A stretch of 64,000 nucleotides of DNA from positions 7,683-71,682 of the forward strand of contig DAOUJZ010000075.1 in the NCBI GenBank assembly GCA_034421955.1, given 5' to 3'. The notes beneath the pieces are model-generated. The model had not been told where the DNA came from, did no database searches, and saw only the letters and a program-made list of their open reading frames with translations. Below are positions 1 through 64,000 of the stretch, piece by piece. How positions within the stretch are numbered: position 1 is the stretch's first letter; every line of letters begins with the position of its first letter. The translations under genes and the position numbers were made by a program. This DNA is from Dehalococcoidia bacterium (lineage in GTDB: Bacteria > Chloroflexota > Dehalococcoidia > Lucifugimonadales > CATOSD01).

Positions 1-747
1 CACCAGCGCGTCGCGGGCCACGACGGACGGGTCGGACGAGCTCACGAGGAATGCGGTGGGCTTCATCAGGGCCAGCATCTCCGCGCCCAGCAACCCGCGA
101 GTCTCAGGGGTGGCCGGCGCGTGGACGCAGACGAAGTCCGCCCCCGCCATCAGCTCGCCCAACCCGAGCATACGCACGCCCGTAGGTGGGTCGTCCGCGT
201 AAGGATCGTAGGCGGTGACCCCCATCCCCAGTGCGGCGCAGGCGCGCGTGAGCTCTCGCCCAACCGCCCCCAGCCCCACGATGCCGACGGTCTTTCCGCC
301 GAGCTCGGTGCCGCGCATGGAAGTGTAAGGTTCGGCTGGATTGAGCCAGTGCCCCCCGGCCACGTACTCGTGCCCCTCGACGATGCGGCGCGCCAGTGTC
401 AGCATCAGCCCCAGCGTGTGCTCAGCGACTGCCCGGGCGTTCCGGCCCGGCGTGTTGACCACCAGCACGCTATGCCGCGTCGCCGCCTCCACGTCCACGC
501 TGCCTACGGAGCCACGGCACACGCCCACGAATCGCAGCCGGGGCGCACACTCGAACACCTCGTTAAATACGAAGTCCGATTCCACCACCAGGCAGCCTAC
601 GCCATCGCGGCTGATACGCTTGGCCAGCTCGTCCGGCGCGTGTAGCCGGCGCGTGTCGAGCCAGCTCTCGTGGACAACGCGGGCGTGGGCGCGCAGGCGC
701 TCCAGCGCGGACGCGCTGAACGGCGCAAGGATGAGAACGCGGCGCAT
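1..747 (-). CDS. D-isomer-specific 2-hydroxyacid dehydrogenase family protein (C-terminus runs off the window start)
   Basis: My own reverse-strand translation from the ATG at 745-747 gives MRRVLILAPFSASALERL...GKTVGIVGLGAVGRELTRACAALGMGVTAYDPY. It has a GxGxxG Rossmann motif and PGDH-like layout. It is absent from the ORF track because no stop lies in the window. Confidence 0.75.
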   Translation of the reverse strand, partial: MRRVLILAPFSASALERLRAHARVVHESWLDTRRLHAPDELAKRISRDGVGCLVVESDFVFNEVFECAPRLRFVGVCRGSVGSVDVEAATRHSVLVVNTPGRNARAVAEHTLGLMLTLARRIVEGHEYVAGGHWLNPAEPYTSMRGTELGGKTVGIVGLGAVGRELTRACAALGMGVTAYDPYADDPPTGVRMLGLGELMAGADFVCVHAPATPETRGLLGAEMLALMKPTAFLVSSSDPSVVARDALV

Positions 748-784
748 GGGCGAAACGGATGTTGCGGGCATGGCCTTCGGGGGC

Positions 785-1669
785 CTACCGTCGGGCGCCG
801 ATTCCCAGCAGCGGCGGCAAGCCGTGGGCGAGCCACAGTCTGGCGGTGATGGCCAGCTTCTCGCCGGTGCTCAGACCGACGCGCTCCCCGAACACGTCGA
901 ACCCGCGCTGCTCGATGCGGTCCAGCACCGCGCTGTAGATGCCGTCCAGCACCATCGGGAAAACGCGCGCCTCGCGGGCCAGCAGCGGAAACAGCCGCCG
1001 TCCTCGCTCGAAGTAGCGGCGCGCCCTGTCGATCTCGAACTTCATCAGGCTGCGAAATGCCTCGTTGTAAGCGGCGCCCCTCAGCTCCGCCTCGGTGTAT
1101 CCGTGCGCCCTCAGATCGCTGAGTGGAATATAGATGCGCTCCCGCTCGGCGTCCTCACGGACGTCCCGCAGGATGTTGGTGAGCTGCATGGCCACGCCGA
1201 GGTCTACCGCGTACTCTCTGGCCCTCTGGTCGGTGTAGCCGGTAATCTCGATGCAGATGAGTCCGATGACCGATGCCACTCTGTAGCAGTAGTCGTTGAG
1301 CTCGTCGAACGACTCATAGCGTGTCATGGTCAGGTCCATCTCCACGCCGTCTATGACGGTCTCGTAGTATTCGTAGGGTACCCGAAACGCCTGTGAGGCG
1401 TGGTGTAGGGCGACGAAGACCGGACCGTCAGGGCGTCCGCTCCGGCACCGGGCGAGCGACTGCCTCAGTTCGGAAAGCAGCCTGGTCTTTTCGCTGAGGG
1501 CCATGTCCTCGTCGGCCACGTCGTCGCAGTATCGGCAGAAGGCGTAGGCGGCGTAGATGGCGCGGCGCTTGGGGCCTGGCAGCGTGCGAAAGGCGTAGTA
1601 GAAGTTCTTCGCGCGGCGCTTGGATATGCGGCGACAGTACTCGTAGGCCAGTTCAATCTCGGTTGCCAT
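785..1669 (-). CDS. squalene/phytoene synthase family protein (HpnD/CrtB-like head-to-head prenyl synthase)
   Basis: 294 aa. Motifs AKNFYYAFRTLP, YAFCRYCDDVAD and MQLTNILRDVRED (two Asp-rich boxes). Overlaps the shc stop by 17 nt on the same strand. Confidence 0.8.
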   Translation of the reverse strand: MATEIELAYEYCRRISKRRAKNFYYAFRTLPGPKRRAIYAAYAFCRYCDDVADEDMALSEKTRLLSELRQSLARCRSGRPDGPVFVALHHASQAFRVPYEYYETVIDGVEMDLTMTRYESFDELNDYCYRVASVIGLICIEITGYTDQRAREYAVDLGVAMQLTNILRDVREDAERERIYIPLSDLRAHGYTEAELRGAAYNEAFRSLMKFEIDRARRYFERGRRLFPLLAREARVFPMVLDGIYSAVLDRIEQRGFDVFGERVGLSTGEKLAITARLWLAHGLPPLLGIGARR

Positions 1670-3770
1670 TGACGCCTCCGAGCAGAAGCGTTTGCAGCGT
1701 TTTTCGCCTCATGCGTCTGGGCTGAACGTACAGCTTGCTGCGCAGACTCGCCTGGCGCGTGTCCGCGCCCTCACCGGAAAGGGACTCGCGATATCTGCCC
1801 AGGGCCATGAGCGGCCAGTATATGCGGTACATGTGATACTTTATCATGAAGCCTTCGGGCAATCCCTCGCCCTGGTAGCCCTGTTCGCCGGGTTGCAGGT
1901 AACGGCCCAGCCGCTGTCCAATACCATAGCCCGGGAAGCCCGTGCCGGTGAAGTAGGGTTCGTCCCACGCGCCGTCGACGTGTTGCGTGCGCATCAGAAA
2001 GTCGGCTCCGCGCGCCGCGGCCGGATGCGCGCCTTCCCCCGCGGCCAGCAGCGCGATGAGCGCCCAGGCGGTCTGCGACGCGGTGCTGGGCCCCCGGCCC
2101 CTGTGGGCGGGGCCTACGTATGAGGCGCAGCTTTCGCCCCAGCCGCCATCGGCGTTCTGACGCTCGATCAGCCACGCAACCGCCCGGCGCACCTGCGGCG
2201 CGCGCGTGTCCACGCCCAGCGCCTCCAGCGCGGGCAATACGGCGGCGGTGCCGTAGATGTAGTTTACGCCCCAACGCCCGAACCAGGCCCCGTCGTCCTC
2301 CTGCTCAGACATCACGTAGTCGAGCGCCCTGGCGACCGCGCTGTGGCTGCTGTCGTAGCCCAGCCGCCCCAGCATCTCCAGAATGTGCGCCGTGACGTCC
2401 ACGCTCGGCGGGTCTATGGTCTCGCCGAAGTCCGCGAAGGGTATCTTCGCCAGCAGCAGGTTGGTGTTGTCCTTGTCGAACGCGCCCCAACCGCCGTTGC
2501 TGCTCTGCATGCCCAGCAGCCAGCGGACGGCCCTGTCTATAGCCGCCTGCATGTGAGACTCAGTGGGCAGACGCATGCGGCTCAGGGCGATGACTATCTC
2601 GGAGGTGTCGTCGATGTCGGGGTAGTTGTCGTTTTCGAACTCGAACGCCCAACCGCCGGGGGGCACCGAGCCGGCCTTGACCTGCCAGTCGCCGCCCGTA
2701 AGCACCTGCCGGCCAAGCAGCCACTGTCCCGCCCTGACGAGCGCGGGGTGGTCCGGCGCGGCGCCGGCGTCCAGTAGGGCGATGACGGCGAGGCAGGTGT
2801 CCCACACGGGGGACACGCACGCCTGGATGCGTAAGGTGTCGTCCTCTTCGATGGCGAAGCGGTCGAATCCCTTCAGTCCCCGGGCGATGACGGGGTGTTC
2901 GAGCGGATAGCCCAGCGTGTGCAGCGCCATGAGGGAGTAAACCCACGGGGGCTGGATGCCGCCCCAGCTGCCGTCGGACTCCTGGCGCTCGACTATCCAC
3001 TGCTCGGCCTGGCGTACGGCCCGCGCCCTGGTGGGCTTCCAGGGCAGCCGTTCGACGGAACGCAGTCCGACGTCCGCGGCGTAGAAGAGGGTCTCCAGGC
3101 TGCGGAGCCGCTTGGGGCGCCGGATGGAGTAGTCGGTGCGGTCGCGCGGCAGCGGGTACAACTCGTCGACGCGCGCCCATTCGGGCACCGGCTTTACGGG
3201 ACGCCTGTCCTGCAAGATGAGCAGCGGGACGATGGTGCCCCTGGCCCAACTCGCGAAGTCGTAGATCGTAACTGGAAACCACGGCGGGGCGAGCATCAGT
3301 TCCGGGGGCATGACCGGCACGCCCTTCCACTCCCACTGACCGAAGAGGGCGAGCCAGATCTTGGTGAACACGCGGGCGTTGGGCACGCCGCCCCTGGCTA
3401 GAATGAACTCCCTGGCCCTGGTCATCATGGGATCGTCGGCGGGCACGCCGGTCATCTTGAGGGCGAAGTAGCACTCGGTGGAGGTGCTAAGGTCGCCCGG
3501 GGCGCCGTAGTACTGACCCCAGGTGCCGTCGCCTCGCTGGCGGCCGCGGATGTGGTTGGCCAGTTTGCGATGGCGCTCTTCGTCCACCGCGCCCAGGAAG
3601 TGTGTGAGCAGTATGTACTCGGCTTCCATGGAGGAGTTGGACTCCAGCTCGCCCCACCAGTAGCCTTCCGGGGACTGGCGGTTGAGCAAATGGCGTTGGG
3701 CGCGGTCTATAGCGTCTTCCAGCCGCGCGGCGGTGGCGCTCTGCCGATGGTTGTCGCTCACACTGGTCAT
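1653..3770 (-). CDS. shc: squalene-hopene cyclase
   Basis: 705 aa with repeated QW-type motifs (GGWG, DGSWGG), a DIDDTSE (DxDD) catalytic motif and typical length. Confidence 0.95.
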   Translation of the reverse strand: MTSVSDNHRQSATAARLEDAIDRAQRHLLNRQSPEGYWWGELESNSSMEAEYILLTHFLGAVDEERHRKLANHIRGRQRGDGTWGQYYGAPGDLSTSTECYFALKMTGVPADDPMMTRAREFILARGGVPNARVFTKIWLALFGQWEWKGVPVMPPELMLAPPWFPVTIYDFASWARGTIVPLLILQDRRPVKPVPEWARVDELYPLPRDRTDYSIRRPKRLRSLETLFYAADVGLRSVERLPWKPTRARAVRQAEQWIVERQESDGSWGGIQPPWVYSLMALHTLGYPLEHPVIARGLKGFDRFAIEEDDTLRIQACVSPVWDTCLAVIALLDAGAAPDHPALVRAGQWLLGRQVLTGGDWQVKAGSVPPGGWAFEFENDNYPDIDDTSEIVIALSRMRLPTESHMQAAIDRAVRWLLGMQSSNGGWGAFDKDNTNLLLAKIPFADFGETIDPPSVDVTAHILEMLGRLGYDSSHSAVARALDYVMSEQEDDGAWFGRWGVNYIYGTAAVLPALEALGVDTRAPQVRRAVAWLIERQNADGGWGESCASYVGPAHRGRGPSTASQTAWALIALLAAGEGAHPAAARGADFLMRTQHVDGAWDEPYFTGTGFPGYGIGQRLGRYLQPGEQGYQGEGLPEGFMIKYHMYRIYWPLMALGRYRESLSGEGADTRQASLRSKLYVQPRRMRRKTLQTLLLGGVNGNRD

Positions 3771-3792
3771 TAGGATGAACCCCGGCGGCGGC

Positions 3793-4524
3793 CTAGTTCC
3801 AGGGCTGGGAGTCCAGGTAGTCGGCCAGAGAACGCCGGGCCAGCTTCACCTGTGCCGACAGCCGCAGCAGCCCGCCCACGCGGTGCGGACGCCGCAGGGC
3901 GTAGCGCACAGCCCTGGCGCGAGCCGAGCCGGCGCCGGGGCGCATGGAGCCGGCCAGAAAGTCGGGCATGGCGTGGTCCATGGGGTCGAGCACGACTCGC
4001 ACCACCGCGTGCGGCACGTCGTGGGCGGCGGCGACGTCGGTGACCCAGTAACTCTCCAGGTCGATGACGCCGACTCGAAGCACTTTGCCCAGCCAGGCCT
4101 TCATCGGTGTGCTCTGCACGAACTGGGACACTGACACGCAGCCTATGGGCCGCGCGCCGTTTTTGGCGGTGGACGAGTCTCGACTCAGCAGCCGTTCGTT
4201 GGCGTTCTCCACCGCCCAGGACGCGGGAGGACCCTCCATGGACAGCACGCGGTCGCACACGAACACGTCGCCAGTGTCCAGGTCGGGACGCACGGCTCCG
4301 GCGAAGCCGGCCGACACGACCAGGCGCGGGCCGTAGTTTTCTACCAGGTGGCGGGTGGCTTCCGTGGCGCCGCGTTTGCCTACCGCGCCAAGCGCCAGCG
4401 CCGCGGCCGGTCCTCGCCGGGCGCGGTAGAACCGGTACGGCCCGTTGCGTTCCACCAGCCGAAACCGGCCGCGAGCGAGATACTCGGACACCTCTTCCTT
4501 GAAGGCAGCGACTATTCCCAACAC
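3793..4524 (-). CDS. hpnG: hopanoid-associated phosphorylase (nucleoside phosphorylase fold)
   Basis: 243 aa starting MLGIVAAFKEEV...LVVSAGFAGA. PNP/MTAN-like pattern, positioned between shc and hpnH. Confidence 0.7.
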   Translation of the reverse strand: MLGIVAAFKEEVSEYLARGRFRLVERNGPYRFYRARRGPAAALALGAVGKRGATEATRHLVENYGPRLVVSAGFAGAVRPDLDTGDVFVCDRVLSMEGPPASWAVENANERLLSRDSSTAKNGARPIGCVSVSQFVQSTPMKAWLGKVLRVGVIDLESYWVTDVAAAHDVPHAVVRVVLDPMDHAMPDFLAGSMRPGAGSARARAVRYALRRPHRVGGLLRLSAQVKLARRSLADYLDSQPWN

Positions 4525-4535
4525 GTTGCGTTACC

Positions 4536-5561
4536 TCAGCCCGCGCCCATGCCGGCATTCTTCAGCGCCCCGCCCTTGATCATCTTCAGCGCCTCCGGGG
4601 GGCTCTTGACGGCGCTGAAGACGGAAGCCGACTCGAATCCGCAGTGCATCATGCAGTTGGCGCAGCGCGGGTCCTTGCCCACGCCGTAGCGCTCCCAAAG
4701 GTCGTCGCTGAACAGGTCGTCCACGTTCTGCGTGTGTCTGTCGGCGAGCAGATAGCAAGGCTCGCGCCAGCCCATCACCGTGTACGTAGGATTGGACCAC
4801 GCCGTGCACTGGTATTCGCGCTCTCCGCGCAGGAAGTCCAGGTAGAGCGGGTTGTTGTAAAAGCGAATGTTCCGCCTGGGATCGAGAACGTTCTTGAATA
4901 TGGTCCTCGCCTTCTGGCGCGAGACGAACATCTGCTGGTCGGGCACGGCCTCGTACTTGTAGCCGGGCGACACCATGGCGCCCTCGACGCCCATCTCGGT
5001 AACCGTGGTGAACATCTCTATCAGGTCGTCCTCGTCGCAGCCGTTGAAGACCGTGGTGTTGGTTGTGACCCTGTAGCCCTGTTCGATGGCGGCCTCTATG
5101 GCGCTCATGGCTATGCGAAACACGCCCTTGCGGTAGACGGACCTGTCGTGCGCCTCCTCCATACCGTCCAGGTGCACCACGAAGCAGAAGTACTTGGACG
5201 GCGGGATCTTCTTCATGACGCGCTCCATGAGCAGCGCGTTGGTGCACATGTAGACGAACTTCTTGGTGGCGGTGATGCGGTTGACTATCTCGTCGATTTG
5301 CGGGTGAAGCGTGGGCTCGCCGCCGGCGATGGACACGATGGGCGCGCCCGACTGCTCCACGGCGTCCAGGCACTGCCGCACCGTGAGCATCGAGTTCAGC
5401 ACCGGCTCGTACTCCCTGATGCGACCGCACCCCACGCAAGCGAGGTTGCACTTTTCGAGCGGCTCCAGCATGGTTACCAGCGGAAAGCGCTTACGGCGCG
5501 CGGCGGTGTTTTTGAGAATGTGCCAGCCGAGCCTGACTGCCAGTTCGAGCGGTCTGGCCAT
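4536..5561 (-). CDS. hpnH: radical SAM adenosyl-hopene transferase
   Basis: CNLACVGCGRI radical-SAM CxxxCxxC motif. I place the start at the internal MARPLELAV (ATG 5559-5561). The upstream 128 codons of the track ORF are Arg/Gly-rich and overlap the next gene. Confidence 0.85.
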   Translation of the reverse strand: MARPLELAVRLGWHILKNTAARRKRFPLVTMLEPLEKCNLACVGCGRIREYEPVLNSMLTVRQCLDAVEQSGAPIVSIAGGEPTLHPQIDEIVNRITATKKFVYMCTNALLMERVMKKIPPSKYFCFVVHLDGMEEAHDRSVYRKGVFRIAMSAIEAAIEQGYRVTTNTTVFNGCDEDDLIEMFTTVTEMGVEGAMVSPGYKYEAVPDQQMFVSRQKARTIFKNVLDPRRNIRFYNNPLYLDFLRGEREYQCTAWSNPTYTVMGWREPCYLLADRHTQNVDDLFSDDLWERYGVGKDPRCANCMMHCGFESASVFSAVKSPPEALKMIKGGALKNAGMGAG

Positions 5562-5583
5562 GAATGCACCTCTTACGTTTTGT

Positions 5584-5608
5584 CCCTTCCCCCTCGATGG
5601 GGGTGGGG
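5584..5608. repeat. family-A hairpin element (degenerate copy)
   Basis: CCCTTCCCCCTCGATGGGGGTGGGG between hpnH and the polyprenyl synthase gene. Confidence 0.5.
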
Positions 5609-5614
5609 TGAACT

Positions 5615-6718
5615 CTATCTTTCCCTTTCGAGCAGGAACTTCACAAGCTCTTCTATCTCTTCCCGCACGCCTGCCGCCATCTCGACGCCGGCCACGGCGT
5701 CGAGCGCCGAAGCGCAGTGACGTGCCGCCAGCCGCTGCGCGTAGCCGCGCGCGTCGACCCGCTCCATCACGTCCAGCACCAGCGCGACGTCGCCGTCGTC
5801 GAGCTCGTCTTTGTCGTAGACGCGTTCGATCTCGCGCCTGTCCGCGCCGCCCGCCCTGGCCATGGTATACACGATCGGAAGGGAGTTCTTCTTGCGGCGA
5901 ATGTCGGCGCCCACCGGCTTGCCGGTGGTCTGTTCCTCTCCCCACACGCCCAGGGAATCGTCCCTAATCTGAAAGGCGTACCCTACAGACCGCCCAAACG
6001 AACGGAAAGCCCGGATCATATCCGCGTCGGTGGTGCCGATGGCGACGCCCATGTCCAGCGAGCATCGGATAAGCGCGCCCGTCTTCTTCGAGATCATTAC
6101 CAAGTAGTCGTCGATAGCTATGTCGCGCCGGCCCTCGTAGGAGATGTCCAGCCACTGGCCCTCGATCATTTCCAGGTAGGCGCCGGTCAGCATCCTGGTT
6201 ATGCCGAGAGCCTGTCCGTAGTCCGCGCCGCCGTCGAGCAGCCGCTCGAGCGCCCTGTCCGCCACCACCCTGAGCACGTTGCCGGCCTGCAGGGCCCTGG
6301 GCACGTCCCAGGCGGCCCAGAGGGTAAGCCTGTGATGGCGCGTCTCGTCCTCGTCCTGTATGTCGTCGTGTACGAGCGAGAAATTGTGAATGAACTCTAA
6401 GGCGACGGCCGCGGGCAATGCTCTGTCGACGGAGCCGCCCACGGCCTCGCAGCCGAAAAGGCAAAGCGTAGGGCGAAGCGCCTTTCCCTGTGTGGCCTCG
6501 CAGGGGTTGCCGTCCACGTCCACCCAGCCCATGTAGTAGCGCAGCATATCGTACACGGGAATGTCACCGCACGACAGGTCGGCGCGCAGGGCGCCGGCTA
6601 TGTTGGCCCTGTACCTCTGGAACATCGCCGGGAGTCGATCTGCGCCCGCGTCGGCTTCGCGGATGGAGCTGGTCATATCAACGCCTCGAACCGTGGGCGG
6701 CCCAGTACGCCGGGGCAT
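5615..6718 (-). CDS. polyprenyl diphosphate synthase (FPP/GGPP synthase family)
   Basis: LVHDDIQDED (first DDxxD) and FQIRDDSLGVWG (second Asp-rich motif). The start may be an internal Met. Confidence 0.85.
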   Translation of the reverse strand: MPRRTGPPTVRGVDMTSSIREADAGADRLPAMFQRYRANIAGALRADLSCGDIPVYDMLRYYMGWVDVDGNPCEATQGKALRPTLCLFGCEAVGGSVDRALPAAVALEFIHNFSLVHDDIQDEDETRHHRLTLWAAWDVPRALQAGNVLRVVADRALERLLDGGADYGQALGITRMLTGAYLEMIEGQWLDISYEGRRDIAIDDYLVMISKKTGALIRCSLDMGVAIGTTDADMIRAFRSFGRSVGYAFQIRDDSLGVWGEEQTTGKPVGADIRRKKNSLPIVYTMARAGGADRREIERVYDKDELDDGDVALVLDVMERVDARGYAQRLAARHCASALDAVAGVEMAAGVREEIEELVKFLLERER

Positions 6719-6795
6719 CGGAAAACGGGTTTAGGTCGGAGATTTTCCGTACGAATGCTAGCACTGGGCTACGACTTCGTCAATTGCCTGGGGTT

Positions 6796-6852
6796 AGATT
6801 CCTCGGCTGCGCTCGGAATGGACAGAGTCGGGGTGCATTGCGCTCGGAATGG
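6796..6852. repeat. family-B element GATTCCTCGGCTGCGCTCGGAATGG plus partial second copy
   Basis: 6796-6821 is near-identical to 54334-54359. A partial copy ATTGCGCTCGGAATGG lies at 6837-6852. Confidence 0.7.
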
Positions 6853-7002
6853 AAGGGTCTTTGGGCGCGGCTCTCCGAAAAATCTGCACAATTCTGCTAC
6901 ATTCCGCCCATTTCGTAGCTGGGCGGCCCAATGTTCTTGTCACTTTTGTGAGCCAAGTTGTTAAGGTTCGTCACGCGCATTGCGCCGAATGTGGCAGAAC
7001 GG

Positions 7003-7062
7003 GACCCGTTCGGCAGGCTCGTCTCCCATCTTCACCCCCATCCTGACCCATTCGGCAGGCTC
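7003..7062. repeat. 18-bp direct repeat GACCCRTTCGGCAGGCTC x2 flanking a family-A left-arm fragment
   Basis: Copies at 7003-7020 and 7045-7062 with one mismatch. CACCCCCATCCTGACCC lies between them. Confidence 0.7.
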
Positions 7063-7153
7063 CGCCCCTACTCGCCAGCCGGCGGCCGCGGTGCCTGTGT
7101 GGTAGAATGTAGCACGTGCGTGCTATAGAATCAATAGGGCTGGCGAAATTGTC

Positions 7154-7248
7154 GGGGTAGGCCGAATTTGTGGGGGGAAATGGCGCAGGCGTGGGGACGG
7201 GGCGGGGCGTGCGTGGGGCGTGGGTGGGGCAGGGATGGGGAACGGGTG
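7154..7248 (+). repeat. G-tract cluster (potential G-quadruplex-forming region)
   Basis: At least eight runs of four or more G within 7172-7240, read directly, plus flanking GGG/GGGG runs. Confidence 0.6.
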
Positions 7249-7362
7249 GCGCAGGAAAGTGACGGTTTTTTCGGGGTACGTGGGCGCGAATGGGGCGAAA
7301 CGAGGACTCAGGATGCCTGGCACGCAGGTCTTGCCATGTTTGCCGCGCGTGTCGGCGCCTCG

Positions 7363-7755
7363 TCAGTCCAGTAGCCGCTCCAGCCTGGATACGAATTGCT
7401 CTGTGCGGTCCAGGTGGTAGGCGACCATGTCGGCGTCGAACTCACTCTCGTAGAAGTTGACGTGAAGGCCGTTTGGCGACATGAACAGGGCGTGGACTTC
7501 CGGGTCTCCGGCTTCGTTGGAGAGATCTCTGACGACGGCGAACAGGAGCCGGTGTTGGTCGTGGGGCCAGCCGCGCTGGTGGGCGGCGGCCTTGACCATC
7601 TGGGCCGCCGCGCCCCATCCCTTCTCCGACGCCTGGCGCAGGTCGCCCGCGGCCAGCTCCGCGCGGGCCTGGCGCAGCAGTCGGCGTCCGACGTCCTGGT
7701 ACGTTTCGGTGGGTGTCCCCATTGCCCTCTCGCTTTCGCGGCCATCATAGCACAC
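7363..7755 (-). CDS. PaREP1-like (HEPN-superfamily-related) small helical protein
   Basis: GDLRQASEKGWGAAAQMVKAAA...LHVNFYE matches my recollection of the PaREP1 signature. The likely start is the internal MGTPTETYQ. Confidence 0.45.
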   Translation of the reverse strand: MCYDGRESERAMGTPTETYQDVGRRLLRQARAELAAGDLRQASEKGWGAAAQMVKAAAHQRGWPHDQHRLLFAVVRDLSNEAGDPEVHALFMSPNGLHVNFYESEFDADMVAYHLDRTEQFVSRLERLLD

Positions 7756-7815
7756 GCGGGGTACGTGAGAACTTGAAGCCTGCCCCGTACTCGATACGGG
7801 GATGGAGGTAAAGGG

Positions 7816-8718
7816 CTACTGAGTCCTCCCGCCCACCGCCTCGCGGAGGGTGCGCCACGACTGGGCCACGATGCCGGGGTTGGTGCGCAGGTAGTAAGGC
7901 AGCGCTATCAGCGATCCGGAGAGCGCCCAGCCGCGCGCCCGAAGCCAGGCGTCGTCGTCGACGGACAGCGCGTCGCGGAGCACGCGGCGGGAAGGCGCGT
8001 CCAGAAAATTCCACGCCACCGTGAGGTCGCAGGCGGGGTCGCCGACGGTGAGCATGTTGAAGTCGATCACCGCGCTCAGGCGTCCGTCTCGCACTATGAG
8101 GTTGCCGGGCGTGAGGTCGGTGTGGATGCAGACGGGCTCGCCGTCGTAGGGGGGCGCGTCCAGGGATGCCTGCCAGGCGGCGGTAACGGTGTCGGCGTCT
8201 ACCAGGTTCCCCAGCGCGGCGATGGCGGCACGGGTCTCGGCGTCGCGGTCGGCGAGCGGACCGCCGCGTCCTCCCGGGACCGCCGGCGGCGTGTCGCGCG
8301 CGGGCACGGCGCGTAGCGCGCGGATGAACGACGCCAAGTTGAGCGCTGCCTCCGCGAGGTCGTCGACGGCGACGTCGAGCGCGCTGTCGCCCTCCAGCCA
8401 GCGATAGACGGCCCAGGGCCAGGGGTACCCCAGCGCGGGCGTGCCCTTGCGCAGCGGCGTCGGCACGGCCAGCGGGAGATAGGGGGCCAGCCGGGGGAGC
8501 CACTCGAACTCCTTGTCCGCCTGTCCAACGGCCCAGTGGATGCGTGGCAGCCGCGCGACCAGCTCGTCGCCGAGCCGGAAGATGGCGTTGTCCGTACCGG
8601 AGTGCCGCACGCGCTCGACGGGCAGGTTTCGCCATTGCGGGAACTGGGCCGCGACCAGCCGTGCCGCCAGGGCCTCGTCCGCGAGAATCTCGTCCGCGTG
8701 CATTCTGCGTTGCGCCAT
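7816..8718 (-). CDS. aminoglycoside/choline-kinase-type phosphotransferase (APH family)
   Basis: IHTDLTPGNLIV...IDFN catalytic and Mg-binding motifs. Start placed at MAQRRMHADE (ATG 8716-8718; 8703 is also possible). The longer track ORF begins at a GTG at 8850. Confidence 0.8.
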   Translation of the reverse strand: MAQRRMHADEILADEALAARLVAAQFPQWRNLPVERVRHSGTDNAIFRLGDELVARLPRIHWAVGQADKEFEWLPRLAPYLPLAVPTPLRKGTPALGYPWPWAVYRWLEGDSALDVAVDDLAEAALNLASFIRALRAVPARDTPPAVPGGRGGPLADRDAETRAAIAALGNLVDADTVTAAWQASLDAPPYDGEPVCIHTDLTPGNLIVRDGRLSAVIDFNMLTVGDPACDLTVAWNFLDAPSRRVLRDALSVDDDAWLRARGWALSGSLIALPYYLRTNPGIVAQSWRTLREAVGGRTQ

Positions 8719-8892
8719 TTGCCCTCTCGCCCGTCCGGGGAGTCTGCTCCAAGCATACACGGCCGCGGTTGGGAATTTGACACCCCTATAGGCCACACTT
8801 AGAATGCTTTCACTGTCGATCACAGATACGAATTCCCGCTTTTTTGCCACAATCCACTACTCCCACCGGTGGGAACGGAGGCCTGCACTACC

Positions 8893-9132
8893 ATGTCAAC
8901 CAAGGCGTACATACTCATAGAAACGGCCGTGGGCAAGTCCAGGAGCGTGGGCGAGTCCCTGCGCGAGCTCGACGGCGTTCGCAACGTGGACGCCGTAACC
9001 GGCCCGTTCGACATCATCGCGGTCGTCGAGGCGCCGGACCTCAATGCCGTGGGCGACCTGGTCACGAGCCAGGTCCACACCATCAATGGGATAGTTCGCA
9101 CGGTAACCTGCCTCGCCGTCGGCAGCGACTAG
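8893..9132 (+). CDS. stand-alone Lrp/AsnC ligand-binding (RAM) domain protein
   Basis: MSTKAYILIETAVGKS...VDAVTGPFDIIAVVEAPD...VRTVTCLAV, a typical about 80-aa RAM domain. Confidence 0.7.
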   Translation: MSTKAYILIETAVGKSRSVGESLRELDGVRNVDAVTGPFDIIAVVEAPDLNAVGDLVTSQVHTINGIVRTVTCLAVGSD

Positions 9133-9520
9133 CCGGGGACGCGATTGCTCTTGGTTGAGAATGCGTAAGGGCAGCGGGTAGACTCGCTGTGTTAGTGTTC
9201 ATTGACGAAAGTGGACATCCGCACCCTAACGATCCAGCGGTACGAGCAGAAGACCATCGATCAGACAAGCCACGATGGTTATCAGAGGCCTGGGATCTAC
9301 CGATTGTAATCGCTAAAGGGGGTCCCTGATCTTTGGGAGGCAAATCAAAAGAGCCAGTCACAACTCCCGCAGGGAGCTACGCCCGGCTCTCACAAGTTAA
9401 ACGTTACATCGTTGCGAGCGCGTTGTCAATTGTAAACCTCAGTTGGGCAGCGGACTGCGGCCTACATATTAAGCTCATCGGCGCTGAGCGCCCGCGGCGC
9501 ACCAGACTAGGAGTGCATCA

Positions 9521-10645
9521 GTGGACCTAGGACTTACAGAAGCCCAGCAGATGCTGCGCAACAGCGCCCGCGAGTTCCTCGAAGCCGAGTGCACCGAGGG
9601 ATTCGTGCGCGCGATGGAGGAGGACGAGCGCGGCTACACACCCGAGAGCTGGCAGAAGATAGCCGAAAACGGCTGGCTTGGACTCATCTTCCCCGAGGAG
9701 TACGGAGGCGCAGGGCTGGAGTTCCTGGACCTGTGCATCCTGCTGGAGGAGATTGGCGGCGCTATGCTCCCGGGTCCGTTCTTCTCCACCGTCGTGCTGG
9801 GCGGCATGGCCATCCTCGACGCCGGCAGCGACGAGCAGAAGCGCCAGTACCTGCCGGGCATCGCGGAGGGCCAGGTGATAGCGACCCTGGCGCTTACGGA
9901 GCCCGACGTCCGCTGGGACGCCGCCGGCATCCGCGCGACCGCCGAGCCGGACGGCGACGGCTTCGTGATCAACGGAACCAAGCTGTTCGTCCCGAACGCC
10001 CACGTGTCCGACTACCTGGTAGTGGCGGCCCGGACGGGGGAGGCCGACGAGGACGTGTCGCTCTTCATCCTGTCCTCCAACACGCCCGGCGTATCGCAAA
10101 CTCTGCTCAAGACTATAGCGTCCGACCGACAGTCCGAGGTGACGTTCAGTGGTGTCCACGTACCCCGTTCAGCTCTGCTGGGCGAGCTGAACGGCGGCTG
10201 GCCAACTATCGCCAGGGTTATCCAGTGGGGGGCCGTGGGCAAGTGCGCCGAGATGGTGGGCAACGGTCAGAAGGTGCTCGACATGACGGTGGAGTTCGTG
10301 AAGCAGCGAATCCAGTTCGGGCGGCCCATAGGCAGCTTCCAGGCGATTCAGCACCACTGCGCCAACATGGCCACCGACGTCGAGGGGTCGCGCTACGTGA
10401 CCAGTCAGGCCGCGTGGCGGCTTTCGGAGGGACTGCCCGCCGAAAGCGAGGTCGCCATGGCCAAGGCGTGGGTCAGCGACGCCGTGCGCCGGGTGTGCGC
10501 CACCGGCCACCAGTGCCACGGCGCGATAGGCTTTACCAAAGAGCATAGCATGCAGCTCTACTCGCGCCGCGCGAAGGCCGCCGAGCTCGCGTTCGGCGAC
10601 TCCAGGGAACACCTGGAGCGCGTGGCCGAGGCGATAGGGCTGTAG
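9521..10645 (+). CDS. acyl-CoA dehydrogenase family protein
   Basis: 374 aa with ACAD N/M/C layout: MDLGLTEAQQMLRNSAREF, and QIQFGRPIGSFQAIQHHCANM at the C-terminus. Confidence 0.9.
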   Translation: MDLGLTEAQQMLRNSAREFLEAECTEGFVRAMEEDERGYTPESWQKIAENGWLGLIFPEEYGGAGLEFLDLCILLEEIGGAMLPGPFFSTVVLGGMAILDAGSDEQKRQYLPGIAEGQVIATLALTEPDVRWDAAGIRATAEPDGDGFVINGTKLFVPNAHVSDYLVVAARTGEADEDVSLFILSSNTPGVSQTLLKTIASDRQSEVTFSGVHVPRSALLGELNGGWPTIARVIQWGAVGKCAEMVGNGQKVLDMTVEFVKQRIQFGRPIGSFQAIQHHCANMATDVEGSRYVTSQAAWRLSEGLPAESEVAMAKAWVSDAVRRVCATGHQCHGAIGFTKEHSMQLYSRRAKAAELAFGDSREHLERVAEAIGL

Positions 10646-10670
10646 GGCCTAAGCCGCGTCCGGCGAGACC

Positions 10671-11813
10671 GTGAGACGCGAGACACTCGCGGCCCGGGCC
10701 GCCCACCACGTGGACCCGGCGACGGGTGCGGTTACGGTTCCCGTCCACCTGTCAACGACGTTCGAGCGCGCGCCCGACGGCGACTATCCGCTCGGATACA
10801 CGTACGCCCGCTCCGGCAATCCCAACCGCGCGCTGCTGGAAGACCGCCTGGCCGCGCTGGAGGGAGGCGCGGGAGCCGCCTGCTTCGCGTCCGGCATGGC
10901 CGCCGCGGGAGCCGTGTTCCACACGCTGGCCGCGGGCGACCACGTGATCGCGCCCTCCGACTGCTATCACGGCACCGCCGCGCTGCTCCGCGACGTGTTC
11001 GCGCGGTGGGGCCTGGAGGCGTCGTTCGTGGACCTGACCGACGAGTCCCAGGTGCTCGCCGCGCTGCGGTCCAACACCAGGCTCGTGTGGGTGGAGACGC
11101 CGTCCAACCCGCTGCTCAAGATAACCGACGTGGAGCGCACAGCCGCCATCGCGCACGAGGCGGGCGCCCTTTGCGTGTGCGACAACACCTGGGCGACGCC
11201 CATGCTTCAGCGGCCCATCGAGGCGGGCGCCGACGCGGTGGTGCACTCGACGACCAAGTACGTCGGCGGCCACGGCGACCTGACCGGCGGCGCGGTTGTG
11301 TGCCGGGACGACGGCGAGCTGCTCGAAAGCGTCAGGCGAACGCAGAGCGCCTACGGCGCCGTGCCGTCGGCCTTCGACTGCTGGCTGGCGCTGCGCGGAA
11401 TGCGGACGCTGCACCTGCGCATGAGGGCGCACTCGGACAACGCCGCCCGGGTGGCGGAGTTCCTGAGCACGCATCCGCGCGTGGAGGCGGTCCACTACCC
11501 GGGTCTTCCGGGCCACCCCGGGCGCGAGACCGCGGCCCGGCAGATGGACGGGTTCGGTGGCATGGTGTCCTTCCAGGTGGTGGGCCAGGTCGCGGGCCAG
11601 GTCGTGGGAGGCCGCGAAGCGGCCATGCGCGTGGCCGCCGGGGTGAGGCTGTTCACGCGCGCGACGAGCCTGGGCGGCACCGAGAGCCTGATAGAGCACC
11701 GCGCATCCATCGAAGGCCCGAATACTCGAACGCCGCAGAACCTGCTGCGAATGTCTATTGGCCTGGAACACCCCGACGACCTGATAGAGGACCTGGCCCA
11801 GGCCCTGGGTTAG
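10671..11813 (+). CDS. PLP-dependent Cys/Met metabolism enzyme (cystathionine gamma-synthase/beta-lyase family)
   Basis: [13 protein letters not shown] (PLP lysine), SLGGTESL, 380 aa. Confidence 0.9.
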
Positions 11814-11822
11814 CAGCCGCCA

Positions 11823-13112
11823 TTGATCGGTGATAGCAACGACGGGGGCGCGTCCGGAGCCGGCTGGAGGAACGCGCTGTGGCTCACCGGCATAAGCTCC
11901 GCCCTCTTCCTGGCTCTGCTGCCGTTCTCCAGCTACGTGTCGTCCGCGCCGCTCATTCGTAACGAGTGGCAACTGTCCAACGCCGAAGCCGCGCTGGTCT
12001 TCTCCGCCTACCTCATCGGCTACGCCGTATCGTCCGTCGTTCTCATCCCGCTGGCCGACAGGCTCTCGCCCCGGCGCGTGCTGCTCGCGAGCGTGGCGTT
12101 GATGGCGGTGAGCAACCTGTTGTTTCCGCTGCTCGCGACGGACGTGTGGACCGGCTCGGCCCTCCGGTTCATATCGGGTATGGGACACGTTGGAGCATAC
12201 GTGCCGGGCATTCAGCTCGTGTCGTTGCGGTTCGCGCACGGCCGGCGCGGCGCGGCTGTGGGCGTGTTCGTTGCTATGGGCTACGCCGGCACGACCGTAT
12301 CCTACGTGTTCATGGGCCAACTGCTGAACGCCGTGTCGACGTGGCAAGCGGCGTACCTCACAACTTCGTTCGTCGCCCTGGCCGGCCTCGTGCCCGCGTT
12401 GCTGCTCATGCTGGGCCGCGACGCGGAGCGGCCCGACCCGGCGCCCGGTCAGCAGACCGCCCCCGCCGGCTGGCACCTGGACCTGAGCGTGCTGCGCAAC
12501 CGGTCGGCGGTTCTGGCGATTGCGGGGTACACGCTGCACACAGCGGAGCTGTACCTGGCGCGGCTGTGGCTGCCGCTGCTGCTCGGGGCGATGTTCCTGC
12601 ACGGCGGCGCGGGGGACCAGGACGCGGCGGCGCAGGCGTCCACGTGGGCGGGGTTGATGTTCATGATGGGCATCGGCGGCGTGCTCATCGGCGGGTTCGT
12701 GTCCGACTACACGGGCCGAACGGCGGGCGCGATGCTCATATTCGCCGTGAGCGGCGCGTGCTCGTTCATCGTCGGCTGGCTCATCGGCGCGCCGCCCGCG
12801 CTGATGCTCGCGCTCGGCTTCGTCTACGGGCTGTCCACGGCGGCCGACTCGGCCATCTACTCCACGGCGGTGACTGAGCTGTCGCCGCGGGGCAGGATAG
12901 GGTCGACGCAGGCGGTGCAGGCGTTCATCGCGTTCACCGTCGGCGCGGCTGCGCCTATCGCCGCGGGCACGGTGCTCGACGTGGTGCAGGGCGCCGCCGG
13001 CTGGGGCCTGGCGTTCAGCCTGAACGGCGCGCTCGCGGTGGTCGGCGTGTCGGCGATGTTCGCGCTGCGCCGGATGCCGGAGTCGGTGCGCATGGCGCAG
13101 GGCAGGCGGTGA
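11823..13112 (+). CDS. MFS transporter
   Basis: 429 aa with about 12 hydrophobic segments and an ADRLSPRR loop motif. TTG start. Confidence 0.8.
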   Translation: MIGDSNDGGASGAGWRNALWLTGISSALFLALLPFSSYVSSAPLIRNEWQLSNAEAALVFSAYLIGYAVSSVVLIPLADRLSPRRVLLASVALMAVSNLLFPLLATDVWTGSALRFISGMGHVGAYVPGIQLVSLRFAHGRRGAAVGVFVAMGYAGTTVSYVFMGQLLNAVSTWQAAYLTTSFVALAGLVPALLLMLGRDAERPDPAPGQQTAPAGWHLDLSVLRNRSAVLAIAGYTLHTAELYLARLWLPLLLGAMFLHGGAGDQDAAAQASTWAGLMFMMGIGGVLIGGFVSDYTGRTAGAMLIFAVSGACSFIVGWLIGAPPALMLALGFVYGLSTAADSAIYSTAVTELSPRGRIGSTQAVQAFIAFTVGAAAPIAAGTVLDVVQGAAGWGLAFSLNGALAVVGVSAMFALRRMPESVRMAQGRR

Positions 13113-13236
13113 TCGGTGTTTGACGCTCCGCGGCCTGTCGTGTAAGGTTTGCCCAGTCCGCCCGACACGCATGTAGCGGGTTCGGGAACCTTCCTCAAGG
13201 CTTGCCAAGCAACTATCAGCGGACGGGGAACGGCCA

Positions 13237-13851
13237 ATGACCACCACCACTTACGACGACCTGGTTCGCAGGGTCAACGCCTGCACAAAGTGCACCCTGG
13301 CAGAAAAGCGCAACCGCGCTGTGCCCGGCGAGGGCTCGCTCGACGCCGACGTTATGTTCGTGGGCGAGGCGCCGGGATTCTACGAGGACCAGGAGGGGCG
13401 CCCGTTCGTGGGGCGCGCGGGCAACTTGCTGAACGAGCTGCTGAACTCCATCGGGCTGCGGCGCGAGGACGTGTACATCACCAACATGCTCAAGTGCCGC
13501 CCTCCGAACAACCGCGACCCGCTTCCGGGCGAGATTGCCGCCTGCCAGCCCTATCTCGACGAGCAGCTCGAGACCATCTCGCCAAAGGTGGTCGTCGCCC
13601 TGGGCAGGTACTCTTTTGCCAAGTTCTTCCCCAATGAGGCCATCGGCAAGGCGCGCGGCAAGGCGCGCCGCTGGAACAATCTGCTGGTGTATCCGATGTA
13701 CCACCCGGCGGCGGCGCTCAGAAACGGCAGGCTGCGCAGCGCGCTGGAGGAGGACTTCCGCGCTCTGCCCGGACTGATCGAGGACGCAGGGTCTCTGCCC
13801 GAGGAACAGACGGAGGATGAACCCAAGCAGCAGCTGAGCTTGTTCGAATAG
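13237..13851 (+). CDS. uracil-DNA glycosylase, family 4
   Basis: CTKCTLAE...GEAPGFYEDQEGRPFVGRAGNLL...HPAAALR motifs. Confidence 0.9.
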   Translation: MTTTTYDDLVRRVNACTKCTLAEKRNRAVPGEGSLDADVMFVGEAPGFYEDQEGRPFVGRAGNLLNELLNSIGLRREDVYITNMLKCRPPNNRDPLPGEIAACQPYLDEQLETISPKVVVALGRYSFAKFFPNEAIGKARGKARRWNNLLVYPMYHPAAALRNGRLRSALEEDFRALPGLIEDAGSLPEEQTEDEPKQQLSLFE

Positions 13852-13857
13852 CGCCGG

Positions 13858-15516
13858 ATGCCCGAATCCCCCCTCAAGGTCATACCCCTGGGCGGCCTCG
13901 GCGAGATAGGCCATAACATGCTGGCCCTGGAGTACGAAGACGACATCGTGGTCGTCGACGCGGGCATACTCTTTCCCGGTGAAGACACGCCGGGCATCGA
14001 CTTCGCCATACCGGACATTTCGTACCTTCGCGAGAACCGGGACCGCGTACGGGCCATTCTCATCACCCACGGCCACGAGGACCACATAGGCGCGCTGCCG
14101 TTCGTGCTCGCGGACATCGACGCGCCCGTCTACTCCTCCCGGCTCGCCCACGGGCTGATTTCGGTCAAGCTGCGCGAGCGGGGCATGATTCGGGACGCGC
14201 GGCTCAACGTGGTTGAGCCACACTCCCGGTTCAGGGTGGGCTGCTTTCAGATCGAGTTCTTCCGCGTCTGCCACTCCATCCCCGACGCCATGGGGATTGC
14301 CATAGAGACTCCACTGGGGGTCGTTATTCACACCGGCGACTTCAAGATCGACCACACGCCGATAGACTCCCAGCCGATGGACTTCATCGCTCTGTCGCGG
14401 CTCGCGGGCGATGGGGCGTTGCTGCTGCTCTCCGATTCCACCTATGCGGACGTGGCGGGCTATACCGAGTCCGAGCAGGTGGTGGGGCAGGCGCTCGACC
14501 GGTTGATAGGGGAGGCGCCGGGGCGCGTAATGGTCGCCACGTTCGCGTCGCTCATCTCGCGCGTGCAGCAGGTTATCGACTCCGCCGTAAAGTACGACCG
14601 CAAGGTGGCCGTGGTGGGCCGCAGCATGGCGAACAACGTGAAGATGGCGCTGAAGATGGGCTACCTGGAGGCGCCCGAGGGTGTGCTGGTGTCGACGCGG
14701 GACGCGGGCCGGCTGCCGCACGAGCGCGTGGTGATCGTGGCCACGGGCAGCCAGGGCGAGCCGACTTCGGCGCTGGTGCGAATCGCCAACGGCGAGCATC
14801 GCGACGTGGAAGTAGTGGAGGGCGACACCGTGATCATCTCCGCGTCGCCCATTCCGGGCAACGAGACCCTAGTCGCCAAGACCATAGACAGACTGTTCAT
14901 GCGCGGCGCCCGCGTGTACTACAGCCGGATCGAAAACGTGCACGTGCACGGCCACGCGAGCCAGGAGGAGCTGAAGATGATGCTCGGCCTCGTCAGGCCG
15001 CGCTACTTCGTTCCCGTCCACGGTGAATACAGGCACCTGGTAGCCCACGCGGCCATAGCGCGCTCCATGGGCGTGCCGGCGTCCAACACGTTCGTGCTCA
15101 CCGACGGCGACGTACTGGAGATCGACTCCTATGGCGCGGATGTGGTGGGCAGCGTGCCTGCGGGGAGCGTTTACGTGGACGGGCGCACGCTGTGGGACAT
15201 GTACAGCGAGACTTTGGACGAAAGACGCAGGCTCGCGCGCAACGGGGTGGTGGCGGTGCTCCTGTGCGTCGACGACGTCACCGGAGAGGCGCTCGCCGAG
15301 CCGGCGATAGTGTCCTCTGGATTCGCCGATTTGGACGAATCCCAGCACCTGTTCGGAAAATCGGCCAAAATTGCCCTGCAAAGCCTAGAAACGGAAACGC
15401 GCCTCGCCATAGATTGGGATAGGGTGGAGGCCAGGGTCGCGGGCGTAGTTTCCAACTTCCTGTACGAGCAGACGCGCAGGCGTCCAACCGTGCTCGTAGC
15501 CATCGAGCGCCTCTGA
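13858..15516 (+). CDS. rnj: ribonuclease J
   Basis: Metallo-beta-lactamase/beta-CASP protein with HGHEDHIGALP, 552 aa. Confidence 0.95.
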   Translation: MPESPLKVIPLGGLGEIGHNMLALEYEDDIVVVDAGILFPGEDTPGIDFAIPDISYLRENRDRVRAILITHGHEDHIGALPFVLADIDAPVYSSRLAHGLISVKLRERGMIRDARLNVVEPHSRFRVGCFQIEFFRVCHSIPDAMGIAIETPLGVVIHTGDFKIDHTPIDSQPMDFIALSRLAGDGALLLLSDSTYADVAGYTESEQVVGQALDRLIGEAPGRVMVATFASLISRVQQVIDSAVKYDRKVAVVGRSMANNVKMALKMGYLEAPEGVLVSTRDAGRLPHERVVIVATGSQGEPTSALVRIANGEHRDVEVVEGDTVIISASPIPGNETLVAKTIDRLFMRGARVYYSRIENVHVHGHASQEELKMMLGLVRPRYFVPVHGEYRHLVAHAAIARSMGVPASNTFVLTDGDVLEIDSYGADVVGSVPAGSVYVDGRTLWDMYSETLDERRRLARNGVVAVLLCVDDVTGEALAEPAIVSSGFADLDESQHLFGKSAKIALQSLETETRLAIDWDRVEARVAGVVSNFLYEQTRRRPTVLVAIERL

Positions 15517-15616
15517 GGGTCGCCCGGGGCAGCATCGCCATCGACCTCCTCCGCGAAATCCCGGGACGCGGCCTCCCTATCGCCGCCGCCCGGAGTCTTA
15601 CGCAGGAACAGGCGCC

Positions 15617-18310
15617 ATGCAAGAAACAGTCGAAAACGCCCCCGCCCGTGGCGGCGGGACAACCACGTCCTTTCCCATCGTTCCGGTCGCGGTAGCCGGA
15701 GCGGTGGCGCTCTCCGTAATCGCCGGAGTCGTCTACTGGTTCCGCGCTCCCATCCTCGACGCGATCACCTCCGCCAGGGACGCCATCGTGTCGACGCTTG
15801 GCCTGGGTGTCGTGCCCATAGTGGCCTGGCTGGCGGTGTTTGCTTTCGCGCTCGGCTGGCGGCGCGAGTGGTTCCGGAGTTACAGGCTGTGGCTCGGATC
15901 GGTCGCCTTCCTCGCCGCCGCGCTCGGGGCGATGGCGTTCTTCTCTCCCTCGGGCGGATCGCTCGCGGCGTTCACCCTGGAGGGGGAGGTGCCGCTGGGA
16001 GGACGCGTGGGACAGGCCATAGTCGGCACCACCGCGTGGCTTGGCGCGCTGCGTCTGCTCGCCGTGATAGCGGTCGGTGTGGCCGTTGTGGCGCCGCCCG
16101 TCGCGGTTGCCGCCGCGTTCGGGTTGGGTAGAGCGGCGCTGTTCTGCTGGGTGGCCGTGGCATTCGCGGCCAGCACCATGGCCGCCAAGTTGCGGGAGCG
16201 TCGGCAGCGGAAGGACGAGCAGTCATCCGAAACTTCGCAAGGCGACGAGCAGGACGCCCAGTTCGCGTACTCGTCGCCTCCGGGCTACGGCGCCGACACC
16301 GTGCGCCCAGGCGAGCGAGGCGCGAGATCCCGGGCAGCGGGCGGCTACTACTCCAGGATGGGATCGTACCGGTACGATGGCCTCACCGCGGTCGTTCGCC
16401 CTGAGGAGGCTGCGCCGTCAGACTCCCTCAGCGATGGCCCCGTGTCTGAAGCCGTCGCAGATGCGGCGCCACCAGTGGTGGACGAAGACAGTCCCGCGTC
16501 GAGCGTAGACGAGTACGCGCGCGAGTACGAACCGGCCGGCTACGGGTACGGGAACGAGTACCTGAACGCCGCAGATTGGGCCGCCAACGGCTATGGCGTC
16601 GACGAGCCCGCCCCCGTGTCCAACGGCAACGGGAAGAGCGCGCCCGTGCCCGCGTCCGCCGGTGTGGTCGAGCCTTACGCCGAGCCGCCGCAGCGCCCCG
16701 TTTCTCCTGGCAGGACAAAGTTCAACAGCCTGTGGAACTCCGCCGTTGGCGCCGTTGGCCGCGGCGGCAACGGTGACCGGTCCGGGGCCTCCCAGCCTTC
16801 ACGCGGCGCAGGTCGGTGGAAGCTGCCCAAGAGGGACTTCTTGCGCGAGGCGCCCGAGGCCGGCGTGACCGAGGAGGAGATGCAGGCCACCGGAGACGTG
16901 ATTCGGAGCACGCTGGCGGAGTATGGAATCGAGGTCGAGATGGGGCAGGCCATGCCGGGGCCGCGCGTGACGATGTACGGCCTGGTGCCCGGCTGGATCC
17001 GGCGCTACAAGATGGTCCGTGAGACGGACGAGTCGGGCCGGCCCAAGGTGGACGAGTCCGGCAAGGCGGTGATGAAGCGCCAGGAGAACAAGACTCGCGT
17101 AAAGGTGGACAGCGTACTGTCGCGTGAGAAGGACCTGGCGCTCGCGCTGAAGACGCCCAGCATACGCATCGAGACGCCGGTTATGGGCGAGTCGATGATC
17201 GGGATCGAGATTCCCAATCCCAATCCGGGCGTCGTGTCGCTTCGTTCGGTGGTCGAGAGCGGCGAGTTCCGCCGCCTGAGCAAGAAGGGCCACCTGCCCG
17301 TGGCGCTCGGCAGGGGTTCCGGCGGCGAGACAAAAGTGGTCGACCTCGCCACGATGCCCCATCTGCTCGTCGCGGGAGCGACCGGCAGCGGCAAGAGCGC
17401 GTGCCTGAACGGCATGATTTCGTCGCTCATAATGGAGAGGTCCCCCGCCGAGCTGAGGCTGATGCTCATAGACCCCAAGCGTGTGGAGCTGACTCCCTAT
17501 AACGGCATTCCCCACCTTCTCACACCGGTGGTTGTGGAGACGGACGAGGTGGTCGGCCTGCTGAAGGGCATGGTCAACGAGATGCTCGACCGCTACCGCA
17601 GGATGGAGGAGGTGGGCGTTCGCAACATCGAGTCGTACAACAAGCGCACGCCCGACAAGATGCCGATGCTGGTGGTGGTGATAGACGAGCTCGCCGACCT
17701 GATGATGTCGGCGGCATTCGATGTCGAGCAGACGCTCTGCCGGCTGGCGCAGCTCGGCAGGGCCACCGGAATTCACCTGGTCGTCGCCACACAGAGGCCG
17801 TCGGTGGACGTGGTGACAGGGCTGATCAAGGCCAACTTCCCGAGCCGAATCAGCTTCAGCGTCACGTCGCAGGTGGACTCGCGTACCATCATCGACACCA
17901 CGGGCGCGGACAAGCTGCTGGGTAGAGGCGATATGCTCTACCTGCCGCTGGACGCATCGCGCCCGGAGCGCGTGCAGGGCGTGTTCATCTCCGATTCCGA
18001 GGTCGAGCACCTGGTGGAGTTTTGGACGTCGACACCCTGGGGCCCGCTGGACGACATAGCGCTTCAGTCGGTCGCCACCGAAGATGAGAGCGAGCAGGCG
18101 GGGGCACAGTCCGACGGCACCGACGAGTTGCTGGACAAGGCCATCAGCCTGGCGATGAGCCACAACAAGATATCGACCTCGCTGATGCAGCGGCGCCTGC
18201 GCATAGGGTACCCCCGCGCCGCACGCCTGATGGACGAACTCGAGGACAGGGGCATCGTGGGCCCCAGTGACGGGTCGAGATCGCGTGATGTTATAATAGG
18301 AAGTGTCTAA
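15617..18310 (+). CDS. ftsK: DNA translocase FtsK
   Basis: N-terminal TM helices, a long low-complexity linker, AGATGSGKS Walker A, VVVIDELADL Walker B and a C-terminal gamma wHTH (YPRAARLMDELE). Confidence 0.95.
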   Translation: MQETVENAPARGGGTTTSFPIVPVAVAGAVALSVIAGVVYWFRAPILDAITSARDAIVSTLGLGVVPIVAWLAVFAFALGWRREWFRSYRLWLGSVAFLAAALGAMAFFSPSGGSLAAFTLEGEVPLGGRVGQAIVGTTAWLGALRLLAVIAVGVAVVAPPVAVAAAFGLGRAALFCWVAVAFAASTMAAKLRERRQRKDEQSSETSQGDEQDAQFAYSSPPGYGADTVRPGERGARSRAAGGYYSRMGSYRYDGLTAVVRPEEAAPSDSLSDGPVSEAVADAAPPVVDEDSPASSVDEYAREYEPAGYGYGNEYLNAADWAANGYGVDEPAPVSNGNGKSAPVPASAGVVEPYAEPPQRPVSPGRTKFNSLWNSAVGAVGRGGNGDRSGASQPSRGAGRWKLPKRDFLREAPEAGVTEEEMQATGDVIRSTLAEYGIEVEMGQAMPGPRVTMYGLVPGWIRRYKMVRETDESGRPKVDESGKAVMKRQENKTRVKVDSVLSREKDLALALKTPSIRIETPVMGESMIGIEIPNPNPGVVSLRSVVESGEFRRLSKKGHLPVALGRGSGGETKVVDLATMPHLLVAGATGSGKSACLNGMISSLIMERSPAELRLMLIDPKRVELTPYNGIPHLLTPVVVETDEVVGLLKGMVNEMLDRYRRMEEVGVRNIESYNKRTPDKMPMLVVVIDELADLMMSAAFDVEQTLCRLAQLGRATGIHLVVATQRPSVDVVTGLIKANFPSRISFSVTSQVDSRTIIDTTGADKLLGRGDMLYLPLDASRPERVQGVFISDSEVEHLVEFWTSTPWGPLDDIALQSVATEDESEQAGAQSDGTDELLDKAISLAMSHNKISTSLMQRRLRIGYPRAARLMDELEDRGIVGPSDGSRSRDVIIGSV

Positions 18311-18357
18311 AAGCCGTCGCCGTCGGCTGTCGAGCCTCCGCCGGACGCGGCTACACT

Positions 18358-20235
18358 TTGCGGGAGCGTGCCAAGGTGCCCAGAAGGCTGAGCGGACTCA
18401 TTGGCTCCGTCGTGGGAAAGGGACGGGCCGAGGAAGAAGAGGAGAGCCTGCCGCCCGCCAGGGAGAGCTGTCTGGTCTGCGGCAGCGCGCTGGCCGGGTC
18501 GGTCCAGTACGACCGGTACCGCGTGTGCGGCCTCTGCGGCTTCCACTACAGCATGAACGCGCGCGAGCGAGTCGACTCGCTCGCTGACCCCGGTAGTTTT
18601 CGCGAGATCAACCGCTCGATAACTTCCCTCGACCCGCTGTCCTTCTCCTCCAAGGTCTCCTACAAACAGCGCATATTTCGCGACCAGCGGCGCACCGGAC
18701 TGACCGAGGCCGCGGTGACCGGTACCTGCACAATAGGCGGCAGCCCGGCCATGCTCATAGTGCTCGACTTCGGGTTCATGGGGGGCACCATGGGCTGCGT
18801 GGTGGGCGAGAAGGTTGCGCTCGCGCTGGAGCGCGCGTCGCGCAATCTGCTGCCCGCGATAGCCATTGTGACCAGCGGAGGAGCGCGCATACAGGAAGGG
18901 GCGCTGTCGCTGATGCAGATGGCGAAGACGTCGATCGCGTCCGGCCGGCTGGACGCGCGGGGCCTTCCCTTCATATCGGTGCTCGCCAACCCCGCCACCG
19001 GCCAGGCCTATGCCAGCTTCGCGAGCTTGGCCGACATCGTGGTGGCCGAGCCCGGCGCTATCGTGGGCGTGAGCTCGCTGCGCCAGATACAGCAGTCCAC
19101 CGGCGAGCCACTGCCCGAGCGCGCCCACACCGCCGAGTCGTTCGAGCGCCACGGCGTGCTCGACGCGGTGGTGGAGCGCGCCAAGCTGAGGGATATGCTG
19201 GCGACGACGCTGGACCTGCTTGGCCCGCAGTACCGGCTCACCCCTATGCGGAAGCGCGACCAGCGGCGGTTCGTCGAGACGAGCGCGCCGCAGGCGCCGC
19301 AGGCATGGGACTCGGTGCAGCTCGCACGGCACGAAGGGCGGCCCACTTCGCTCGGCTACATAGACACCATATTCGCGCCGTTCGTCGAGTTGCACGGCGA
19401 CCGGCACACGGCGGACGACCCGGCTATCGTGTGCGGCATCGGGCGCCTGGGAGGCCAGACAGTTGCGGTTGTCGGACAGGAGCGCGACCGCTCCGATGCC
19501 GACGGCGACCGCAACGACGGGCGCACGTCGCCCGCCGGCTTCCGGAAAGCGCAGCGCGTGCTGCGCATGGCAGCCAAGTTCGACATACCCATCATAACGC
19601 TGATAGACACGCCCGGCCCCTACCTGAGCCTGCAGGCCGAGCAGGGGGGACTCGGCGGCGCGATAGCCGAGACCATGGCGCTGATGGCCAGGCTCGAGGT
19701 GCCGTCGATGTCGGTCGTCATCGGCGAGGGCGGCAACGCGGGTGCGCTCGCGCTGGGCGTCGCCGACCGCGTGCTGATGATGGAGAACGCCATCTACTCC
19801 ATCATCTCGCCGGAGGATGCGGCAGAGCTGATATACCAGGACGAGGCGAGAGCCGAAGAGGCCGCCGCCTCGCTCAAGCTCACCGCCGCGGACTGTCTGT
19901 CGCTCGGTATCGTCGACAGCGTTGTGCAGGAGCCGCCCGGCGGCGCGCACCTGAACCCCGGCGAGGCGGCGCGCAACCTGAGACGGGAGCTTCTCGCCGA
20001 GCTGGTGGAACTGAGGTCGGCGCCCTCCAAGCGGCTGCTGCGGGACCGCTACAGGAAGTTCCGCAACGTGGGCGAGTACAGTTCGCACTTCCGGACCGCA
20101 ATCAACCGCGAAGTGGACGCGCTCCAGGGGCTCGTGGTCACAGGCGTCAGGCGCATGACGCGCAGGCAGCAAAACGCCCAGTCCGACGACGTGTCGCGCA
20201 ACGGCATAGATACGCTGTTCAGCGCGGGCGATTAG
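18358..20235 (+). CDS. acetyl-CoA carboxylase carboxyltransferase, fused beta (AccD) and alpha (AccA) subunits
   Basis: N-terminal Cys4 zinc ribbon (CLVCGS...CGLCGFH) and CT-beta region, followed by a CT-alpha-like half (GRPTSLGYID...) in one 625-aa ORF. The exact start is uncertain. Confidence 0.85.
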   Translation: MRERAKVPRRLSGLIGSVVGKGRAEEEEESLPPARESCLVCGSALAGSVQYDRYRVCGLCGFHYSMNARERVDSLADPGSFREINRSITSLDPLSFSSKVSYKQRIFRDQRRTGLTEAAVTGTCTIGGSPAMLIVLDFGFMGGTMGCVVGEKVALALERASRNLLPAIAIVTSGGARIQEGALSLMQMAKTSIASGRLDARGLPFISVLANPATGQAYASFASLADIVVAEPGAIVGVSSLRQIQQSTGEPLPERAHTAESFERHGVLDAVVERAKLRDMLATTLDLLGPQYRLTPMRKRDQRRFVETSAPQAPQAWDSVQLARHEGRPTSLGYIDTIFAPFVELHGDRHTADDPAIVCGIGRLGGQTVAVVGQERDRSDADGDRNDGRTSPAGFRKAQRVLRMAAKFDIPIITLIDTPGPYLSLQAEQGGLGGAIAETMALMARLEVPSMSVVIGEGGNAGALALGVADRVLMMENAIYSIISPEDAAELIYQDEARAEEAAASLKLTAADCLSLGIVDSVVQEPPGGAHLNPGEAARNLRRELLAELVELRSAPSKRLLRDRYRKFRNVGEYSSHFRTAINREVDALQGLVVTGVRRMTRRQQNAQSDDVSRNGIDTLFSAGD

Positions 20236-20261
20236 GGCCTGGCCCACGCCCCAACCGGCGC

Positions 20262-20918
20262 CTAGGCGGGGGAGCGGCCTACCTGGTCAGCCGGCGTGGC
20301 GCCGTCGGGGATGCCCTCGCTGCGTCGCACTATCCCCACCAGCAGGTACACGAACGGCGTGTCCACCGCGGCTATGGCCAGCTTGACCACGTACTGCGTC
20401 ACCATCATGTTGAGCAGCGTGCCCGTCGAAACAGTGCCAGCGAAGGCTATGGATACGAACAGCAGCGTGTCGATGGCCTGAGAGACCATCGTCGAGCCGT
20501 TGTTTCGGAGCCACAGGTGGCGTTGCCCCGTGCGACGCCCCAGCGCGTGAAACAGGAACACGTCGGCGTTCTGGCTTACCAGGAAGGCGATCATCGAGCC
20601 GAGCACGATGCGCGGGACGGCGCCGAGCGTATCGTCGAACGCGCCCTGGCCCTCCCAGAAGCCCGCCGCGGGCAGCACACGGGTCACGTACACCAGCGCG
20701 GCCATGAGAACGCTGAGCGCGAAGCCCATCCACACCACGCGGGTGGCCGTTCGCCTGCCGTACACCTCGGAGAGGGTGTCCGTTACCAGGAACGTGAACG
20801 GGTATGCGACGATGCCGGCCGACAGCACCCAGTCGCCAAGCGCGAGCGGTTTCACCGCCACGATGTTCGCGACAATGAGCAGGGCCGCGAAGGCCATGGG
20901 CAGGGCTATGCGTGCCAA
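20262..20918 (-). CDS. queuosine-precursor transporter (YhhQ/VUT family)
   Basis: 218-aa polytopic protein with the YPFTFLVTDTLSEVYG motif. Confidence 0.8.
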   Translation of the reverse strand: MARIALPMAFAALLIVANIVAVKPLALGDWVLSAGIVAYPFTFLVTDTLSEVYGRRTATRVVWMGFALSVLMAALVYVTRVLPAAGFWEGQGAFDDTLGAVPRIVLGSMIAFLVSQNADVFLFHALGRRTGQRHLWLRNNGSTMVSQAIDTLLFVSIAFAGTVSTGTLLNMMVTQYVVKLAIAAVDTPFVYLLVGIVRRSEGIPDGATPADQVGRSPA

Positions 20919-20988
20919 GTGGTTCCCCCTATCTCCGCGGCGCTGAAAGTCTGAGGCGGTCCGGGGTCCGGGCGGGAGCGAGCCGGAA

Positions 20989-21735
20989 TCAAAGGACCTC
21001 TTCGAGGTAGCCGCGAACGGCGGCGACGAATTGGCGGGCGTTCCACAGAACTTCCTCCGCCGTGCTCTGCTCGAACGGTTCCGTGCTGTAGTCGCCCAAT
21101 AGTCGGAGCCTCTGCGCCCTGTCGAAGTCCAGGTGCAATTGCCTGGGCAGCAGTCCCGCGCTAGAGAAATGGCGTCCGAAGCCCGACACGACGCCGCTGT
21201 GCCTGGAATAGGTTAGACCCTTCGTCAGCAGCGCGGCGGACGCGGCGTAGAACATGGCGTAGTAGGCGCGCGAGGCGGCGTAGTCGAAGTACTCGTCGTC
21301 CAATAGTCCTCCAGCCGCCTTCAGACTCCTTTCAGCCTCCGCCATCAGATTCTCTATCTCGGTGCTCAGCTCAGCTGCCTCCTCCGTGAAGATGAACATG
21401 CCCTCGCGCTTGACGTTGATAAAGAAGGGCGAACGCCCCGTCTGGTACTTGCGCTCGCTCATCGGCATGGGAGACAACAGCGCCACGCGCTCTTCGGAGA
21501 TGCGACGCGCCACGCCGTCCACCTTGGAGGTGTACTCGGCGACGGATTCGTCGTCCTTGAACAGCACGATAATGTCGATGTCCGACTCTTCGTGCTCTTC
21601 ACCGCGAGCGTAAGAGCCGTAGAGCACCAGCCCGCGGAGGTGGGACGCGCAGGCCGCCCGCAGGCCCACGCGAAACTCTTCGATGACCTTCCAGAGGTCA
21701 ACGGCGGGAAGCGTATGTTGGGCGGTTTGCGTCAC
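20989..21735 (-). CDS. fused minimal nucleotidyltransferase (MNT) - HEPN domain protein
   Basis: N-terminal GLVLYGSYARGEEHEESDIDIIVLF (GS...DxD NTase motif). C-terminal helical HEPN-like half with YSRHSGVVSGFGRHF (R-x4-6-H type). Confidence 0.75.
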   Translation of the reverse strand: MTQTAQHTLPAVDLWKVIEEFRVGLRAACASHLRGLVLYGSYARGEEHEESDIDIIVLFKDDESVAEYTSKVDGVARRISEERVALLSPMPMSERKYQTGRSPFFINVKREGMFIFTEEAAELSTEIENLMAEAERSLKAAGGLLDDEYFDYAASRAYYAMFYAASAALLTKGLTYSRHSGVVSGFGRHFSSAGLLPRQLHLDFDRAQRLRLLGDYSTEPFEQSTAEEVLWNARQFVAAVRGYLEEVL

Positions 21736-21776
21736 CTGGCTTTCCTTACGTGTGCGCTAATGGTGGAATGTGTGAT

Positions 21777-21805
21777 TTGACAACGTATTCGCCATATGGT
21801 ATCTT
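21777..21805 (+). promoter_or_regulatory. sigma70-like TTGACA-N17-TATCTT element pointing antisense into the NYN gene
   Basis: Hexamers read directly at 21777-21782 and 21800-21805. No plus-strand gene lies downstream, so this could be chance. Confidence 0.2.
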
Positions 21806-21825
21806 CCCTTGCAGACAAGACTACT

Positions 21826-22725
21826 CTACTGACGTTGGGTGTCGGGCGAGCTTTCGTCCGGCACCTTTATATTTTCCAGAACACACCGAGTCAGCAGGTT
21901 TTCGGCTACCAATTCAATAGCCGTTACGCTGCTGCCGGGCCGCTTGGGGTCATCAACCGCTCCTGAGACTCTTATCATTCCCATCTCAATGGCAGCTTCA
22001 ACAGTGTCAACTGCATCTCGACGTGTATTGCCATACTCTGGCCTGGTCTCAGCCAGGCGTCTAGCGAAGTAGAGCAAGGTTACGTAGGGCAGAGTCTGCG
22101 ACAGTCTGTCCAGCAGGCGAACGAAGCTGGCCCATCTGCGAACTTCGCTCAGGCTGGGCATGTCCTCCGGTCTGATGTTGGAAGTGAGTTCTATCCGAGC
22201 TTTTCGAGCTTCATCCGAGAAATACCGCTCGAACGGAAACGAGGCAGTCGCCAAGCTACTCAACTCCGGCGACAAAGAGCCTGTCTCCGAGGACACGTAA
22301 ACGTCGAAGCCTCTCGCCAGCGCACGACGCACGGCGACCGCGTAATCGGCGTCTCCCGCACATAGAAGTATGACCGGCTTAGGCGTGGCCGAGCGCTCGT
22401 GGGTGAAGTCTATCATGTCGGCGACTATGGTCGTGTCGCATCTGTCGCCGCCGCTGGCCTTGCGGGACACCAGAGCGGGCCGAACCTTGTAGTCCTGCTC
22501 GAGAACCGGCACCACCTTAGCATACTTCTCACGCCAGTCGGCATAGACGGTGGCGTAATCGAGCGTCCCCACTCGGTCAACAATGGCCCTGATAGCGGGA
22601 ACGGCCAGGCTCGCCACGCTCTCATGTGAACCCAGTCCCGAAAAGCGCCTACGCAGCCCCTTTTCGACGTTGGGCCAGTCAACGAAAGCCACGACGTGAG
22701 CCTTCGATTCGTCAGTCATACTCAT
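21826..22725 (-). CDS. NYN (LabA/PIN-like) domain protein with possible C-terminal LOTUS/OST-HTH-like domain
   Basis: VVAFVDWPNV...LLCAGDADYAVAVRRALARGFDVYV matches the NYN pattern. The C-terminal 100 aa are helical. Confidence 0.65.
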   Translation of the reverse strand: MSMTDESKAHVVAFVDWPNVEKGLRRRFSGLGSHESVASLAVPAIRAIVDRVGTLDYATVYADWREKYAKVVPVLEQDYKVRPALVSRKASGGDRCDTTIVADMIDFTHERSATPKPVILLCAGDADYAVAVRRALARGFDVYVSSETGSLSPELSSLATASFPFERYFSDEARKARIELTSNIRPEDMPSLSEVRRWASFVRLLDRLSQTLPYVTLLYFARRLAETRPEYGNTRRDAVDTVEAAIEMGMIRVSGAVDDPKRPGSSVTAIELVAENLLTRCVLENIKVPDESSPDTQRQ

Positions 22726-22750
22726 CGGCTTAGGAAAGGGCGTCCGCTGC

Positions 22751-23365
22751 CTACGCGGCTGGCACGCCGCCGTGCGCGGCGCGCTTGCTTTCGTAGGCGG
22801 CTATCGCGTCCTCATGCTCCAGCGTCAGGCCGATGTCGTCCAGCCCGTTGAGCAGCAGGTGTCGCCTGAACGCCTCGACGTCGAACTCGGCGGAAATCTC
22901 CTCCTCGTCGTCCCAGACGCGCAGGCCCTCAAGGTCCACGTTCAGGTTGTAGCCTGGCTGGGACTCCGCCTTTTCGAGGATGCGGTTGACTGTGTCTTCC
23001 GGGAGGGTCACCGGCAGCAGGCCGTTCTGGAAGCAGTTGTTGTAGAAGATGTCCGCGAAGCTTGGCGCGATGACGCACCGGAAGCCGAAGTCCTGGAGCG
23101 CCCAGGGCGCGTGCTCACGGGAGGAGCCGGAGCCGAAGTTGCGCCCCGCGACGAGTACGGACGCGCCGGAGTAGCCCGGCTTGTTCAGGATGAAGTCCTG
23201 GTTCGGCGAGCCGTCGTCGTTGAAGCGCCAGTCGTTGAAGAGAAACTGGCCGAATCCGGTCCTCTCGATGCGCTTGAGAAACTGCTTGGGAATGATCTGG
23301 TCGGTGTCCACGTTGACGCGGTTCATCGGCGCGACAACGCCCGTGTGCTTTACGAAAGGTTCCAT
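22751..23365 (-). CDS. leuD: 3-isopropylmalate dehydratase small subunit
   Basis: [39 protein letters not shown]...[17 protein letters not shown]. Start at the internal ATG 23363-23365. Confidence 0.9.
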
Positions 23366-23556
23366 TGAGCATACTCCGCTTGGCTTGGAAATGTACACGC
23401 AAAACTATATCACAACGGCCTCCGGGCGCGGGATGTCAGCCTTGGGTGAGGATCCGGGCAATGCGCTGGAACGGCGCCGCCGGCGTGGAGGCGAAGACTA
23501 AATCGCGCAATCTCCCAGAAATTCGGCCAGATATGACCGCAATTCCGTTTGCGCCT

Positions 23557-23589
23557 ACACACTATATGGGGTACTATATGCGTTACCCC
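23557..23589 (+). promoter_or_regulatory. candidate NrdR-box pair / hairpin upstream of nrdR
   Basis: ACACACTATATGGGGTACTATATGCGT contains two half matches to the acaCwAtATaTwGtgt consensus. GGGGTA...TACCCC forms a 6-bp stem. Confidence 0.3.
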
Positions 23590-23720
23590 TACAAGACTTA
23601 GTGTAAATCTGGCCTTAGTCTTGTACTGGTGCAATGTGTTGTGCCAGACGGGGCCCGGACTTGCGGAGGCTTCTTGCGGCCCACACGCCGGATCCGGAGA
23701 CGCCAACGAGGACGCGCCCA

Positions 23721-24266
23721 ATGAAATGCCCCCAGTGCCAGAACGATCATTCCAGGGTGGTCGACTCGCGCGATTCCGGGGACAGCGTCCGGCGCAGGCG
23801 GCAGTGCTCGGGGTGCTCTGAAAGATTCACCACCTATGAGCGCGTGCACACCCGGACTCTTCGGGTGGCCAAGCTGGACGGCCGCCGCGAGGAGTACAGC
23901 CGCGAGAAGCTGGTCGCGAGCCTGCACAAGGCGTGCGCGAAGCGGCCCCTGGCCATTGCCAGCATAGAGAGGCTGGCGGATGAGATAGAGGCCGAGTTCA
24001 GTAACGCTGGCAGACTCGAAGTCCGTTCCAATGTGATCGGCGAGTTGGTTATGGAAAAGTTGAAGGAGTTGGACCGCGTGGCTTACATACGATTCGCCAG
24101 CGTGTACCGCGACTTCCGCGACGTCCACAGTTTCATCGACGCGGCCAACGCCCTTCTGGACGGCCAGGACGCCACGGTGGACGACAGCGGCCAGCTTTCG
24201 TTCCTGGACAGCCGCAAGCTACCGCGCCGCCGCGGGCGCCGCCGCCAAAAATCCGGCGCACAATAG
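23721..24266 (+). CDS. nrdR: transcriptional repressor NrdR
   Basis: MKCPQCQNDHSRVVDSR...RRRQCSGCSERFTTYE zinc ribbon plus ATP-cone, followed by a basic C-terminal tail. Start at ATG 23721. Confidence 0.9.
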   Translation: MKCPQCQNDHSRVVDSRDSGDSVRRRRQCSGCSERFTTYERVHTRTLRVAKLDGRREEYSREKLVASLHKACAKRPLAIASIERLADEIEAEFSNAGRLEVRSNVIGELVMEKLKELDRVAYIRFASVYRDFRDVHSFIDAANALLDGQDATVDDSGQLSFLDSRKLPRRRGRRRQKSGAQ

Positions 24267-24298
24267 GCGGCGAAACCTTGCGGGGTTGCCCTCGCTGT

Positions 24299-24312
24299 AG
24301 TACATTTGTACT
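24299..24312 (+). promoter_or_regulatory. perfect palindrome AGTACA-TT-TGTACT between nrdR and nrdJ
   Basis: Read directly. It overlaps the most upstream TTG of the nrdJ ORF, so the true nrdJ start is probably downstream (TTG 24393 after AGGGG, or ATG near 24459). Confidence 0.25.
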
Positions 24313-27300
24313 TGCAAGAGCACCAACGCATCGGTTCCGAACTACGCCAAACACCGCATTTATCCACAAGTGTTGTCATCAGGGGTGCGAAGTTGATAGA
24401 AGAGCGAAACGTCCAGGGGTCGCGTGCCGCGCGGACGAGGAAAGATCTGGCAAACGAAATGAGAGAACTTGTCGAGCGGCATGGGCTGTCCTATGCGAGC
24501 GCGGCCGAAATAATGTCGCAGCTCGAGAACGGCGCCGCGCATCCGGGAGCGGGGGTGACGACGGCTCCGACCGGACTCAACGGCGCGGCGGCGGACGGGG
24601 AGATTCCCCCGCTGAATGCTGCGTTGGAACTGTCGGACAACGCGCGGGTGATTCTGGAAAAGCGCTACCTGATGAGGGACGAGGAGGGCAACCCCGAGGA
24701 AGGGCCCGAGGAGCTGTTCCACAGGGTCGCGGGAGCCGTCGCCCTGGGCGAGTCCGAGGCTGTACGCTCCCACTGGGAGGCTCGCTACTATAACTTGATG
24801 ACGTCACTCAAGTTCCTGCCCAACTCGCCCACGCTGGTCAACGCCGGCACGGGAGGCCGCGGTTGCCTGTCCGCCTGCTTCGTGGTGTCGCCCAACGACG
24901 ACATGGACTCCATCATGGAGGTGGCCAAGGACGCCGCTATGATCGAGAAGTGGGGCGGCGGCATAGGTTTCGGCTTCTCCAAGCTCAGGCCCAGGCTCGA
25001 CCGGATCGCCACCACGCACGGCGAGGCGTGCGGCCCCATCGCCGTGATGAAGCTGTACTCGTCGGTGGGGGCGACCCTCACCCAGGGTTCCTTCCGATTG
25101 GGCGCGCACATGGGGCAGCTAATCATCAGCCACCCCGACGTGAGGGAGTTCATCCACTGCAAGGACAACGACGACACTCTACAGAACTTCAACATATCGG
25201 TGCAGATAACCGACGAGTTCATGCGTGCGGTGGACAACGACGAGCAGTGGCAGCTGCTCAACCCGCGCGACAGCGGCGACGGTCCCATCAACACCGTCGT
25301 GGAGGAGGTGAGCGCGCGGCAGCTATGGCGCGAGATATGCGAGTCGGCCTGGAAGTCCGGCGACCCGGGCGTGGTCTTCATGGACCGCGTCTGGGAAACG
25401 CAACCCAACCCGCAGATGGGGGACATACAGACGAGCAATCCTTGCGTGACCGGCGACACGCTGGTGTACACGGGCGATGGTCTTGTGCCGATAGGCGAAC
25501 TGGCCGGCACGACCCCGGCGCTGTCGCTGGACAGCAGGTCGGGATCGGAGGCGTCGTTCGCGATCAGGGTGTGGCAGAGCGGAGTCAAGCCGGTGTACCG
25601 GCTCGTGACGCGCGAAGGCTACACGCTGAAGTTGACCGCCGATCACGAGGTGTTCACGACGCGCGGCAAGGTGGCCGCAGGTGAGCTGAGGCGTGGCGAC
25701 CGCGTGCGCCTGCTCGACCACAAGGGGTACTTCGGTAGCCTGGGCGACAGGAACCTGGGGCTGACGCTCGGCTGGCTCACCGGCGACGGACACATCGACG
25801 TGAGGCGCGCCGTCCTGAGCTTCTACGGGGAAGACCACGAGCTGGGGCCGGCGCTGTCCGAGGCGATGCAGGCGGTGGTGGCGGGGGCCGGACAACGCCC
25901 CGAAAGGGCTTATCCCACGGGTATGCACGTTACCAGGGAAGGGCGGGGCATAATCCAGTCGACCCGCCTCAGGGACGTCGTCCGCGGGTACGGCCTCACC
26001 GAGGAGGACTGGCACCACGTCCCCGCCGTTGTCTACCAGGGCACGGAGGAGATGCAGCGCGGATACCTGCAGGCGCTCTTCGGCGCCGACGGCACGGTGG
26101 CGGGCTCGGGACCGGAGAAGGGCGTTTCCGTGCGCCTGAACTCCTCGTACCCTGAGCTCCTCGAAGGTGTGCAGCGTCTGCTGCTCAACTTCGGCATCGC
26201 CTCCCGGATGTACCTGCGGCGTGGCGAGCGCATGGCTGCCATGCCCGACGGAAAGGGCGGGACCAAACAGTACAGGACGCTGCCCAACTACGAGGTGATA
26301 ATAGGCAAGGACAACGTGCGGCGATTCGCCGACGAGATTGGCTTCCTGAACGAGCGCAAGAACATCCGACTGCAGGAGGCGACGTCGGCCTACAAGAGGG
26401 GTTTCTATAGGGAGCGCTTCCTTGCCACTTTCGACCGTCTCGAGGCGCTGGGCGAGGAGCCGGTGTACGACCTGACTGAGCCCATGACGCACTCGTTCGT
26501 GGCCAACGGTCTCGTCATTTCCAACTGTGGTGAGGAGTTCCTGGAGAACTACGGCAACTGCTGCCTGGGCTCCATCAACCTGGACAAGCACGTTTCCGGA
26601 GGCGCGTTCGACTGGGGCGCGCTGGAGGACACGGTGCGCACGGCGGTGCGCTTTCTCGACGACGTGATCGAGGTCAACCAGTTCCCGCTGGACAAGCTGC
26701 GGGAGGTCAACCTCGCGACGCGGCGCATCGGGCTGGGAGTGATGGGCTGGGCAGACGCGCTCATCCGTCTGGAGATTCCCTATGACTCGCCCAGAGCGTT
26801 AGCGCTAACGCACGAGGTCGCCAAGTTCATCCACGACACCGCCTGGGACGAGTCCGCCCGGCTCGCCGCCGAGCGCGGACCCTTCCCCGGCTATGCCGAG
26901 TCGGCGCTGAAGGCCCGCGGAATGCCTCCGGTGCGCAACTCCAGCGTGGTGACCATCGCGCCTACCGGCACCATAAGCCGGCTGGCCGACTGCTCCAGCG
27001 GCATCGAGCCGCACTTCGCCAACGCCTGGTGGTCGAACGTGCTCTGGAAGGACCACGAGGGTAGCAGCGACCGGCTGCTCGACGCTCCCAAGTCGGTGTG
27101 GGAGGCGCTGCGGGACCGCCTCGGCTCCGAGGAGCAGGTGAGGGAAGTGCTGGGCCGAATCGCCGATTCGCCCAATGACGCCGAGCGCGTGTTCTCCGAG
27201 CACGGTATCGATCCCGCGCTGTTCCGCACGTCGATGCTCATCAACCCCGAGGCCCACGTGAAAATGCAGGCCGCGTGGCAGGAGTATGTTACGAACTCCG

Positions 27301-27995
27301 TTTCCAAGACCATCAACCTGCCAAACAGCGCGTCCGTAGAAGACGTGGAGCGCGCCTTCCGGCTGGCGTGGGAGACGGGCTGCAAGGCGGTCACCGTGTA
27401 CCGCGACGGCTCGAAGGCCATGCAGGTGCTGGAGACGGGCGCGGCGGACGGCGTAGACGAGCAGCAGGCTCCCGCGACGCTCTACCCGCGCAGGCGCCCC
27501 ACCGCGGTAAGAGGCATAACCGAGCGTGTGGGTACCGGCCACGGCACGATGTACGTGACGCTCAACTTCGACGAGGACGGCAACCCGTTCGAGCTGTTCA
27601 CCACCATCGGCAAGGCGGGCGGCAGCGAGCCGGCGCACCTGGAGGGCCTGTCGCGCATGGTGTCGCTGTGCCTGCGCTCCGGCATCGCCGCGTCCGAGAT
27701 AGTCGACCAGCTCAGCGGCATAACCTCGGAGCCGTTCTGGGACAACGGAGTGCTGATTCGCTCGGCGGAAGACGGGCTGGCACAGGTTCTGAAGCGCTAC
27801 CTACAGGACTCCGGCTCGCCCGACGTGGGCGACGTTCGGGACGGCAGAGCGGCGCAGCTTGCGATGTTCGGTCGCTCGCCCGAGGGGGCTGGCGGGCTTG
27901 GTGTGGGCGCGCAGTGCCCCGAGTGCTCCGGGCGGATCATCCACCAGGAGGGGTGCATGACCTGCCTGGACTGTGGCTACACCAAGTGCGAGTAG
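24306..27995 (+). CDS. nrdJ: class II (adenosylcobalamin-dependent) ribonucleotide reductase, intein-containing
   Basis: LSDNARVILEKRYL N-terminal motif, thiyl-radical loop TSNP/CGEE split by the intein, and a C-terminal Cys-rich tail CPECSGRIIHQEGCMTCLDCGYTKCE. The 5' end is uncertain. Confidence 0.9.
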   Translation: MYLQEHQRIGSELRQTPHLSTSVVIRGAKLIEERNVQGSRAARTRKDLANEMRELVERHGLSYASAAEIMSQLENGAAHPGAGVTTAPTGLNGAAADGEIPPLNAALELSDNARVILEKRYLMRDEEGNPEEGPEELFHRVAGAVALGESEAVRSHWEARYYNLMTSLKFLPNSPTLVNAGTGGRGCLSACFVVSPNDDMDSIMEVAKDAAMIEKWGGGIGFGFSKLRPRLDRIATTHGEACGPIAVMKLYSSVGATLTQGSFRLGAHMGQLIISHPDVREFIHCKDNDDTLQNFNISVQITDEFMRAVDNDEQWQLLNPRDSGDGPINTVVEEVSARQLWREICESAWKSGDPGVVFMDRVWETQPNPQMGDIQTSNPCVTGDTLVYTGDGLVPIGELAGTTPALSLDSRSGSEASFAIRVWQSGVKPVYRLVTREGYTLKLTADHEVFTTRGKVAAGELRRGDRVRLLDHKGYFGSLGDRNLGLTLGWLTGDGHIDVRRAVLSFYGEDHELGPALSEAMQAVVAGAGQRPERAYPTGMHVTREGRGIIQSTRLRDVVRGYGLTEEDWHHVPAVVYQGTEEMQRGYLQALFGADGTVAGSGPEKGVSVRLNSSYPELLEGVQRLLLNFGIASRMYLRRGERMAAMPDGKGGTKQYRTLPNYEVIIGKDNVRRFADEIGFLNERKNIRLQEATSAYKRGFYRERFLATFDRLEALGEEPVYDLTEPMTHSFVANGLVISNCGEEFLENYGNCCLGSINLDKHVSGGAFDWGALEDTVRTAVRFLDDVIEVNQFPLDKLREVNLATRRIGLGVMGWADALIRLEIPYDSPRALALTHEVAKFIHDTAWDESARLAAERGPFPGYAESALKARGMPPVRNSSVVTIAPTGTISRLADCSSGIEPHFANAWWSNVLWKDHEGSSDRLLDAPKSVWEALRDRLGSEEQVREVLGRIADSPNDAERVFSEHGIDPALFRTSMLINPEAHVKMQAAWQEYVTNSVSKTINLPNSASVEDVERAFRLAWETGCKAVTVYRDGSKAMQVLETGAADGVDEQQAPATLYPRRRPTAVRGITERVGTGHGTMYVTLNFDEDGNPFELFTTIGKAGGSEPAHLEGLSRMVSLCLRSGIAASEIVDQLSGITSEPFWDNGVLIRSAEDGLAQVLKRYLQDSGSPDVGDVRDGRAAQLAMFGRSPEGAGGLGVGAQCPECSGRIIHQEGCMTCLDCGYTKCE
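25443..26525 (+). mobile_element. intein with LAGLIDADG homing-endonuclease domain (361 aa)
   Basis: Starts CVTGDTLV, has a TADHEVF block B and two LAGLIDADG motifs (LGWLTGDGHI, LQALFGADGTV). Ends GLVISN, followed by the +1 Cys of CGEE. Confidence 0.85.
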
Positions 27996-28022
27996 GGGAT
28001 TGCGTACAGGTTCCGCCCCGCC

Positions 28023-29453
28023 CTAATCCAGATAGAACGACTTCACAATGTCGGCGTTTTTCCGGAACTCATCGATCTCGCAACTGAGATACATCGCGCC
28101 GGTGTCAGCGGAGATTAAGCCTTCCCGATAGGCCGCCGCGACCAGTCCGGCGAATCTGCCCCGCCGCTGGATGGGCGTGTCGTGCAGCGGGAAGTAGTCG
28201 GCAGCGAAGTTCTCGGCGGCTCTTTGCTCGTCCGAGGGCCGGGTCTCGACGACGCTGATAGGTACGTCATACTGCCGGTAGTGGCAGTTGTTGATATGAT
28301 ACCTCGCCGCCGTATGGCTGACGCCGAACTTGTGCATCACGGTGGCCACACCCTCTTCAGTTACCGGCGTCGGCGCGACCTTTCGCACGGCGTCGTTCGG
28401 CGCCAGGAAAGCGATGGCGAATGCGTTAGCCCGTTGCTCCACGTAGTCGACCGTGTCGCCGTGTTCGGGATCGTCCTGGCTGTCCTCGTAGGAATCGACT
28501 CTCAGATTCTGAAGTTGCATGTCGGGGTCGAAGAGCAGGTGGCCCAACTCGTGGGCCAGCGTAGACCTGCGGATCCAGACGTTCTCGTTTTCTCCGACGG
28601 TGTTCAAGACGACGCCGCGCACGGCGCCTCCCTCGTCGTCGGCCGTCATCACGGTGGCGCCCGCGATGTGGTTGGGTAGCCGCGCCTGGACGACGGGAAT
28701 GCCCAGCCGCTCCTCGGTCAGTTGGCGCATCGAGCCAATCGGCCGGCGACCAAGCCCTAAGATGCTCCTGGCGCTTTCCGCAAGGCTGTATCCAATTCTC
28801 CAAGCGGGCGACTGTGGTGACCCGTAGTTGCCGTCCGGAGAAAAACGTGCGCTCTCCGACGGAATGCCGAGCCAATCCTGAAGCCTGTACTGCGTTCGAA
28901 TGATAGACGCCGCCTCTGCGAAGAGCAGGGCTGTGCCGGCTGAGAGGCTGGGTTCGCCACTGGTCGGCTCCCACTGAAGCGTTCGCAGGCGGTATGCCAG
29001 GTTCGTGTCGCCGCCGGGGTTCTCCTTGAACGCGATGAATCGCTCGTCCAGACCGAGCGCGAACGCGATGCGCTCCAGGCTCTGTACAGGGACCCTGTAA
29101 GCGGCAGGCGTCTCCGCAGTCTCAACTTCCTGGTCGGAGACTTTAGCAGCCCTCCTCACCGACGAGTGATGCAGGCCCAGCGCCTCTCTGCGGGTCCGCA
29201 ACGCGTCGCTCGTCGCGGTGGGGGTTACCTTAAGGATCGCCGAACTGTATTCCAGCGCCTCTTCTATCACATCCAGACCGAAGGTTGTGTATGCTTCCCA
29301 GGCAGTCAGCCGGTGCCCCGTTGGATTTCGGGAGTCGTCGTATACGGCCAAACCGCTCTCGCTACGAACGAAGCTGATCTTGGAGTGCCTCGCGACACCA
29401 ACTGGGGAGAGGTTCTCAGCGTCAGGCCCAAAGATGTAAGTCATCAGGTCCAT
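28023..29453 (-). CDS. XRE-type HTH + ImmA/IrrE (COG2856) zinc metallopeptidase domain protein
   Basis: HTH-like segment ALGLHHSSVRRAAKVSDQEVETAE and an HEXXH motif in STLAHELGHLLFD. 476 aa. Confidence 0.65.
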   Translation of the reverse strand: MDLMTYIFGPDAENLSPVGVARHSKISFVRSESGLAVYDDSRNPTGHRLTAWEAYTTFGLDVIEEALEYSSAILKVTPTATSDALRTRREALGLHHSSVRRAAKVSDQEVETAETPAAYRVPVQSLERIAFALGLDERFIAFKENPGGDTNLAYRLRTLQWEPTSGEPSLSAGTALLFAEAASIIRTQYRLQDWLGIPSESARFSPDGNYGSPQSPAWRIGYSLAESARSILGLGRRPIGSMRQLTEERLGIPVVQARLPNHIAGATVMTADDEGGAVRGVVLNTVGENENVWIRRSTLAHELGHLLFDPDMQLQNLRVDSYEDSQDDPEHGDTVDYVEQRANAFAIAFLAPNDAVRKVAPTPVTEEGVATVMHKFGVSHTAARYHINNCHYRQYDVPISVVETRPSDEQRAAENFAADYFPLHDTPIQRRGRFAGLVAAAYREGLISADTGAMYLSCEIDEFRKNADIVKSFYLD

Positions 29454-30010
29454 TATGCGCCATCCTCCAAGTATCGCTTCGCCTCATTCATCACATAGTC
29501 CCAGCCCAAGGAAGTGACATTGTAGCCGAATGATCGGAATACGTCCGTCGCTTCTTCGAGTTGGGCGTTGTCGATGGGACGGTAACGGCCCGAGCCGCCC
29601 GACACGTAGAGTGAACTTGCTGAGGCGAACCACAATTCGCCGCCCAAGTACGCTTCGCCCCCTCCGGTCAAGTTAGTGTGTTTGGGAAGAGATACGCCAA
29701 TCGCCGCGATAGGCATCTCGATTACGTAGGGAATGCCCCTCATGTCTATGACCCAAAGATACGTGCTGTCTCTGGTGTTCCCTCGTGATGCTGACGGAGC
29801 ACCTAACCTGACGCCGGAGGCGGGCGCGGGCGTGAGAACACGGAATCCGTCGCTTGCTTGAAGTAGTATGAACTGCTCTGGTATGTCGGTGGGGCGAGCA
29901 ATTGGCCGACGCAGGTGATGTCGAGCGCGAAAATTGTCTAGAGCTTGCGTGGACGTGTCCAGTACATGCCCCCAGTTGATAGAGTGGCAACATTGTACCA
30001 GCAAAGTCAT
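29453..30010 (-). CDS. hypothetical protein (185 aa), translationally coupled to the ImmA-like gene
   Basis: Stop and start share TAATG at 29451-29455. Gly-rich C-terminal motifs KHTNLTGGGEAYLGGELWF and YVSGGSGRY. No family recognised. Confidence 0.5.
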   Translation of the reverse strand: MTLLVQCCHSINWGHVLDTSTQALDNFRARHHLRRPIARPTDIPEQFILLQASDGFRVLTPAPASGVRLGAPSASRGNTRDSTYLWVIDMRGIPYVIEMPIAAIGVSLPKHTNLTGGGEAYLGGELWFASASSLYVSGGSGRYRPIDNAQLEEATDVFRSFGYNVTSLGWDYVMNEAKRYLEDGA

Positions 30011-30020
30011 ATGGTGTGCG

Positions 30021-30281
30021 CTAGGCGGATAGCAGCCTCAGCAGCACGTTCTGGATTACCACTATCAGCAGTATCGCCACTATGGGCGAGAAGTCGAGCA
30101 TTCCCAGCCGGGGCAGCACCGCCCGTATAGGCCCGAGTATCGGCTCTGTCACCTGGTAGAGCACCGTGACAATGGGGTTTTCGGGCGAAATGGGCAGCCA
30201 CGAGATTATTACGCGCCCCAGTATGGCGACGTGCAGCATGATGGCCAGCACCTCAACGAACCGCAGCAGAAACTCGTTCAC
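30021..30281 (-). CDS. YggT family membrane protein
   Basis: 86 aa, two TM helices, LLRFVEVLAIML...ISWLP...PILGPIR pattern. Confidence 0.8.
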   Translation of the reverse strand: MNEFLLRFVEVLAIMLHVAILGRVIISWLPISPENPIVTVLYQVTEPILGPIRAVLPRLGMLDFSPIVAILLIVVIQNVLLRLLSA

Positions 30282-31105
30282 TTGGGGTTCCCCAGTGCGA
30301 CCGACTTTTCGAAGGCGGCGACCACGGCGTCTATCACGGAGGCCCTGAAGCCGCTACGTTCGAGCGCCAGGGCCGCCTCGATGGTGGTGCCGCCCGGCGA
30401 CGTCACCATGTCCTTGAGCTCGGCGGGGTGGCGGCCGGTCTGCTCGACGAGCCGGGCGCTGCCCAGCACCGTCTGGAGCGCGAGGGTGCGGGCGACGTCG
30501 CGGGTCATGCCGAGGTACACGCCCGCGTCGATGAGCGCCTCGATGAACATGAACACGTAGGCGGGTCCGCTGGCGCTGAGAGCCGTGGCCATGTCGATTA
30601 TCTTCTCGTCGTCCACCTGGAGCTGCGCGCCCAGCGTCGCGACCACGTCGCGCGTGGCGTCTACGTCGGACTGCGGCGTCTGCGGGGAGGCTGTCCAGAC
30701 GCTCATGCCCTCGCCGATCTGGGCGGGCGTGTTGGGCATCACCCTGATGACGGCGGGATGGTCGAGGCCGGACACGAGAGTGTCCATGGTCGCGCCGGCG
30801 ATGATGGAGACCACGGTCTGGCCTTCGTCGATGCGGCCCTTGAGGGCGGGCAGGGCGTAGGGCAGGCTCTGCGGCTTGATCGCGAGGAACACGAGGTCGG
30901 CGCCGTCGATGGCGTCGAGGTTGTCGGCGAACGCCTTCACGCCGTGGGTGTCGCGCAGGTAGTCGCGCCGTGGCTCCACCGGCTCGCCCACCCGCACGTT
31001 TTGCGGCTCGGCGAGTCGCGCCTGGAGCACGCCGCCGATTATGGCCTCGGCCATCACGCCGCCGCCCACGAATGAGATGGCGGCCCCGGATTTGTGCTGT
31101 GTCAT
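30278..31105 (-). CDS. proC: pyrroline-5-carboxylate reductase
   Basis: ISFVGGGVMAEAIIGG Rossmann motif and TSPGGTTIEAL C-terminal motif. Start at ATG 31103-31105. Confidence 0.9.
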   Translation of the reverse strand: MTQHKSGAAISFVGGGVMAEAIIGGVLQARLAEPQNVRVGEPVEPRRDYLRDTHGVKAFADNLDAIDGADLVFLAIKPQSLPYALPALKGRIDEGQTVVSIIAGATMDTLVSGLDHPAVIRVMPNTPAQIGEGMSVWTASPQTPQSDVDATRDVVATLGAQLQVDDEKIIDMATALSASGPAYVFMFIEALIDAGVYLGMTRDVARTLALQTVLGSARLVEQTGRHPAELKDMVTSPGGTTIEAALALERSGFRASVIDAVVAAFEKSVALGNPK

Positions 31106-31120
31106 CGGCTCGGACTCCTT

Positions 31121-31160
31121 CACCCTCACCCTAGCCCTCTCCCTCAAGGGAGAGGGGAAC
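31121..31160. repeat. family-A hairpin element
   Basis: CACCCTCACCCTAGCCCTCTCCCTCAAGGGAGAGGGGAAC; stem CCCTCTCCC / GGGAGAGGG. Confidence 0.8.
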
Positions 31161-32163
31161 GCGGTAGTCTGCCCTCGGCCGCGAGCGACACGGCGACCCT
31201 GATGGCTTCCAGCATGCTCACGTGGTCCGCGACTCCCTTGCCCGCGATGTCAAAGGCGGTGCCGTGGTCCACGGAGGTGCGGACGAACGGCAGGCCGAGA
31301 TTGACGCTCACGCTGTGCGCCCAGTCGTGCACCTTGATGGGGATGTGCCCCTGGTCGTGGTACATGGCGAGCACGGCGTCGTAGCGGCCGTCGATCGCCT
31401 GGTTGAAGACGGTGTCGGCGGGTACGGGACCGGTCGCGTCTATGCCCTGTTCCCGCGCGTCTTCCACGGCGGGGGCTATCTGCAGCGCCTCCTCGTCGCC
31501 CAGCAGGCCGCCGTCGCTGGCGTGGGGGTTGAGCGCGGCCACGCCTATCCTGGGCGCATCGAAGCCCCACTGGCGGAAGCACTCGTCGGTTAGCCTGAGC
31601 TTGGCCAGCACGTTCGCCCGGGTCACGTGGTCGCAGGCCACGCGCAGCGAACGGTGTGTGGTGAGGTGGACCACGCGCAGCGAGCCGGCCATGAGCATAG
31701 TGGCGACGTCCTTGGCGCCGGTCTGGCTCTGGAAGATCTCCATGTGGCCGACGTCGGAGAAGCCCGCGAGGCTGCACGCCTCCTTGTTGATGGGGGCGGT
31801 GGCGATGGCCTGCACACGGCCTGCGGCGGCCAGTTCCCCGGCTCGGAGAATCCACTCCACGGCGGCCTTGCCGGCGGCGGGGGAGAGCTTGCCGTACTCG
31901 ATGCCGGCGTAGTCGAGGTTCTCGAGGTCCAGCACCTCGATGGCGCCGTAGTCGCCGACGGCGTCTTCGGGGGAATGGACGACGCGGGCTGTACCGCCGG
32001 CGCCGGCAAGCGCCAGCGCGTCGTTCATGGCGGCGGCGCTGCCGACCACCAGGGGGCGCGTGTGCTGGTACACCCACTCGTCCTGGAGGGCCTTGGCGGT
32101 CACCTCCGGCCCGATGCCGGCGGCGTCTCCCATGGTTATTGCCAGTAGCGGTCTTTGCGGCAT
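31144..32163 (-). CDS. PdxA-family 4-hydroxythreonine-4-phosphate dehydrogenase-like oxidoreductase
   Basis: LAITMGDAAGIGPEV, TAPINKEA, AMYHDQGHIP, VDHGTAFDIAGKG motifs. The last codons run into a repeat element. Confidence 0.85.
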   Translation of the reverse strand: MPQRPLLAITMGDAAGIGPEVTAKALQDEWVYQHTRPLVVGSAAAMNDALALAGAGGTARVVHSPEDAVGDYGAIEVLDLENLDYAGIEYGKLSPAAGKAAVEWILRAGELAAAGRVQAIATAPINKEACSLAGFSDVGHMEIFQSQTGAKDVATMLMAGSLRVVHLTTHRSLRVACDHVTRANVLAKLRLTDECFRQWGFDAPRIGVAALNPHASDGGLLGDEEALQIAPAVEDAREQGIDATGPVPADTVFNQAIDGRYDAVLAMYHDQGHIPIKVHDWAHSVSVNLGLPFVRTSVDHGTAFDIAGKGVADHVSMLEAIRVAVSLAAEGRLPRSPLP

Positions 32164-32257
32164 GTGTGCGTTGCACGTCCTCGTGTCGGCTGTGTCCATT
32201 ATAGCGGATTTTGCCGGCCGCCTTTGGCGTTGGCGGCCGTGGACGCGCTGGTTTGAG

Positions 32258-33016
32258 CTAGCCGTGCGCGAGAGCGCCGCCGTCGATGAAGACCGTCTGG
32301 CCGGTCACGAAGTCGTCGGCGTCGGACGCGAGGTATACGAGCAGGCCGCACAGGTCCGTCGGGTGACCGCGGCGTCGTGAGGGCAGGTAGCGGTCCAGCA
32401 GGTCTGGCTGGGCGTCGGGGTCCGGCTCGTCGGTGGTCATCCAGCCGGCACCGATGCCGCAGACGCGGATGTTGCTGCGCGCCCACTCCAGCGCGAGCGC
32501 GGAGGTGAGCTGGTGGACGGCGCCGTGGCTGGCACAGGCGGCGGTGGAGTTCCAGAGGCCGCGGAGGGCGAGGCCGGAGTTCATGTTGATTACGCGGCCC
32601 CGGCCCTGCTCGAGCATGTGCTTGCCGACCGCCTGGCAGAAGTTGAACACCGACCGAACGTTGAACTGCATCACGCGCTGCCACTCGTCTTCGGTCACGT
32701 CCAGGAAGGGCTTGCCGAACTCCACGCGGGCGTTGTTCACGAGGATGTCTATCTTGCCTAGCTCGGCCAGGGCGCTGTCCACTGCCGCGCCGACCTGGGC
32801 GGCGTCGGTCACGTCCGTGGGAATGGCCAGGGCCCTGCGACCCTCGCGCTCAACGTCGGCGGCGGCATCACGCATGTCGGAGTCTTCGGCGCCGGCTATG
32901 GCGACGTCAGCGCCGGCCTCGGCGAGCGCCGCGGCGAGGAATGGGGTCCAGCCGCGGGTGTCCGCCGTAATGAGCGCGGCCTTGCCAGTGAGGTTCCACT
33001 CTGCGGGGATGGGCAT
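32258..33016 (-). CDS. SDR-fold protein with degenerate cofactor and catalytic motifs
   Basis: Aligns by eye to the neighbouring SDR, but has ITADTRGW instead of TGxxxGxG and CASHG instead of YxxxK. Confidence 0.75.
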   Translation of the reverse strand: MPIPAEWNLTGKAALITADTRGWTPFLAAALAEAGADVAIAGAEDSDMRDAAADVEREGRRALAIPTDVTDAAQVGAAVDSALAELGKIDILVNNARVEFGKPFLDVTEDEWQRVMQFNVRSVFNFCQAVGKHMLEQGRGRVINMNSGLALRGLWNSTAACASHGAVHQLTSALALEWARSNIRVCGIGAGWMTTDEPDPDAQPDLLDRYLPSRRRGHPTDLCGLLVYLASDADDFVTGQTVFIDGGALAHG

Positions 33017-33056
33017 TTTTTCAGGCTCCTTGGGGGGGTGTGGTCAGTGTTCGGTG

Positions 33057-33860
33057 CTAGCTCACCAGCTCGATTTCAGGGGCGTAGCCGGTGGGGGCGT
33101 AGCCGCCCGCGAGGGCACCGCCGTCCACGTGGATCATCTCGCCGTTCATGTAGTCTGAGGCGTCCGAGGCCAGGAAGACCGCGGTCGCGCCAATCTCGGG
33201 CGGGTCGCCCACGCGGCCGAGTGGGATGAAGCGTCCGGCGGGCAGGTTCATGCGGTCTTCGCGGGTGCCCTCGGTGGGGATGAACCCGGGCACTATGCAG
33301 GTGCTGGTGATGCCGTACCTGCCGAGGCTGGTGGCGAGGGTGCGGGTGAGCTGCAGGACCGCGCCCTTGGCGCAGGTGTACATGAAGTTGTCGCGGCCGC
33401 CGCGCAGCCCGAACCCGGACGAGACGTTGATGATCTTGCCGCGCCCGCGGTCGACCATGTGGCGGGAGACGGCTCGCGAGCAGTAGAGCGAGCCGGTGAT
33501 GTTGGTGTCCATGCCCAGCCGCCAGTCCTCGTCGGTGATGTCCCACAGGGGTATGGCGCCCTGGCCACGCACGATGCCGGCGTTGTTGATTAGCACGTCT
33601 ATCTTGCCGAACTCGGCGAGGGATCGCTCGATGAGGCTGTCGACCTGGGATGAGTCGGTGACGTCGGTGGAGACGGTGATGGCGCTGCGGCCCAGCTCGC
33701 GGACTCTTTCGGCGACCTCCTCGATGGGGCCGGTCCGCCGCGACGCTATGGCGAGGTCGGCGCCGGCGCGGGCCATCGCGAGCGACATCTCCCGGCCCAG
33801 GCCGGTGCCGCCGCCCGTGATGACTATGGACTTGCCGTCCAGGCTGAGTTTCTCGAGCAT
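33057..33860 (-). CDS. SDR family oxidoreductase
   Basis: ITGGGTGLG, NNAG and YTCAKGAV (YxxxK) motifs. Confidence 0.85.
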   Translation of the reverse strand: MLEKLSLDGKSIVITGGGTGLGREMSLAMARAGADLAIASRRTGPIEEVAERVRELGRSAITVSTDVTDSSQVDSLIERSLAEFGKIDVLINNAGIVRGQGAIPLWDITDEDWRLGMDTNITGSLYCSRAVSRHMVDRGRGKIINVSSGFGLRGGRDNFMYTCAKGAVLQLTRTLATSLGRYGITSTCIVPGFIPTEGTREDRMNLPAGRFIPLGRVGDPPEIGATAVFLASDASDYMNGEMIHVDGGALAGGYAPTGYAPEIELVS

Positions 33861-33921
33861 TGTTTCCTCCTCGTGTGAATGGGCGGGGGTAGTGTAACAG
33901 GTTAGGGTTCGGCGCGTGGCC

Positions 33922-34740
33922 CTACGTTTGGGAGGTGACTTCGCCTGCGACGGCGGTGAAGGTGGAGCCGTCGGCGAGCCTGAGAACGAGGTTGCCGCGG
34001 TCGTCCACGGATTCCGCCAAGCCCTCGATTTCGTGGCCCTGCCAGTCCAGGCGCACGTGGCGGCCGAGGGTCTCGAGCGTGGCAGCCCAGCGCTCGGTGA
34101 GCGACTTCCCGCGCCTCACCTCGGCGTAGAGGTCGTCGAAGCGGGCCAGGAGCGTCTCCAGTACGGCCGAGCGGTCGGCGGGGCGTCCGGTCTCCCTGCG
34201 GATGCTGGTGGCGAGGTCCGCGATCTCCGGGTGGTCTGTGGGGTCGAAGTTCACGTTCAGGCCGATGCCGACGAGGGCGTAGGCGAGGCCCTGGCTGGAT
34301 GCGGCGGTCTCGATGAGGATGCCGGCAATCTTGCGTCCACCGACCCGCACGTCGTTGGGCCACTTGACGGTGGCCCGGGCGCCGCAGAACCGGGAGGCGG
34401 CGTGGGCGGTGGCGAGGGTCGCGGCCATGTTCACGAAGGGGAGTTGAGCCGCGGTGGGTCTGAGTAGCGCGGTGAAGTGGAGATTGAGGCTGCGCGGTGA
34501 CACCCATGCGCGGTTGAAGCGGCCCCGCCCAGCGGACTGCTCCTCGGTGGCAACGACGACGCCCTCGGCGGCGGCGGCTTCGGCCAAGTCGCGCGCCACG
34601 TCCATGGTGGAGCCGACGAGCCGGTGGTGATCGATGCGGCTGCCGATGACGCGGTGGGAGAGGGCCCGGGCTACGCGGGGGGCGTCGAGGGGTGGAGGTG
34701 GCGTGTTGGAATCAGAGGGTCCAGCGTCCGCATGTGTCAC
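33922..34740 (-). CDS. birA: biotin--[acetyl-CoA-carboxylase] ligase (no N-terminal HTH)
   Basis: EEQSAGRGRFNRAWVSP (GRGRxxRxW) motif. I start it at GTG 34738-34740, because the longer track ORF overlaps the upstream gene out of frame. Confidence 0.8.
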   Translation of the reverse strand: MTHADAGPSDSNTPPPPLDAPRVARALSHRVIGSRIDHHRLVGSTMDVARDLAEAAAAEGVVVATEEQSAGRGRFNRAWVSPRSLNLHFTALLRPTAAQLPFVNMAATLATAHAASRFCGARATVKWPNDVRVGGRKIAGILIETAASSQGLAYALVGIGLNVNFDPTDHPEIADLATSIRRETGRPADRSAVLETLLARFDDLYAEVRRGKSLTERWAATLETLGRHVRLDWQGHEIEGLAESVDDRGNLVLRLADGSTFTAVAGEVTSQT

Positions 34741-34772
34741 GGTGCGCTCTCCGCAGGTACGTTGTGTGCCTG

Positions 34773-36323
34773 TCACGACGCGGGGAGCTCCCAGTCGCGG
34801 AGGACGGCCATGGCGGCGTTGTGGCCGGGGGCGCCGGTGACCTCGCCGCCGGGGTGGGTGCCGCCGCCGCACAGGTAGAGGCCGTCCACGGGGGTGCCGT
34901 AGCCGGAGCGCCTGTGGTTGGGGCGCTGGGTGAGCAGTTGCTCGGAGGTCACGTCCAGGTGGCGGATGTTGCCGTCGGTCAGGTACACGCGGCGCTCGAG
35001 GTCCTGGGGCGTGAACAGCTCCCAGTCGATGATCGAGTCGCGGAAGTTGGGGGCGTAGCCGTCGATGATGTCGATCATGCGCTCGCCGGTGGCCTGCTTC
35101 TGGTCGTCCCAGCAGCCGTCGGCGAGCGTGACGGGGGCGTAGAGCGCCCAGATGGACATGACGTGCTTGCCCGGCGGCGTGAGCGAGGTGTCGTAGACGG
35201 ACGGGATCTGGATGTGCATGACGGGCGCGGTAGGCGGCAGGCCGCGGCGGGCCTCGTCCCAACTGCGCTCGAAGTACTCGACGGACGGGCAGATGCGGGT
35301 CTGAGCGAGGTAGCGGGGGTCGAAGCCGTCGCCGAGGTGGGCGGAGAAGTCGGGCACCTCGCTGAGGGCGCAGTGGAACTTGAGGTAGGAGACGTTGGTC
35401 TTGTAGCGCTTGACGCGGTCGACGAACGCGGGCTCCAGGGCGTCGCGGTCGACGAGGGAGAGGAAGGTGCGCTTGGGGTCGGCGTTGGATAGCACGACGT
35501 CCGCCTCGATGTGCTCGCCGGTGGTGAGGAGCACGCCGGTGGCGCGGCCATTGGCCACGGTGATGCGGTCGATTTCGGCGCCGGTGCGAATCTCGACGCC
35601 GCGCGACTCGGCGGCGCGGGCCATGGCCTGGGTGATGCCGCCCATGCCGCCGAGAGGGATGCCGACGTTGCGGTCGTCGTTGAACATGCCGGTCTTGATG
35701 TAGGCGACGGCCATGATGCTGCCGGGGGCGCGCACGTCGCCGGCGTCCTGGGCGTCGATGTAGGCGCCGCGGACGGTGGGGGACTGGAAGAACTCTTCCA
35801 CCAGGTCCTTCATATTGCCGGTGAGCATACGCTCGAACACCGGCTCGTCGGGGGTGCCGCGCACCGATTCGGCGACCTCGGCGAGGGTGGGCGGCTCTTC
35901 GAGGAAGTGCCGGTGCAGGATGCCGCAGGCGCGCTCCCAGAAGGCGAACCAGTCGGGGAGACGGTCGGCGTCGGCGGGTGAGATGCGGCGGACCTCGTCG
36001 GCGGTGCGGTCGTCGTCGTGCCAGCCGAGCAGGTAGTCGCCGTTGGGGAAGGGCTGGAAGCGGGACGGCTCCAGGTAGTGGACGTCGAAGCCGTGGTCTC
36101 GGAGCTCGAGGTCGTCGATCACCTTGTCCTGGAGCATGTGGCAGATGTAGGAGCAGCTCGAGACGCGGAAGCCGGGGAATAGCTCCTCGGTGATGCAGGC
36201 GCCGCCGACGAAGTCGCGCCGCTCGATGACAAGCGAGCGGATGCCGGACTGGGCGAGGTAGTTCGCGGCGACGAGGCCGTTGTGGCCGCCGCCGACTACG
36301 ATGACGGGGTAGCGGGTTGGCAT
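34773..36323 (-). CDS. phytoene desaturase (CrtI)-family FAD-dependent oxidoreductase
   Basis: VIVVGGGHNGLVAANYL dinucleotide-binding motif, 516 aa, C-terminal GGGTHPGGEVTGAPG. Confidence 0.85.
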   Translation of the reverse strand: MPTRYPVIVVGGGHNGLVAANYLAQSGIRSLVIERRDFVGGACITEELFPGFRVSSCSYICHMLQDKVIDDLELRDHGFDVHYLEPSRFQPFPNGDYLLGWHDDDRTADEVRRISPADADRLPDWFAFWERACGILHRHFLEEPPTLAEVAESVRGTPDEPVFERMLTGNMKDLVEEFFQSPTVRGAYIDAQDAGDVRAPGSIMAVAYIKTGMFNDDRNVGIPLGGMGGITQAMARAAESRGVEIRTGAEIDRITVANGRATGVLLTTGEHIEADVVLSNADPKRTFLSLVDRDALEPAFVDRVKRYKTNVSYLKFHCALSEVPDFSAHLGDGFDPRYLAQTRICPSVEYFERSWDEARRGLPPTAPVMHIQIPSVYDTSLTPPGKHVMSIWALYAPVTLADGCWDDQKQATGERMIDIIDGYAPNFRDSIIDWELFTPQDLERRVYLTDGNIRHLDVTSEQLLTQRPNHRRSGYGTPVDGLYLCGGGTHPGGEVTGAPGHNAAMAVLRDWELPAS

Positions 36324-36450
36324 GGGGGGCCTCCTGGTTGCGGGTGGCGTTCAGGTTAGCACGGGATGCGGTGGGTGACTAGGGGAAGGGACTCTTGGGA
36401 AGTGCTAGAATCATCTCCATCCAGCGTTAGGCTGAGCGGGGAGGGCGACT

Positions 36451-37668
36451 ATGAATGGCACTGAGTATGATATCGCGGTGATTGGGGGCGGGATCATCGG
36501 GCTGGCGACGGCCATGCGGCTGAGCGAGGAGTTCCCGCGCTACCGGGTGGCGGTGCTGGAGAAGGAGCGGGAGGTGGCGCTGCACCAGACGGGGCACAAC
36601 AGCGGGGTGATTCACGCTGGCATCTACTACGCGCCGGGATCGCAGAAGGCCAACTTCTGCTCGACGGGCGGGTCGCTGCTGCGGGAGTTCTGCGACGAGC
36701 GCGGCATCGAGTACGAGATGTGCGGCAAGCTGATCGTGGCGATCGACGACGACGAGGTGCCGCGGCTGGAGGAGCTGTTCCGGCGGGGCACGGAGAACGG
36801 CGCGCAGGGCTTGGAGATGGTGGGGCCGGAGCGGCTGCGGGAGATCGAGCCGCACGCGGCGGGGGTGCAGGCCATCTTCTCGCCGAACACGGGCATCATC
36901 GACTACACGAAGGTGGCGCAGGCGTACTCGGTCGAGATGCGGGAGAACGGGGCGGACCTGCTGACGAGCACGCCGGTGCGGGGGATCGACGCGCGGGACG
37001 GGACGCACTACCTGATGACGCCTCGGGGGGAGATCCGGGCGAGGCGGCTGATCAACTGCGCGGGGCTTCATGCGGACAGCGTGGCGCGGATGCTGGGCGT
37101 GGACGTGGGGGTGAGAATCATCCCGTTCAGGGGGGAGTATTTTTCGATCCGGCCGGAGCGGGCGCACCTGGTTAAGGGTCTCATCTACCCGGTGCCTGAC
37201 CCGAGTCTGCCGTTTTTGGGGGTGCACTTCACCAAGCGGATCGGGGGCAGCGTGGAGGCGGGGCCGAACGCGGTGCTGGCGCTGGCGCGGGAGGGGTACG
37301 CGAAGACGCGGTTCGACCTGGGGGACACGCTGGGGAACCTGGGCTACTCCGGTTTCTGGAAGATGTCGCTGAGGTTCTGGAAGACGGGATTCCAGGAGCA
37401 GTACCGGTCGCTGGTGAAGTCCAAGTTCGTGCGGTCGCTGCAGACGCTGGTGCCGGAGGTGCGGTCGGAGGACCTGTACGAGCCGGGCGCGGGAGTGCGG
37501 GCGCAGGCGGTGGACAGGCGGGGCGGGCTGTTGCAGGACTTCAGCATAGCGGAGACGCCGAACGCGATCCACGTGCTGAACGCGCCGTCGCCGGGGGCGA
37601 CGTCGTCGCTGAGCATCAGCCGGTACATCGTGGACCTGGCGAGCGAGTCTTTCGAGCTGGCGGCTTAG
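36451..37668 (+). CDS. L-2-hydroxyglutarate oxidase-like FAD oxidoreductase
   Basis: YDIAVIGGGIIGLATA...HQTGHNSGVIHAGIYY pattern typical of LhgO/YgaF. Confidence 0.8.
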   Translation: MNGTEYDIAVIGGGIIGLATAMRLSEEFPRYRVAVLEKEREVALHQTGHNSGVIHAGIYYAPGSQKANFCSTGGSLLREFCDERGIEYEMCGKLIVAIDDDEVPRLEELFRRGTENGAQGLEMVGPERLREIEPHAAGVQAIFSPNTGIIDYTKVAQAYSVEMRENGADLLTSTPVRGIDARDGTHYLMTPRGEIRARRLINCAGLHADSVARMLGVDVGVRIIPFRGEYFSIRPERAHLVKGLIYPVPDPSLPFLGVHFTKRIGGSVEAGPNAVLALAREGYAKTRFDLGDTLGNLGYSGFWKMSLRFWKTGFQEQYRSLVKSKFVRSLQTLVPEVRSEDLYEPGAGVRAQAVDRRGGLLQDFSIAETPNAIHVLNAPSPGATSSLSISRYIVDLASESFELAA

Positions 37669-38004
37669 GGGCGATTTCGGAAAAAGTGCACCATTTTGCA
37701 CCATTTGGTTGCATTCGTACTTGGGAGAGGTGGGCAGTTGCGTAACCCCGGCGGGGGTTCGTGCTCCAAAAAGGTAGGGTATTTGCTCGATTTGGGCGGA
37801 AATGGGACACGGCGTTTGTGGGCGCAAAGCCGATGTTGGGGGAAGGGTGTGGACTGACCTGCTCTCCCTATGAGGTTGTTAAGCTGCGCGGGCGTTGGCG
37901 TGGCCGGATGGGGCGGCTGGCGTCGATGGAGAGAGTGTAGTACGTGTGTTCGGGTGTGTCAAGGGCCTTCGTCCGCTTTCTGGCCCGAGTCGTTGGGGGT
38001 GAGA

Positions 38005-38038
38005 ATTATCCACGAAGGGCACGAAGCACACGAAGAGA
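38005..38038. repeat. CACGAAGG-type repeat element (copy 1)
   Basis: ATTATCCACGAAGGGCACGAAGCACACGAAGAGA, near-identical to 45351-45388. Confidence 0.8.
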
Positions 38039-38083
38039 GATGGAGGGGGAGCGGCCACCTATTTTGGAGTGGAGGTGTATGAG

Positions 38084-38245
38084 ATGCTTGCGGAGAGATT
38101 CAAACAGCAGCAGAGGATGAAGGGTAGGGAGGAAGGCCTGCAGGAAGGTGTGCAGAAAGGCGAGCAGGAGTTGGCCAAGCGTCTGCTGAACATGTCGGAC
38201 GCCGAAAGGAAGTCGGAGCTCGAGCGGATCGCGAATGGTGACTGA
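38084..38245 (+). other. 53-aa ORF resembling the C-terminal tail of Rpn/YhgA-like PD-(D/E)xK transposase-related proteins (possible gene remnant)
   Basis: My translation: MLAERFKQQQRMKGREEGLQEGVQKGEQELAKRLLNMSDAERKSELERIANGD. The EG-repeat plus RLL pattern is recalled from DUF4351-type tails. It is below the ORF-track size cutoff. Confidence 0.3.
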
Positions 38246-38387
38246 CCGCGCAATTGGACAGGAGCTCGACGCAAGTACCTCCCCTAATTGCTGTAACCGG
38301 GAGAATGGCGAACTAGTGGGATGCGGTACGGGTTGATGACTGCCCAACTGATTCAGAAAACCAAGGTGAAGATTCGTATTGCCCAAT

Positions 38388-38897
38388 TTACGTGCTCACG
38401 GAGTCCTGAGATCTTCTCAACTTCTTGAGCAATTCCTGGTTGAATGTCTTGTCGCTGAGCCGTCCACTCTCCAATCCTTCAAGGAGGCTTTCTCTAACTC
38501 GCTTCTTCAATATCCTGTGCTTGTCACCTCTGGAGACTATATCTGCCAGAGAAGTAACCTTGTTCGTTGTAAGGTACTGTAAGTCATAATGTAATCCGTT
38601 GATGGCTTCATCAGGGGTTTCACCATCCTTGTGTTCCATACTAAAGAGGGGTGGACTCAATTCTGAACCATCAAACACTACGTAATCAAAGACACCTAAG
38701 CTTTCTCTGGTAGCAGCCAGTGCTATGCTGATGCGCTCTGGGCTAAAGCCTTCAGCTATCTGCCAAATCGAGAGCATTCCATCGGAGGCTGGCAGATCCT
38801 TTAGCACATCGGCCTTGAGTTCGTTCGGCTCTAGCCAGGGTACGTCAGGACTTGTATCCCACCGTCTCTTAACTATGGCTCTCAGGAAGCTGGGCAT
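38388..38897 (-). CDS. hypothetical protein (169 aa), third gene of orphan cassette
   Basis: AT-richer ORF that overlaps the upstream gene by 29 nt. No motif recognised. Confidence 0.6.
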   Translation of the reverse strand: MPSFLRAIVKRRWDTSPDVPWLEPNELKADVLKDLPASDGMLSIWQIAEGFSPERISIALAATRESLGVFDYVVFDGSELSPPLFSMEHKDGETPDEAINGLHYDLQYLTTNKVTSLADIVSRGDKHRILKKRVRESLLEGLESGRLSDKTFNQELLKKLRRSQDSVST

Positions 38898-40131
38898 TTC
38901 TAGTTGCTGTGAGTTGATCTAGCACGAGTTGAAGGTCGTCCCGGAGCCTGTCAGACGTTTCGAGCCTTTTTGCGCGCTGGAGAGGGTATATCGCCAACGG
39001 ATCATCCATGGCAGCTATTCCGAGCGCGGCGCAATCACGTACTCCAATCTGCTCTGACCAAAGATGGTCAATCAGCAAAGACAATCGGCTCTGGCTAGTA
39101 GGATTGTGGTCGATGGCCCCAAGCTGGAGAAGACACTCCTCCTTAACGTCCGAGCTCATGTCCACGTGGGCCAGTACCCTCGCCAGTTCAACCATAGCAT
39201 CATTGCTGTAGGTCCTTATGAGGAAGTGTAGGGAACGGGAGAGCATTGACTCCATTCCATATTCAAACACTTCCTCCGATCCGTCTCGCAACGCTCTCTC
39301 AAGCTCTGACCGCACATGTTTTCGACTTAGAACATGCTCCTTAAGGTCCGTCCCAGGGATGTCCATGGGAGTGTGCATATTAACTGAGCGGAAGAAGTCA
39401 TCAGTTTGTCGGAGGTACCCAATTGAATCTGCCTTCGGACTAGATGATACGTTTGCTAGGAGACTAACGGCGTTGGCCAAAGCCGACTTTACTCTACCGA
39501 CACCGTGTTGCCATGCTGGTGAAGGAGAAGTGCCGCTTACCATGCCTTCAGTCGGATACCTAGTAACGTTCTCAATCCGGACTTCAACCTCTTCGGGTTC
39601 ATGCCAAAGGTTTAGGAGCCTCTGTTTCATGCGCCCGGCATGAGTTGCGCCCGGATTATGCGACGCCGCGATCAGCGGTCCAACTGGCCAACTCATTGCC
39701 TGGCTGGCCAGAAGACTGCAGTGAACTATGTCTCCATATGCTACAGCGGACATCTGGCTGACAGGTAGAGAGGGGCCGTATCGATCAGACTTAGCACTAG
39801 GCACCAACCAATTTGACGCGGCATTTAACCATTGTCCCGTAGATCCAATAGCATCAGCTTCCGTTTCTGGGGCTGACCTGGGAAAGTTAGGGCTATTTAC
39901 AGTTCCGAGAATGCAAACCACGTAGTCGCCCTTAACTACCTCATAGAGGTCCGCAGCAGCAACAGACTTGATCGAATCGCCTTCTCCATGAATTGGGAAG
40001 CGAGCGTCTTCGCCAAGCTCTATTGAAGGACTCCATATCTTGGACAGGACTGCGTCATCTATGTTAGTTGACGACTCGGTCGGAGGAAGCACTTGGTTGT
40101 CAACTGGGGCAGTACCAACTGAATTCATCAT
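38869..40131 (-). CDS. hypothetical protein (420 aa) with HEAT-like C-terminal repeats
   Basis: The C-terminus IGVRDCAALGIAAMDDPLAIYPLQRA resembles PBS-lyase HEAT-like repeats. The N-terminal 250 aa are unassigned. 4-nt ATGA overlap with the upstream gene. Confidence 0.6.
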   Translation of the reverse strand: MMNSVGTAPVDNQVLPPTESSTNIDDAVLSKIWSPSIELGEDARFPIHGEGDSIKSVAAADLYEVVKGDYVVCILGTVNSPNFPRSAPETEADAIGSTGQWLNAASNWLVPSAKSDRYGPSLPVSQMSAVAYGDIVHCSLLASQAMSWPVGPLIAASHNPGATHAGRMKQRLLNLWHEPEEVEVRIENVTRYPTEGMVSGTSPSPAWQHGVGRVKSALANAVSLLANVSSSPKADSIGYLRQTDDFFRSVNMHTPMDIPGTDLKEHVLSRKHVRSELERALRDGSEEVFEYGMESMLSRSLHFLIRTYSNDAMVELARVLAHVDMSSDVKEECLLQLGAIDHNPTSQSRLSLLIDHLWSEQIGVRDCAALGIAAMDDPLAIYPLQRAKRLETSDRLRDDLQLVLDQLTATRNAQLPESHS

Positions 40132-40904
40132 GCCACGTCGCCCTTTTGTGCAATCTCCTTCCCCAAAGTCACTAACTCGTCAAACAAAGCGGAGAGTTGC
40201 TCCTGTGGAAGACTTAGATATGTGGTTGCGACTGTATTGATGTCTAATTCTAAACTACCGGCAAACGCTTGGGTTACCGGAGCCGAAAGGACAGTCTCAA
40301 TAGCATTTTGGTCAGACTGTACAGCAAATGAGCCCGTTGCCTGAGTAGCGACTGACCACTTTGACAGTCGATTGATCCCAAGCTGTGGAACAACTGTTGA
40401 TTCTCGCCTACGATTGATCTGGTAGAAGAAGTCAAGAGACTTCTCCAAGTCTATAGTGACGTTGCTCAAGTATTCACTGAGCCTCTTATGAGCGTCTTGC
40501 ATGTCGCTGGCAGGTCGAACCAAAGTCGCCCCGAAAGCTATTCGTGCGACTTGGAGATCATTGCTGAACCATCGGGAAGCCATCTCGGAAAGCGTCTGCA
40601 GGGCGTCTTGGAATGACAGAGTTTGCCAGTCAGACGCTGTGGAGGGTGTGCCCAGATTCTGGATAGTTGGTTGGAGGAAGAAATCCACCCTCGGATGGGC
40701 TACGCGCATCAAGGCCGTGAGATCTGCAAGGCGTCCGACCTGCTGAAACAACCCCTCCCGTGGTCTGCGCTGTTCCTCGTCCGGAACCCCACCAATCACC
40801 GTGTCCCATATGGAGTTGGCATCGACCTCGGCCTCGGCACGTAAGAAGGTGGTAAGCCGTAGCCTAAGCGCTTGCCATTTTGTAGGCTTCGTCAAGTTAA
40901 CCAT
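40128..40904 (-). CDS. hypothetical protein (258 aa), first gene of orphan cassette
   Basis: Long uninterrupted ORF in the AT-richer segment. No confident family assignment. Confidence 0.6.
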   Translation of the reverse strand: MVNLTKPTKWQALRLRLTTFLRAEAEVDANSIWDTVIGGVPDEEQRRPREGLFQQVGRLADLTALMRVAHPRVDFFLQPTIQNLGTPSTASDWQTLSFQDALQTLSEMASRWFSNDLQVARIAFGATLVRPASDMQDAHKRLSEYLSNVTIDLEKSLDFFYQINRRRESTVVPQLGINRLSKWSVATQATGSFAVQSDQNAIETVLSAPVTQAFAGSLELDINTVATTYLSLPQEQLSALFDELVTLGKEIAQKGDVA

Positions 40905-41043
40905 CTGTTCTGCCTTCCGAGTGGCTGAAGATCAGAGTGTAGGCCAACTCGGGTTATCTGAGAGCGTCGCAAATACTACTATACAACAAATAGTTTCAAC
41001 AAGCTCAATTGAGAGGCGGGCTGTGCAAGAAAGTTCGTGGGCC

Positions 41044-42051
41044 TCACGAGGTAACGCCCGCCAACCTTGGCGGGCGTTTCGCATAGCTGTCCCTTATGGC
41101 CTGCGTCACATTCGACGACGAGGCGATCCTGTCACTCATCATGCGTCCGTTGCACCCTCGCCTGAGGATCCCGCAGACGTGATGGCCTTCGCGTCGCTGG
41201 GGAGGTCGAATCTCTCTACACCAGGAGCAAGCCGAGTTAGTGCAGGCGATGTCTCGGAGCAGGCGCACGAGTCGGCCCGCCTCCGGGAACTGGTAGCGCA
41301 CCCGCGGCGGCATCACCGAGTTGCTGCCGGAGACCGACAGCCACGCCAGGGCGTAGGCCAGCGGCCAGCCGCGTCGGGAGACGTCAGCCATCACCTCGCG
41401 TGTGTGCGTGGTGCAGGCGTTGCCGTCCAGACGGGAGTGAATTGCGTGTACAGCCTCCGCGTCCGACGGCCTCGGGGAGCGCCGCAGCACTTCGAATACA
41501 CCGTCGAAGCCGGCTCCGGCGTCGATACTGGTGAGCCAGTGCCAGGCGGTCAACAGATCCGGGTTCGTTTCGCGCAACTTCCTCTGCTGATTGGCGAAGA
41601 CCTCCAGGGTCAGCCTGGCGTCCAGCTCCGGGTCGTTGATTCGCCCACGCACGAGCTGGCCGTCCTGGTAGTGCTTCACGAGGTGGTGGTACGGGTTGCG
41701 CGGGTAGGCGAGTGGGTTGAGCATGAGGGTGTCCACGGCTGGCAACCGCAGAAGCCGCAGGTTGGGATTCGCCGCCCGCAGGTGGGGAAGATCGAACGCG
41801 ATGAGGTTGTGGCCGAGCAGGAATTGGGCGCCTTCTGCGAGGCCATCCAATTTGTCGAGCGCCGCATCGAAACTGCGGCGTCCCGCTGGAAATGTCACGC
41901 GCTCGCCGGTGTCAGGGCGTACGCCTGCGAAGGCCCGGATCCTCTTATCCTCGACGGTTACTTCGAGGTCGAGCGAGAGGCACCGGCGCAAGAGGCGTTC
42001 GCTATCGCCTGCCTGTGGCGCTCGATTCTTCGGGGACGAGGTGTTGACCAT
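41044..42051 (-). pseudogene. DEDD (DnaQ-like) 3'-5' exonuclease domain, apparent 5' fragment of a larger exonuclease-helicase gene
   Basis: LSLDLEV...LLGHNLIAFDLPHL exonuclease motifs, then a Cys cluster CTNSACSWC. After that the sequence becomes Arg/Gly-rich nonsense and ends at the compositional boundary. Confidence 0.55.
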
Positions 42052-42132
42052 GCGTGTGCCTTCGATGATACGTCGTGCGTTTGGGTCGCTTCACTTCTAC
42101 CCAGCCATCATCCTTGATGAGGCGAGCGGGTT

Positions 42133-42178
42133 CAACCCTAACCCTCTCCCATCATTGGGAGAGGGGACCATTCGGAAG
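42133..42178. repeat. family-A hairpin element
   Basis: CAACCCTAACCCTCTCCCATCATTGGGAGAGGGGACCATTCGGAAG. Confidence 0.8.
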
Positions 42179-42182
42179 CCCC

Positions 42183-43331
42183 CTACGGGATGTCGGGGGG
42201 GCGCTCGGCCAGGTGGACTTCGGCGACGGCGAAGATGCCCTCGCTGAAGTACTCGAGCTCGACTACGTCGTCTACGTCGTAGGTCCAGAGGCGGGTGAGG
42301 AACTTGGCCATGTCGGGCGTGGGGATGCCGTCCATCTTGATCACCACGTCGCCGACCCGGAGGCCGGCCCTGGCGGCGGGGCCGTCGCGGGCCATGCGGG
42401 TGACGATGATGCCCTCGTCCACGGGCAGGCCGAGGCGGTTGGCGTTCGCGGGGGTGACGTCGGTGCCGCTGAGTCCTATCAACGGGCGAACGACGCGGCC
42501 GTGCTCGATGAGGCTGTCGATGATGGGGGCGGCCACGGACGAGCTTACGGCGAATCCTATGCCCTGGGCCTGGCGGTAGATTGCGGTGCTGATGCCGATG
42601 ACCTCGCCGTTCATGTTCACCACCGGGCCGCCGCTGTTGCCGTCGTTGATGGCGGCGTCGGTCTGGATCATGTCGTAGAGGACGCCGTGCTGGGTGTCGA
42701 TGGTGCGTCCCTTGGCGCTGATTATGCCGAGGGTGACGGTGGGGCCGCCCTTGAGCGCGAGCGAGTTGCCCACGGCGACCACCCAGTCGCCGACGTTCAC
42801 GGTGTCGGAGCTGACGAGCTCGGCGGTGGGCAGAGGGTCGTCGGTGTCCACCTTGATGACGGCGAGGTCCGTGATCAGGTCCTGTCCCACCACTTTGGCG
42901 GTGTAGTTCGCGCCGCTGGGCAGCGAAACGGCGATCTCGTCAGCGTTCTGCACGACGTGGTAGTTGGTCACGATGTAGCCGTCGTCTCGTATCACGACGC
43001 CGGAGCCGGCGCCCTCGTCGTTGAAGTCGAAGAACACGCCGCGGGTCACGGACTCCACGGCGATGGACGCGACGGAGGGGTTGACCTGCTCGACGAGGCT
43101 GGAGATGGAGGGGAGGGTGGTGAGCGCGGCGGGCGGCGGAAGCGTCGCGGCGACGGGAGCGGCCGGCAGTGGAGCCGTGGTGGCGGTGGGGACGGGGACG
43201 AGAGCCTCGTCGGGGATAGGCTCGGACTGCTGGGAGCATGCGGCGGCAAACACCAGCACGCCCGCGGCAAAAGCCAGGCGCGCTACACTTCTAACCGGTG
43301 TCCGGCGCCGCCATAACCCTGAGTCGAACAC
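42183..43331 (-). CDS. HtrA/DegP-type serine protease with PDZ domain (lipoprotein-like signal)
   Basis: VTNYHVV, GNSGGPVVN and a C-terminal PDZ domain. N-terminal LVFAAACSQ lipobox. Confidence 0.9.
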   Translation of the reverse strand: MFDSGLWRRRTPVRSVARLAFAAGVLVFAAACSQQSEPIPDEALVPVPTATTAPLPAAPVAATLPPPAALTTLPSISSLVEQVNPSVASIAVESVTRGVFFDFNDEGAGSGVVIRDDGYIVTNYHVVQNADEIAVSLPSGANYTAKVVGQDLITDLAVIKVDTDDPLPTAELVSSDTVNVGDWVVAVGNSLALKGGPTVTLGIISAKGRTIDTQHGVLYDMIQTDAAINDGNSGGPVVNMNGEVIGISTAIYRQAQGIGFAVSSSVAAPIIDSLIEHGRVVRPLIGLSGTDVTPANANRLGLPVDEGIIVTRMARDGPAARAGLRVGDVVIKMDGIPTPDMAKFLTRLWTYDVDDVVELEYFSEGIFAVAEVHLAERPPDIP

Positions 43332-44205
43332 GCAACAGCCCCGCCCACAAAAGCCTAACGCCCTGCACTCCCGACGACCGTTGAACGTAGGTCGTATAGC
43401 GGGACGTAACCAGGGCGCCCATTAGCAAAATGATAGCCGATACGTACACCCAGGTCAACAGAGCCATGATGGCGCCGACGGAGCCGTAGACGACGTTGTG
43501 GATGGGGAATCGCGTTACGTACCAGACGAAGATGAAGTTGGCGATGGCGAAGGCGATGGATGCGGCGAGAGCGCCGTACCAGACGTCGGCGAAACGGACG
43601 TCGGTGTTGGGCAGGTAGCGGTAGAGCACGAGGAACGTGAGGAAGTAGAGCAGCGGGGTGATGAGCTGCCCAATCAGGCCCAGGAAGTCGTGGGCGTACC
43701 AGGCGCCCGGCGCGAGGTAGATGGCGATGTCGCTGACGTAGGCCGAAAACAGGGGCGCCACGAACAGCACGAATATGACGATAAGGCCGCTGAACAGCAC
43801 CAGTGCGAGGTCGATGAGGCGCTCCTCGATGAACGGGCGCGCCCTGGTTATGCCCCAGGCGGCGTTGATGCCCTTGCGTATGGCTCCGAACACGGCGGTG
43901 GACGCGGCGACGAGGCCGATGACGCTGATTATGCCGGTGATCGCGCGCGCCCTGGCGACGCCCTGGAGGGTGTCGCCGATGAACTCCTGGGAGACTGGCA
44001 GCACCGCGGCGATGTCGTGGGCGAGCCTGTGCTCGACCGGGTCGGGGCTGATGAGGTAGCCCACTATGGACACCAGGGCGAGGGTGAGGGGGAATATGGA
44101 GAACAGGGTGTAGAACGCGATGGCTCCGGCCACGAACGGGCAGTTCTTGGCCAGGAAGTCGTTTACGGTGTCCCTGCAAAAGAGTATGAACCGGACAGCG
44201 AACAA
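43291..44205 (-). CDS. YihY/BrkB family membrane protein
   Basis: AGAIAFYTLFSIFPL motif, six TM segments. Confidence 0.85.
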   Translation of the reverse strand: MFAVRFILFCRDTVNDFLAKNCPFVAGAIAFYTLFSIFPLTLALVSIVGYLISPDPVEHRLAHDIAAVLPVSQEFIGDTLQGVARARAITGIISVIGLVAASTAVFGAIRKGINAAWGITRARPFIEERLIDLALVLFSGLIVIFVLFVAPLFSAYVSDIAIYLAPGAWYAHDFLGLIGQLITPLLYFLTFLVLYRYLPNTDVRFADVWYGALAASIAFAIANFIFVWYVTRFPIHNVVYGSVGAIMALLTWVYVSAIILLMGALVTSRYTTYVQRSSGVQGVRLLWAGLLRVRLRVMAAPDTG

Positions 44206-44277
44206 GCCTGCTCTCCCGAGATGATGCGTAAGTTGATACTACGCAAAGGGGGTAGCGGGTGTCAACGAAGGGGCTTT

Positions 44278-44377
44278 CACCCCCATCCTAACCTTCCCCC
44301 TGCGAGGGGGAAGGGACTCTTCGACACACCCTCACCCTGACCCTCTCCCATCGAGGGAGAGGGGACTATTCGGAAGG
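44278..44377. repeat. two tandem family-A hairpin elements
   Basis: 44278-44323 has stem CTTCCCCC/GGGGGAAG. 44325-44377 has stem CCCTCTCCC/GGGAGAGGG. Both have CACCC..CCTRACC left arms and GGGACT..TTCG right arms. Confidence 0.85.
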
Positions 44378-44427
44378 TTTCCAGTGTGGGGTGTGGTGGC
44401 GTATGCTACTGCGCGGGGTTATGGACT

Positions 44428-45396
44428 ATGCCAAAGATCGAGTTCGACATGGAGCCGAGACCGCCGTACGATTTCGCGCTTACGGCGGCGTACGTGACGC
44501 ATTTTCAGCGCCGGTATGCGGCGGAGTCGTTCGAGGATGGGGTGTTCCGTCGGCTGCTGGACCTGGACGGCCGCGTGGCGCTGGCGGAGGCGCGGTCGGC
44601 GGGCGGGCCGGACGCGCCGCGGGTGGAGGTGTCGCTGCGGGGCGATGGCCTGGACGAGGGGTGCGTCGAGGCGGCGCGCGCGCAGCTTGCGTTGCTGCTG
44701 GGCACGGAGGACGACGTGCGGCCCTTCTACGAGATGGCCCGGGCGGACGACGCGCTGGCGCCGCTGGTGGAGGCGCTGTACGGGCTGCACGTGCCGCAGG
44801 CGGCGTCGGTGTTCGAGGCGCTCACGCTGTCCATCATCGGGCAGCAGATCAGCGCGCAGGTGGCGCGGGTGCTGCGCGGGCTGATCATCGAGACGTTCGG
44901 GCGGCGGGCGGAGTTCGACGGCGAGGACTACTGGGCCTTTCCGCGCGCGGAGGCGGTCGCGTCGGCGAGCGTAGAGGACCTGCGCGGACTGAAGCTGAGC
45001 CAGCGCAAGGCGGAGTACGTGCTGGGGGTGGCGAAGAGCGTGGCGTCGGGCGAGCTGGACCTGGAGGGCCTGCGCGGCCTGCCGGCGGGCGAGGTGGTGG
45101 AGCGGCTGACGGCGATTCGCGGCGTGGGGCCGTGGACGGCGCACTGGCTGCTGATAGGCGCGCTGGGCGAGCCGGACGGGTTCCCGTCGGGGGACCTGGC
45201 GCTGCAGCGGACGATGGGGACGCTGGTCGGCGACGGCGCGCCGATGGCGGCGGGGGACGCGCTGGCGTACTCGGAGCGGTGGTCGCCGCATCGGAGCTAC
45301 GTGACGACGTACCTGTTCGCGGCGGCGCGGGCTGCGCGGTGGCGGGAGGGATTATCCACGAAGGGCACGAAGGGACACGAAGAGGGGGAAGGCTAG
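44428..45396 (+). CDS. HhH-GPD superfamily DNA glycosylase (AlkA-like)
   Basis: IRGVGPWTAHWLLIGALG...GDLAL (HhH plus catalytic Asp). Start at ATG 44428. The last about 14 codons are encoded by a repeat element. Confidence 0.8.
   Translation: MPKIEFDMEPRPPYDFALTAAYVTHFQRRYAAESFEDGVFRRLLDLDGRVALAEARSAGGPDAPRVEVSLRGDGLDEGCVEAARAQLALLLGTEDDVRPFYEMARADDALAPLVEALYGLHVPQAASVFEALTLSIIGQQISAQVARVLRGLIIETFGRRAEFDGEDYWAFPRAEAVASASVEDLRGLKLSQRKAEYVLGVAKSVASGELDLEGLRGLPAGEVVERLTAIRGVGPWTAHWLLIGALGEPDGFPSGDLALQRTMGTLVGDGAPMAAGDALAYSERWSPHRSYVTTYLFAAARAARWREGLSTKGTKGHEEGEG
45351..45388. repeat. CACGAAGG-type repeat element (copy 2), forms the 3' end of the alkA-like ORF
   Basis: ATTATCCACGAAGGGCACGAAGGGACACGAAGAGGGGG encodes ...STKGTKGHEEGEG before the stop. 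Confidence 0.8.
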
Positions 45397-45412
45397 GATA
45401 GGGGCGTTCCTG

Positions 45413-45462
45413 ATACAATCGCCGGGAGACTGGCCCCATACAATCGCCGGGAGACTGGCCCC
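45413..45462. repeat. perfect 25-bp tandem duplication
   Basis: ATACAATCGCCGGGAGACTGGCCCC at 45413-45437 and again at 45438-45462. Confidence 0.9.
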
Positions 45463-45469
45463 GATGTAG

Positions 45470-45490
45470 GGGCGGGTTTCAAACCCGCCC
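45470..45490. repeat. 10-bp-arm palindrome GGGCGGGTTT-C-AAACCCGCCC
   Basis: Read directly, 28 nt upstream of the hydrolase ATG. Confidence 0.85.
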
Positions 45491-45517
45491 GGAGACCGCA
45501 GAGAGGAGCAAGGGCAC

Positions 45518-46381
45518 ATGGCAGACGTTTATCCGGAAGACAAGTGGGTGGAGGTGAACGGCCTCAACCTGCATTACCTGGACTGGGGCGGCGACATGAC
45601 GAAGAAGCCGCTGATACTGATGCACGGCATCGGCGGGCACGCGCACATGTTCGACGAGTTCGCGCCGCACATGACCGACAAGTGGCACGTCATCGCGCTG
45701 GACGCGCGGGGCTGCGGCGACAGCGAGTGGAGCCGCGGCGGGTACTCGACGCAGGCGTTCGCGTCGGACGTGGGACTGTTCGCCCAGAAGCTGGGGCTGT
45801 ACCCGTTCGACTACTACGGCCACTCCCAGGGCTCGCGCATCGGCATGCCGCTGGGAGCGTACTACGGCCACCTGGTGGACCACCTGGTGCTGGGGGACTA
45901 CGGCCCGGTGCCGGACCCGTCGCCGAGCGGGCGGGACACGGCGGCGCGTCGGCTGCAGAGCAGCGCGGCGCCAAAGCCGAAGGGCTTTTTCAATCCGGAG
46001 ATGGCGTACGCCTGGTACAAGGAGCAGAACCCGGACTGGTCGGACGACCGCATCAACGACACGATCCGGCACACGCACCGGACGAACTGGGACGGCATCC
46101 TGGTTTCGAAGACGGACCCGGAGATCTCGTGGCTGATGGGTCGGACGGCGCTGAAGGAGGGGCCGTTCCTGAAGGACTGCGTGAGCAGGATTTCGTGCAA
46201 GACGCTGGTGCTTCGGGGGGAGTCGAGCACGGTGCTGGACGCGGCGCAGGCGCGGGAGATGGAGGCGGCGATACCGAACGGCAACGGCACGTTCGGCGAG
46301 GTGCCGGGCGCGGGGCACGGGCTGCACAGCGAGAACATGGGCGAGACGGTGCGGATAGTGCGGGAGTTTTTCGGGACGTAG
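45518..46381 (+). CDS. alpha/beta hydrolase
   Basis: HGIGGH oxyanion region, GHSQGS nucleophile elbow, C-terminal GAGHGLH. Confidence 0.85.
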   Translation: MADVYPEDKWVEVNGLNLHYLDWGGDMTKKPLILMHGIGGHAHMFDEFAPHMTDKWHVIALDARGCGDSEWSRGGYSTQAFASDVGLFAQKLGLYPFDYYGHSQGSRIGMPLGAYYGHLVDHLVLGDYGPVPDPSPSGRDTAARRLQSSAAPKPKGFFNPEMAYAWYKEQNPDWSDDRINDTIRHTHRTNWDGILVSKTDPEISWLMGRTALKEGPFLKDCVSRISCKTLVLRGESSTVLDAAQAREMEAAIPNGNGTFGEVPGAGHGLHSENMGETVRIVREFFGT

Positions 46382-46389
46382 GGGCTAAC
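46342..46389 (+). repeat. 48-bp direct repeat, copy 1 (3' end and stop of the hydrolase gene)
   Basis: CGAGACGGTGCGGATAGTGCGGGAGTTTTTCGGGACGTAGGGGCTAAC. Confidence 0.9.
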
Positions 46390-48043
46390 AATCCGGCAGG
46401 TCGAGTGACGACAGGTCGTTGTCGGCCACGTCCTCGAGGTGCTGCGGGATGCAGCCGGTGAGAGAGTTGCCCGACAGCCTGAGCGTCTCCAGGTTAGAGA
46501 GGAGCCCCAACTCTGCCGGTATCGTGCCGGTCAGGGAGTTGCCGGAGAGGTCCAGCGTCACCAGAGCGGAGAGTTCCCCCAAAGAGGGCGGTATCGTTCC
46601 GTCCAGGCCCTCGTCGTCGAGCTCCAGTTCCGCAACACGCGTGGAGCTTGCATTGAGAGACACGCCCTCCCATGTGGCGATGGTCCTATCCACGCTCCAG
46701 TCAAGCGGTGTGGTACCTGTGAGCGTGTCCTTCAGCCGTAGCAGCGTGATGCAGTCGCGCATGAGGCCGGGGTTGTCGGCCTGGTCGGGCACTGCGAGGC
46801 CGCACGGCGGGGGCGGTTGCACGGGCGGCCCGCCGGGGTGGTCGTAGGCGCCGACCTTGGGGTCGGAGAAGAACTCGCGCAGCCGGTTGGCGTCGGTAAC
46901 CAGCATTGGAAAGCTAGGGTCTGGGCGGGTTCGCCCACCGTTTGCGGTCACACGCGCCTGGTGGGCGGCGGTCACCGCCTGGGTGAAGGCGGGCAACTCC
47001 ATCTCCAGCTTGGAGCGGTGCATTTGAAAATCTTCGGGGTCGCCAGCAAAAAAACCTCTGTGCGGATGAATCGCGATTACTGTGCCGTCGTCCCGGCGCT
47101 CGACGTTCCAAGTCCTAAAGACTTTCCAGGCTTCGACAGAAACGTCCACCGCCGGTCCAACAAAAAGGATGGCCTCCCTGCCCTCAATGGGGCTTATCTC
47201 AAAAGGCCCAATCTCCCCACCTTCAATCAAGGCACGTTCCCATATGCTCTTGATCTCATCTGTTTCTGCTTCTCCCCAAGTATCTGGGTAAAGGTCATGC
47301 GCCACCTCTACGGCCAATGCTGAGGGACCCGAGCCGAGAACATAAGCGTTCACACGCACATCGGCGTAGCACTTCACTATAGGAGACTCTCTTGTGAGCC
47401 TGAATCCATCCGGGCCGACATAGGACGGAGGGCGAAAGCGGTCACCGGAGCCGCAGCGCACGGTGCCTGGGAGGTAGGTGCCACGCAGCACGATGTGGGC
47501 CACGAAAGTGTCGGATCTACGCTCCAAGAAGTGCTCCATACCAAATGGTACGTCGCCGACATCGATCATCGACGCTCCGATTGCGACTCGTGGCTTCCAG
47601 CCAGGCTCACACGGGTCCACGGAGGAGCCGGGCGCTGGGGTGCAGGGGGGTATCTCCTCGGTAAGATAGGATGGTCCTGGGACAGGTGTCGAGGTCTGCG
47701 TGGAGACGGGAGTTGGTGTGGGAGACGGTTCGGGTGTTGCAGTGGGTGCGGTCACCGCGCTGGGTGTGGGCGCAGGGGCAAGCTTCGGCGTCGGGACGGG
47801 CGGGGAGGTCGGCGTCGACGTGGGGACGGGTATAGAGGTTGGCGTTGGCGTTGGCGTCAGGATGGGCCCGGAAGTGGGAGGAAGCGCCGGCTCAGGCGCA
47901 GAGGGCGCGGCGGCGGCAGTCGGCGTTGGTGGGGAGGTTGGCGTGGGGGCGGGCGTGGGCTGCCCGCCGGCGCAGGCGGCGAGGGCGAACGCGGCGGCGG
48001 CGAGGATTACGGCGGACAGCGTAGCGCGGGGCACTATGCGCAT
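46385..48043 (-). CDS. lipoprotein with Pro/Thr-rich linker, unknown central domain and C-terminal plant-type leucine-rich repeats
   Basis: Signal plus lipobox AFALAACAGG, a long PTPTS-rich tract, and LRRs LDGTIPPSLGELSALVTLDLSGNSLTGTIPAELGLLSNLETLRLSGNSLTGCIP. Confidence 0.8.
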   Translation of the reverse strand: MRIVPRATLSAVILAAAAFALAACAGGQPTPAPTPTSPPTPTAAAAPSAPEPALPPTSGPILTPTPTPTSIPVPTSTPTSPPVPTPKLAPAPTPSAVTAPTATPEPSPTPTPVSTQTSTPVPGPSYLTEEIPPCTPAPGSSVDPCEPGWKPRVAIGASMIDVGDVPFGMEHFLERRSDTFVAHIVLRGTYLPGTVRCGSGDRFRPPSYVGPDGFRLTRESPIVKCYADVRVNAYVLGSGPSALAVEVAHDLYPDTWGEAETDEIKSIWERALIEGGEIGPFEISPIEGREAILFVGPAVDVSVEAWKVFRTWNVERRDDGTVIAIHPHRGFFAGDPEDFQMHRSKLEMELPAFTQAVTAAHQARVTANGGRTRPDPSFPMLVTDANRLREFFSDPKVGAYDHPGGPPVQPPPPCGLAVPDQADNPGLMRDCITLLRLKDTLTGTTPLDWSVDRTIATWEGVSLNASSTRVAELELDDEGLDGTIPPSLGELSALVTLDLSGNSLTGTIPAELGLLSNLETLRLSGNSLTGCIPQHLEDVADNDLSSLDLPDC

Positions 48044-48159
48044 CCTTCGAGCCGGGGTTGGTGGTTCGGCATTGGGGCGACGATATCATACATAGGCGCA
48101 TCTCACATCACGAAACTCACAGCCAGGGGCAACCCGTGAGGAACGCTAGTCTCCGCGGA

Positions 48160-48207
48160 CGAGACGGTGCGGATAGTGCGGGAGCTTTTCGGGACGTAGG
48201 GGCTAGC
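48160..48207 (+). repeat. 48-bp direct repeat, copy 2 (orphan gene-tail relic)
   Basis: CGAGACGGTGCGGATAGTGCGGGAGCTTTTCGGGACGTAGGGGCTAGC, with 2 mismatches to copy 1. Confidence 0.9.
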
Positions 48208-48275
48208 GCTCCGCTTGCCTACTCTCCCTCAGGATGAGGGCGAACCGCGCACGTCCCAACCGCGGCCCCTGATTC

Positions 48276-48797
48276 CTAAAGGCTCCGTCCTTCCAGTGCT
48301 CTGTCGCATAGGTAACTGAACGAGGCTCGAACGATTCGACGGCATTCGCTATTCAACAGGCTTACATACTCGGTCGTCCACGCATCTGAGAAGCCCTTGT
48401 CGCTAAGGGCTTCCAGCAATACATTATGGCTCGGTTTTCTGCCTATAAGCCGACTGGCAGGAACCAACACCCAGCGTGGCGTGGGGAAGCTGATGGCCAA
48501 TCCAAAGTAGCCCTCAACGCCAGGCGAGTCGATCAATGAGGCCAAATCTTCGTCCGTCAGTTGGCGCGGACGTGGGCCTAACACCTCGGCTTCAATCTCA
48601 AAGAGAAGTTCGTCCGTTCCTCCAATCGCGACAATATCTGGATGACCCGTGCGATTGATAGCTTCCACTCTGTAACCAAGTCGCAGGAGTACATGGGCGG
48701 CCAAGGCTTGCACTTTGTATCCAAACTCAGATGGCGAAACGCTCAGGCGCAGACTCTCAATACAATCTGAGGCATGGAGCGACGCTGCATCATTCAT
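48276..48797 (-). CDS. 173-aa protein with PD-(D/E)xK-like (Mrr-type) core motif
   Basis: LLRLGYRVEAINRTGHPDIVAIGGTDELLFEIEAE has a helix, strand, PD and hhhE-x-E layout. ATGAATGA overlap with the ATPase gene. Confidence 0.5.
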   Translation of the reverse strand: MNDAASLHASDCIESLRLSVSPSEFGYKVQALAAHVLLRLGYRVEAINRTGHPDIVAIGGTDELLFEIEAEVLGPRPRQLTDEDLASLIDSPGVEGYFGLAISFPTPRWVLVPASRLIGRKPSHNVLLEALSDKGFSDAWTTEYVSLLNSECRRIVRASFSYLCDRALEGRSL

Positions 48798-50865
48798 ACC
48801 GTATCTTCAAGGTTGGCCCCTCAGTGGGTGACCACCCTGTGGGCTCAACAATAACGTAACCAGCCTCGTCGAACACTTCCGGTATCATCTCCTGAAAGCG
48901 CTCCGTTTCTTGTGAGGCGACGATCAGTTGTACGTTGCGTCCAAGTTCGTGCAGGCGTTCCACTAGAATTCTTATGTGTTCCGTGTCCAGGGCTCGCGTG
49001 GGGTCGTCCAGCATGACAAGATAGACCTCGGTGGGAGTATCCTCGGTCTGGCTGAACGCAAAGTACGGCACGAGGTTCAAGGCGCTCTCTGCCTGGCCGT
49101 TCAGCACGCCCGTCGGGTCTTCCCTTCCAGGCTCCTGACTGCTGGCAACCCTTAGCTGTAGCTTAGGGAGTACAGACTCCGAGATTACCAACTGGTCATA
49201 CCACGGATGCCGTGTCAGGGCGCTGAAGGCATTTGACAGAATATCAGAGACACGAGGGATGTCTTGTGCGAGCTGTTCATTCAAGCAGGTCTCGATTGCT
49301 TCCTTAGTTGCACGAACTGATTCTCCAAAAGAAACCAAGTTGTCATAGGACGCTATAGCACGCTCAAGTTCCCTTTTGCGCGTGTATAGGCCGCTAAGGT
49401 AGCCCTGAATTCGGTGAACCCGGTTCTCTTCATTGAGTTTGTCTAGTTCGGCCTGCTTTGCTCTGAACCATTCCTCTTGGTTGTCTAGCTGAGCCTTGAT
49501 CTCGGCTTCTCTTTCAGCGTGATTCTTGATCGCCTGTTGTACGCTGCTGGTGGCGCTTAGGTTCTTCTTGTCCTCATCGTCGACAAGGTTCATCGCGTTG
49601 GCAAGATCTCGTTTTAGGGATGTCAATTCAGCGACTTGTGCATTGAGCCGACCCTTCAATTCTTGATACTGCTGAAGCTGCGATTCAAGCTCGGCCACCG
49701 AAGAAATGATGGAGTCGCCAGGGTGAGTCACGGTGTCCTGTAGAGCGGACGCCAGACTTTGTCGGTCGTGATTTGAATCGCAGATTGGGCAGGAAACCGT
49801 CTCGGATTCATCGCGCCCAATTAGCTCAATCGCGTCCTGTAATATCCGCCCCTGTATGGATTCTGTGTCGGCTTGAGCCTTCACTGCTTTGAGGCCTTGG
49901 TACAGTTCATTGGGTGTTCGGTCGCCAAGAACTGAACTCAATTCTGATTGACAGTTTTGGACACAGGCTTCTTGCTCGCTAACCTGCTTTTGACAGCGGT
50001 GCAAGGTCTCCAAGCGCTCCCGCCGGCTGGACAAATTCGTTGCCTCATTCTCCAGACTGCCTTGCTGTTGAGTACGCCTTTTTTCTAGGGAAGCGGCGGC
50101 GCTCTCAAGTAGAGCCTCCAATGACAGACCCACCAATGCTGGCGGATTGCCGGTGACTTCTCTGATGAAGTTGTTTGTCTTTTGTTCGGACGCTGAAATT
50201 GACGGTATGGGTCCGTCGCCCCACGGTGGGGCGTCTAGGATGCGCCTTCTGCGGTTCTCTTGGTCTGCAATTTGGTCATCAATGTTCTTGCGAACACCCG
50301 TGAGTTTTTCGTCTAAATTGTGCTCAGCTTCAGCTTGTTCCTTCAAGAAATCGTCAATGTTGCTGAGTAGCACACGTGGATGCGTAAGGCCGAGATAGTT
50401 GAAGACTGTTCTTTCAAATGGGTCCAAGTCCTCTGGCTGCCGACGGAGTGGAGCAGACTGGGGCGCGAAGATCACGTGTGTCCCTTCGCCCGCATTTACA
50501 GAATCGAGTTGAGGCATAATGTCCCTCAACAGGTGTCTGGTTCCACTTTGGTCGGTGAGGATTCCATCGGCTCTTCCGCGAGTTCCTAAATCCAGTGTGC
50601 GGCGCAGGGTCCATGGTTCCCCGTCGCGCATCAACTTTATCGTGACACGGCAATTGCCCGTGTATCGCTGATTCTTCACAATCTCATTGGTGCGGAACGT
50701 CGACCCAAACAGCCCCCATCGGACAGCTTCCACAATGCTGGACTTTCCGTTGCCATTTAGCCCAAGCAGAAACACGTGGCGTCCTTTGAAGTCAATCGTC
50801 TTGGGAGACGTGAACCCCTTGAATCCTTCTATTTCAACGCCTTGAACAATGAACCCGCGCGCCAT
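48790..50865 (-). CDS. Rad50/SMC/DndD-like ABC ATPase with coiled coil and CxxC hook
   Basis: Walker A LGLNGNGKSS, long heptad-rich middle with CPICDS, signature-like LNGQAES, Walker B/D-loop VYLVMLDDPTRALD. Confidence 0.85.
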   Translation of the reverse strand: MARGFIVQGVEIEGFKGFTSPKTIDFKGRHVFLLGLNGNGKSSIVEAVRWGLFGSTFRTNEIVKNQRYTGNCRVTIKLMRDGEPWTLRRTLDLGTRGRADGILTDQSGTRHLLRDIMPQLDSVNAGEGTHVIFAPQSAPLRRQPEDLDPFERTVFNYLGLTHPRVLLSNIDDFLKEQAEAEHNLDEKLTGVRKNIDDQIADQENRRRRILDAPPWGDGPIPSISASEQKTNNFIREVTGNPPALVGLSLEALLESAAASLEKRRTQQQGSLENEATNLSSRRERLETLHRCQKQVSEQEACVQNCQSELSSVLGDRTPNELYQGLKAVKAQADTESIQGRILQDAIELIGRDESETVSCPICDSNHDRQSLASALQDTVTHPGDSIISSVAELESQLQQYQELKGRLNAQVAELTSLKRDLANAMNLVDDEDKKNLSATSSVQQAIKNHAEREAEIKAQLDNQEEWFRAKQAELDKLNEENRVHRIQGYLSGLYTRKRELERAIASYDNLVSFGESVRATKEAIETCLNEQLAQDIPRVSDILSNAFSALTRHPWYDQLVISESVLPKLQLRVASSQEPGREDPTGVLNGQAESALNLVPYFAFSQTEDTPTEVYLVMLDDPTRALDTEHIRILVERLHELGRNVQLIVASQETERFQEMIPEVFDEAGYVIVEPTGWSPTEGPTLKIRYE

Positions 50866-50870
50866 TGTCT

Positions 50871-51071
50871 TTAGCTCCCTTCAAGCCGTTCGAGTTGGCT
50901 TCTCACATTACTCTCAAGTCGGTCCTTCTCGGCATCCAACCAGGTCTTGACGGCTTCAGGGCCTCCTCTAACGAAATAGTCGGCCATCGTCACCCACAGT
51001 TCTCTGGTCTCTGAAGTCAACTGCTGTGTAACCACCTCGCTGAATGCCTGGTTTGGGTGTGCCTCTGTCAC
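50871..51071 (-). CDS. 66-aa helical protein, first gene of the ATPase operon
   Basis: ORF ends 5 nt before the ATPase ATG and has the same AT-richer composition. Confidence 0.5.
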   Translation of the reverse strand: MTEAHPNQAFSEVVTQQLTSETRELWVTMADYFVRGGPEAVKTWLDAEKDRLESNVRSQLERLEGS

Positions 51072-51232
51072 TTGCTACTCCTTGGTGCTCATCCGATCAT
51101 CCCCTAATGCCGAAACAGCTAGATTTGCATTTGGCAACAGCACAAGCTTACCACGCAGTTGCACTTCTTGCACATTCTCAACTTTAGTCACAGGATAGTA
51201 GGCGTAATGAACGCAAAATGACACACCCCCCT

Positions 51233-51259
51233 GGGTTCCCGCGTTCGTGGGAACGACGG
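51233..51259. repeat. family-B hairpin element
   Basis: GGGTTCCCGCGTTCGTGGGAACGACGG, stem GTTCCC/GGGAAC, preceded by a C6 run. Confidence 0.75.
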
Positions 51260-51318
51260 TAGGGAAGGCGAAAATGAGGATACGCCAGCCGGCAACGACG
51301 ATACGCCACCCCGCTCAT

Positions 51319-51346
51319 GGATTCCGGCTCGGGGGCCGGAATGACG
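51319..51346. repeat. family-B hairpin element
   Basis: GGATTCCGGCTCGGGGGCCGGAATGACG, stem ATTCCGGC/GCCGGAAT. Confidence 0.75.
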
Positions 51347-51469
51347 TTTGTGGGGCCGCCTAGCAGTCTGACACAGGCTCCACGCCCGCCGCCGCTTGCC
51401 CGCGTGCACGTTAAGGCGTATGCTACTTTACGCATTTCCAATTGCCAGAAACGTGTGGAGGATACCCAG

Positions 51470-53110
51470 ATGAACGTTCTTGAAGCGGTGGCGCGCATCC
51501 TGAAGATGGAGGGCGTGGAGTGGATCGCCTGCTTCCCGTCCAACGAGCTGATCGAGGTGGTGGCGCGCGAGGGCATACGCACGATCATGTTCCGGCAGGA
51601 GCGCGGCGCGGTGATGGCGGCGGACGGCTACAGCCGCATGAGCAATCGCGAGGGCTTCGGCGTGATCATCACGCAGGGCGGCCCGGGCTCGGAGAACTCG
51701 ATGGGCGGCCTGGCGCAGGCCTACGCGGACAACGTGCCGGTGCTGTATCTGCCCGGCGGTCCGGCCCTGGCCCAGTACTCCGTGCAGCCCAACTTCTCGC
51801 CGGCGCGCACCTACCAGAGCGTGTCCACCCACAGCGAGGTGCTGTTCAAGGCCGACCAGGTCGGGAACGTGATGCGTCGCGCCTTCCACGCGCTGCGCAA
51901 CGGCCGGCCGGGTCCGGTCATCGTGGAGATACCCGCCGACATCGGCCCGCAGGAGGTGCCGGAGTCCGCGATGGCATACCAGCCGCCCAAGCGCAGCCCG
52001 CAGGCGCCGGCGCAGTCGGACGTGCGGGACGCGGTGAAGCTGCTGCTGGGTGCGAAGAAGCCGGTCATCTGGTCGGGCATGGGCGTGCTGTTCTCCGACG
52101 CCACCGCGGAGCTGCGCGAGCTGGCGGAGCTGGCCGAGGTGCCGGTCTACTGCACCATGCCGGGCAAGTCCGGGTTCGACGAGCGGCACCCGCTGTCGCT
52201 CGGCTCGGGCAGCGGCGCGACCGGTCTGCACGCGCGGACGTGGCTCCAGGAATCGGACGTGCTGATGGCGCTCGGCTCCAGCATGACGCGCACCAGCTAC
52301 GGCCAGCCGATTCCGGACGGCAAGGTGATCATTCACAACACCGAGAGCATCGAGGACCTCAACAAGGACTTCACGGTGGACGTGGGGCTACCGGGCGACG
52401 CCAAGCTGACCATCCAGATGCTGATAGACGAGGTGAAGGCGCAGGCGGGCGAGAACGGGCGCCGCGGCCAGACGGGAGTCCAGGACGAGATCGCCGAGGT
52501 CAAGGGGAAGTGGTTCTCGGAGTGGAAGGACCTTCTGGACTCCGAAGACACGCCCATCAACGTCTACCGCGTGATAGGCGAGCTGGAGCGCGTGCTGGAC
52601 CACGACAACAGCATCGTGACGCACGACGCGGGCGCTCCGCGCGACACGATAATGCCCTTCTACACCGCGACCACGCCGAACAGCTACATCGGCTGGGGCA
52701 AGACGACGCACCTGGGGTACGGCATACCGCTGATGATCGGCGCGAAGCTGGCCAAGCCGGACAAGTTCTGCCTCAACTTCATGGGCGACGGCGCGTTCGG
52801 CATGTCCGGGCTGGACGTGGAGACGTCGGTGCGCGCGGGCGCGCCCATCACCACCATCGTGCTCAACAATGGGGGCATGGCGACGTATCCGGGCGGCTAC
52901 CCGACGGCGCGCGAGCTGTACGGCGTCACGCACATGGGCGGCGACTACGCGAAGATAGCCGAGGGCATGGGCGCCGTGGGCATCGTGGTGTCGGAGCCGG
53001 GCGAGGTCGCCAGCGCGCTGGAGGAGGCCAAGCGGCTGAACGCCGAGGGGCGGACGGTGCTGCTGGACGTGCGGAGCGGGATGGAGGCGCGGCGGTCGCG
53101 GTTCGAGTAG
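51470..53110 (+). CDS. thiamine-diphosphate-dependent enzyme (acetolactate synthase / oxalyl-CoA decarboxylase superfamily)
   Basis: N-terminal Pyr domain (GGPGSENSMGG) and C-terminal GDGAFGMSG...NNGG TPP motif. Start at ATG 51470. Confidence 0.85.
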   Translation: MNVLEAVARILKMEGVEWIACFPSNELIEVVAREGIRTIMFRQERGAVMAADGYSRMSNREGFGVIITQGGPGSENSMGGLAQAYADNVPVLYLPGGPALAQYSVQPNFSPARTYQSVSTHSEVLFKADQVGNVMRRAFHALRNGRPGPVIVEIPADIGPQEVPESAMAYQPPKRSPQAPAQSDVRDAVKLLLGAKKPVIWSGMGVLFSDATAELRELAELAEVPVYCTMPGKSGFDERHPLSLGSGSGATGLHARTWLQESDVLMALGSSMTRTSYGQPIPDGKVIIHNTESIEDLNKDFTVDVGLPGDAKLTIQMLIDEVKAQAGENGRRGQTGVQDEIAEVKGKWFSEWKDLLDSEDTPINVYRVIGELERVLDHDNSIVTHDAGAPRDTIMPFYTATTPNSYIGWGKTTHLGYGIPLMIGAKLAKPDKFCLNFMGDGAFGMSGLDVETSVRAGAPITTIVLNNGGMATYPGGYPTARELYGVTHMGGDYAKIAEGMGAVGIVVSEPGEVASALEEAKRLNAEGRTVLLDVRSGMEARRSRFE

Positions 53111-53137
53111 CCATGCGTGTGTGAAGGGCGGCGCGAA

Positions 53138-55558
53138 ATGACGGCAGCGCTTTCGCACCTGCGCGTGCTCGACCTGACCGGGCCGGGCGCGCAGTACTGC
53201 GGGCGGCTGATGGCCGACCTGGGCGCGGACGTGGTGAAGATCGAGCCGCCACAAGGCGACGCCGCGCGCCACCTGCGTCCCTTCGCGGGGGACGAGCCGG
53301 GGCCGGAAGGCGGCATCCGGTTTCTGCCGCTCAACGTCAACAAGCGGAGCGTCGCACTCGACCTCGGCGACGAGACCGGCAGGCGTCGCTTCGAGGCGTT
53401 GGCGCGGACGGCGGACGTCCTACTGGACGACGGCTCGGCGTTCGCACTGGACGAGCTGGGGCTGGGCTATGACGCGCTGAGCCGCGCCAATCCGCGCTTG
53501 GTGTACGTGACGATTACGCCGTTCGGGCTGAGCGGTCCTTACAGCGGCTTCCTGTCCGGCGAGTTGATTGTGCAGGCGGCCGGCGGGCTGATGTACGGCT
53601 TCGGCGATCCGGACGAGCGGCCCGCGATGGCTCCGTTCTCTCCCGGCCACCAGCTAGCGGCCCAGCACGCGGCGTTCGCGGCGCTGGCGGCCGTCCGGCA
53701 CCGCGCCGACTCGGGGCGCGGCCAGCACGTCGAGGTGTGCGTCCAGGAGGTGCTGGCGAACATCCTGGCCTACTTCGGTCGGTACGCCTCCGACGGGCAG
53801 ATCAACCGGCGGCCGGGGGGCAGTCCCACCATCGCGCCCACCAACACCTACCCGACGAGCGACGGATTCATCTACATGCAGCCCACCTTCCCGCGCCACG
53901 TGGACGCGCTGTTCGAGTGGCTGGACAACCCGGTGCTGGAGGACGACCTGTGGAAGGACGCGGCGTTCCGGCGGCAGAACGGGGACGTGCTGAACGACAT
54001 CATCTCAGAGTTCAGCATGGGCTTCACGAAGATGGGGTTCGCGGAGGAGGCGCAGCGGCGGCACATCCCCACCGCGCCGCTGATGACGATTCACGACCTG
54101 ATGCAGGACGACCACCTGGCGTATCGCGAGTTCCTGGTGGACGTGGATCATCCGGTGGTGGGGAAGTATCCGACGCCGACGGGGGCGTTCCGGATGGGGG
54201 CGAGTCCGTGGCGGCTGTACCGTCCGCCGCCGCTGCTGGGCCAGCACACGGACGAGGTACTTGCGGAGTGGGCGGCGGACGAGCCGCTGGGCGGCCAAAC
54301 CCGTCATTCTGAGCTTGTCGAAGAATCTCAGCCGGATTCCTCGGCTGCGCTCGGAATGGCAGAGCCGCCGCTGCCCCTGAAAAACACTCGGGTGCTGGAC
54401 TTCAGCCGGGTGTGGGCGGGGCCGTACATGACGCGCTACCTGGCCGAGCTGGGCGCGGAGGTCATCAAGGTCGAGTCCAACATGCTGCCGGACAGGCAGC
54501 AGGCGCGGGGGCCGTTCGCGTCGTTCAGCTTCGTGGAGATCAACCGCAGCAAGCGCTCGGTGACGCTGAACATGCGCTCGCGGGAGGCGGTAGAGCTGTG
54601 CGAGCGGCTCATAGGCCTGTGCGACGTGGTGGTGGAGAACTTCCGGCCCGGCGTGCTGGACGGCTGGGGAATCGGCTACGAGCGGCAGCGCGAACTGAAC
54701 CCGGACATCATCTACATCAGCATGCCGGGCATGGGCATCGACGGCCCGCGCGCGTCCGAGCTCGCGTTCGGGCAGAGCCTGCTGGCGTACACGGGCGCGA
54801 TGGGCATCTGGGCGCAGCCTGAGTCCCCCGGCATCACGCGGCCCAAGGTGCCGCTGCCGGACTTCTACGGCGCGGCGACGGGCGCGTTCGCGGCGCTGGC
54901 GGCGCTGGAGCTGCGCGACCGCACGGGGCAGGGCCAGATGATCGAGCTGGCGCAGCTAGAGGCGCTGGTGGCGACGATGGGGGAGGCGTTCCTGGACTAC
55001 TTCTTCAACGGCCACGTCCCGGAGGCGAGGGGCAACTGGGATGCGAACGCGGCGCCGCATGACGTGTTCGAGTGCCTGGGGTTCGACTCGTGGTGCGCGA
55101 TCGCGTGCTACACGGACGAGCAGTGGCGGCGGCTGCGCGGCGCGATGGAGGAGCCGGAGTGGGCGTCGGATGCGAAGTTCGACACGCTGGAGGGCCGGCT
55201 GGCGAACCTAGACGAGCTGAACACAAGGCTCGGCGAGTGGACGTCGGACATGACGGCGCGCCAGGTGATGCGGCTGCTACAGCGCGAGGGCGTGCCGGCG
55301 GGAATCGTGGCGAGCGGGGAGGACCTGTACCACGACGTGAACCTGCGTGCGCGGGACTACGTGGTGACGGTGGACCACCGGCCGGTGGGGGAGGTGCACG
55401 AGCACCCGGGCGCGACGGTGCGGCTGAGCGACACGCCGAGCCGGGTGATCGCGGGGTGCCCGCCGCTGGGGGCGGACAACGGGCACTACTTCGGCGAGCT
55501 GCTGGGGCTGACGGGGGAGGAGATCGCGCGGCTGGAGGGGGAGCGGGTTATCTATTGA
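53138..55558 (+). CDS. tandem-domain family III (CaiB/BaiF) CoA-transferase
   Basis: Two complete modules: LRVLDLTGPGAQYCGRLMADLGADVVKIEPP...GQHTDEVL and RVLDFSRVWAGPYMTRYLAELGAEVIKVES...GADNGHYF. They are joined by a repeat-derived linker. Confidence 0.85.
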   Translation: MTAALSHLRVLDLTGPGAQYCGRLMADLGADVVKIEPPQGDAARHLRPFAGDEPGPEGGIRFLPLNVNKRSVALDLGDETGRRRFEALARTADVLLDDGSAFALDELGLGYDALSRANPRLVYVTITPFGLSGPYSGFLSGELIVQAAGGLMYGFGDPDERPAMAPFSPGHQLAAQHAAFAALAAVRHRADSGRGQHVEVCVQEVLANILAYFGRYASDGQINRRPGGSPTIAPTNTYPTSDGFIYMQPTFPRHVDALFEWLDNPVLEDDLWKDAAFRRQNGDVLNDIISEFSMGFTKMGFAEEAQRRHIPTAPLMTIHDLMQDDHLAYREFLVDVDHPVVGKYPTPTGAFRMGASPWRLYRPPPLLGQHTDEVLAEWAADEPLGGQTRHSELVEESQPDSSAALGMAEPPLPLKNTRVLDFSRVWAGPYMTRYLAELGAEVIKVESNMLPDRQQARGPFASFSFVEINRSKRSVTLNMRSREAVELCERLIGLCDVVVENFRPGVLDGWGIGYERQRELNPDIIYISMPGMGIDGPRASELAFGQSLLAYTGAMGIWAQPESPGITRPKVPLPDFYGAATGAFAALAALELRDRTGQGQMIELAQLEALVATMGEAFLDYFFNGHVPEARGNWDANAAPHDVFECLGFDSWCAIACYTDEQWRRLRGAMEEPEWASDAKFDTLEGRLANLDELNTRLGEWTSDMTARQVMRLLQREGVPAGIVASGEDLYHDVNLRARDYVVTVDHRPVGEVHEHPGATVRLSDTPSRVIAGCPPLGADNGHYFGELLGLTGEEIARLEGERVIY
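54302..54359. repeat. two family-B elements forming the inter-domain linker of the CoA-transferase ORF
   Basis: CGTCATTCTGAGCTTGTCGAAGAATCTC (54302-54329) and GGATTCCTCGGCTGCGCTCGGAATGG (54334-54359). Confidence 0.8.
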
Positions 55559-55593
55559 GCCTACCTCCTGATCTAAGCCGACTCGCGGAACTC

Positions 55594-56100
55594 ATGAAAT
55601 CACGAAACGCGGTGGAGCGTGAGATAGCCGAGGTCATAGGCCGTCCGGGGCTGATTGGCCACGTCGGAGAGTACGTTGCGGCCGAGATATTCGGCATTGA
55701 GCTTCTCGACTCCGCATCGCACAAAGGAATTGACGGCCACTTCACCAACGGCGCGCTCGCCGGCACGTCTGTGAACATCAAGTGGTACACGAAGCTTGAG
55801 AGCCTCCTGGACATCACGCCGGAGCATCTGCCCGACTACTATCTGGTGCTCGCGGGTCCGAGGACATCTGCCGCATCCTCTCGCGGTTCGACGCGCCCCT
55901 GGGTGATTACGTCAGTCTTTCTGTTTGACTCGCGCAACCTGGTTCGCCAACTTGAGACGCGCAACATCAAAATCGGTGTTGCGACCAGCGTCGCGCGGCG
56001 CTACTGGGACGATGCTGAGATATATCCCTCGCAGTCCAACGACTCGCTCGTACTGACCGCTGAGCAGCGGGCGGAGATCGAGTTGTTCGAGAAACCCTAA
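55594..56100 (+). CDS. hypothetical 168-aa protein with possible restriction-endonuclease-like core
   Basis: GHVGEYVAAEIFGIEL...KGIDGHF...TSVNIKWY (D ... N-x-K layout). AT-richer than its flanks. TTG at 55555 is an alternative start. Confidence 0.5.
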   Translation: MKSRNAVEREIAEVIGRPGLIGHVGEYVAAEIFGIELLDSASHKGIDGHFTNGALAGTSVNIKWYTKLESLLDITPEHLPDYYLVLAGPRTSAASSRGSTRPWVITSVFLFDSRNLVRQLETRNIKIGVATSVARRYWDDAEIYPSQSNDSLVLTAEQRAEIELFEKP

Positions 56101-56143
56101 ACTACTTCGGACGCCTGCGCGTGGTGCGGCTCGGAGGATCGTT

Positions 56144-57832
56144 TCAGGGGGGGATAAGCCCCTCCTGGGGCTGGGTCCAGGGGAGCCTGTAGAAGGGCGC
56201 GAACTGGGGCGCGCGCGGTATGGGCATCTCTCCGAAAGGTACGTCGATTATCACCGGCGCTTCCCACTCCAGCGCCCGCGGAATCAGCGTCTCCAACTCC
56301 AGCGGATCGTCTGCCCTCATGCCGACCGCGCCGAACGACTCGGTGAACCTGACGAAGTCCGGGTTGTGCAGATCGGTCCCGTAGGCGCCCCCAAACGCCT
56401 CGTCGAGGTCGCGGGCGACGTTGCCGTAGGAGTCGTTTCTGAATACGACGGTCACCGTGTTGATGCCGTACTGGATGGCCGTGGACAATTCGGACGAGTT
56501 GAACATGAACCCGCCGTCTCCGGTTATGCAGACCACGGGGCGGTCGGGCCTGGCGACTTTGACTCCCAGGGCGGTCGGAAAGGCGTAGCCGAGGTTGAAC
56601 GAGTAGCCGGAGTCTATGTAGGTCTTCGGGTGGTCGACCTGCCAGTGGGTGCGGGCGTAGTAGCTGAATTGTGTAACGTCCCAGACTGTGAAGGCGTCCT
56701 GTGGGATTCCCTTGCGCATCGCCTCGATGGCCGGATACTGGGGCTCCCTGAGCCGTATGTCGAAATAGGCTATCAGGTTGCGGGCGGCGCTCACCGCCTC
56801 GGCAGGCGACGGTCGCTCCGCCGCCCCGGCCTCCACGAGGAGAGGCAGAAGGGCCTCGATAGTGGCCCTGGCGTCTCCGTGCAGGGGAATGGTGTTCGCT
56901 TGATGCCTCGTGAGCTCGGCGTCGTCTATGTTGATATTCACCAGCGTGGACGCCTCTCCGGCCGGATTGCCCAGTGAGAAGCGCGCGCCGATCCCTATCA
57001 CCACGTCGGCGGATTGCATTACCTCGAATAGCTGGTTCATCTCCTGTCGCTCGCCCCGGGGACTGAAACAGGAGCCGTAGGACAGCGGATGGCTGTCGGG
57101 GATGACTCCCTTGCCTCCGCTGGAGGTGACCACGGGGATGTTGGTCGCCTCCGCCAACTTCACGAGGGACTCTTCGGCGTCTGAGCGCGCGACGCCTCCC
57201 CCCGCGTATATCAGGGGGATGTTGGAACGGGCGATGGCCCGTGCGGCCTCCCGAAGGTCTTCCGGGCTGGGCACGATTCGGGAGATACGGGCGGGATTGC
57301 GCATCTGGACCTCCTCGCGCTCCACGCCGGCTTCGGGCGGCATCTCCAACAGAGCGGGACGGGGGCGGCCGGTACGCATCTGCCTGAACGCCTCGAACAC
57401 GGCATCCGGCACGTCACGGGGTCTGGACGCCTGAGCCTGCCACTTGGTCACGGAGCGCACCGCGCCGGGCTGGTCGGCGATTTCGTGAACGGCTCCGAGG
57501 TTCTTGCCGATTGCCCCGCGCGGCACCTGGCCCGCGATCAGAAGCACCGGCGTGGAGCGGGAGTACGCGTTGGCCAGGCCGGGCGCGGCGTTGTAAAGAC
57601 CCGCGCCGGGAACCACCAGCGCCACTCCCGGCTTCCCTGATGCGCGGGCATAGCCGTCGGCCATGTACGTCGTGGCCTGTTCGTGCCGCGTGGTGACCAT
57701 GCGGATGCCCGGTTCGTCTCGCAGCGCCGCGACGATGCCGTATATCTGTATGCCAGGGACACCGAACACGACCTCGACGCCTTCGCCTACGAGCGACTTC
57801 GCAAGGGCTTCCCCTCCGCTCATCATGACCAT
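56144..57832 (-). CDS. thiamine-diphosphate-dependent enzyme (acetolactate synthase-like)
   Basis: MSGGEALAKSLVGEGVEVVFGVPG, GDGGFMFNSSEL...RNDSYG TPP motif. Confidence 0.85.
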   Translation of the reverse strand: MVMMSGGEALAKSLVGEGVEVVFGVPGIQIYGIVAALRDEPGIRMVTTRHEQATTYMADGYARASGKPGVALVVPGAGLYNAAPGLANAYSRSTPVLLIAGQVPRGAIGKNLGAVHEIADQPGAVRSVTKWQAQASRPRDVPDAVFEAFRQMRTGRPRPALLEMPPEAGVEREEVQMRNPARISRIVPSPEDLREAARAIARSNIPLIYAGGGVARSDAEESLVKLAEATNIPVVTSSGGKGVIPDSHPLSYGSCFSPRGERQEMNQLFEVMQSADVVIGIGARFSLGNPAGEASTLVNINIDDAELTRHQANTIPLHGDARATIEALLPLLVEAGAAERPSPAEAVSAARNLIAYFDIRLREPQYPAIEAMRKGIPQDAFTVWDVTQFSYYARTHWQVDHPKTYIDSGYSFNLGYAFPTALGVKVARPDRPVVCITGDGGFMFNSSELSTAIQYGINTVTVVFRNDSYGNVARDLDEAFGGAYGTDLHNPDFVRFTESFGAVGMRADDPLELETLIPRALEWEAPVIIDVPFGEMPIPRAPQFAPFYRLPWTQPQEGLIPP

Positions 57833-57889
57833 GATTCGCCTCCTCCAATCGCCGAGTCTGTCGCGTACCGCCCGCGACTTCTGCGCCGC

Positions 57890-59530
57890 TTACAACCCTT
57901 GCAGCTCCACAACCGCCCCGTCAATGTACAGGATGCGTAGGGCGTTGAGGGCGGCGGCGGCGACCTGCGGGCGTTGCGGCTCGGAATAGGTATCGTATAC
58001 GCCGGACAGGATGTCGGCTACTGTCGCTCGGCCGTTGATGCGGGAGACGAGGGCGCCGACGAGGTCGCTGCAGGGCATGCCCTCGGGGCGGTCGGGTGTG
58101 GTGAGGACGTGGCCCCAGACGAACTCGCCCTCGGCGACGACGGGCTTGCGCTCGAGGACTGCGCCCGGCGCGAGGCGGGGCACGGCGGCGAGCAGCGCGT
58201 CCTGGGTCACAGCACCCGGCGCGAGGCGGGCGGTGCGCTCGGCGCGGGCGCGCTCGACGGCGCGAACGCCTTCCACCACGTCGGCGGGCGGCTCGCCGCG
58301 CTCCAGCGCCACGCGCTCATAGCCGCGCGGGGACTGGCCGGCGAGCGCGCGGACGAACGCCTGGCGCGGTGCGAGGGCGTCGCCGGCGTCCAGCAGGCGG
58401 CGGGCCTCCCAGAAGTAGGACTCCTCGGTGCGGTTGCTGGTGTAGAAGAGCCTGGCCAGTTCCCGGAAGTGGTCGTACTCGTTGCGGTACAACTCCTGGT
58501 ACACGCGCGCTGCGGGCTCGCGCATGTCCGGGTTTCGCAGCGCCGTGGTGACGTAGGCGGCGGCGAGGACGCCGGACATCATGGCGAGGTGGACGCCGGA
58601 GGAGAAGAGCGGGTCGACGAAGCAGGCGGCGTCGCCCACCAGCACGAAACCGTCGCCGGCGGTGCGCTCGGAGACGTAGGACCAGTCGCGGGCTACGTAG
58701 GGACCGTCGGTGAGGGTGGCGTCGCGCAGCATGGCGGACGTGTGCGGGGCCTGGGCTACCTGGCTCGCCAGGAATCGCTCGGGGCCTTCTTCGCGCAGGC
58801 GCTCGCGTCCGGCGGCCGCGTCCACGACCGCGCCGACGCTGGCATAACCTACCGCATCGGCGGCAACTGGGTTCCCGCTTTCGCGGGAATGACGGATTGG
58901 GGGGGTCGCGCCGACGCTGGCCGCGCCGGTGTGGAGGGGGATGGTCCAGAGCCAGCCGTTGGGGTAGGACTCGATGAAGATGTTGGACTCGTCCGGCGTG
59001 GGGAGCCTGCGCGCGTCGCGGTAGTAGGCGTAGACGGCGAGGTTTCGGAAAAAGTCGTCCCAGCGGCGAAGTCCGAAGCGTCGGCTGATGAGCGCGGACT
59101 GGCCGCTCGCGTCGACGACGAAGCGGGCGCACACCTCGGACTCGGAGCCGTCCGGTCCGCGCACTCGCACGCCCTCCACCGCGCCGTCGCGCTCCAGGAC
59201 GCCGGTGACGGCGTGTTGCTCCCGAACGTCCACGCCGTGGGAGCGGGCGTTGTCGAGCAGGATGCCGTCGAATTGGGGACGCCATACCTGGTAGGAGTGC
59301 GGGTAGGTGCGGCTGGTCTCGCGGAAGTACCACGACCAAGGGGACTTGTCCCGGCCCCAGACCATGGTTGCGCCGTACTTGGGGAGGAATCCGGCGTCGC
59401 GCACGCGCTCGTACGCGCCGAGCTCTTCGAGCACGGGGATGCTGGCGGGGAGCAGCGACTCGCCTACGTGGTGGCGGGGAAATCGCTCGCGCTCGAGCAG
59501 CGCCACGCGGAAGCCCTTGCGGGCGAGCAT
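57890..59530 (-). CDS. flavin-dependent halogenase-like / FAD-dependent oxidoreductase (possibly decaying)
   Basis: GWLWTIPL (WxWxIP) and FVDPLFSSGVHLA motifs. The GGGPGG FAD motif lies upstream of the first ATG/GTG/TTG. There is an in-frame repeat insertion at 58844-58906. Confidence 0.75.
   Translation of the reverse strand: MLARKGFRVALLERERFPRHHVGESLLPASIPVLEELGAYERVRDAGFLPKYGATMVWGRDKSPWSWYFRETSRTYPHSYQVWRPQFDGILLDNARSHGVDVREQHAVTGVLERDGAVEGVRVRGPDGSESEVCARFVVDASGQSALISRRFGLRRWDDFFRNLAVYAYYRDARRLPTPDESNIFIESYPNGWLWTIPLHTGAASVGATPPIRHSRESGNPVAADAVGYASVGAVVDAAAGRERLREEGPERFLASQVAQAPHTSAMLRDATLTDGPYVARDWSYVSERTAGDGFVLVGDAACFVDPLFSSGVHLAMMSGVLAAAYVTTALRNPDMREPAARVYQELYRNEYDHFRELARLFYTSNRTEESYFWEARRLLDAGDALAPRQAFVRALAGQSPRGYERVALERGEPPADVVEGVRAVERARAERTARLAPGAVTQDALLAAVPRLAPGAVLERKPVVAEGEFVWGHVLTTPDRPEGMPCSDLVGALVSRINGRATVADILSGVYDTYSEPQRPQVAAAALNALRILYIDGAVVELQGL
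58844..58906. mobile_element. 63-bp family-B element inserted in frame in the halogenase-like gene, flanked by a 15-bp duplication
   Basis: Core GGGTTCCCGCTTTCGCGGGAATGACGG (58869-58895, 7-bp perfect stem). CGCGCCGACGCTGGC lies at 58829-58843 and again at 58907-58921. Confidence 0.8.
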
Positions 59531-59634
59531 CGTCGCCGCGGTGCTGCCGCCAGGCCCGCCGCCGATGACCGCGACGTCGGCGCTACGGCAGTGCCAGCCT
59601 CTTGGGGGTCGCTTAGCCTGTCCGATAACCAGGT

Positions 59635-59684
59635 CACCACCCCCATCCTAACCTTCCCCCGTCAAGGGGGAAGGGACTTATCGG
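59635..59684. repeat. family-A hairpin element
   Basis: CACCACCCCCATCCTAACCTTCCCCCGTCAAGGGGGAAGGGACTTATCGG, bracketed by inverted TCCGATAA / TTATCGGA. Confidence 0.85.
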
Positions 59685-59692
59685 ATAGGCTC

Positions 59693-60970
59693 TTAGTCGT
59701 CGCTGGCGACTGCGGCCTCGGCGGGCGCCGTTTCCGTTGCGCCGTTGGCGATGGGCTTGTTGGTGGCCGGGTCGACCTCGAACGGGCTGAACAGCTCCAG
59801 CTCCTTGCCCATCTCGCGGACGGCGGGGATCACCTCTTCGCCCATGAGCCTGAGGCTGCGCATCTGGTCCTCGTGGGTCATGGCGCCGTCGCCGTCCCAG
59901 AAGAAGACGCTGCCGGGGCGCAGGTACTCCAGCACGTGGCGGATCTTGGGCAGCACGGTCTTGGGCGTGCCGGTGATGATCGTGTAGTCGTTGATCTGGT
60001 CCTCGTAGGCGCGCGAGAGCTGGCCGCCGCGGTTGACGGTGGCAGCGTCCCGCGTGGGCAGCACGCGCGTGCGGGACGTGAGGCCGGGCAGGGAGAGGAG
60101 CGCGGGGTTGGCCGTGCCCTCGTTGCCGGCGAGGAAGGGGTTGCTGGGGCCCTGGACGTACTTGCGAGCCACCTCTTCCGCCAGCTCCTCGGTCTCATCG
60201 ACGTGGACCTTCCACAGGTAGCCGATGTTCTGGGGGCCGGACTCGTAGCCGAGCTCCTCGGCGGAGTCGTGGTAGAGCTGGAAGGCCTGGCGGGTCGGCT
60301 CGAGCTTGGTGGCGAGCATGATGTAGGGGATGCGGTTCTTCGCGGCCCAGCGCAGGGAGTCGCGGCTCACCACACCGGGCAGCCAGATGGGCGGATGCGG
60401 CTTCTGGAAGGGCCGCGCCCAGGGGTTGACGTAGCGGTAGTGGTAGTGCTTGCCCTCCCAGCGGAAGGGGCCGGGCTCGGTCCAGGCCTTGACGATGAAG
60501 TCGTGTGCCTCCTGGAAGCGCTCCCAGTTGTAGGGAGGCGGCGCGTTATGCGCCACGCTCTCGCGTCCGGTGCCGCGCACCCAGCCGGAGACCAGGCGGC
60601 CGCGTGAGATCATGTCGATGATGGCGAGCTGCTCCACCAGCCAGAGGGGGTCGTCCCAGATGGGCAGGATGTTGCCGAGCAGGACTATCTTGGCGCGCTT
60701 GGTGACGCGGGCGAGAATGCCGGCCTCGATGTTCATGGTGCCGCCCATGCAGAAGGGCGTGGAGTGGTGCTCGTTGAGCATGAGGCCGTCGAAGCCCATC
60801 TCCTCGGCGTACAGCCGCTCGTCGATGTAGCGGTTGTAGAGGTCGGAGCCGAGCTCGGGGTCGTAGATGTCGTTGCTGAGATCGAGGTCCTTGATGGGCA
60901 GGCCCGTGGCTCCGAAGTAGCCGGACTTGGGGTCCTGGTACGGTCTCTCGGTGAAGTGGCCAATAAACAT
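59693..60970 (-). CDS. LLM-class (luciferase-like) flavin-dependent monooxygenase
   Basis: MFIGHFTERPY...GFDGLMLNEHHSTPFCM...ISRGRLVSGWVRG. Start at ATG 60968-60970; the upstream part of the track ORF is low-complexity. Confidence 0.85.
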   Translation of the reverse strand: MFIGHFTERPYQDPKSGYFGATGLPIKDLDLSNDIYDPELGSDLYNRYIDERLYAEEMGFDGLMLNEHHSTPFCMGGTMNIEAGILARVTKRAKIVLLGNILPIWDDPLWLVEQLAIIDMISRGRLVSGWVRGTGRESVAHNAPPPYNWERFQEAHDFIVKAWTEPGPFRWEGKHYHYRYVNPWARPFQKPHPPIWLPGVVSRDSLRWAAKNRIPYIMLATKLEPTRQAFQLYHDSAEELGYESGPQNIGYLWKVHVDETEELAEEVARKYVQGPSNPFLAGNEGTANPALLSLPGLTSRTRVLPTRDAATVNRGGQLSRAYEDQINDYTIITGTPKTVLPKIRHVLEYLRPGSVFFWDGDGAMTHEDQMRSLRLMGEEVIPAVREMGKELELFSPFEVDPATNKPIANGATETAPAEAAVASDD

Positions 60971-61230
60971 GCCGGAATTCTCCTTCCTGCCTATGCAAAA
61001 TAGGCGCGGGGACGCGCCCGGCCGGAATGGGCGTATTCTACAAACGGCGCTAAGAAGTGTCAAATTGGGCTGCGGGCTTGCGGCGGCGGTCTGAGGCGTG
61101 CCGGCTTCTGGGAGAGGGGAGCGCAGACTTGGCATATTCCGGCTTTGGTGCAATAATGAAGATAGTTTGAAACTACGCGGAAGCGGGCGCGTACGCGTCA
61201 CACCAGGAGCCCAGGAGGAGACTAGGATAA

Positions 61231-62256
61231 ATGGACTTTTACAAGGCTGAGTACATCTGGATCGATGGAGCGGAACCCACCGCCAAACTGCGCTCCAAGG
61301 GCAAGGTGGTTCCCAAGGGAGAGGCTCCGCCTCTGTGGGGATTCGACGGCTCCAGCACCAACCAGGCCCCCGGCGAGAACTCGGACTGCGTGCTGAACCC
61401 GGTGTTCGTCTGCAAGGACCCGATCCGCGGCGGCGACCACAAACTCGTGATGTGCGAGGTTCTGCTTCCGGATATGTCCCCGCATCCGTCCAACACGCGC
61501 GCCGCGTGCGCCGAGTTGGCCGCAAAGTACGGCGACTTCGACACCTGGTTCGGCATCGAGCAGGAGTACACCTTCTTCGACGGCATCAAACCTCTCGGCT
61601 GGCCGGACAACGGCTTCCCAGCACCCCAGGGCGGTTACTACTGCGGCGTAGGCTCCGACGAGGTGTTCGGCCGACCCATCGTCGAGGCTCACCTCGACGC
61701 CTGCCTGGAAGCGGGCTTGATGGTCTCTGGTATCAACGCCGAGGTCATGCCCTCCCAGTGGGAGTTCCAGATAGGCCCGGTTGGCGCTCCGCTGGTCGCC
61801 GACCAGCTCTGGGTGGCCCGGTGGCTGCTCTACCGCGTCGGAGAGGACGTGCACATCTCCGACTCGCCCAACAAGGGCGTCACCGCGAGGCTGGACCCGA
61901 AGCCGGTGAAGGGCGACTGGAACGGCGCGGGCGCGCACTGCAACTTCTCGACGAGGCAGATGCGCGAGAACTACGAGGCCTGCATCGACGCCGCCGAGGC
62001 GCTGGGCCGCAACCACGATCTGCACATCGCCAACTACGGCGACCGCATCGAGGAGCGCCTGACCGGGCTGCATGAGACGTGCTCGTACCGCGAGTTTCGG
62101 TACGGGGTGTCGGACAGGGGCGCTTCCGTGCGCATACCCTGGCAGGTGCACCGCGACGGCAAGGGCTACATCGAGGACAGGCGCCCCAACGCCAACTGCG
62201 ACCCCTACAAGGTCACGGAGTTGATCCTCGGCACCGTCTGCGGCGCAGCCTCCTAG
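61231..62256 (+). CDS. glnII: glutamine synthetase type II
   Basis: AEYIWIDG...FDGSSTNQAPG...GIEQEYTFF...NAEVMPSQWEFQIGP...GAGAHCNFS...SVRIP, 341 aa. Confidence 0.9.
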   Translation: MDFYKAEYIWIDGAEPTAKLRSKGKVVPKGEAPPLWGFDGSSTNQAPGENSDCVLNPVFVCKDPIRGGDHKLVMCEVLLPDMSPHPSNTRAACAELAAKYGDFDTWFGIEQEYTFFDGIKPLGWPDNGFPAPQGGYYCGVGSDEVFGRPIVEAHLDACLEAGLMVSGINAEVMPSQWEFQIGPVGAPLVADQLWVARWLLYRVGEDVHISDSPNKGVTARLDPKPVKGDWNGAGAHCNFSTRQMRENYEACIDAAEALGRNHDLHIANYGDRIEERLTGLHETCSYREFRYGVSDRGASVRIPWQVHRDGKGYIEDRRPNANCDPYKVTELILGTVCGAAS

Positions 62257-62283
62257 CCCCTCTCGCTTCAGGCCGGAAAAGTA

Positions 62284-62320
62284 GAGAGCCCCCGATTTTC
62301 GGGGGCTCTCGTCGTGTTTG
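62284..62320 (+). terminator. rho-independent terminator after glnII
   Basis: Perfect 10-bp stem GAGAGCCCCC / GGGGGCTCTC (62284-62293, 62301-62310) followed by GTCGTGTTT. Confidence 0.7.
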
Positions 62321-62555
62321 GGAGTCGCGCTGCCTTTTCACCCCCGTGATTCTCATAACATACCCCTGTAAGCCCTCGCAGGCGCAAGAGCCAGCCCCGA
62401 GCCCCTTCCTCCTGTCCACACTGAGCGCAGCCGATCCGCCCTGAGCGTAGCCGATAGCGCCCGTAATCCTTGCCCCCGACGTCCCGTCGTGAGCAAATGT
62501 TCTGCCAAATGCTGTACAATCGTGAAACCACCTGCGATTTACATGAGAGAACACT

Positions 62556-64000
62556 ATGCCTCGACAGACAGAGCCTAGCGCCAACAACGCCCTCGGCGCG
62601 CTGCTTCAGGCCATGCTGGGAAGCAGCAGGGTTCGCACTGAGAACACCCGTGTCATAGCCGACCATCCCAGGCTGCGGCCCGACATCGTGATTACGCGGG
62701 ACGGACGTTCGCCCGTAGTGATAGAGGCCGAGTACATGCCCGCGCCTACCGCCGAGGACGAAGCCAAGTCTCGTCTCAACCTGGAACTGGCGCGGGAGCG
62801 CCGTATGATCGAGGCCGCCATCGCCTTGAGATACCCTGAAGACGTGGCCGATGCCGACGACCTCACCGCCGCCATTAGCGCCGCGCGGCTGTCTTACTGC
62901 GTCTTTACCAATGGCCGAAGAAGGTTAGTGCGTTTCCCCGAATCGGGCTGGTTGGAAGGCTCAGTGTCTGACCTCGCAGACCTCGCCCGGCTGGTGTCTC
63001 TTCCGCAGAACGCCGTGGATGCCGCGGCGAATGCGATGGAACAGGGCATCGACCGCGTAGCCGCGATATTGGATGAGATAGAGGGTAGCCGCGCACACGT
63101 CAACCGCGGAATAGCGCGCCTGCTGGGTATGACCAACGTGCCCCAGATGCGACGTATGGCCTGTGCCATTATCGCAAACGCCATGGTATTCCACGACCGC
63201 ATGGCCGGGATGTATAAGGACGTCAGGCCGCTAAGGCTCGTATGCGGACGGGAGGTTGCCGACCCACAAGCTGAAATCCTCGAAGCATGGTCGCGAATCC
63301 TGAGAATCAACTATTGGCCTATCTTTGCTGTCGGCAGGGACATTCTGAATCAACTCCCTTCTGACGTCGCCGCTCGCTTGCTAAGAACCTTGGAAACCAC
63401 ATCAGGGGAGGTCAGGGCGACCGGCATCGACAACTCACACGACCTTACCGGGCGAGTTTTCCAGAGGCTGATAGCCGACCGCAAGTACCTCGCCACCTTC
63501 TACACACTGCCCTCATCGGCGTCGTTGCTGGCGCGGCTGGCGGTGGCAAAGATGGATGTGGACTGGTCGGACGCCGAGGCCATCGGCAAACTGAGGGTAG
63601 GCGATTTCGCGTGCGGAACCGGCGCGTTGCTCTCGGCAGTGTATGAGCAGATAGCCGCCCGCCACGAGCGGGCCGGGGGCGACCCGGCCGTTCTTCACCC
63701 GTCGATGATGGAAGAGGTCCTCTACGGCTGCGACGTCATGCCGTCAGCCGTTCACATTACCAGTTCCACGCTCTCCGGCGCACAGCCTGAAGTGATATAC
63801 AGAGACTCCAGGACATACACTCTTGCCTATGGCCGCCTCCCGGACACCAGCGTCAGAATCGGCTCTCTGGAATTACTCGAATCGTCCTCTGCGATGACCC
63901 TGTTCAACACCAGTGACCCCGGCAGGCGCACGGGCAGCATAGGGGAAGAGACCGCCTCCCACCTGATTGTTGAGATAGCCGACGCCGGCTTCGACCTTGT
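62556..64000 (+). CDS. large nuclease-like N-terminus + SAM-dependent N6 DNA methyltransferase-like protein (type IIG/IIL-like; 3' end outside window)
   Basis: My own translation from ATG 62556 is open to the window end. It has RLRPDIVITRDGRSPVVIEAEY near the N-terminus, then RVFQRLIADRKYLATFYTLPSSA and motif I VGDFACGTGALL. Confidence 0.65.
   Translation, partial: MPRQTEPSANNALGALLQAMLGSSRVRTENTRVIADHPRLRPDIVITRDGRSPVVIEAEYMPAPTAEDEAKSRLNLELARERRMIEAAIALRYPEDVADADDLTAAISAARLSYCVFTNGRRRLVRFPESGWLEGSVSDLADLARLVSLPQNAVDAAANAMEQGIDRVAAILDEIEGSRAHVNRGIARLLGMTNVPQMRRMACAIIANAMVFHDRMAGMYKDVRPLRLVCGREVADPQAEILEAWSRILRINYWPIFAVGRDILNQLPSDVAARLLRTLETTSGEVRATGIDNSHDLTGRVFQRLIADRKYLATFYTLPSSASLLARLAVAKMDVDWSDAEAIGKLRVGDFACGTGALLSAVYEQIAARHERAGGDPAVLHPSMMEEVLYGCDVMPSAVHITSSTLSGAQPEVIYRDSRTYTLAYGRLPDTSVRIGSLELLESSSAMTLFNTSDPGRRTGSIGEETASHLIVEIADAGFDL

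What the first reader, a model, noticed from the sequence alone, without database searches (positions are those of the whole stretch)
38388..40904. Orphan three-gene overlapping cassette (258, 420, 169 aa) that replaces the 3' part of an exonuclease-helicase gene
Seen in sequence:
- Three minus-strand ORFs are translationally coupled. The first two share a 4-nt ATGA overlap at 40128-40131, and the last two overlap by 29 nt at 38869-38897.
- The 2.5-kb block is markedly AT-richer than the surrounding genome.
- Its upstream boundary coincides with the point where a DEDD exonuclease ORF degenerates (41044-41240). Its downstream boundary is a junk zone containing repeat elements and a transposase-like remnant (37669-38387).
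- I recognise no catalytic motif in any of the three proteins. Only the 420-aa protein shows something familiar, HEAT-like repeats at its C-terminus (VRDCAALGIAAMDDPLAIYPL).

Inference: compact, coupled, compositionally foreign cassettes of unknown proteins lodged in a broken defence-type helicase locus are the classic context for undescribed anti-phage or addiction modules.
Basis: partly seen in the sequence, partly recalled or inferred. Interest (0 to 1): 0.75.

Follow-up and report, generated by a model that had tools for sequence, protein, structure and literature searches.

The report
Mobile three-gene toxin-antitoxin-like cassette
A foreign, AT-richer three-gene cassette that has overwritten most of a helicase gene belongs to a widespread but unnamed family of mobile modules whose third gene is swapped for known bacterial toxins in relatives, so it is probably an undescribed toxin-antitoxin or anti-phage system.

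Summary
Three coupled minus-strand ORFs, A (258 aa), B (420 aa) and C (169 aa), form a low-GC island (GC3 0.51-0.55 against 0.87-0.96). The island ends where a roughly 1720-aa RecQ-family exonuclease-helicase gene is cut to its first ~276 codons.

The cassette is not orphan. The A-B-C order recurs in 43 of 79 genome loci from about 15 phyla. It has no conserved neighbour and is always AT-richer than its flanks (61/61 loci).

- A: confident model with a two-lobed helix-grip/TBP-like topology. No Pfam, NCBIfam, PADLOC or PDB relative.
- B: hypervariable S/T-rich N-terminus plus a genuine HEAT-like repeat domain.
- C: a large unnamed family (at least 2151 clusters) with near-invariant polar residues. 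Fold unknown.

In other A-led cassettes, unrelated gene pairs replace B and C. There the third gene is MazF, Fic/Doc, HEPN or a retropepsin-like protein.

I therefore read C as a new toxin/effector, B as its neutraliser/adaptor, and A as a conserved sensor or regulator. No function was tested. Association with defence islands is weak.

Verdict: a new variant of tripartite toxin-antitoxin/defence modules. Interest is moderate to high.

The parts
40128..40904 (-). Gene A (258 aa): the conserved first component. The model has a two-lobed beta-alpha-beta4-alpha x2 (helix-grip/TBP-like) topology. Signature motifs are YQINRxR, INRLSKWS, ELDINT and a C-terminal GD.
   Evidence: ORF. At least 288 homologue clusters, all unnamed. 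Alignment A1 has 16 invariant columns. AF2 pLDDT 89.9, pTM 0.87. No convincing PDB match. Best BFVD matches are an unnamed protein (E 2.9e-6, TMt 0.49) followed by VETF/TFIID-type proteins at much lower TM. No Pfam, NCBIfam, PADLOC or PHROG family.
39340..40131 (-). Gene B, N-terminal ~264 residues: a clade-specific, hypervariable, S/T-rich extension. It includes an 'ESST' motif at residues 19-22 (40066-40077).
   Evidence: Alignment A4 shows this region is unalignable and varies in length from ~50 to ~260 aa between homologues. S[ST][AT] is enriched in the first 30 residues of gene-2 proteins: 36/112 observed against 14.8 +/- 3.4 in shuffles.
38869..39339 (-). Gene B, C-terminal ~155 residues: the conserved HEAT-like (alphaRep / PBS-lyase type) repeat domain. 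This is the only part shared by all B homologues.
   Evidence: Profile of A4 against PDB: alphaRep chains at E 1.5e-25 and natural HEAT repeat proteins at E 1e-6. Pfam HEAT_2 at E 0.0065 for the single sequence.
38388..38897 (-). Gene C (169 aa): the predicted effector/toxin. It belongs to a large family without a name or a solved relative.
   Evidence: ORF. At least 2151 representative clusters at E<=1e-3, nearly all 155-175 aa stand-alone proteins. In 142 diverse members H103 is 100% conserved, S43 and D34 99%, N100, G92 and W13 96%, and R6 93%. Matches phrog_10743 of unknown function at E 2.8e-11. No Pfam or PDB relative. The AF2 model failed (pLDDT 47.8).
40913..41008 (-). The cassette's own upstream region: -35-like TTGAGC (41003-41008), -10-like TATAGT (40978-40983), palindrome CTGATCTTCAG (40925-40935) and Shine-Dalgarno GGAAGG (40913-40918).
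   Evidence: These elements are conserved in the upstream regions of the related cassettes L003, L004 and L006, while the surrounding sequence is not. Coordinates were read. The consensus scanner did not report this promoter, which has a 19-nt spacer.
41044..42051 (-). Truncated 5' fragment of a DEDDh-exonuclease/RecQ-family helicase gene. The homologous part is 41212-41994. The last ~55 codons are non-homologous read-through into the island edge.
   Evidence: tblastn hit at 60% identity to the N-terminus of a 1720-aa RecQ-family protein on a Thiothrix plasmid. Only residues 14-276 are found in the whole window. PADLOC DEDDh at E 4.5e-5. No homologue lies next to A in any other locus.
37650..41100 (.). 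Extent of the low-GC island that carries the cassette.
   Evidence: GC profile with 200-nt windows. GC3 contrast. No flanking direct repeats or tRNA were found.

Best explanation
A-B-C is one member of a widespread, horizontally mobile, self-contained three-gene conflict module that works on toxin-antitoxin logic.

- C is the effector (toxin). It is probably an enzyme that uses the near-invariant His103/Ser43/Asp34 cluster.
- B is its cognate neutraliser/adaptor. The C-terminal HEAT-like repeat domain holds C. The hypervariable S/T-rich N-terminal region links B to A.
- A is the conserved core of the family. It is a two-lobed helix-grip/TBP-like protein made in fixed ratio with B through stop/start overlap. 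It most likely acts as the sensor or regulator that decides when the B-C pair is released, possibly by binding a nucleic acid or another ligand that is conserved across hosts.

Shown:
- gene order, coupling and conservation
- mobility and foreign composition
- the HEAT domain of B
- the confident A model
- replacement of B/C by unrelated pairs whose third gene is MazF, Fic/Doc or HEPN

Inferred:
- that C is toxic
- that B neutralises it
- that A binds B
- what A senses
- whether the pay-off is phage defence or addiction
For: 1. Conserved triad. A-B-C in the same order occurs in 43 of 79 genome loci from about 15 phyla and in 36 metagenome loci.
2. Coupling. The A stop overlaps the next gene's start (ATGA, GTGA, TTGA or a 1-nt overlap) in 154 of 162 loci.
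3. Self-contained and mobile. The 147 immediate neighbours carry 153 different Pfam families, none shared by more than 3. The triad has lower GC than its flanks in 61/61 loci, by 8.5 points on average, p=1e-11. The cassette has its own conserved promoter-like region. C homologues are cargo on 5-7.5 kb mobilizable plasmids.
4. Effector slot. In A-led cassettes that lack B and C, gene 3 varies:
   - PemK/MazF (E 8e-17)
   - Fic/Doc (4 loci, E 5.5e-16, HPFxDGNGR motif)
   - HEPN (9 loci, PDB HEPN hit at E 1.1e-6)
   - a DTG[AS] retropepsin-like protein (8 loci)
   
   Gene 2 co-varies with gene 3 and is unrelated to B.
5. Effector types interleave on the A similarity landscape, which implies module swapping.
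6. C carries a dense set of near-invariant polar residues across 142 diverse members.
7. B's shared part is a protein-binding HEAT-like repeat.
8. Local context in this window. A LmuB-like (Lamassu) island with the same composition lies 8 kb away. L006 has an MTase-Mrr gene directly upstream. L054 has a type III R-M system directly upstream.
9. Precedent. Two TBP-like domains serve RNA binding in the anti-phage HEPN toxin RnlA (PMC8266594).
Against: - C has no recognisable toxin fold, and its structure prediction failed (pLDDT 47.8).
- B and the variant gene-2 proteins carry no known antitoxin or DNA-binding domain.
- The TBP-like assignment of A rests on strand/helix order and weak Foldseek matches (best TMq 0.41, TMt 0.49; none in PDB).
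- No sequence repeat is detectable between A's halves. There is no similarity to RnlA.
- Only about 5 of 147 immediate neighbours hit PADLOC defence models.
- The enriched N-terminal S/T motif is present in only a third of gene-2 proteins.
- The retropepsin call is weak.
- There is no experimental evidence at all.
Confidence: 0.55

Rival explanations
1. Pure addiction module with A as transcriptional autoregulator. The cassette would be a regulator-antitoxin-toxin operon like omega-epsilon-zeta or paaR2-paaA2-parE2. A would use its TBP-like concave sheet to bind an operator in the cassette promoter. The only 'function' would be the stabilisation of mobile DNA.
For: - The gene order (putative regulator, putative antitoxin, putative toxin) matches those systems. 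This comparison is from my own knowledge of them.
- B lacks any DNA-binding domain, so another protein must regulate the operon.
- A promoter-like region and a palindrome between promoter and RBS are conserved in four related cassettes.
- Association with defence islands is weak.
- C homologues sit on very small mobilizable plasmids.
Against: - A is the best-conserved protein of the three (median 38% identity across phyla, 16 invariant residues). Operator-specific repressors of TA loci usually diverge quickly.
- A has no HTH, RHH or AbrB domain.
- The conserved palindrome was only checked in close relatives.
Confidence: 0.2
2. TAC-like chaperone model. A would be a dedicated chaperone that binds and stabilises the disordered N-terminal extension of the antitoxin-like gene-2 protein. 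When the chaperone is titrated away, gene 2 is degraded and the toxin is freed.
For: - One conserved partner combines with many unrelated gene-2/gene-3 pairs.
- Every gene-2 protein has a long, fast-evolving, S/T-rich N-terminal region with an enriched short motif.
- Tight A/gene-2 translational coupling is conserved.
- Weak Foldseek hits of A include EspG secretion chaperones.
- TAC systems with a dedicated chaperone that engages the antitoxin are mentioned in PMC10440598.
Against: - A has no SecB similarity.
- Its many invariant Arg/Asn/Gln/Asp/Lys residues look more like a ligand or nucleic-acid site than a hydrophobic client groove.
- The EspG matches are not significant (TM below 0.2).
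- The extension is N-terminal, and the gene order differs from known TAC loci (from my own knowledge).
Confidence: 0.12
3. Not a conflict system. The triad would be a mobile accessory complex with a regulatory or stress-response role, or a non-functional remnant in this genome.
For: - No protein of the window cassette matches any known toxin, antitoxin or defence model.
- Most neighbours in other genomes are housekeeping genes.
- Some related loci are visibly decayed: L026, L029, L051 and L077 have split or truncated genes.
Against: - All three window ORFs are intact and full length relative to homologues.
- Known toxins (MazF, Fic/Doc, HEPN) occupy the equivalent slot in relatives.
- The universal low-GC signature and patchy phyletic spread are typical of selfish or defence cargo.
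Confidence: 0.08

Closest known systems
Toxin-antitoxin-chaperone (TAC) systems (e.g. Mycobacterium tuberculosis HigB-HigA-SecB-like chaperone)
   Same: Both have three co-transcribed genes. Both have a conserved third component that pairs with different toxin/antitoxin families. In both, the antitoxin-like protein carries an extra, poorly conserved extension.
   Different: A is not SecB-like by sequence or fold. The conserved component is encoded first here, not last. The extension is N-terminal. The toxins include a new family (C).
RnlA-RnlB / LsoA-LsoB anti-phage toxin-antitoxin systems
   Same: Two tandem TBP-like domains are associated with a HEPN-type effector in a mobile anti-phage TA module. 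In RnlA the TBP-like domains serve RNA binding (PMC8266594, PMC3710099). A subset of A-led cassettes also carries a HEPN effector.
   Different: In RnlA the TBP-like domains and the HEPN domain are one polypeptide. Here A is a separate protein joined to interchangeable effectors through an adaptor. There is no detectable sequence similarity (hhalign E 0.23). RnlA is not among the Foldseek PDB hits. No RnlB-like antitoxin is present.
Tripartite regulator-antitoxin-toxin operons (omega-epsilon-zeta; paaR2-paaA2-parE2)
   Same: The gene order is conserved component, then neutraliser, then toxin. The antitoxin lacks a DNA-binding domain of its own.
   Different: Those regulators are small RHH/HTH proteins specific to one toxin family. 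A is a 258-aa non-HTH protein shared by at least six unrelated effector families.
Hyperpromiscuous TA and retron-type modules (Panacea/PanA antitoxins; retron RT-msDNA with variable effectors)
   Same: One conserved component is recombined with many unrelated toxins/effectors. Distribution is patchy and mobile.
   Different: No Panacea/DUF4065 or reverse-transcriptase domain is present, and there is no structured RNA in the window. The conserved component here is not the direct neighbour of the toxin. It is separated from it by a co-varying adaptor gene.
HEAT-like repeat proteins of the PBS-lyase/alphaRep type
   Same: The C-terminal ~155 residues of B match this repeat family strongly at profile level (E 1.5e-25).
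   Different: B has only about 3-4 repeats, preceded by a long hypervariable region, and it is locked in an operon with A and C. No lyase or scaffold function is implied.

Membership tests
Classical type II toxin-antitoxin module | Small adjacent co-transcribed genes with overlapping or abutting reading frames | tested here: met
   The ATGA overlap of A and B and the 29-nt overlap of B and C are present. Overlapping A/gene-2 junctions occur in 154/162 related loci.
Classical type II toxin-antitoxin module | Toxin belongs to a recognised toxin superfamily | tested here: not met
   C has no Pfam, NCBIfam, PADLOC or PDB relative. Only the equivalent gene in sister cassettes is MazF, Fic/Doc or HEPN.
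Classical type II toxin-antitoxin module | Antitoxin with a DNA-binding domain (RHH, HTH, AbrB, Phd) that autoregulates the operon | tested here: not met
   B and 35 variant gene-2 proteins have no such Pfam domain. B has HEAT-like repeats instead.
Classical type II toxin-antitoxin module | Toxin arrests growth and the antitoxin neutralises it by binding | not testable with these tools
   This needs expression experiments or multimer structure prediction.
TAC (toxin-antitoxin-chaperone) | SecB-like chaperone as the third component | tested here: not met
   A has no SecB family hit and no PDB sequence or fold match.
TAC (toxin-antitoxin-chaperone) | Antitoxin carries a chaperone-addiction extension | tested here: inconclusive
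   B and all gene-2 variants have a long variable N-terminal extension with an enriched S[ST][AT] motif. Binding to A was not tested.
RnlAB/LsoAB | RnlA-type protein: two TBP-like domains fused to a HEPN (Dmd-binding) domain, plus the RnlB antitoxin | tested here: not met
   hhalign of the A profile against E. coli RnlA gives E 0.23. A has no HEPN domain. RnlA is absent from the Foldseek hits.
Known anti-phage defence systems (PADLOC-DB v2.0.0) | At least one component matches a system HMM | tested here: not met
   There were no hits at E<=1 for A, B or C. There were none at E<=0.01 for a variant cassette or for the plasmid C-like triad.
Known anti-phage defence systems (guilt by association) | Frequent location next to other defence genes | tested here: inconclusive
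   About 5 of 147 immediate neighbours hit defence models (type III REase x2, MTase II, PDC-S05, PDC-S23). The window has a LmuB-like gene 8 kb away. Only the nearest neighbour on each side was scored.
TBP-like / helix-grip double-domain proteins | Two tandem S1-H1-S2-S3-S4-S5-H2 repeats forming a saddle | tested here: inconclusive
   The DSSP order of the confident model fits this pattern in both halves. The best BFVD hit is an unnamed protein (E 2.9e-6, TMq 0.41, TMt 0.49). The named VETF/TFIID hits reach only TMq 0.18-0.23 (E 2.4e-5 to 7e-4). There is no PDB TBP hit and no sequence repeat.
HEAT-like repeat (alphaRep/PBS-lyase type), B C-terminal domain | Profile-level match to tandem HEAT-like repeats | tested here: met
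   E 1.5e-25 to 1e-8 against many alphaRep chains, with several repeats matched per chain.
DEDDh-exonuclease/RecQ-family long helicases (upstream ORF) | Full-length ~1700-aa protein with an N-terminal exonuclease and a helicase core | tested here: not met
   Only residues 14-276 of the homologue are encoded. The gene is a 5' fragment.

The most novel reading that the evidence does not exclude
The cassette represents a previously undescribed, phylum-spanning family of modular tripartite immune/toxin systems.

- A stand-alone double TBP-like protein (A) acts as a universal sensor of a conserved invader or stress signal, such as a nucleic-acid species.
- Through a short linear motif in hypervariable adaptor proteins, A controls interchangeable effectors.
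- Those effectors include a new enzyme family with more than 2000 clusters (C) and no known fold.
Probability: 0.35. Interest if true: 0.8.

Novelty: new variant of a known kind. Interest (0 to 1): 0.62.

Why it matters
If the reading is right, three results follow.

- It defines a new, widely distributed three-component toxin-antitoxin/defence architecture.
- It assigns a first functional context to two large protein families that no database names: A, and C with at least 2151 clusters at 50% identity.
- It gives a second, independent case of TBP-like domains wired to toxin effectors, after RnlA.

The natural swapping of effectors (C, HEPN, MazF, Fic/Doc, retropepsin-like) behind one conserved partner offers a ready experimental handle. 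It could be used to ask how a single sensor or regulator controls unrelated toxins.

For this genome, it documents a small accessory hot spot. A helicase gene was overwritten by the cassette, and a Lamassu-like pair sits nearby.

Tried and rejected
**Family and sequence searches that found nothing**
- Pfam, NCBIfam, PADLOC and PHROGs scans of A, B and C gave nothing beyond the weak HEAT hit and an unnamed phrog for C.
- Profile searches of A and C against PDB sequences gave nothing.
- tblastn of C against phage genomes gave no match.

**Structure-based searches**
- Foldseek of the confident A model against PDB gave no convincing match (TM below 0.3). I reject the AdoMetDC, EspG, PYL and Cas7 hits as noise.
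- The structure of C could only be predicted from an 8-sequence alignment. The result was unusable (pLDDT 47.8), and its Foldseek search gave nothing.

**Remote-homology tests**
- hhalign found no remote homology between B/C and the variant gene-2/gene-3 families.
- There was none between A and RnlA, or between A and the first gene of the Acinetobacter plasmid triad.
- The two halves of A show no detectable similarity to each other.

**Island features**
- I looked for flanking direct repeats, tRNA or Rfam elements as island boundaries or RNA components. None were found.
- The sigma-70 scan did not flag the cassette promoter.
- I looked for a conserved fourth gene. There is none.

**Ideas rejected**
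- The exonuclease fragment is not part of the system. No homologue lies next to any other cassette.
- The weak ChpT hit of A (E 0.026, far below the cutoff) is chance.

**Literature**
- Searches for a described TBP-like/HEAT tripartite system found none.
Full report
**1. The observation**

The three minus-strand ORFs exist exactly as described. A is 40128-40904 (258 aa), B is 38869-40131 (420 aa) and C is 38388-38897 (169 aa). A and B share the ATGA overlap. B and C overlap by 29 nt.

The block is compositionally foreign.
- GC is 0.51-0.52 against 0.65-0.70 in the flanks. The drop runs from about 37650 to about 41100.
- GC3 is 0.51-0.55 in A, B and C, against 0.87-0.96 in four backbone genes.

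The upstream ORF 41044-42051 is a truncated gene.
- Residues 20-286 match the N-terminus of 'RecQ family ATP-dependent DNA helicase' genes, with 60% identity to a 1720-aa protein on a Thiothrix plasmid.
- A tblastn of that protein against the whole window finds only its residues 14-276, at 41994-41212.
- About 1440 codons have therefore been lost, and the low-GC island begins about 100 nt further on. No homologue of this fragment lies next to any related cassette, so it is the insertion site and not a component.

The downstream 37669-38387 stretch holds a 58-aa ORF with a faint transposase-tail match and one copy of a ~35-nt repeat.

**2. Not an orphan: a conserved, mobile triad**

B has 15 homologue clusters, C has 8 and A has at least 288 in the word-indexed search. 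All are unnamed. A full HMMER scan with a C profile finds 2151 representative clusters, nearly all of them 155-175-aa stand-alone proteins.

Contigs carrying B homologues show the same A-B-C order with overlapping frames. A pattern scan of one genome per species returned 80 loci with an A homologue, from at least 15 phyla. These include Chloroflexota, Acidobacteriota, Cyanobacteria, Planctomycetota, Nitrospirota, Desulfobacterota, Gammaproteobacteria, Bacteroidota and Verrucomicrobiota.

Local profile searches gave these counts:
- 43 of 79 genome loci have the full A-B-C.
- 3 loci end after B.
- 33 loci have an A followed by a coupled gene of ~190-260 aa and then a gene of ~120-240 aa from other families.

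A metagenome scan gave 36 A-B-C loci, 13 loci cut after B and 8 variant pairs.

Other features of the family:
- The A stop codon overlaps the next start in 154 of 162 loci.
- The 147 nearest neighbours carry 153 different Pfam families, none shared by more than three loci, so there is no fourth gene.
- The triad is AT-richer than its flanks in 61 of 61 loci, by 8.5 points on average.
- Four related cassettes share a promoter-like -35/-10 pair, a short palindrome and an RBS upstream of A, while the surrounding sequence is unrelated.
- No tRNA, Rfam RNA or flanking repeats mark the island.

**3. The three proteins**

A:
- The alignment has 16 invariant and about 26 nearly invariant positions. 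They are concentrated in YQINRxR, INRLSKWS, ELDINT and a C-terminal GD.
- AlphaFold2 gives a confident model (pLDDT 89.9, pTM 0.87). Its element order is beta-alpha-beta4-alpha twice. This is the order of a TBP-type helix-grip repeat.
- Foldseek finds nothing convincing in PDB. In BFVD the best hit is an unnamed viral protein (E 2.9e-6, TMq 0.41, TMt 0.49). Further hits include VETF and TFIID/TBP-type proteins at much lower TM.
- I call this 'consistent with a double TBP-like/helix-grip fold' and no more. No internal sequence repeat is detectable.

B:
- Only the last ~155 residues are conserved. A profile of them matches alphaRep/HEAT-like repeat chains at E 1.5e-25.
- The N-terminal part varies from ~50 to ~260 residues, is S/T-rich and cannot be aligned. 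The window protein has one of the longest versions.
- A short S[ST][AT] motif (ESST in the window protein) is enriched in the first 30 residues of gene-2 proteins of all types: 36/112 observed against 14.8 +/- 3.4 after shuffling.

C:
- It has no Pfam, NCBIfam or PADLOC family and no PDB relative by sequence profile. Its only match is an unnamed PHROG.
- In 142 diverse members, His103 is 100% conserved, Ser43 and Asp34 99%, Asn100, Gly92 and Trp13 96%, Arg6 93% and Arg128 91%. This pattern is expected of an enzyme.
- Its structure prediction failed with the shallow alignment I was allowed to submit.

**4. The key comparative result**

In A-led cassettes that lack B and C, the third gene belongs to one of these families:
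- PemK/MazF toxin (three loci, E 8e-17)
- Fic/Doc (four loci, E 5.5e-16, with the HPFxDGNGR motif)
- HEPN (a nine-member cluster, with a PDB HEPN hit at E 1.1e-6)
- a ~160-aa protein with an invariant DTG[AS] retropepsin-like signature (eight loci, with only weak database support)
- a DUF2934-containing protein (two loci)

The second gene co-varies with the third. It has no known antitoxin domain and is unrelated to B by profile-profile comparison. In the MazF variant, gene 2 ends in an acidic Trp-containing tail. From memory, this resembles MazE-type neutralising tails.

Effector types interleave among A sequences, so modules have been exchanged repeatedly. Conversely, C homologues also occur behind other partners on 5-kb and 7.5-kb mobilizable plasmids of Enterobacter and Acinetobacter. 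The latter carries a 231/189/182-aa triad.

The third position is therefore an effector/toxin slot. The second is a cognate neutraliser/adaptor. A is the constant partner.

**5. Mechanism**

Most likely (about 0.55), the cassette is a tripartite toxin-antitoxin-like conflict module.
- C is a new enzymatic toxin.
- B neutralises it through the HEAT-like domain and is tethered to A by its variable N-terminus.
- A is made stoichiometrically with B and acts as the sensor or regulator.

What A recognises is unknown. Its invariant Arg/Asn/Gln/Lys/Asp residues lie in the strand-forming segments of the model. TBP-like domains bind RNA or RNA:DNA hybrids in RnlA and RNase HIII (PMC8266594, PMC3710099). 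Together these make a nucleic-acid ligand the leading guess. This is an analogy, not homology: hhalign of A against RnlA is negative.

Three rivals remain:
- A as an omega/PaaR2-like autorepressor of a pure addiction module (0.2)
- A as a TAC-like chaperone of the disordered antitoxin extension (0.12)
- a non-conflict or decayed element (0.08)

Phage defence and addiction cannot be separated here.
- In this window, a LmuB-like Lamassu pair with the same foreign composition lies 8 kb away.
- Two related loci sit directly beside R-M genes.
- Across genomes, however, only about 5 of 147 nearest neighbours are defence genes.

**6. Comparison with known systems, and novelty**

The logic resembles TAC systems, regulator-antitoxin-toxin operons, RnlAB and hyperpromiscuous TA modules. 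Every membership test based on sequence or fold fails:
- no SecB
- no HTH or RHH
- no RnlA or RnlB
- no PADLOC model

Full-text searches found no description of such a triad.

I rate it a new variant of a known kind, namely tripartite TA/defence modules. It has two unnamed protein families at its core.

**7. Limits**

- All functional statements are inferences from comparative genomics.
- The fold of C is unknown, and the fold class of A is tentative.
- Neighbour statistics used only the nearest ORF on each side, and my ORF calls were mechanical.
- The host taxon of the window was not determined.

Noticed in passing
window 48276-50865 (minus strand): This is a second low-GC island (GC3 0.55-0.58) about 8 kb from the cassette. 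It holds a 691-aa SMC/AAA ATPase matching Lamassu LmuB (PADLOC E 1.7e-27) and an overlapping downstream 173-aa ORF with no hit. By eye, the 173-aa ORF has a PD-(D/E)xK-like 'HPDIVAI...LFEIEAEV' motif. It looks like a Lamassu-like two-gene system.
   Followed up: partly
L043:2556-4259 (Microcystaceae MAG): A 567-aa ORF joins a ~300-aa N-terminal region to a complete A domain. By eye, the N-terminal region has a D...EVK nuclease-like motif. It has no PDB relative. No gene 2 or gene 3 follows. This may be a single-protein version in which the effector is fused directly to A.
   Followed up: partly
L168:2879-4681 (Acinetobacter plasmid pYWS30-1-6) and L167:533-1733 (Enterobacter 5-kb plasmid): Clear C homologues (hhalign E 2.5e-18) are cargo on tiny mobilizable plasmids, behind partner genes not detectably related to A or B. 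On the Acinetobacter plasmid they form a 231/189/182-aa triad. The middle protein there shows a faint HEAT-like C-terminus (E 0.056).
   Followed up: partly
First ~30 residues of gene-2 proteins in all loci; window 40066-40077 (ESST in B): A short S[ST][AT] motif, often ESST, is enriched near the N-terminus of otherwise unrelated gene-2 proteins. In short B proteins it recurs just upstream of the HEAT domain. It may be a linear motif for binding A, but it is present in only about a third of sequences.
   Followed up: partly
window 38004-38040 and 45350-45386 (+ strand): Two copies of a ~35-nt element (GATTATCCACGAAGGGCACGAAGGnACACGAAGAG) bracket a 7.3-kb segment. The shared 19-nt core is exact, and 0.04 matches are expected by chance. 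The segment contains the cassette, the helicase fragment and three backbone genes. It is probably a dispersed intergenic repeat rather than an island boundary.
   Followed up: partly
window 41058-41077: A perfect GC-rich hairpin (GCCCGCCAA-GG-TTGGCGGGC) lies inside the non-homologous tail of the truncated helicase ORF, right at the edge of the low-GC island.
   Followed up: no
L026, L029, L051, L077: Some related cassettes are visibly decaying. A is split into two ORFs, B is truncated, or there is a ~1.5-kb insertion between A and B. This fits frequent gain and loss.
   Followed up: no
L086 (Thiothrix plasmid pTfr153, 44052-49214 and neighbours): The full-length 1720-aa homologue of the truncated helicase sits near a stand-alone 3'-5' exonuclease, a WYL-domain gene and cas6. 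This hints that the long exonuclease-helicase family may itself be defence-associated.
   Followed up: no

Follow-up and report, generated by a model that had tools for sequence, protein, structure and literature searches.

Several described systems combine a large ATPase with a nuclease. In SbcCD/Mre11-Rad50, a zinc-hook ABC ATPase is paired with the calcineurin-like phosphoesterase Mre11/SbcD, which binds SbcC through a C-terminal segment. Wadjet (JetABCD), PARIS (AriAB), Gabija and Septu use an ABC/SMC-family ATPase and a nuclease in immunity against mobile genetic elements. Lamassu has three components, encoded in the order effector, small protein, ATPase (LmuA, LmuC, LmuB), and is patchy and mobile in its distribution; its ATPase is Rad50-derived and SMC-like, with a short coiled coil. 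Two types of LmuB are distinguished: the long type has a single CxxC and a Walker B of the form hhhhDD, the short type a Walker B of the form hhhhD[QSTE] (Haudiquet et al. 2025). Short LmuB proteins have ~600 aa and long ones ~800 aa. In the published Lamassu mechanism, a sequestered effector is let go when DNA ends are sensed.

The DNA analysed here, "the window", is a stretch of 64,000 nucleotides from a Dehalococcoidia bacterium, in which a sequence-only reading had singled out a three-gene islet as a candidate uncharacterised defence system. The three genes, called A, B and C (Table 1), are packed minus-strand ORFs for proteins of 66, 691 and 173 aa, as that reading had described them. Five nucleotides (agaca) separate the stop codon of gene A from the ATG of gene B, and the stop of gene B and the start of gene C share the 8 nucleotides ATGAATGA. 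All of the motifs that had been quoted were found: LGLNGNGKSS, CPICDS, LNGQAES and VYLVMLDDPTRALD in the ATPase, and LGYRVEAI, GHPDIVAIGG and LLFEIEAE in the 173-aa protein.

The segment is indeed richer in AT than its surroundings, with a GC content of 0.50–0.55 between ~48.2 and 51.2 kb against 0.65–0.74 in both flanks (for the islet overall, 0.52 against 0.65–0.72). It had been placed between an LRR gene and a metabolic block, and this is the arrangement found – one flank encodes an LRR protein and an alpha/beta-hydrolase, the other a TPP enzyme and a CoA-transferase. The LRR gene is bracketed by a 57-nt direct repeat (D1), and a relic copy of the 3' end of the hydrolase gene lies at 48157–48213, with the left edge of the islet within ~60 nt. 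A gene for an AlkA-like DNA glycosylase is also found near the triad in the window. Rfam gave no match for the locus. A scan for sigma-70 promoters and intrinsic terminators gave nothing above shuffled expectation, though the organism is probably outside the scope of that scan.

Table 1. Coordinates of the islet, its genes and their conserved motifs, counted from the first nucleotide of the window.
Feature	Coordinates	Strand	Description
Low-GC islet with the triad	48214..51250	.	From composition profiles and direct repeat D1
Gene A	50871..51071	-	66-aa acidic helical protein; GTG start; AAGGAG 7 nt upstream
Gene B	48790..50865	-	691-aa Rad50/LmuB-like SMC-type ABC ATPase
Walker A, G35-x-N-G-x-G-K41-S-S43 (gene B)	50737..50763	-	Invariant in 27 family members and across the superfamily
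PPW...P...S insertion, residues 213-226 (gene B)	50188..50229	-	Breaks the ascending coiled-coil arm
Zinc hook, C359-P-I-C362 (gene B)	49780..49791	-	C359, P360 and C362 invariant in family and superfamily
Signature-like LNGQAES, residues 588-594 (gene B)	49084..49104	-	Invariant; aligns with LSGGE of Pyrococcus furiosus Rad50
Walker B and D-loop, VYLVMLDD621-PTRALD627 (gene B)	48985..49026	-	D620, D621, P622 and D627 invariant in family and superfamily
Gene C	48276..48797	-	173-aa protein; Hjc-type PD-(D/E)xK nuclease core and C-terminal helical extension
Putative active site, G26-x3-Q30, G51-H-P-D54, E67-x-E69 (gene C)	48591..48722	-	Invariant in 28 members

The product of gene B is an ABC ATPase of the Rad50/LmuB type; its coiled coil is short and carries a CPxC zinc hook. 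The head is split between residues 1–160 and 552–691, and two helical arms of ~190 residues each lead to the hook, which the AF2 model (pLDDT 79) puts at the tip of the coiled coil. The protein matches SMC_N in Pfam (1.3e-14) and Rad50 in NCBIfam (3.5e-19), the latter with at best 68 bits where the cutoff is 700; all scores against the NCBIfam Rad50 models were far below their cutoffs. The best curated PADLOC model is LmuB (PDLC03859, 1.7e-27). Among solved structures, Foldseek placed Rad50 first (7zr1, 2e-16) and Salmonella LmuB second (9hqx_B, 1.5e-12), while a PDB sequence search reached Rad50 as its top match and did not reach the solved LmuB chains. Together with the invariant motifs, judged over 27 family members, these matches support the earlier identification of a Rad50/SMC-like zinc-hook ATPase.

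The details of the ATPase site set it apart from SbcCD/Mre11-Rad50 and bring it closer to long Lamassu. Walker B and the D-loop align with LLILDEPT..LD of Rad50, but Asp stands in for the catalytic Glu, and the switch His of Rad50 aligns with an invariant Gln (Q652). The resulting VMLDD621 is invariant in the family and in the wider superfamily; the hhhhDD Walker B and the one CxxC hook are shared with long LmuB, and in divergent ATPases the lone CxxC is found near residue 379. Its coiled coil is much shorter than that of SbcCD/Mre11-Rad50. In size, the triad ATPases (691–730 aa) fall between short and long LmuB. One further element is the PPW insertion, in which P214, W215, P221 and S226 do not vary within the family and which coincides with a helix break at residues 212–222 of the model; the motif is found in the window's branch and in locus L034 and is missing from the archaeal branch. 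It may be a docking site for a partner protein.

No Mre11/SbcD phosphoesterase is encoded in the operon or its flanks, nor is a Toprim, kleisin/KITE or Cap4 partner (Pfam, PADLOC), as the sequence-only reading had stated; the place of the SbcCD nuclease is taken by a PD-(D/E)xK protein. The triad also differs from SbcCD in being accessory and mobile, not core. It shares with Wadjet, PARIS, Gabija and Septu the pairing of ATPase and nuclease, but lacks a hinge, a kleisin, a KITE protein, a Toprim and an HNH partner, and its ATPase has a zinc hook where that of Wadjet has a hinge. Weak matches to these systems were confined to the N-terminal P-loop/Walker A region of the ATPase or were to JetC at E>=0.008.

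The product of gene C stands alone as a PD-(D/E)xK protein of Hjc type, and its putative metal-binding site, D...E-x-E/K, is conserved. In its AF2 model (pLDDT 84, pTM 0.83) a core of aabbbabb topology, from about residue 20 to 115, is followed by further helices, a short C-terminal extension of two or three short helices (~126–168). All Foldseek matches in the PDB were PD-(D/E)xK proteins, the best of them Hjc resolvases (probability 1.0; TM 0.5–0.59 on the Hjc chain), and a structural search of BFVD agreed. The sequence-only reading had seen a restriction-endonuclease core of the Mrr kind; the PD-(D/E)xK fold stands, but the likeness is to Hjc and not to Mrr. The window's protein has no Pfam match at E<=1, a PDB sequence search with the nuclease profile gave nothing significant, and one divergent homologue (L043) is the sole member to clear the gathering score of Pfam Hjc (PF01870; 24.0 against 21.1 bits).

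By hhalign, D54, E67 and position 69 of gene C fall on D33, E46 and K48 of Hjc, with the identical 13-residue spacing. Throughout the wide family, G26, Q30, P53 and D54 do not vary. Compared with the Hjc tetrad E...D...E-x-K, D54 and E67 are kept, the helix-1 Glu is replaced by the invariant Gln, and position 69 is Glu in the window's branch or Lys in divergent branches. The E-x-E that had been pointed out in place of E-x-K is thus present in the window's branch (E67-x-E69), with Lys in relatives. Since this branch has Gln for the helix-1 Glu and Glu for the catalytic Lys, nuclease activity is not guaranteed. E-x-E sites of the BamHI type are catalytically active. Gene C also differs from Hjc in its ~55-residue C-terminal helical extension and in being coupled, in every case, to the ATPase operon.

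Gene A encodes a small protein that, judged from its alignment, belongs to a conserved orphan family. The family has the motif F10...L25-W26...F33-x-R35-x-G37-P38 and no match in Pfam, PADLOC, NCBIfam or the PDB, where a sequence search with the small-protein profile also gave nothing significant. A homologue of 62–70 aa is present in all 26 genome loci, and gene A is collinear in alignment with proteins of 70–90 aa from divergent and archaeal branches; a profile search with it returns proteins of 66–87 aa and no others. Like LmuC, the gene immediately precedes that of the ATPase, and it stands where the SbcC-binding C-terminal segment of SbcD is encoded relative to SbcC. LmuC models found no significant match among 38 members of the small-protein family. 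A marginal LmuC match (E=0.018) in one of 20 small proteins was level with chance matches to NsnC, JukB and CARF, and because it failed to recur, the lead that gene A is a LmuC homologue was dropped.

With PADLOC and Foldseek, both proposed in the sequence-only reading, the ATPase alone of the three proteins maps to a named system (LmuB), and the structural models of genes B and C point to Rad50/LmuB and to the Hjc nuclease fold. That reading had also held that the triad fits no canonical architecture. This is correct insofar as the gene order differs and the small proteins lack LmuA or LmuC matches; the triad is nearer to Lamassu than was implied, because divergent ATPases match PADLOC LmuB end to end (for L043, E=6e-45 over profile positions 4–598 of 611).

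The closeness of the ATPase raises the question of an existing Lamassu subtype, whose LmuA and LmuC would have diverged too far for the 2023 PADLOC models. LmuB being the best model, at full length in divergent members, agrees with such a subtype, as do the hhhhDD Walker B with a single CxxC, the small gene right upstream of the ATPase and the one marginal LmuC match. The rest of the triad speaks otherwise. Its order is small protein, ATPase, nuclease in every locus and never the A-C-B order of Lamassu genes; the accessory proteins have 66–90 aa against roughly 160–250 aa for LmuC, with no significant similarity. The nuclease, though a third component as in Lamassu, stands alone at ~170 aa without the LmuA-type C-terminal docking domain – in the family's 106 clusters it has 165–185 aa, all members are <=215 aa, and there are no fusions. 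LmuA models in PADLOC had no match at E<=10 in 28 nuclease family members, no LmuA chain was among the best 50 structural neighbours of gene C, and the LmuC match, in one of 20, is no better than the chance matches to other families. The sequence search with the ATPase, as noted, led to Rad50 and not to the solved LmuB chains. An existing subtype is therefore improbable.

The three genes are conserved as a unit. The order small protein, ATPase, nuclease is kept in 26 of 26 genome loci, which span Chloroflexota, Binatia, Latescibacterota, Acidobacteriota, Gamma- and Alphaproteobacteria (six or more bacterial phyla in all), so that the small flanking genes do co-occur with the ATPase homologues. 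These loci were found with alignment-derived patterns; a scan of the genome collection with the single 173-aa sequence gave nothing. The same order is found in a relative of 21% identity, in ~18 loci of a GRPD...ExK branch, in Thermoplasmatota and in distant metagenomic branches. Pairwise identities of the three genes co-vary (r=0.83–0.92), gene junctions range from -23 to +9 nt, and no fourth conserved gene was found across the triad loci. The triad is inherited and diverges as one translationally coupled unit.

An arrangement that recurs unchanged in each of the 26 genome loci and in distant branches is far beyond chance. All that favours the view of an AT-rich spacer with chance ORFs or pseudogenes in decay is the atypical composition. 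Hundreds of full-length homologues of each gene with conserved motifs (~350 for the ATPase), strict synteny and confident models make that explanation almost inconceivable.

The genomic contexts of the triad are variable. GC content was below that of the flanks in all 34 loci examined. IS elements break up two copies (L004 and L014), other copies are frameshifted or truncated, one MAG has two divergent copies (L007 and L016), and an identical small protein occurs in two different archaeal neighbourhoods. Genes near the triads include the TA genes BrnT/A, HicA, MazE, PIN-VapB and PemK, transposases/TnpB, a terminase remnant and a Schlafen-type helicase; MADS, methyltransferase, HEC-06 or PDC-S39 matches are <=2.4 kb away in some loci. 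Canonical defence systems adjoin the triad in a minority of loci, and ordinary metabolic paralogues are frequent neighbours. A functional tie to the recurrent CoA-transferase, TPP-enzyme and luciferase genes was considered and judged unproven because these genes are not universal, are variably placed and come from families with many paralogues in these lineages.

These contexts bear on a second alternative, a mobile module for DNA repair or recombination – an analogue of SbcCD/Mre11-Rad50 with an Hjc-type resolvase for Mre11, serving the host or an integrated element by processing hairpins, stalled forks or junctions. Such a module would agree with Rad50 ranking first among the structural and sequence neighbours of the ATPase, with the resolvase-type fold of the nuclease and with the DNA glycosylase genes close by in three contexts (AlkA-like in the window, Fpg in L032, HhH-GPD in L064). 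On the other hand, the triad is scattered patchily over different phyla, its GC is persistently foreign, some copies are broken by IS elements or frameshifts or duplicated in divergent form within one MAG, and the archaea that have it possess a bona fide Hjc besides. No conserved replication or repair gene adjoins the triad across its loci; the contexts vary, as the sequence-only reading anticipated for a defence system, and they abound in mobile elements and TA genes. The ATPase site is attenuated as in LmuB sensors, unlike that of repair motors. We regard a repair role as unlikely, though not negligible.

The same neighbourhoods could suggest a selfish addiction or maintenance cassette, in which a toxin-like nuclease is curbed by the ATPase and the small protein and persists through post-segregational killing with no benefit to the host. 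The islet is compact, mobile and repeatedly beside TA modules and transposases, and of its products one is a nuclease that could be toxic and another a small acidic protein. A zinc-hook, DNA-sensing ATPase of 700 aa, however, is far more machinery than an antitoxin needs. Searches of plasmids and phages found no member of the family: tblastn with the ATPases gave three weak P-loop matches or none there, and viral contigs scanned with an alignment of the family gave nothing. Being absent from these collections, the family has no link to the known defence hotspots on mobile elements. In addition, the ATPase alone is frequently inactivated with the nuclease intact (L004, L015 and L023), which argues against a constitutively toxic nuclease. 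An addiction cassette is thus a distinctly remote prospect.

Our preferred reading, to which we give slightly better than an even chance, is that the triad is a horizontally mobile, three-protein, Lamassu-like module for nucleic-acid surveillance. It is probably an undescribed Lamassu-like variant with a role in defence that we infer from the evidence above. Points that weigh against this reading are the failure of LmuA and LmuC models to match either small protein, the minority of loci with canonical defence neighbours, the substituted nuclease site of the window's branch and the missing link to defence hotspots on mobile elements. A B2 scaffold, dimerised through hook or head and with A as a small adaptor, would keep C inactive; A would take the place of LmuC with respect to LmuB, or of the SbcD C-terminal domain with respect to SbcC. 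When a phage or plasmid invades, B might detect its DNA ends, its hairpins or its branched replication intermediates, and a slow, switch-like ATPase cycle would then release or activate C. Cleavage of DNA by C, possibly of branched DNA, would destroy the invader or kill the infected cell.

A bolder form of this proposal is tentative, and we consider it possible rather than expected. The triad would be a distinct, unnamed family of SMC-like immune systems off the lineage from Rad50/SbcC to long Lamassu, not a Lamassu subtype, in which a zinc-hook sensor ATPase and a 66–90-aa adaptor license a resolvase-type nuclease on the branched or hairpin intermediates of invaders. Horizontal transfer would have carried it into archaea and between co-resident symbionts, many of the MAGs that hold it being apparently sponge-derived.

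PADLOC, Pfam and NCBIfam recognise one gene of the three and miss the other two, and the triad would therefore probably go unnoticed when MAGs of symbionts and archaea are annotated by present means. If functional in immunity, it would be the most compact sensor-effector system of Rad50/LmuB type described, with a ~700-aa sensor, a 66-aa adaptor and a 170-aa nuclease without a docking domain. It keeps ancestral SbcC-like traits (the zinc hook and the DD Walker B) alongside a resolvase-type effector that is not Mre11. The triad is a test case for the sequestration and release of effectors by SMC-like sensors, for whether LmuC-like adaptors can shrink to a single helical hairpin, and for the origin of Lamassu from SbcCD.

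The three minus-strand ORFs that a sequence-only reading had picked out lie exactly where it had placed them (table), and the 5-nt spacer and 8-nt overlap ATGAATGA that join them are legible in the sequence, as is every protein motif it had quoted. The segment is AT-richer than its surroundings, with a GC content of 0.50–0.55 over ca. 48.2–51.2 kb versus 0.65–0.74 on each side. The neighboring LRR gene is bracketed by a direct repeat that copies the 3' end of the hydrolase gene, and is therefore a separate insertion adjoining the triad, between the hydrolase and the triad. A second low-GC islet, ca. 7 kb from the triad, contains three packed ORFs (258, 420 and 169 aa) that overlap by 4 nt and 29 nt. 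None of these has a match in Pfam or PADLOC; an adjoining 335-aa ORF has a weak match to DEDDh exonucleases. This islet may be another uncharacterised mobile module.

Features of the triad region and of homologous loci in other genomes and metagenomes (L handles)
Feature	Coordinates	Strand	Remarks
66-aa small protein (gene A)	50871..51071	minus	GTG start, AAGGAG upstream of start
691-aa ATPase (gene B)	48790..50865	minus	
173-aa nuclease-like protein (gene C)	48276..48797	minus	
TPP enzyme, double CoA-transferase III	51317-55558		one flank, immediately upstream, divergent from triad
LRR protein, alpha/beta-hydrolase			other flank
LRR gene	46385-48043		between repeat copies
57-nt direct repeat	46339-46395 and 48157-48213		91% identical
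25-nt tandem duplication ATACAATCGCCGGGAGACTGGCCCC	45413-45462		perfect, two copies; intergenic between AlkA-like and hydrolase genes
AlkA-like glycosylase	44386-45396		beyond immediate flanks
Second islet	38388-40904 (and 41044-42051)	minus	GC 0.51 vs 0.65-0.70
IS element	L004:8521-9397		inside ATPase gene
IS element	L014:9164-10001		between ATPase and nuclease genes
DNA glycosylase	L032:14393-15337		
DNA glycosylase	L064:1535-2185		
Outlier locus	L061:337-3985		

Homologues of the ATPase (349) and of the 173-aa protein (275) are nearly all full length. Scanning one genome per species under the guidance of an alignment gave 26 loci, from Dehalococcoidia and other Chloroflexota, Caldilineaceae, Binatia, Latescibacterota, Vicinamibacterales, Gammaproteobacteria and Paracoccaceae MAGs. 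All 26 have the three genes in identical order and orientation. Identities to the window copy co-vary among the three proteins (r = 0.83–0.92 in 21 intact loci), the gene junctions are tight throughout (−23 to +9 nt), and clustering of all neighboring ORFs found no fourth conserved gene. In all 34 loci examined, the GC content of the triad (0.46–0.57) is lower than that of its flanks (0.53–0.70), regardless of host phylum. The three genes form a real unit that has been conserved. Chance ORFs are excluded as an explanation.

The small protein has 62–70 aa in each of the 26 loci and a conserved pattern, F...LW...F-x-R-x-GP, which marks the 66-aa ORF as a genuine gene. A profile search with this family found only proteins of 66–87 aa, one of them with a Thermoplasmatota archaeon named as its source. 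Small proteins from all branches align collinearly, those of the divergent branch carrying an extra Lys/Arg-rich C-terminal tail. The strongly basic end (e.g. PKKKKRKTRR) is found in the divergent and archaeal loci L038–L060 and L064–L067, and the window's protein is acidic with no such tail, suggesting the gain or loss, between branches, of a nucleic-acid-binding extension.

The ATPase matches SMC_N and AAA_23 in Pfam and, with scores far under their cutoffs, Rad50 models in NCBIfam. Its best PADLOC match is the LmuB model PDLC03859 (1.7e-27), which divergent ATPases match end to end (6e-45, profile positions 4–598 of 611). Residues invariant in the family are the Walker A GxNGxGKSS, Q136, C359-P-x-C362, LNGQxES, the Walker B hhhhD620-D621-P and D-loop D627, positions that mostly hold across the superfamily too. 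In an alignment with Pyrococcus furiosus Rad50, Asp takes the place of the Walker B catalytic Glu and, except in a few branches that have His, Gln takes that of the switch His, and the ATPase would therefore be slow and switch-like. Its AF2 model (pLDDT 79) has a split head and two helical arms of ca. 190 residues each with the hook at the apex; a conserved PPW...P...S insertion breaks the ascending arm. Foldseek ranked Chaetomium Rad50 first (2e-16), then Salmonella Lamassu LmuB (1.5e-12), followed by hinge-type SMC, MukB and JetC. 'Long' LmuB proteins combine an hhhhDD Walker B with a CxxC that occurs exactly once, and they are nearest to SbcC (Haudiquet et al. 2025); the triad ATPase shares this Walker B and the single CxxC and is of intermediate length.

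Among 1.84 billion representative proteins searched by profile, only 106 clusters proved to be related to the 173-aa protein. All of these are of 215 aa or fewer, so the protein is never part of a larger one. Its AF2 model (pLDDT 84, pTM 0.83) has the order alpha-alpha-beta-beta-beta-alpha-beta-beta followed by short C-terminal helices, and Foldseek matched it in the PDB to PD-(D/E)xK nucleases only. The best matches were archaeal Hjc resolvases (probability 1.0, TM 0.5–0.59 by the Hjc chain), with SPARDA nuclease domains, splicing endonucleases, RecU/PrfA and HincII lower; a viral structure library gave Hjc- and RecU-type resolvases. A divergent member exceeds the Pfam Hjc gathering score (24.0 bits vs 21.1). 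K28, Q30, H35, G51-H-P-D54 and F66-E67-x-E69 are invariant in the window branch, the close relatives of the window triad, and G26, Q30, P53 and D54 across the wide family. An E-x-E had been noticed where E-x-K was expected, correctly: position 69 is Glu in the window branch, and a Lys there gives the divergent branches a canonical (E/Q)-x-K. Judging from these alignments, the E-x-E is a branch-specific substitution within an otherwise canonical site. BamHI uses an analogous E-x-E. An hhalign alignment to what we take to be P. furiosus Hjc, a sequence whose numbering reproduces the published catalytic residues, pairs D54 with D33, E67 with E46 and position 69 with K48; the same offset of 21 puts G26 on G5 and Q30 on E9. 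With E = 0.0013 and a probability of only 18%, it is supportive, not decisive.

A Rad50-like ATPase beside a resolvase-type fold could also be a mobile SbcCD-like repair module in which the resolvase replaces Mre11, a rather unlikely reading; archaeal genomes with the triad have a bona fide Hjc gene nearby, separate from it.

Annotated neighborhoods are heterogeneous. Two triads are each interrupted by an IS element that has terminal inverted repeats and encodes transposase sequence, and three other copies (L007, L015, L023) are frameshifted or truncated. In the Binatia loci L015, L030 and L031 the ATPase is split into overlapping 527- and 183-aa ORFs; the identical split occurs in a complete-chromosome assembly and an independent Logan contig (6 samples), so it is a real frameshift or split gene, not a sequencing error. 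One MAG has two divergent copies (L007 and L016), and the family was not found in phage, plasmid or viral-contig collections. These interruptions, the damaged and duplicate copies and this absence mark the triad as a dispensable, horizontally moving accessory module, which a housekeeping function does not fit. Nearby genes include toxin-antitoxin genes (BrnT/BrnA, HicA, MazE, PIN-VapB, PemK), DDE, IS605 and Mutator transposases, a resolvase, a terminase fragment and an AAA-ATPase/PDDEXK_9 protein. That the triad is itself a selfish addiction cassette, mobile and set among such genes, is very unlikely.

Metabolic paralogues are also frequent (Bac_luciferase, CoA_transf_3, TPP enzymes, amidohydrolases). 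Among the 141 nearest ORFs, pooled from within 2.4 kb at 29 loci, Pfam counts were six Bac_luciferase, four CoA_transf_3, three PIN and four transposases. Strong PADLOC matches occur at a minority of loci only: MADS mad2/3/8, type II and DruM-like methyltransferases, HEC-06, PDC-S39 and TnpB/Cas12f. CoA-transferase III and/or TPP-enzyme genes are immediately upstream of and divergent from the triad in L015, L011, L033, L032 and L007, as in the window, an adjacency that spans several phyla, and luciferase-like monooxygenases are within 10 kb in 8 loci. Such paralogues may simply be abundant in these lineages, or this may be a neighborhood preferred for insertion. DNA glycosylase genes (AlkA-like/HhH-GPD and Fpg) are 2–8 kb from the triad in three unrelated contexts, which may be coincidence.

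The family extends beyond the window branch and is also older than it. A 21%-identical relative has a matching arrangement of 77, 712 and 172 aa beside a terminase remnant. When metagenomes were scanned with the most divergent branch, 26 loci came up; ca. 18 were of sufficient length and showed a 70–90-aa gene, a ca. 725-aa ATPase and a ca. 170-aa gene in that order. In these ATPases Walker A is at residue 35, the one CxxC is near 379, and Walker B reads hhhhDDP. The archaeal (Thermoplasmatota) triad, of 76, 724 and 168 aa, adjoins a PemK toxin and IS605 TnpB/resolvase in one context and PIN-VapB and a Schlafen-type helicase in a second. At an outlier locus (L061), a truncated 137-aa nuclease relative is downstream of a 1003-aa ORF resembling a DNA methyltransferase or type IIG enzyme, with no SMC-like ATPase.

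The match of the ATPase to LmuB could mean that the triad falls within an existing Lamassu subtype, from whose other members it has diverged. The gene order differs, however – small protein, ATPase, nuclease in the triad versus effector, middle component, ATPase in Lamassu. No match to LmuA or LmuC models was found among 28 members of the nuclease family, nor among the small proteins (18 and 20 members scanned) except for one marginal LmuC match (E = 0.018), which did not recur and was level with chance NsnC, JukB and CARF matches. No LmuA chain was among the nuclease's top Foldseek neighbors, and no sequence relatives of either family were found in the PDB. The two partner proteins are not recognisable Lamassu components, and membership of an existing subtype is unlikely.

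The best-supported reading, with somewhat better than even chances, is a Lamassu-like surveillance system. By analogy with the established Lamassu mechanism, a sensor dimer of Rad50/LmuB type would restrain a resolvase-type nuclease within a complex, and the small protein would help as a minimal adaptor; its gene occupies the position in which LmuC or the SbcD C-terminal domain is encoded. The trigger would be DNA ends, hairpins or branched intermediates, and their sensing would release or activate the nuclease, with a presumed immune outcome. The searchable literature, outside which the Krishnan et al. 2020 classification lies, contained no description of the triad. We regard it as a new variant among Rad50/LmuB-type SMC-like systems.

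Follow-up and report, generated by a model that had tools for sequence, protein, structure and literature searches.

An NTS/SRM-like hairpin repeat lies in frame between two copies of a 15-bp target in a halogenase-like gene of a Dehalococcoidia bacterium

Introduction

The Rickettsia palindromic elements (RPE) are said to have been described by Ogata et al. in 2000. Besides the RPE, the repeats known from the inside of protein genes comprise the BRE of Betaproteobacteria, the pneumococcal BOX, RUP and SPRITE repeats and the QMITE of Coxiella (PMC10969869, PMC3184786). Another group, the NTS/dRS3/SRM hairpins, is among the most widespread of bacterial repeats, and the Ssn nuclease family was characterised only in 2025. 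As shown in Neisseria, the GIY-YIG nuclease SsnA binds these hairpins and cuts them in their single-stranded form (Nat Commun 2025, PMC11893778). The SRM family was described mainly in Pseudomonadati, and Chloroflexota are absent from the text of that paper (PMC11893778).

Here, we analysed a 64-kb stretch of DNA from a Dehalococcoidia bacterium (Chloroflexota), hereafter the window, for which a preliminary description had proposed that a small palindromic element is inserted in frame in a halogenase-like gene, between the two copies of a perfect 15-bp duplication.

Results

The 15-mer CGCGCCGACGCTGGC is present twice in the window, at positions 58829-58843 and 58907-58921, and nowhere else when one mismatch is allowed; 0.06 matches are expected by chance, and none of 100 shuffled sequences reached two copies. 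The segment between the two 15-mers measures 63 nt (58844-58906) and, counted with one copy of the target, adds 78 nt, or 26 codons, so that the frame of the halogenase-like ORF on the minus strand is kept. This ORF (57890-59530) translates as ...WLWTIPLHTGAASVGATPPIRHSRESGNPVAADAVGYASVGAVVD... In the orientation of the gene, the upstream 15-bp copy, GCCAGCGTCGGCGCG (58907-58921, minus strand), encodes a first ASVGA, the insert (58844-58906, minus strand) encodes TPPIRHSRESGNPVAADAVGY, and the downstream copy (58829-58843, minus strand) encodes the second ASVGA, which runs into VVD. We thus found as announced the exact pair of 15-mers, the 63 nt that separate them with their perfect 7-bp stem, the addition of 26 codons without loss of frame and the doubling of ASVGA after the WxWxIP motif. 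The insert is made of a 12-nt left arm, ACCCCCCCAATC, a hairpin core of 27/28 nt and a right arm of 23/24 nt, GTTGCCGCCGATGCGGTAGGTTAT. Terminal inverted repeats were not found: the insert ends ACCCCCCCAATC and GGTAGGTTAT are not inverted copies of each other, and the central hairpin alone is a strong inverted repeat.

Positions 58869-58895, within the insert, read GGGTTCCCGCTTTCGCGGGAATGACGG. The hairpin (58872-58889), which can be read directly and is the central stem of the DNA fold, pairs TTCCCGC (58872-58878) with GCGGGAA (58883-58889) around a 4-nt loop, TTTC (GAAA on the coding strand). On the minus strand, the core CGTCATTCCCGCGAAAGCGGGAACCCAG (58867-58894) shows 27 matches and one substitution when compared with the 28-nt consensus of the Neisseria Transformation Sequence (NTS), CGTCATTCCCGCGMAVGCGGGAATCYRG; membership of the NTS is defined by at most one mismatch to this consensus (PMC11893778). 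The degenerate SRM pattern HGTCWYN(0-2)YYVSBRHN(0-5)WNVSBRGN(0-2)RNCYNB, searched as a regular expression, also matched at 58867-58894, and the core has non-palindromic orienting flanks, CGTCA on the 5' side and CCAG on the 3' side. Judged by its sequence, the insert is a small member of the hairpin repeats known as NTS/dRS3 or 'Ssn-related motifs' (SRM), with which it shares the 28-nt core, the hairpin, the same oriented flanks (CGTCA in 5' and C after the palindrome) and the presence in multiple copies across Dehalococcoidia loci. It differs from the family as described in that the host belongs to Chloroflexota and the copy lies in frame within a conserved enzyme; in addition, neither a target duplication nor an insertion footprint was reported for the family. 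The preliminary description had assigned the insert to a family of repeats present in the window. The repeat is real and the family is indeed multi-copy, but it is not new, since it corresponds to the NTS/dRS3/SRM hairpins tied to Ssn nucleases (PMC11893778). Our literature search for the peptides encoded by the repeats gave no paper, and one made with DNA strings led to the Ssn study (PMC11893778). The presence of RHSRESGNP, SFPRKRE or VIPAKAG in ORFs marks SRM repeats and is useful for annotation.

The host gene is a flavin-dependent halogenase-like CDS (57890-59632, minus strand), identified by matches to PF04820 and PF01494, by the alignment of orthologues and by fold matches. The match to PF04820 (Trp_halogenase) has an E value of 1e-37, the WLWTIP motif is present, and the best Foldseek matches of the model are the halogenases CmlS, FasV and CndH. 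The first ATG is found at 59530, and DVAVIGGGPGGS, the N-terminal GxGxxG FAD-binding motif, is in frame but upstream of the first ATG, GTG or TTG; this frame is open to 59647, and a CTG (59632-59630) is the one near-cognate start that is conserved. With a dN/dS of 0.12 in comparison to the relative L001, and of 0.12-0.21 overall, the gene remains under purifying selection. An antisense ORF of 877 aa (57974-60607, plus strand) was taken as a spurious ORF of high-G+C DNA, the minus-strand protein having thousands of homologues. Rfam and tRNA scans of the window found nothing.

In the AlphaFold2 model, residues 223-250 have a pLDDT below 50 and lie between the strands 216-223 (WLWTIPL) and 252-260, the rest of the fold being halogenase-like. 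Strand 252-260, which is formed by the downstream 15-bp copy, succeeds WLWTIPL across the loop, in place of the hairpin partner seen in orthologues, as judged by its position in the model and not by pairing. The model predicts the insert in the turn of the beta-hairpin after the WxWxIP motif; the second ASVGA would occupy the position of the native strand, and the upstream copy together with the insert would form a disordered surface loop. Such a position would explain why the insertion is tolerated, and this modelling agrees with the idea that the fold accommodates a loop of 26 residues.

The preliminary description had interpreted the locus as the footprint of an insertion into coding DNA and had predicted that orthologues would show the empty site; this is what we observed. 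Nine close relatives (L001 and L004 to L011, eight GTDB Dehalococcoidia species and a sister contig) have a single GCCAGCGTCGG(C/G)GCG and no counterpart of the insert, and the BLAST alignments of the window with them break exactly at the insert, with an overlap of 14-15 nt on the subject that corresponds to the duplication. The flanking direct repeat (15/15 in the window) is thus one copy in the empty orthologues. In addition, 108 of the top homologues could be scored, and 105 of these have the short form HTGxASVGAVVD. The empty site of the orthologues shows that the insert is derived and not an ancestral loop.

Three other orthologues, P0002, P0005 and P0006, nevertheless have a collinear insert at this site, so the event may be old and common to the carriers rather than fresh in the window genome. 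Among the relatives, L002 and L003 carry inserts collinear with that of the window. Each carrier group has an empty sister lineage: in the gene tree, the window groups with the empty L001 (99% bootstrap) and L002 and L003 group with the empty L008 (100%). The window and L003 each add exactly 78 nt at one and the same codon, and the two inserts agree in orientation and frame. Of 36 arm positions, 15 differ between them, which fits neutral divergence at a pS of 0.30 and is far from random (P = 4e-4), and among 62 family copies the L003 arms are the closest to those of the window, with 21/36 matches, no other copy exceeding 18. Both the window (15/15) and L002 (17/17) have perfect duplicates, while the L003 copies differ at 5 of 15 positions; the duplicated segment is 15 nt long from GCC in the window and 17 nt long from CTC in L002 and L003. 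The hairpin cores of the window and L002 are identical over 27/27 positions (P = 2e-4 under neutral drift), and the right arm of L002 differs from that of its sister L003 at 13 of 24 positions, more than expected from neutral drift (P = 1e-4).

Identity along the gene is mosaic across lineages, indicating that they recombine; no recombination signal was visible in the immediate flanks of the insert. We found no support for recombination having brought in the filled allele from the L002/L003 lineage, as the flanks carry variants of the L001/L004 type, although a tract shorter than about 100 nt could have been transferred. A structured (hairpin) target was rejected, since the empty sites fold no better than shuffled sequences (z ~ 0). 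When metagenomes were scanned with the core and the start of the arm for a donor copy with the same arms, three unrelated loci were obtained.

The window holds three to five copies of the family, and the strict SRM pattern gives two matches versus 0.84 expected. Of the intergenic copies previously placed at 51233-51259 and 51319-51346, both are present: CGTCGTTCCCACGAACGCGGGAACCCAG (51231-51258, minus strand) has three substitutions relative to the 28-nt NTS consensus, and CGTCATTCCGGCCCCCGAGCCGGAATCCAT (51317-51346, minus strand) is a variant with a CCGG stem, found also in L007, L009 and L011. A two-domain CaiB-like ORF (53117-55558, plus strand) has a linker encoded in frame by a pair of inverted hairpins (54301-54361) from the superfamily of the insert, GCCATTCCGAGCGCAGCCGAGGAATC and its opposite-strand partner CCGTCATTCTGAGCTTGTCGAAGAATCTC; this linker is plain in L004, L005, L008 and L010, and repeat-derived in L006, L007 and L009. 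The family is multi-copy in Dehalococcoidia, with 58-77 hairpin copies in 1.6 Mb of related loci. Its arms are not common to the copies: once the orthologous L003 insert is set aside, the closest of the 62 copies reaches 18 matches over the 36 arm positions. All halogenase copies have in common the minority GGAAC variant.

We considered as ssn a gene encoding a small single-domain GIY-YIG protein (cd10448, Ssn) located between repeats. SRM-ssn-SRM units with inverted hairpins were found in two Dehalococcoidia loci, L012 and L056 (PF01541, E = 5e-15 and 3e-16), an arrangement that resembles NTS-ssnA-NTS. In the window, no ssn gene was detected by tblastn, and none of the 120 best hits could be linked to a contig from a close relative.

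The family copies were also scored for long flanking duplications, a survey that the preliminary description had proposed. By exact and mismatch-tolerant searches, about 65-77 copies followed the control distribution, with the exception of the halogenase site and one tandem array. As about 65 other copies have no flanking duplication above the control, we rejected the 15-bp duplication as a signature of the family; it cannot be taken as the standard target-site duplication of these repeats. As a separate observation, two inverted hairpins form MITE-like dimers without duplications in L085/L086, L046, L063 and L077.

Discussion

The halogenase insert belongs to known kinds, the SRM repeats and the in-frame palindromic insertions, and its insertion footprint is clean but not unprecedented. 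At the level of the phenomenon, it resembles the RPE: a palindromic repeat lies in frame in a housekeeping-type enzyme, at a position predicted to be compatible with the fold, and orthologues do not have it. Unlike the RPE, however, the insert is 63 nt long instead of about 105-150 nt, it has a long perfect flanking duplication, and there are two intragenic cases in the window and not dozens. With MITEs (Correia, ERIC and others) it shares the small size and non-coding nature, a flanking direct repeat and a presence/absence polymorphism between relatives. The target duplications of MITEs are usually of 2-10 bp, whereas that of the halogenase site is longer (15-17 bp); moreover, the 63-nt unit has a central hairpin only and no terminal inverted repeats, its arms are not shared with other copies, and the other copies have no duplication. 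The REP/BIME repeats with their RAYT (IS200/IS605-type) enzymes are comparable by their short hairpins beside a small dedicated nuclease gene flanked by repeats, by their clusters and tandem arrays and by most copies being devoid of a target duplication, but they differ in the motif and in the class of the enzyme, which is GIY-YIG here and not an HUH tyrosine transposase.

The best explanation overall is probably the insertion of an SRM element at a staggered break, with a single old origin and repeated precise loss. The insert would have been captured at a break or at paired staggered nicks 15-21 nt apart, and fill-in synthesis would then have doubled the target; an Ssn nuclease is a candidate for the inserting enzyme. 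Such an event would be atypical for the SRM family, the other copies being without such duplications. The filled allele would most likely have arisen once, before the present species group diverged. The insert could later have been lost several times when slippage from one flanking direct repeat to the other bridged the hairpin, giving the exact empty site, and the hairpin core would have been kept or re-homogenised in two lineages and be decaying in a third. A single origin is supported by the equal additions of 78 nt at one codon in the window and L003, by the likeness of their arms, by the GGAAC variant common to all halogenase copies and by the mosaic identity that points to recombination among these lineages. 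This scenario has its costs. The identity of the cores of the window and L002 means that a single origin needs selection or gene conversion on the core, and the position of filled alleles beside empty sisters in the gene tree means that it calls for three or more precise losses, or for the transfer of alleles. The perfect duplicates in the window and L002 argue against a single origin, as they are unexpected for an insertion older than a dS of about 0.35. Finally, as about 65 other copies have no duplication, the halogenase site is the single case from which the staggered-break step is drawn.

One old insertion followed by repeated precise loss is slightly favoured over a recurrent site-specific insertion, in which related SRM elements of defined length would have hit the same target independently in the window and in the L002/L003/P0006 lineages, each duplicating 15-17 bp, so that the duplication would be a true young target-site duplication. 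We regard this as possible, if unlikely. It would account for the polyphyly of the filled alleles with strong bootstrap support, for the perfect duplicates of the window and L002, for their different registers (15 nt versus 17 nt) and for a core identical to the family consensus, and the divergence of the right arm of L002 from that of L003 suggests secondary events at the site. Nevertheless, the other family copies are without such duplications, both inserts add exactly 78 nt, and the arms of the window and L003 are specifically alike, yet arms are not conserved in the family. In addition, the empty target has no unusual structure that would attract an element, and the metagenome scan gave only unrelated contexts and no donor copy with these arms. 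A local origin, by which template switching during replication or fold-back synthesis would have made both the quasi-palindrome and the duplication, the likeness to the repeat family being secondary, seems very improbable. The right arm, CGCCGATGCGG, repeats the neighbouring duplicated target imperfectly and in inverted orientation, and the two give a 13-bp imperfect stem in the DNA fold, but such complementarity is common in DNA of 70% G+C, is absent in L002 and L003, and corresponds to a fold z-score of only -2.4. Chance events at the site cannot produce a core that agrees at 27 of 28 positions with a consensus established in Neisseria. Least probable, to the point of being almost negligible, is a chimeric join induced by the repeat during metagenome assembly. 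Although the insert is a repeat in a genome assembled from a metagenome, the frame is kept, the flanks are perfectly collinear with those of orthologues, and homologous inserts are found at the same codon in three independent assemblies (L002, L003 and P0006); a mis-join would not yield a tandem 15-bp duplication of the target.

A more speculative idea, which we hold as rather doubtful, is that the halogenase site is a rare preserved footprint of how the Ssn-associated NTS/SRM hairpins move. SRM elements may integrate at staggered breaks with duplications of 15-21 bp and re-target the same site; the intragenic hairpin may, in another version of this idea, be actively maintained, its core being identical (27/27) across a dS of about 0.34 while the arms drift neutrally. 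If the hairpin were maintained, either intragenic Ssn sites would have a function or gene conversion among SRM copies would be continuous. If the site were such a footprint, the arrays of 5' half-units would be traces of repeated nick-and-slip where Ssn cleaves, immediately 5' of the motif.

The site offers a filled/empty pair with a perfect flanking duplication, together with decayed and expanded versions in sister species, and is a concrete case on which to test models of how the elements insert, are precisely excised and grow into arrays. The SRM family is thereby extended to Chloroflexota. As with the RPE of Rickettsia, the reading frames of enzymes can carry SRM hairpins, which add loops to the proteins; the examples here are a halogenase-like protein and a CaiB-type linker. 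Elsewhere in the family, we also observed full hairpins with 5' half-units in tandem arrays on their upstream side, in L002, P0006, L007, L058 and L079.

A hairpin element lies in frame in a halogenase-like gene

As stated in the preliminary description, the 15-mer CGCGCCGACGCTGGC is found exactly at 58829-58843 and at 58907-58921; with one mismatch allowed we detected no third copy in the window, the number expected by chance is 0.06 and no shuffle gave two matches. The 63 nt separating the two copies (58844-58906) hold GGGTTCCCGCTTTCGCGGGAATGACGG, in which we could read the described 7-bp stem TTCCCGC/GCGGGAA with a loop of 4 nt, and DNA folding gives this stem as the central hairpin of the insert region. 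The region lies within a minus-strand ORF (57890..59530) that reads through it, translated there as ...WLWTIPLHTGAASVGATPPIRHSRESGNPVAADAVGYASVGAVVD...; the insert plus one 15-mer copy amount to 78 nt, that is 26 codons, and the frame is kept. The doubled ASVGA was likewise recovered in the translation, and the protein belongs to the Trp_halogenase/FAD_binding_3 family (PF04820, 1e-37). All that the preliminary description says of the sequence holds.

The empty site that had been suggested as a check on orthologues was indeed found. The halogenase-like protein has thousands of homologues, the closest of which mostly read HTGxASVGAVVD with ASVGA once; among the 120 best homologue matches, 108 could be scored, 105 with the short form and 3 with the insert. 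The source organism is a Dehalococcoidia (Chloroflexota) MAG, and synteny with the window was observed for eight GTDB species (L004-L011; halogenase-like proteins 83-88% identical) and for the ENA contig L001. In every one of these relatives the BLAST alignment with the window is interrupted precisely at the insert, and the paired blocks share 14-15 nt of the subject, which are the lone copy of the duplicated 15-mer; the empty sites have the nucleotide sequence GGC-NNN-GCCAGCGTCGG(C/G)GCG-GTC. Since homologues of 55-66% identity also have no insert, the insert is derived. In L011, the orthologue (about 10000-11580) runs for 1242 nt from MLARKG and then meets a stop, possibly a frameshift, a pseudogene or a long-read error.

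The hairpin resembles Neisseria Transformation Sequences

The Ssn nuclease family was described in 2025; SsnA, a GIY-YIG protein, binds and cuts the Neisseria Transformation Sequence (NTS) solely as single-stranded DNA, in one orientation and a few bases 5' of the motif (PMC11893778). The NTS is defined as 28 nt, CGTCATTCCCGCGMAVGCGGGAATCYRG, and contains the classical dRS3 repeat ATTCCC-N8-GGGAAT; its generalised form, the Ssn-related motif (SRM), flanks the ssn genes of many bacteria in an IS-like layout (PMC11893778). In gene orientation the core of the halogenase hairpin is CGTCATTCCCGCGAAAGCGGGAACCCAG. It fits the degenerate SRM pattern and is one substitution away from the NTS consensus, a Neisseria consensus, against three for the copy at 51231-51258. 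Judged by its sequence, the halogenase insert would thus be a member of the NTS/SRM family. At 51231-51346 two intergenic family hairpins share one orientation, with about 86 nt between them; the orthologous hairpin of L007 is inverted with respect to the conserved flank.

We found 58-77 hairpins of NTS/SRM type in 1.6 Mb of Dehalococcoidia loci. Their stems co-vary (CCCGC/GCGGG, CCGGC/GCCGG and others), the flanks CGTCATTCC and GGAAYCCAG are conserved and, in some genomes, the hairpins form inverted pairs like MITE ends. Small Ssn-type GIY-YIG genes lie between inverted hairpins of the family in two comparison loci, L012 (5440-5800, minus strand; PF01541, 5e-15) and L056 (19400-19830; PF01541, 3e-16). 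The L012 protein has thousands of relatives at 70-80% identity, with names from several phyla; the L056 unit lies within one more, outer inverted repeat, TTAAGAATTAGGA...GTTACGC. A search across the 64-kb window gave no ssn gene. In lower-G+C organisms, L085 (6080-6170) and L086 (930-1020) carry a 72-nt perfect palindromic dimer, made of a hairpin, a 16-nt spacer and the inverted hairpin; this hairpin equals that of the window as far as the first right-arm bases.

Tandem 5' half-units often precede the Dehalococcoidia hairpins. We observed such arrays before full hairpins in L002 (3640-3760), in L007 (16140-16290), at several sites each in L058 and L079, and in the orthologue P0006. The half-units measure 17-22 nt, CGTCATTCCC plus a few bases, and at each junction the unit restarts a few bases 5' of GTCATT, near the reported SsnA cut. 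The sequences suggest that the arrays may have grown by nick-and-slip.

In-frame insertion of palindromic repeats inside genes was already known for Rickettsia RPE, Betaproteobacterial BRE and pneumococcal repeats (PMC10969869, PMC3184786), as was the NTS/SRM hairpin family (PMC11893778). Compared with known NTS/SRM repeats, the host phylum, Chloroflexota, is new here; also new are the in-frame position of an NTS-type hairpin within an enzyme, the clean pair of filled and empty sites with its duplication of 15-17 bp, and the range of alleles, some decayed and some expanded, at a single site. The spread of these repeats was left open in the Ssn paper (PMC11893778), and there is a modest chance that the halogenase site may inform how they move.

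Filled alleles in other species

The same codon is occupied by a collinear insert in three orthologues, P0002 (locus L002), P0005 (L003) and P0006, and every one of these inserts has a flanking repeat of its own. In L003 exactly 78 nt are added, as in the window, two substitutions are present in the hairpin, one of them disrupting a stem pair, and the duplicates mismatch at 5/15 positions. The L002 duplicate is perfect over 17 nt (CTCGCCAGCGTCGGCGC), and the full hairpin is preceded by a further five 5' half-units (CGTCATTCCC...); in P0006 the number of additional units is two. A codon-based tree pairs the window with the empty L001 as its sister (99% bootstrap) and L002+L003 with the empty L008 (100%), which implies either one origin with at least three precise losses or transfer, or at least two origins at the same site.

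We lean towards a single origin of the filled allele. The inserts of the window and L003 agree in added length, in orientation and in frame. The arms of the window and L003 hairpins differ at 15/36 positions, which fits neutral divergence at a pS of 0.30, their similarity is far from random (P = 4e-4), and L003's arms are the nearest to the window's among 62 family copies; in addition, all halogenase copies have the minority GGAAC variant in common. Over the last ~150 aligned codon-columns of the gene (columns 1500-1650) the identity of the window is 81-85% with L001, L002 and L003 and only 68-73% with L004-L006, a pattern that the other parts of the gene do not have. Recombination among these lineages has therefore made the gene a mosaic, which also counts for a single origin. 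A hairpin between direct repeats is a classic substrate of precise RecA-independent excision, as known from Tn5/Tn10.

Recurrent insertion at this site seems less likely to us, even though the duplicates are perfect both in the window and in L002, whose cores are identical at 27/27 positions (P = 2e-4 under neutrality), the register of the duplicated segment differs between these two lineages, and the right arm of L002 is far too diverged from that of its sister L003. Both readings call for a further assumption: for a single origin, selection or conversion acting on the core, and for recurrence, a site preference.

The flanking duplication

Direct repeats were searched 60-70 nt either side of about 65-77 hairpin copies, in exact and mismatch-tolerant form. 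Their distribution was that of random positions with two exceptions, the halogenase copy of the window and one tandem array in L068; the 10-20 bp duplications that the preliminary description had proposed to score around other copies did not turn up beyond random, this array aside. The array (about 20950-21700) has a period of about 115 nt, with a GTCATTCTGAGCAAAGCGAAGAAT hairpin in each unit. The hairpin dimers of L085, L086 and L046 have no flanking duplications either. The long duplication is not a signature of the hairpin family.

Folding of the empty target is no stronger than that of shuffled sequence. Within 58844-58921 of the window, read on the minus strand, the right arm CGCCGATGCGG imperfectly repeats the adjoining duplicated target in inverted form and folds with it as a 13-bp imperfect stem; this complementarity is absent from the filled alleles of L002 and L003. 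Since duplications are absent family-wide, it is from the halogenase site alone that we infer a possible mechanism, in which a staggered break would be followed by capture of the element and then by fill-in synthesis.

Consequences for the protein

The modelling of the 26-residue loop proposed earlier was carried out with AlphaFold2 on the orthologue alignment (mean pLDDT 74). WLWTIPL forms a strand (216-223), the downstream repeat copy lies in the next one, GYASVGAVV (252-260), and residues 223-250, with the upstream copy and the insert, have a pLDDT below 50. The best structural matches of the model are the halogenases CmlS, FasV and CndH. In this model the insert probably behaves as an extended hairpin loop. 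The dN/dS of the window versus relatives is 0.12-0.21; the gene is therefore still under purifying selection.

Other palindromic elements in and near coding DNA

The 813-aa ORF 53117..55558 (+) encodes a CaiB-like protein whose two-domain layout recurs in all relatives. In the window the linker is coded by a pair of hairpins in inverted orientation that belong to the superfamily of the halogenase hairpin (54301-54361; peptide RHSELVEESQPDSSAALGM); the linker is plain in L004, L005, L008 and L010 and repeat-derived in L006, L007 and L009, with several in-frame TLGMT(R/G)(A/T) units from opposite-strand tandem half-units in L007 and L009. From the halogenase and CaiB-like cases, repeats thus persist in the coding DNA of this clade where the protein tolerates them.

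In the interval that separates the halogenase-like gene from the stop of a luciferase-like monooxygenase gene (59693-59695), the window and L004 share a palindromic element of another type, 77 nt long (59615-59691, minus-strand reading). It is bounded by AGCCTATCCGATAA / TTATCGGACAGGCT, with CCTTCCCCC-TTGAC-GGGGGAAGG as the inner hairpin. Because it occupies the place of the usual TTG start ('TAA + 6 nt + TTG' in L001, L005 and L006), this start is lost: in the window and L004 there is no ATG, GTG or TTG ahead of the GGGPGG motif, and a conserved CTG is the only available start. A 42-nt core of the element is also present at 44278-44318 of the window and in many Dehalococcoidia loci.
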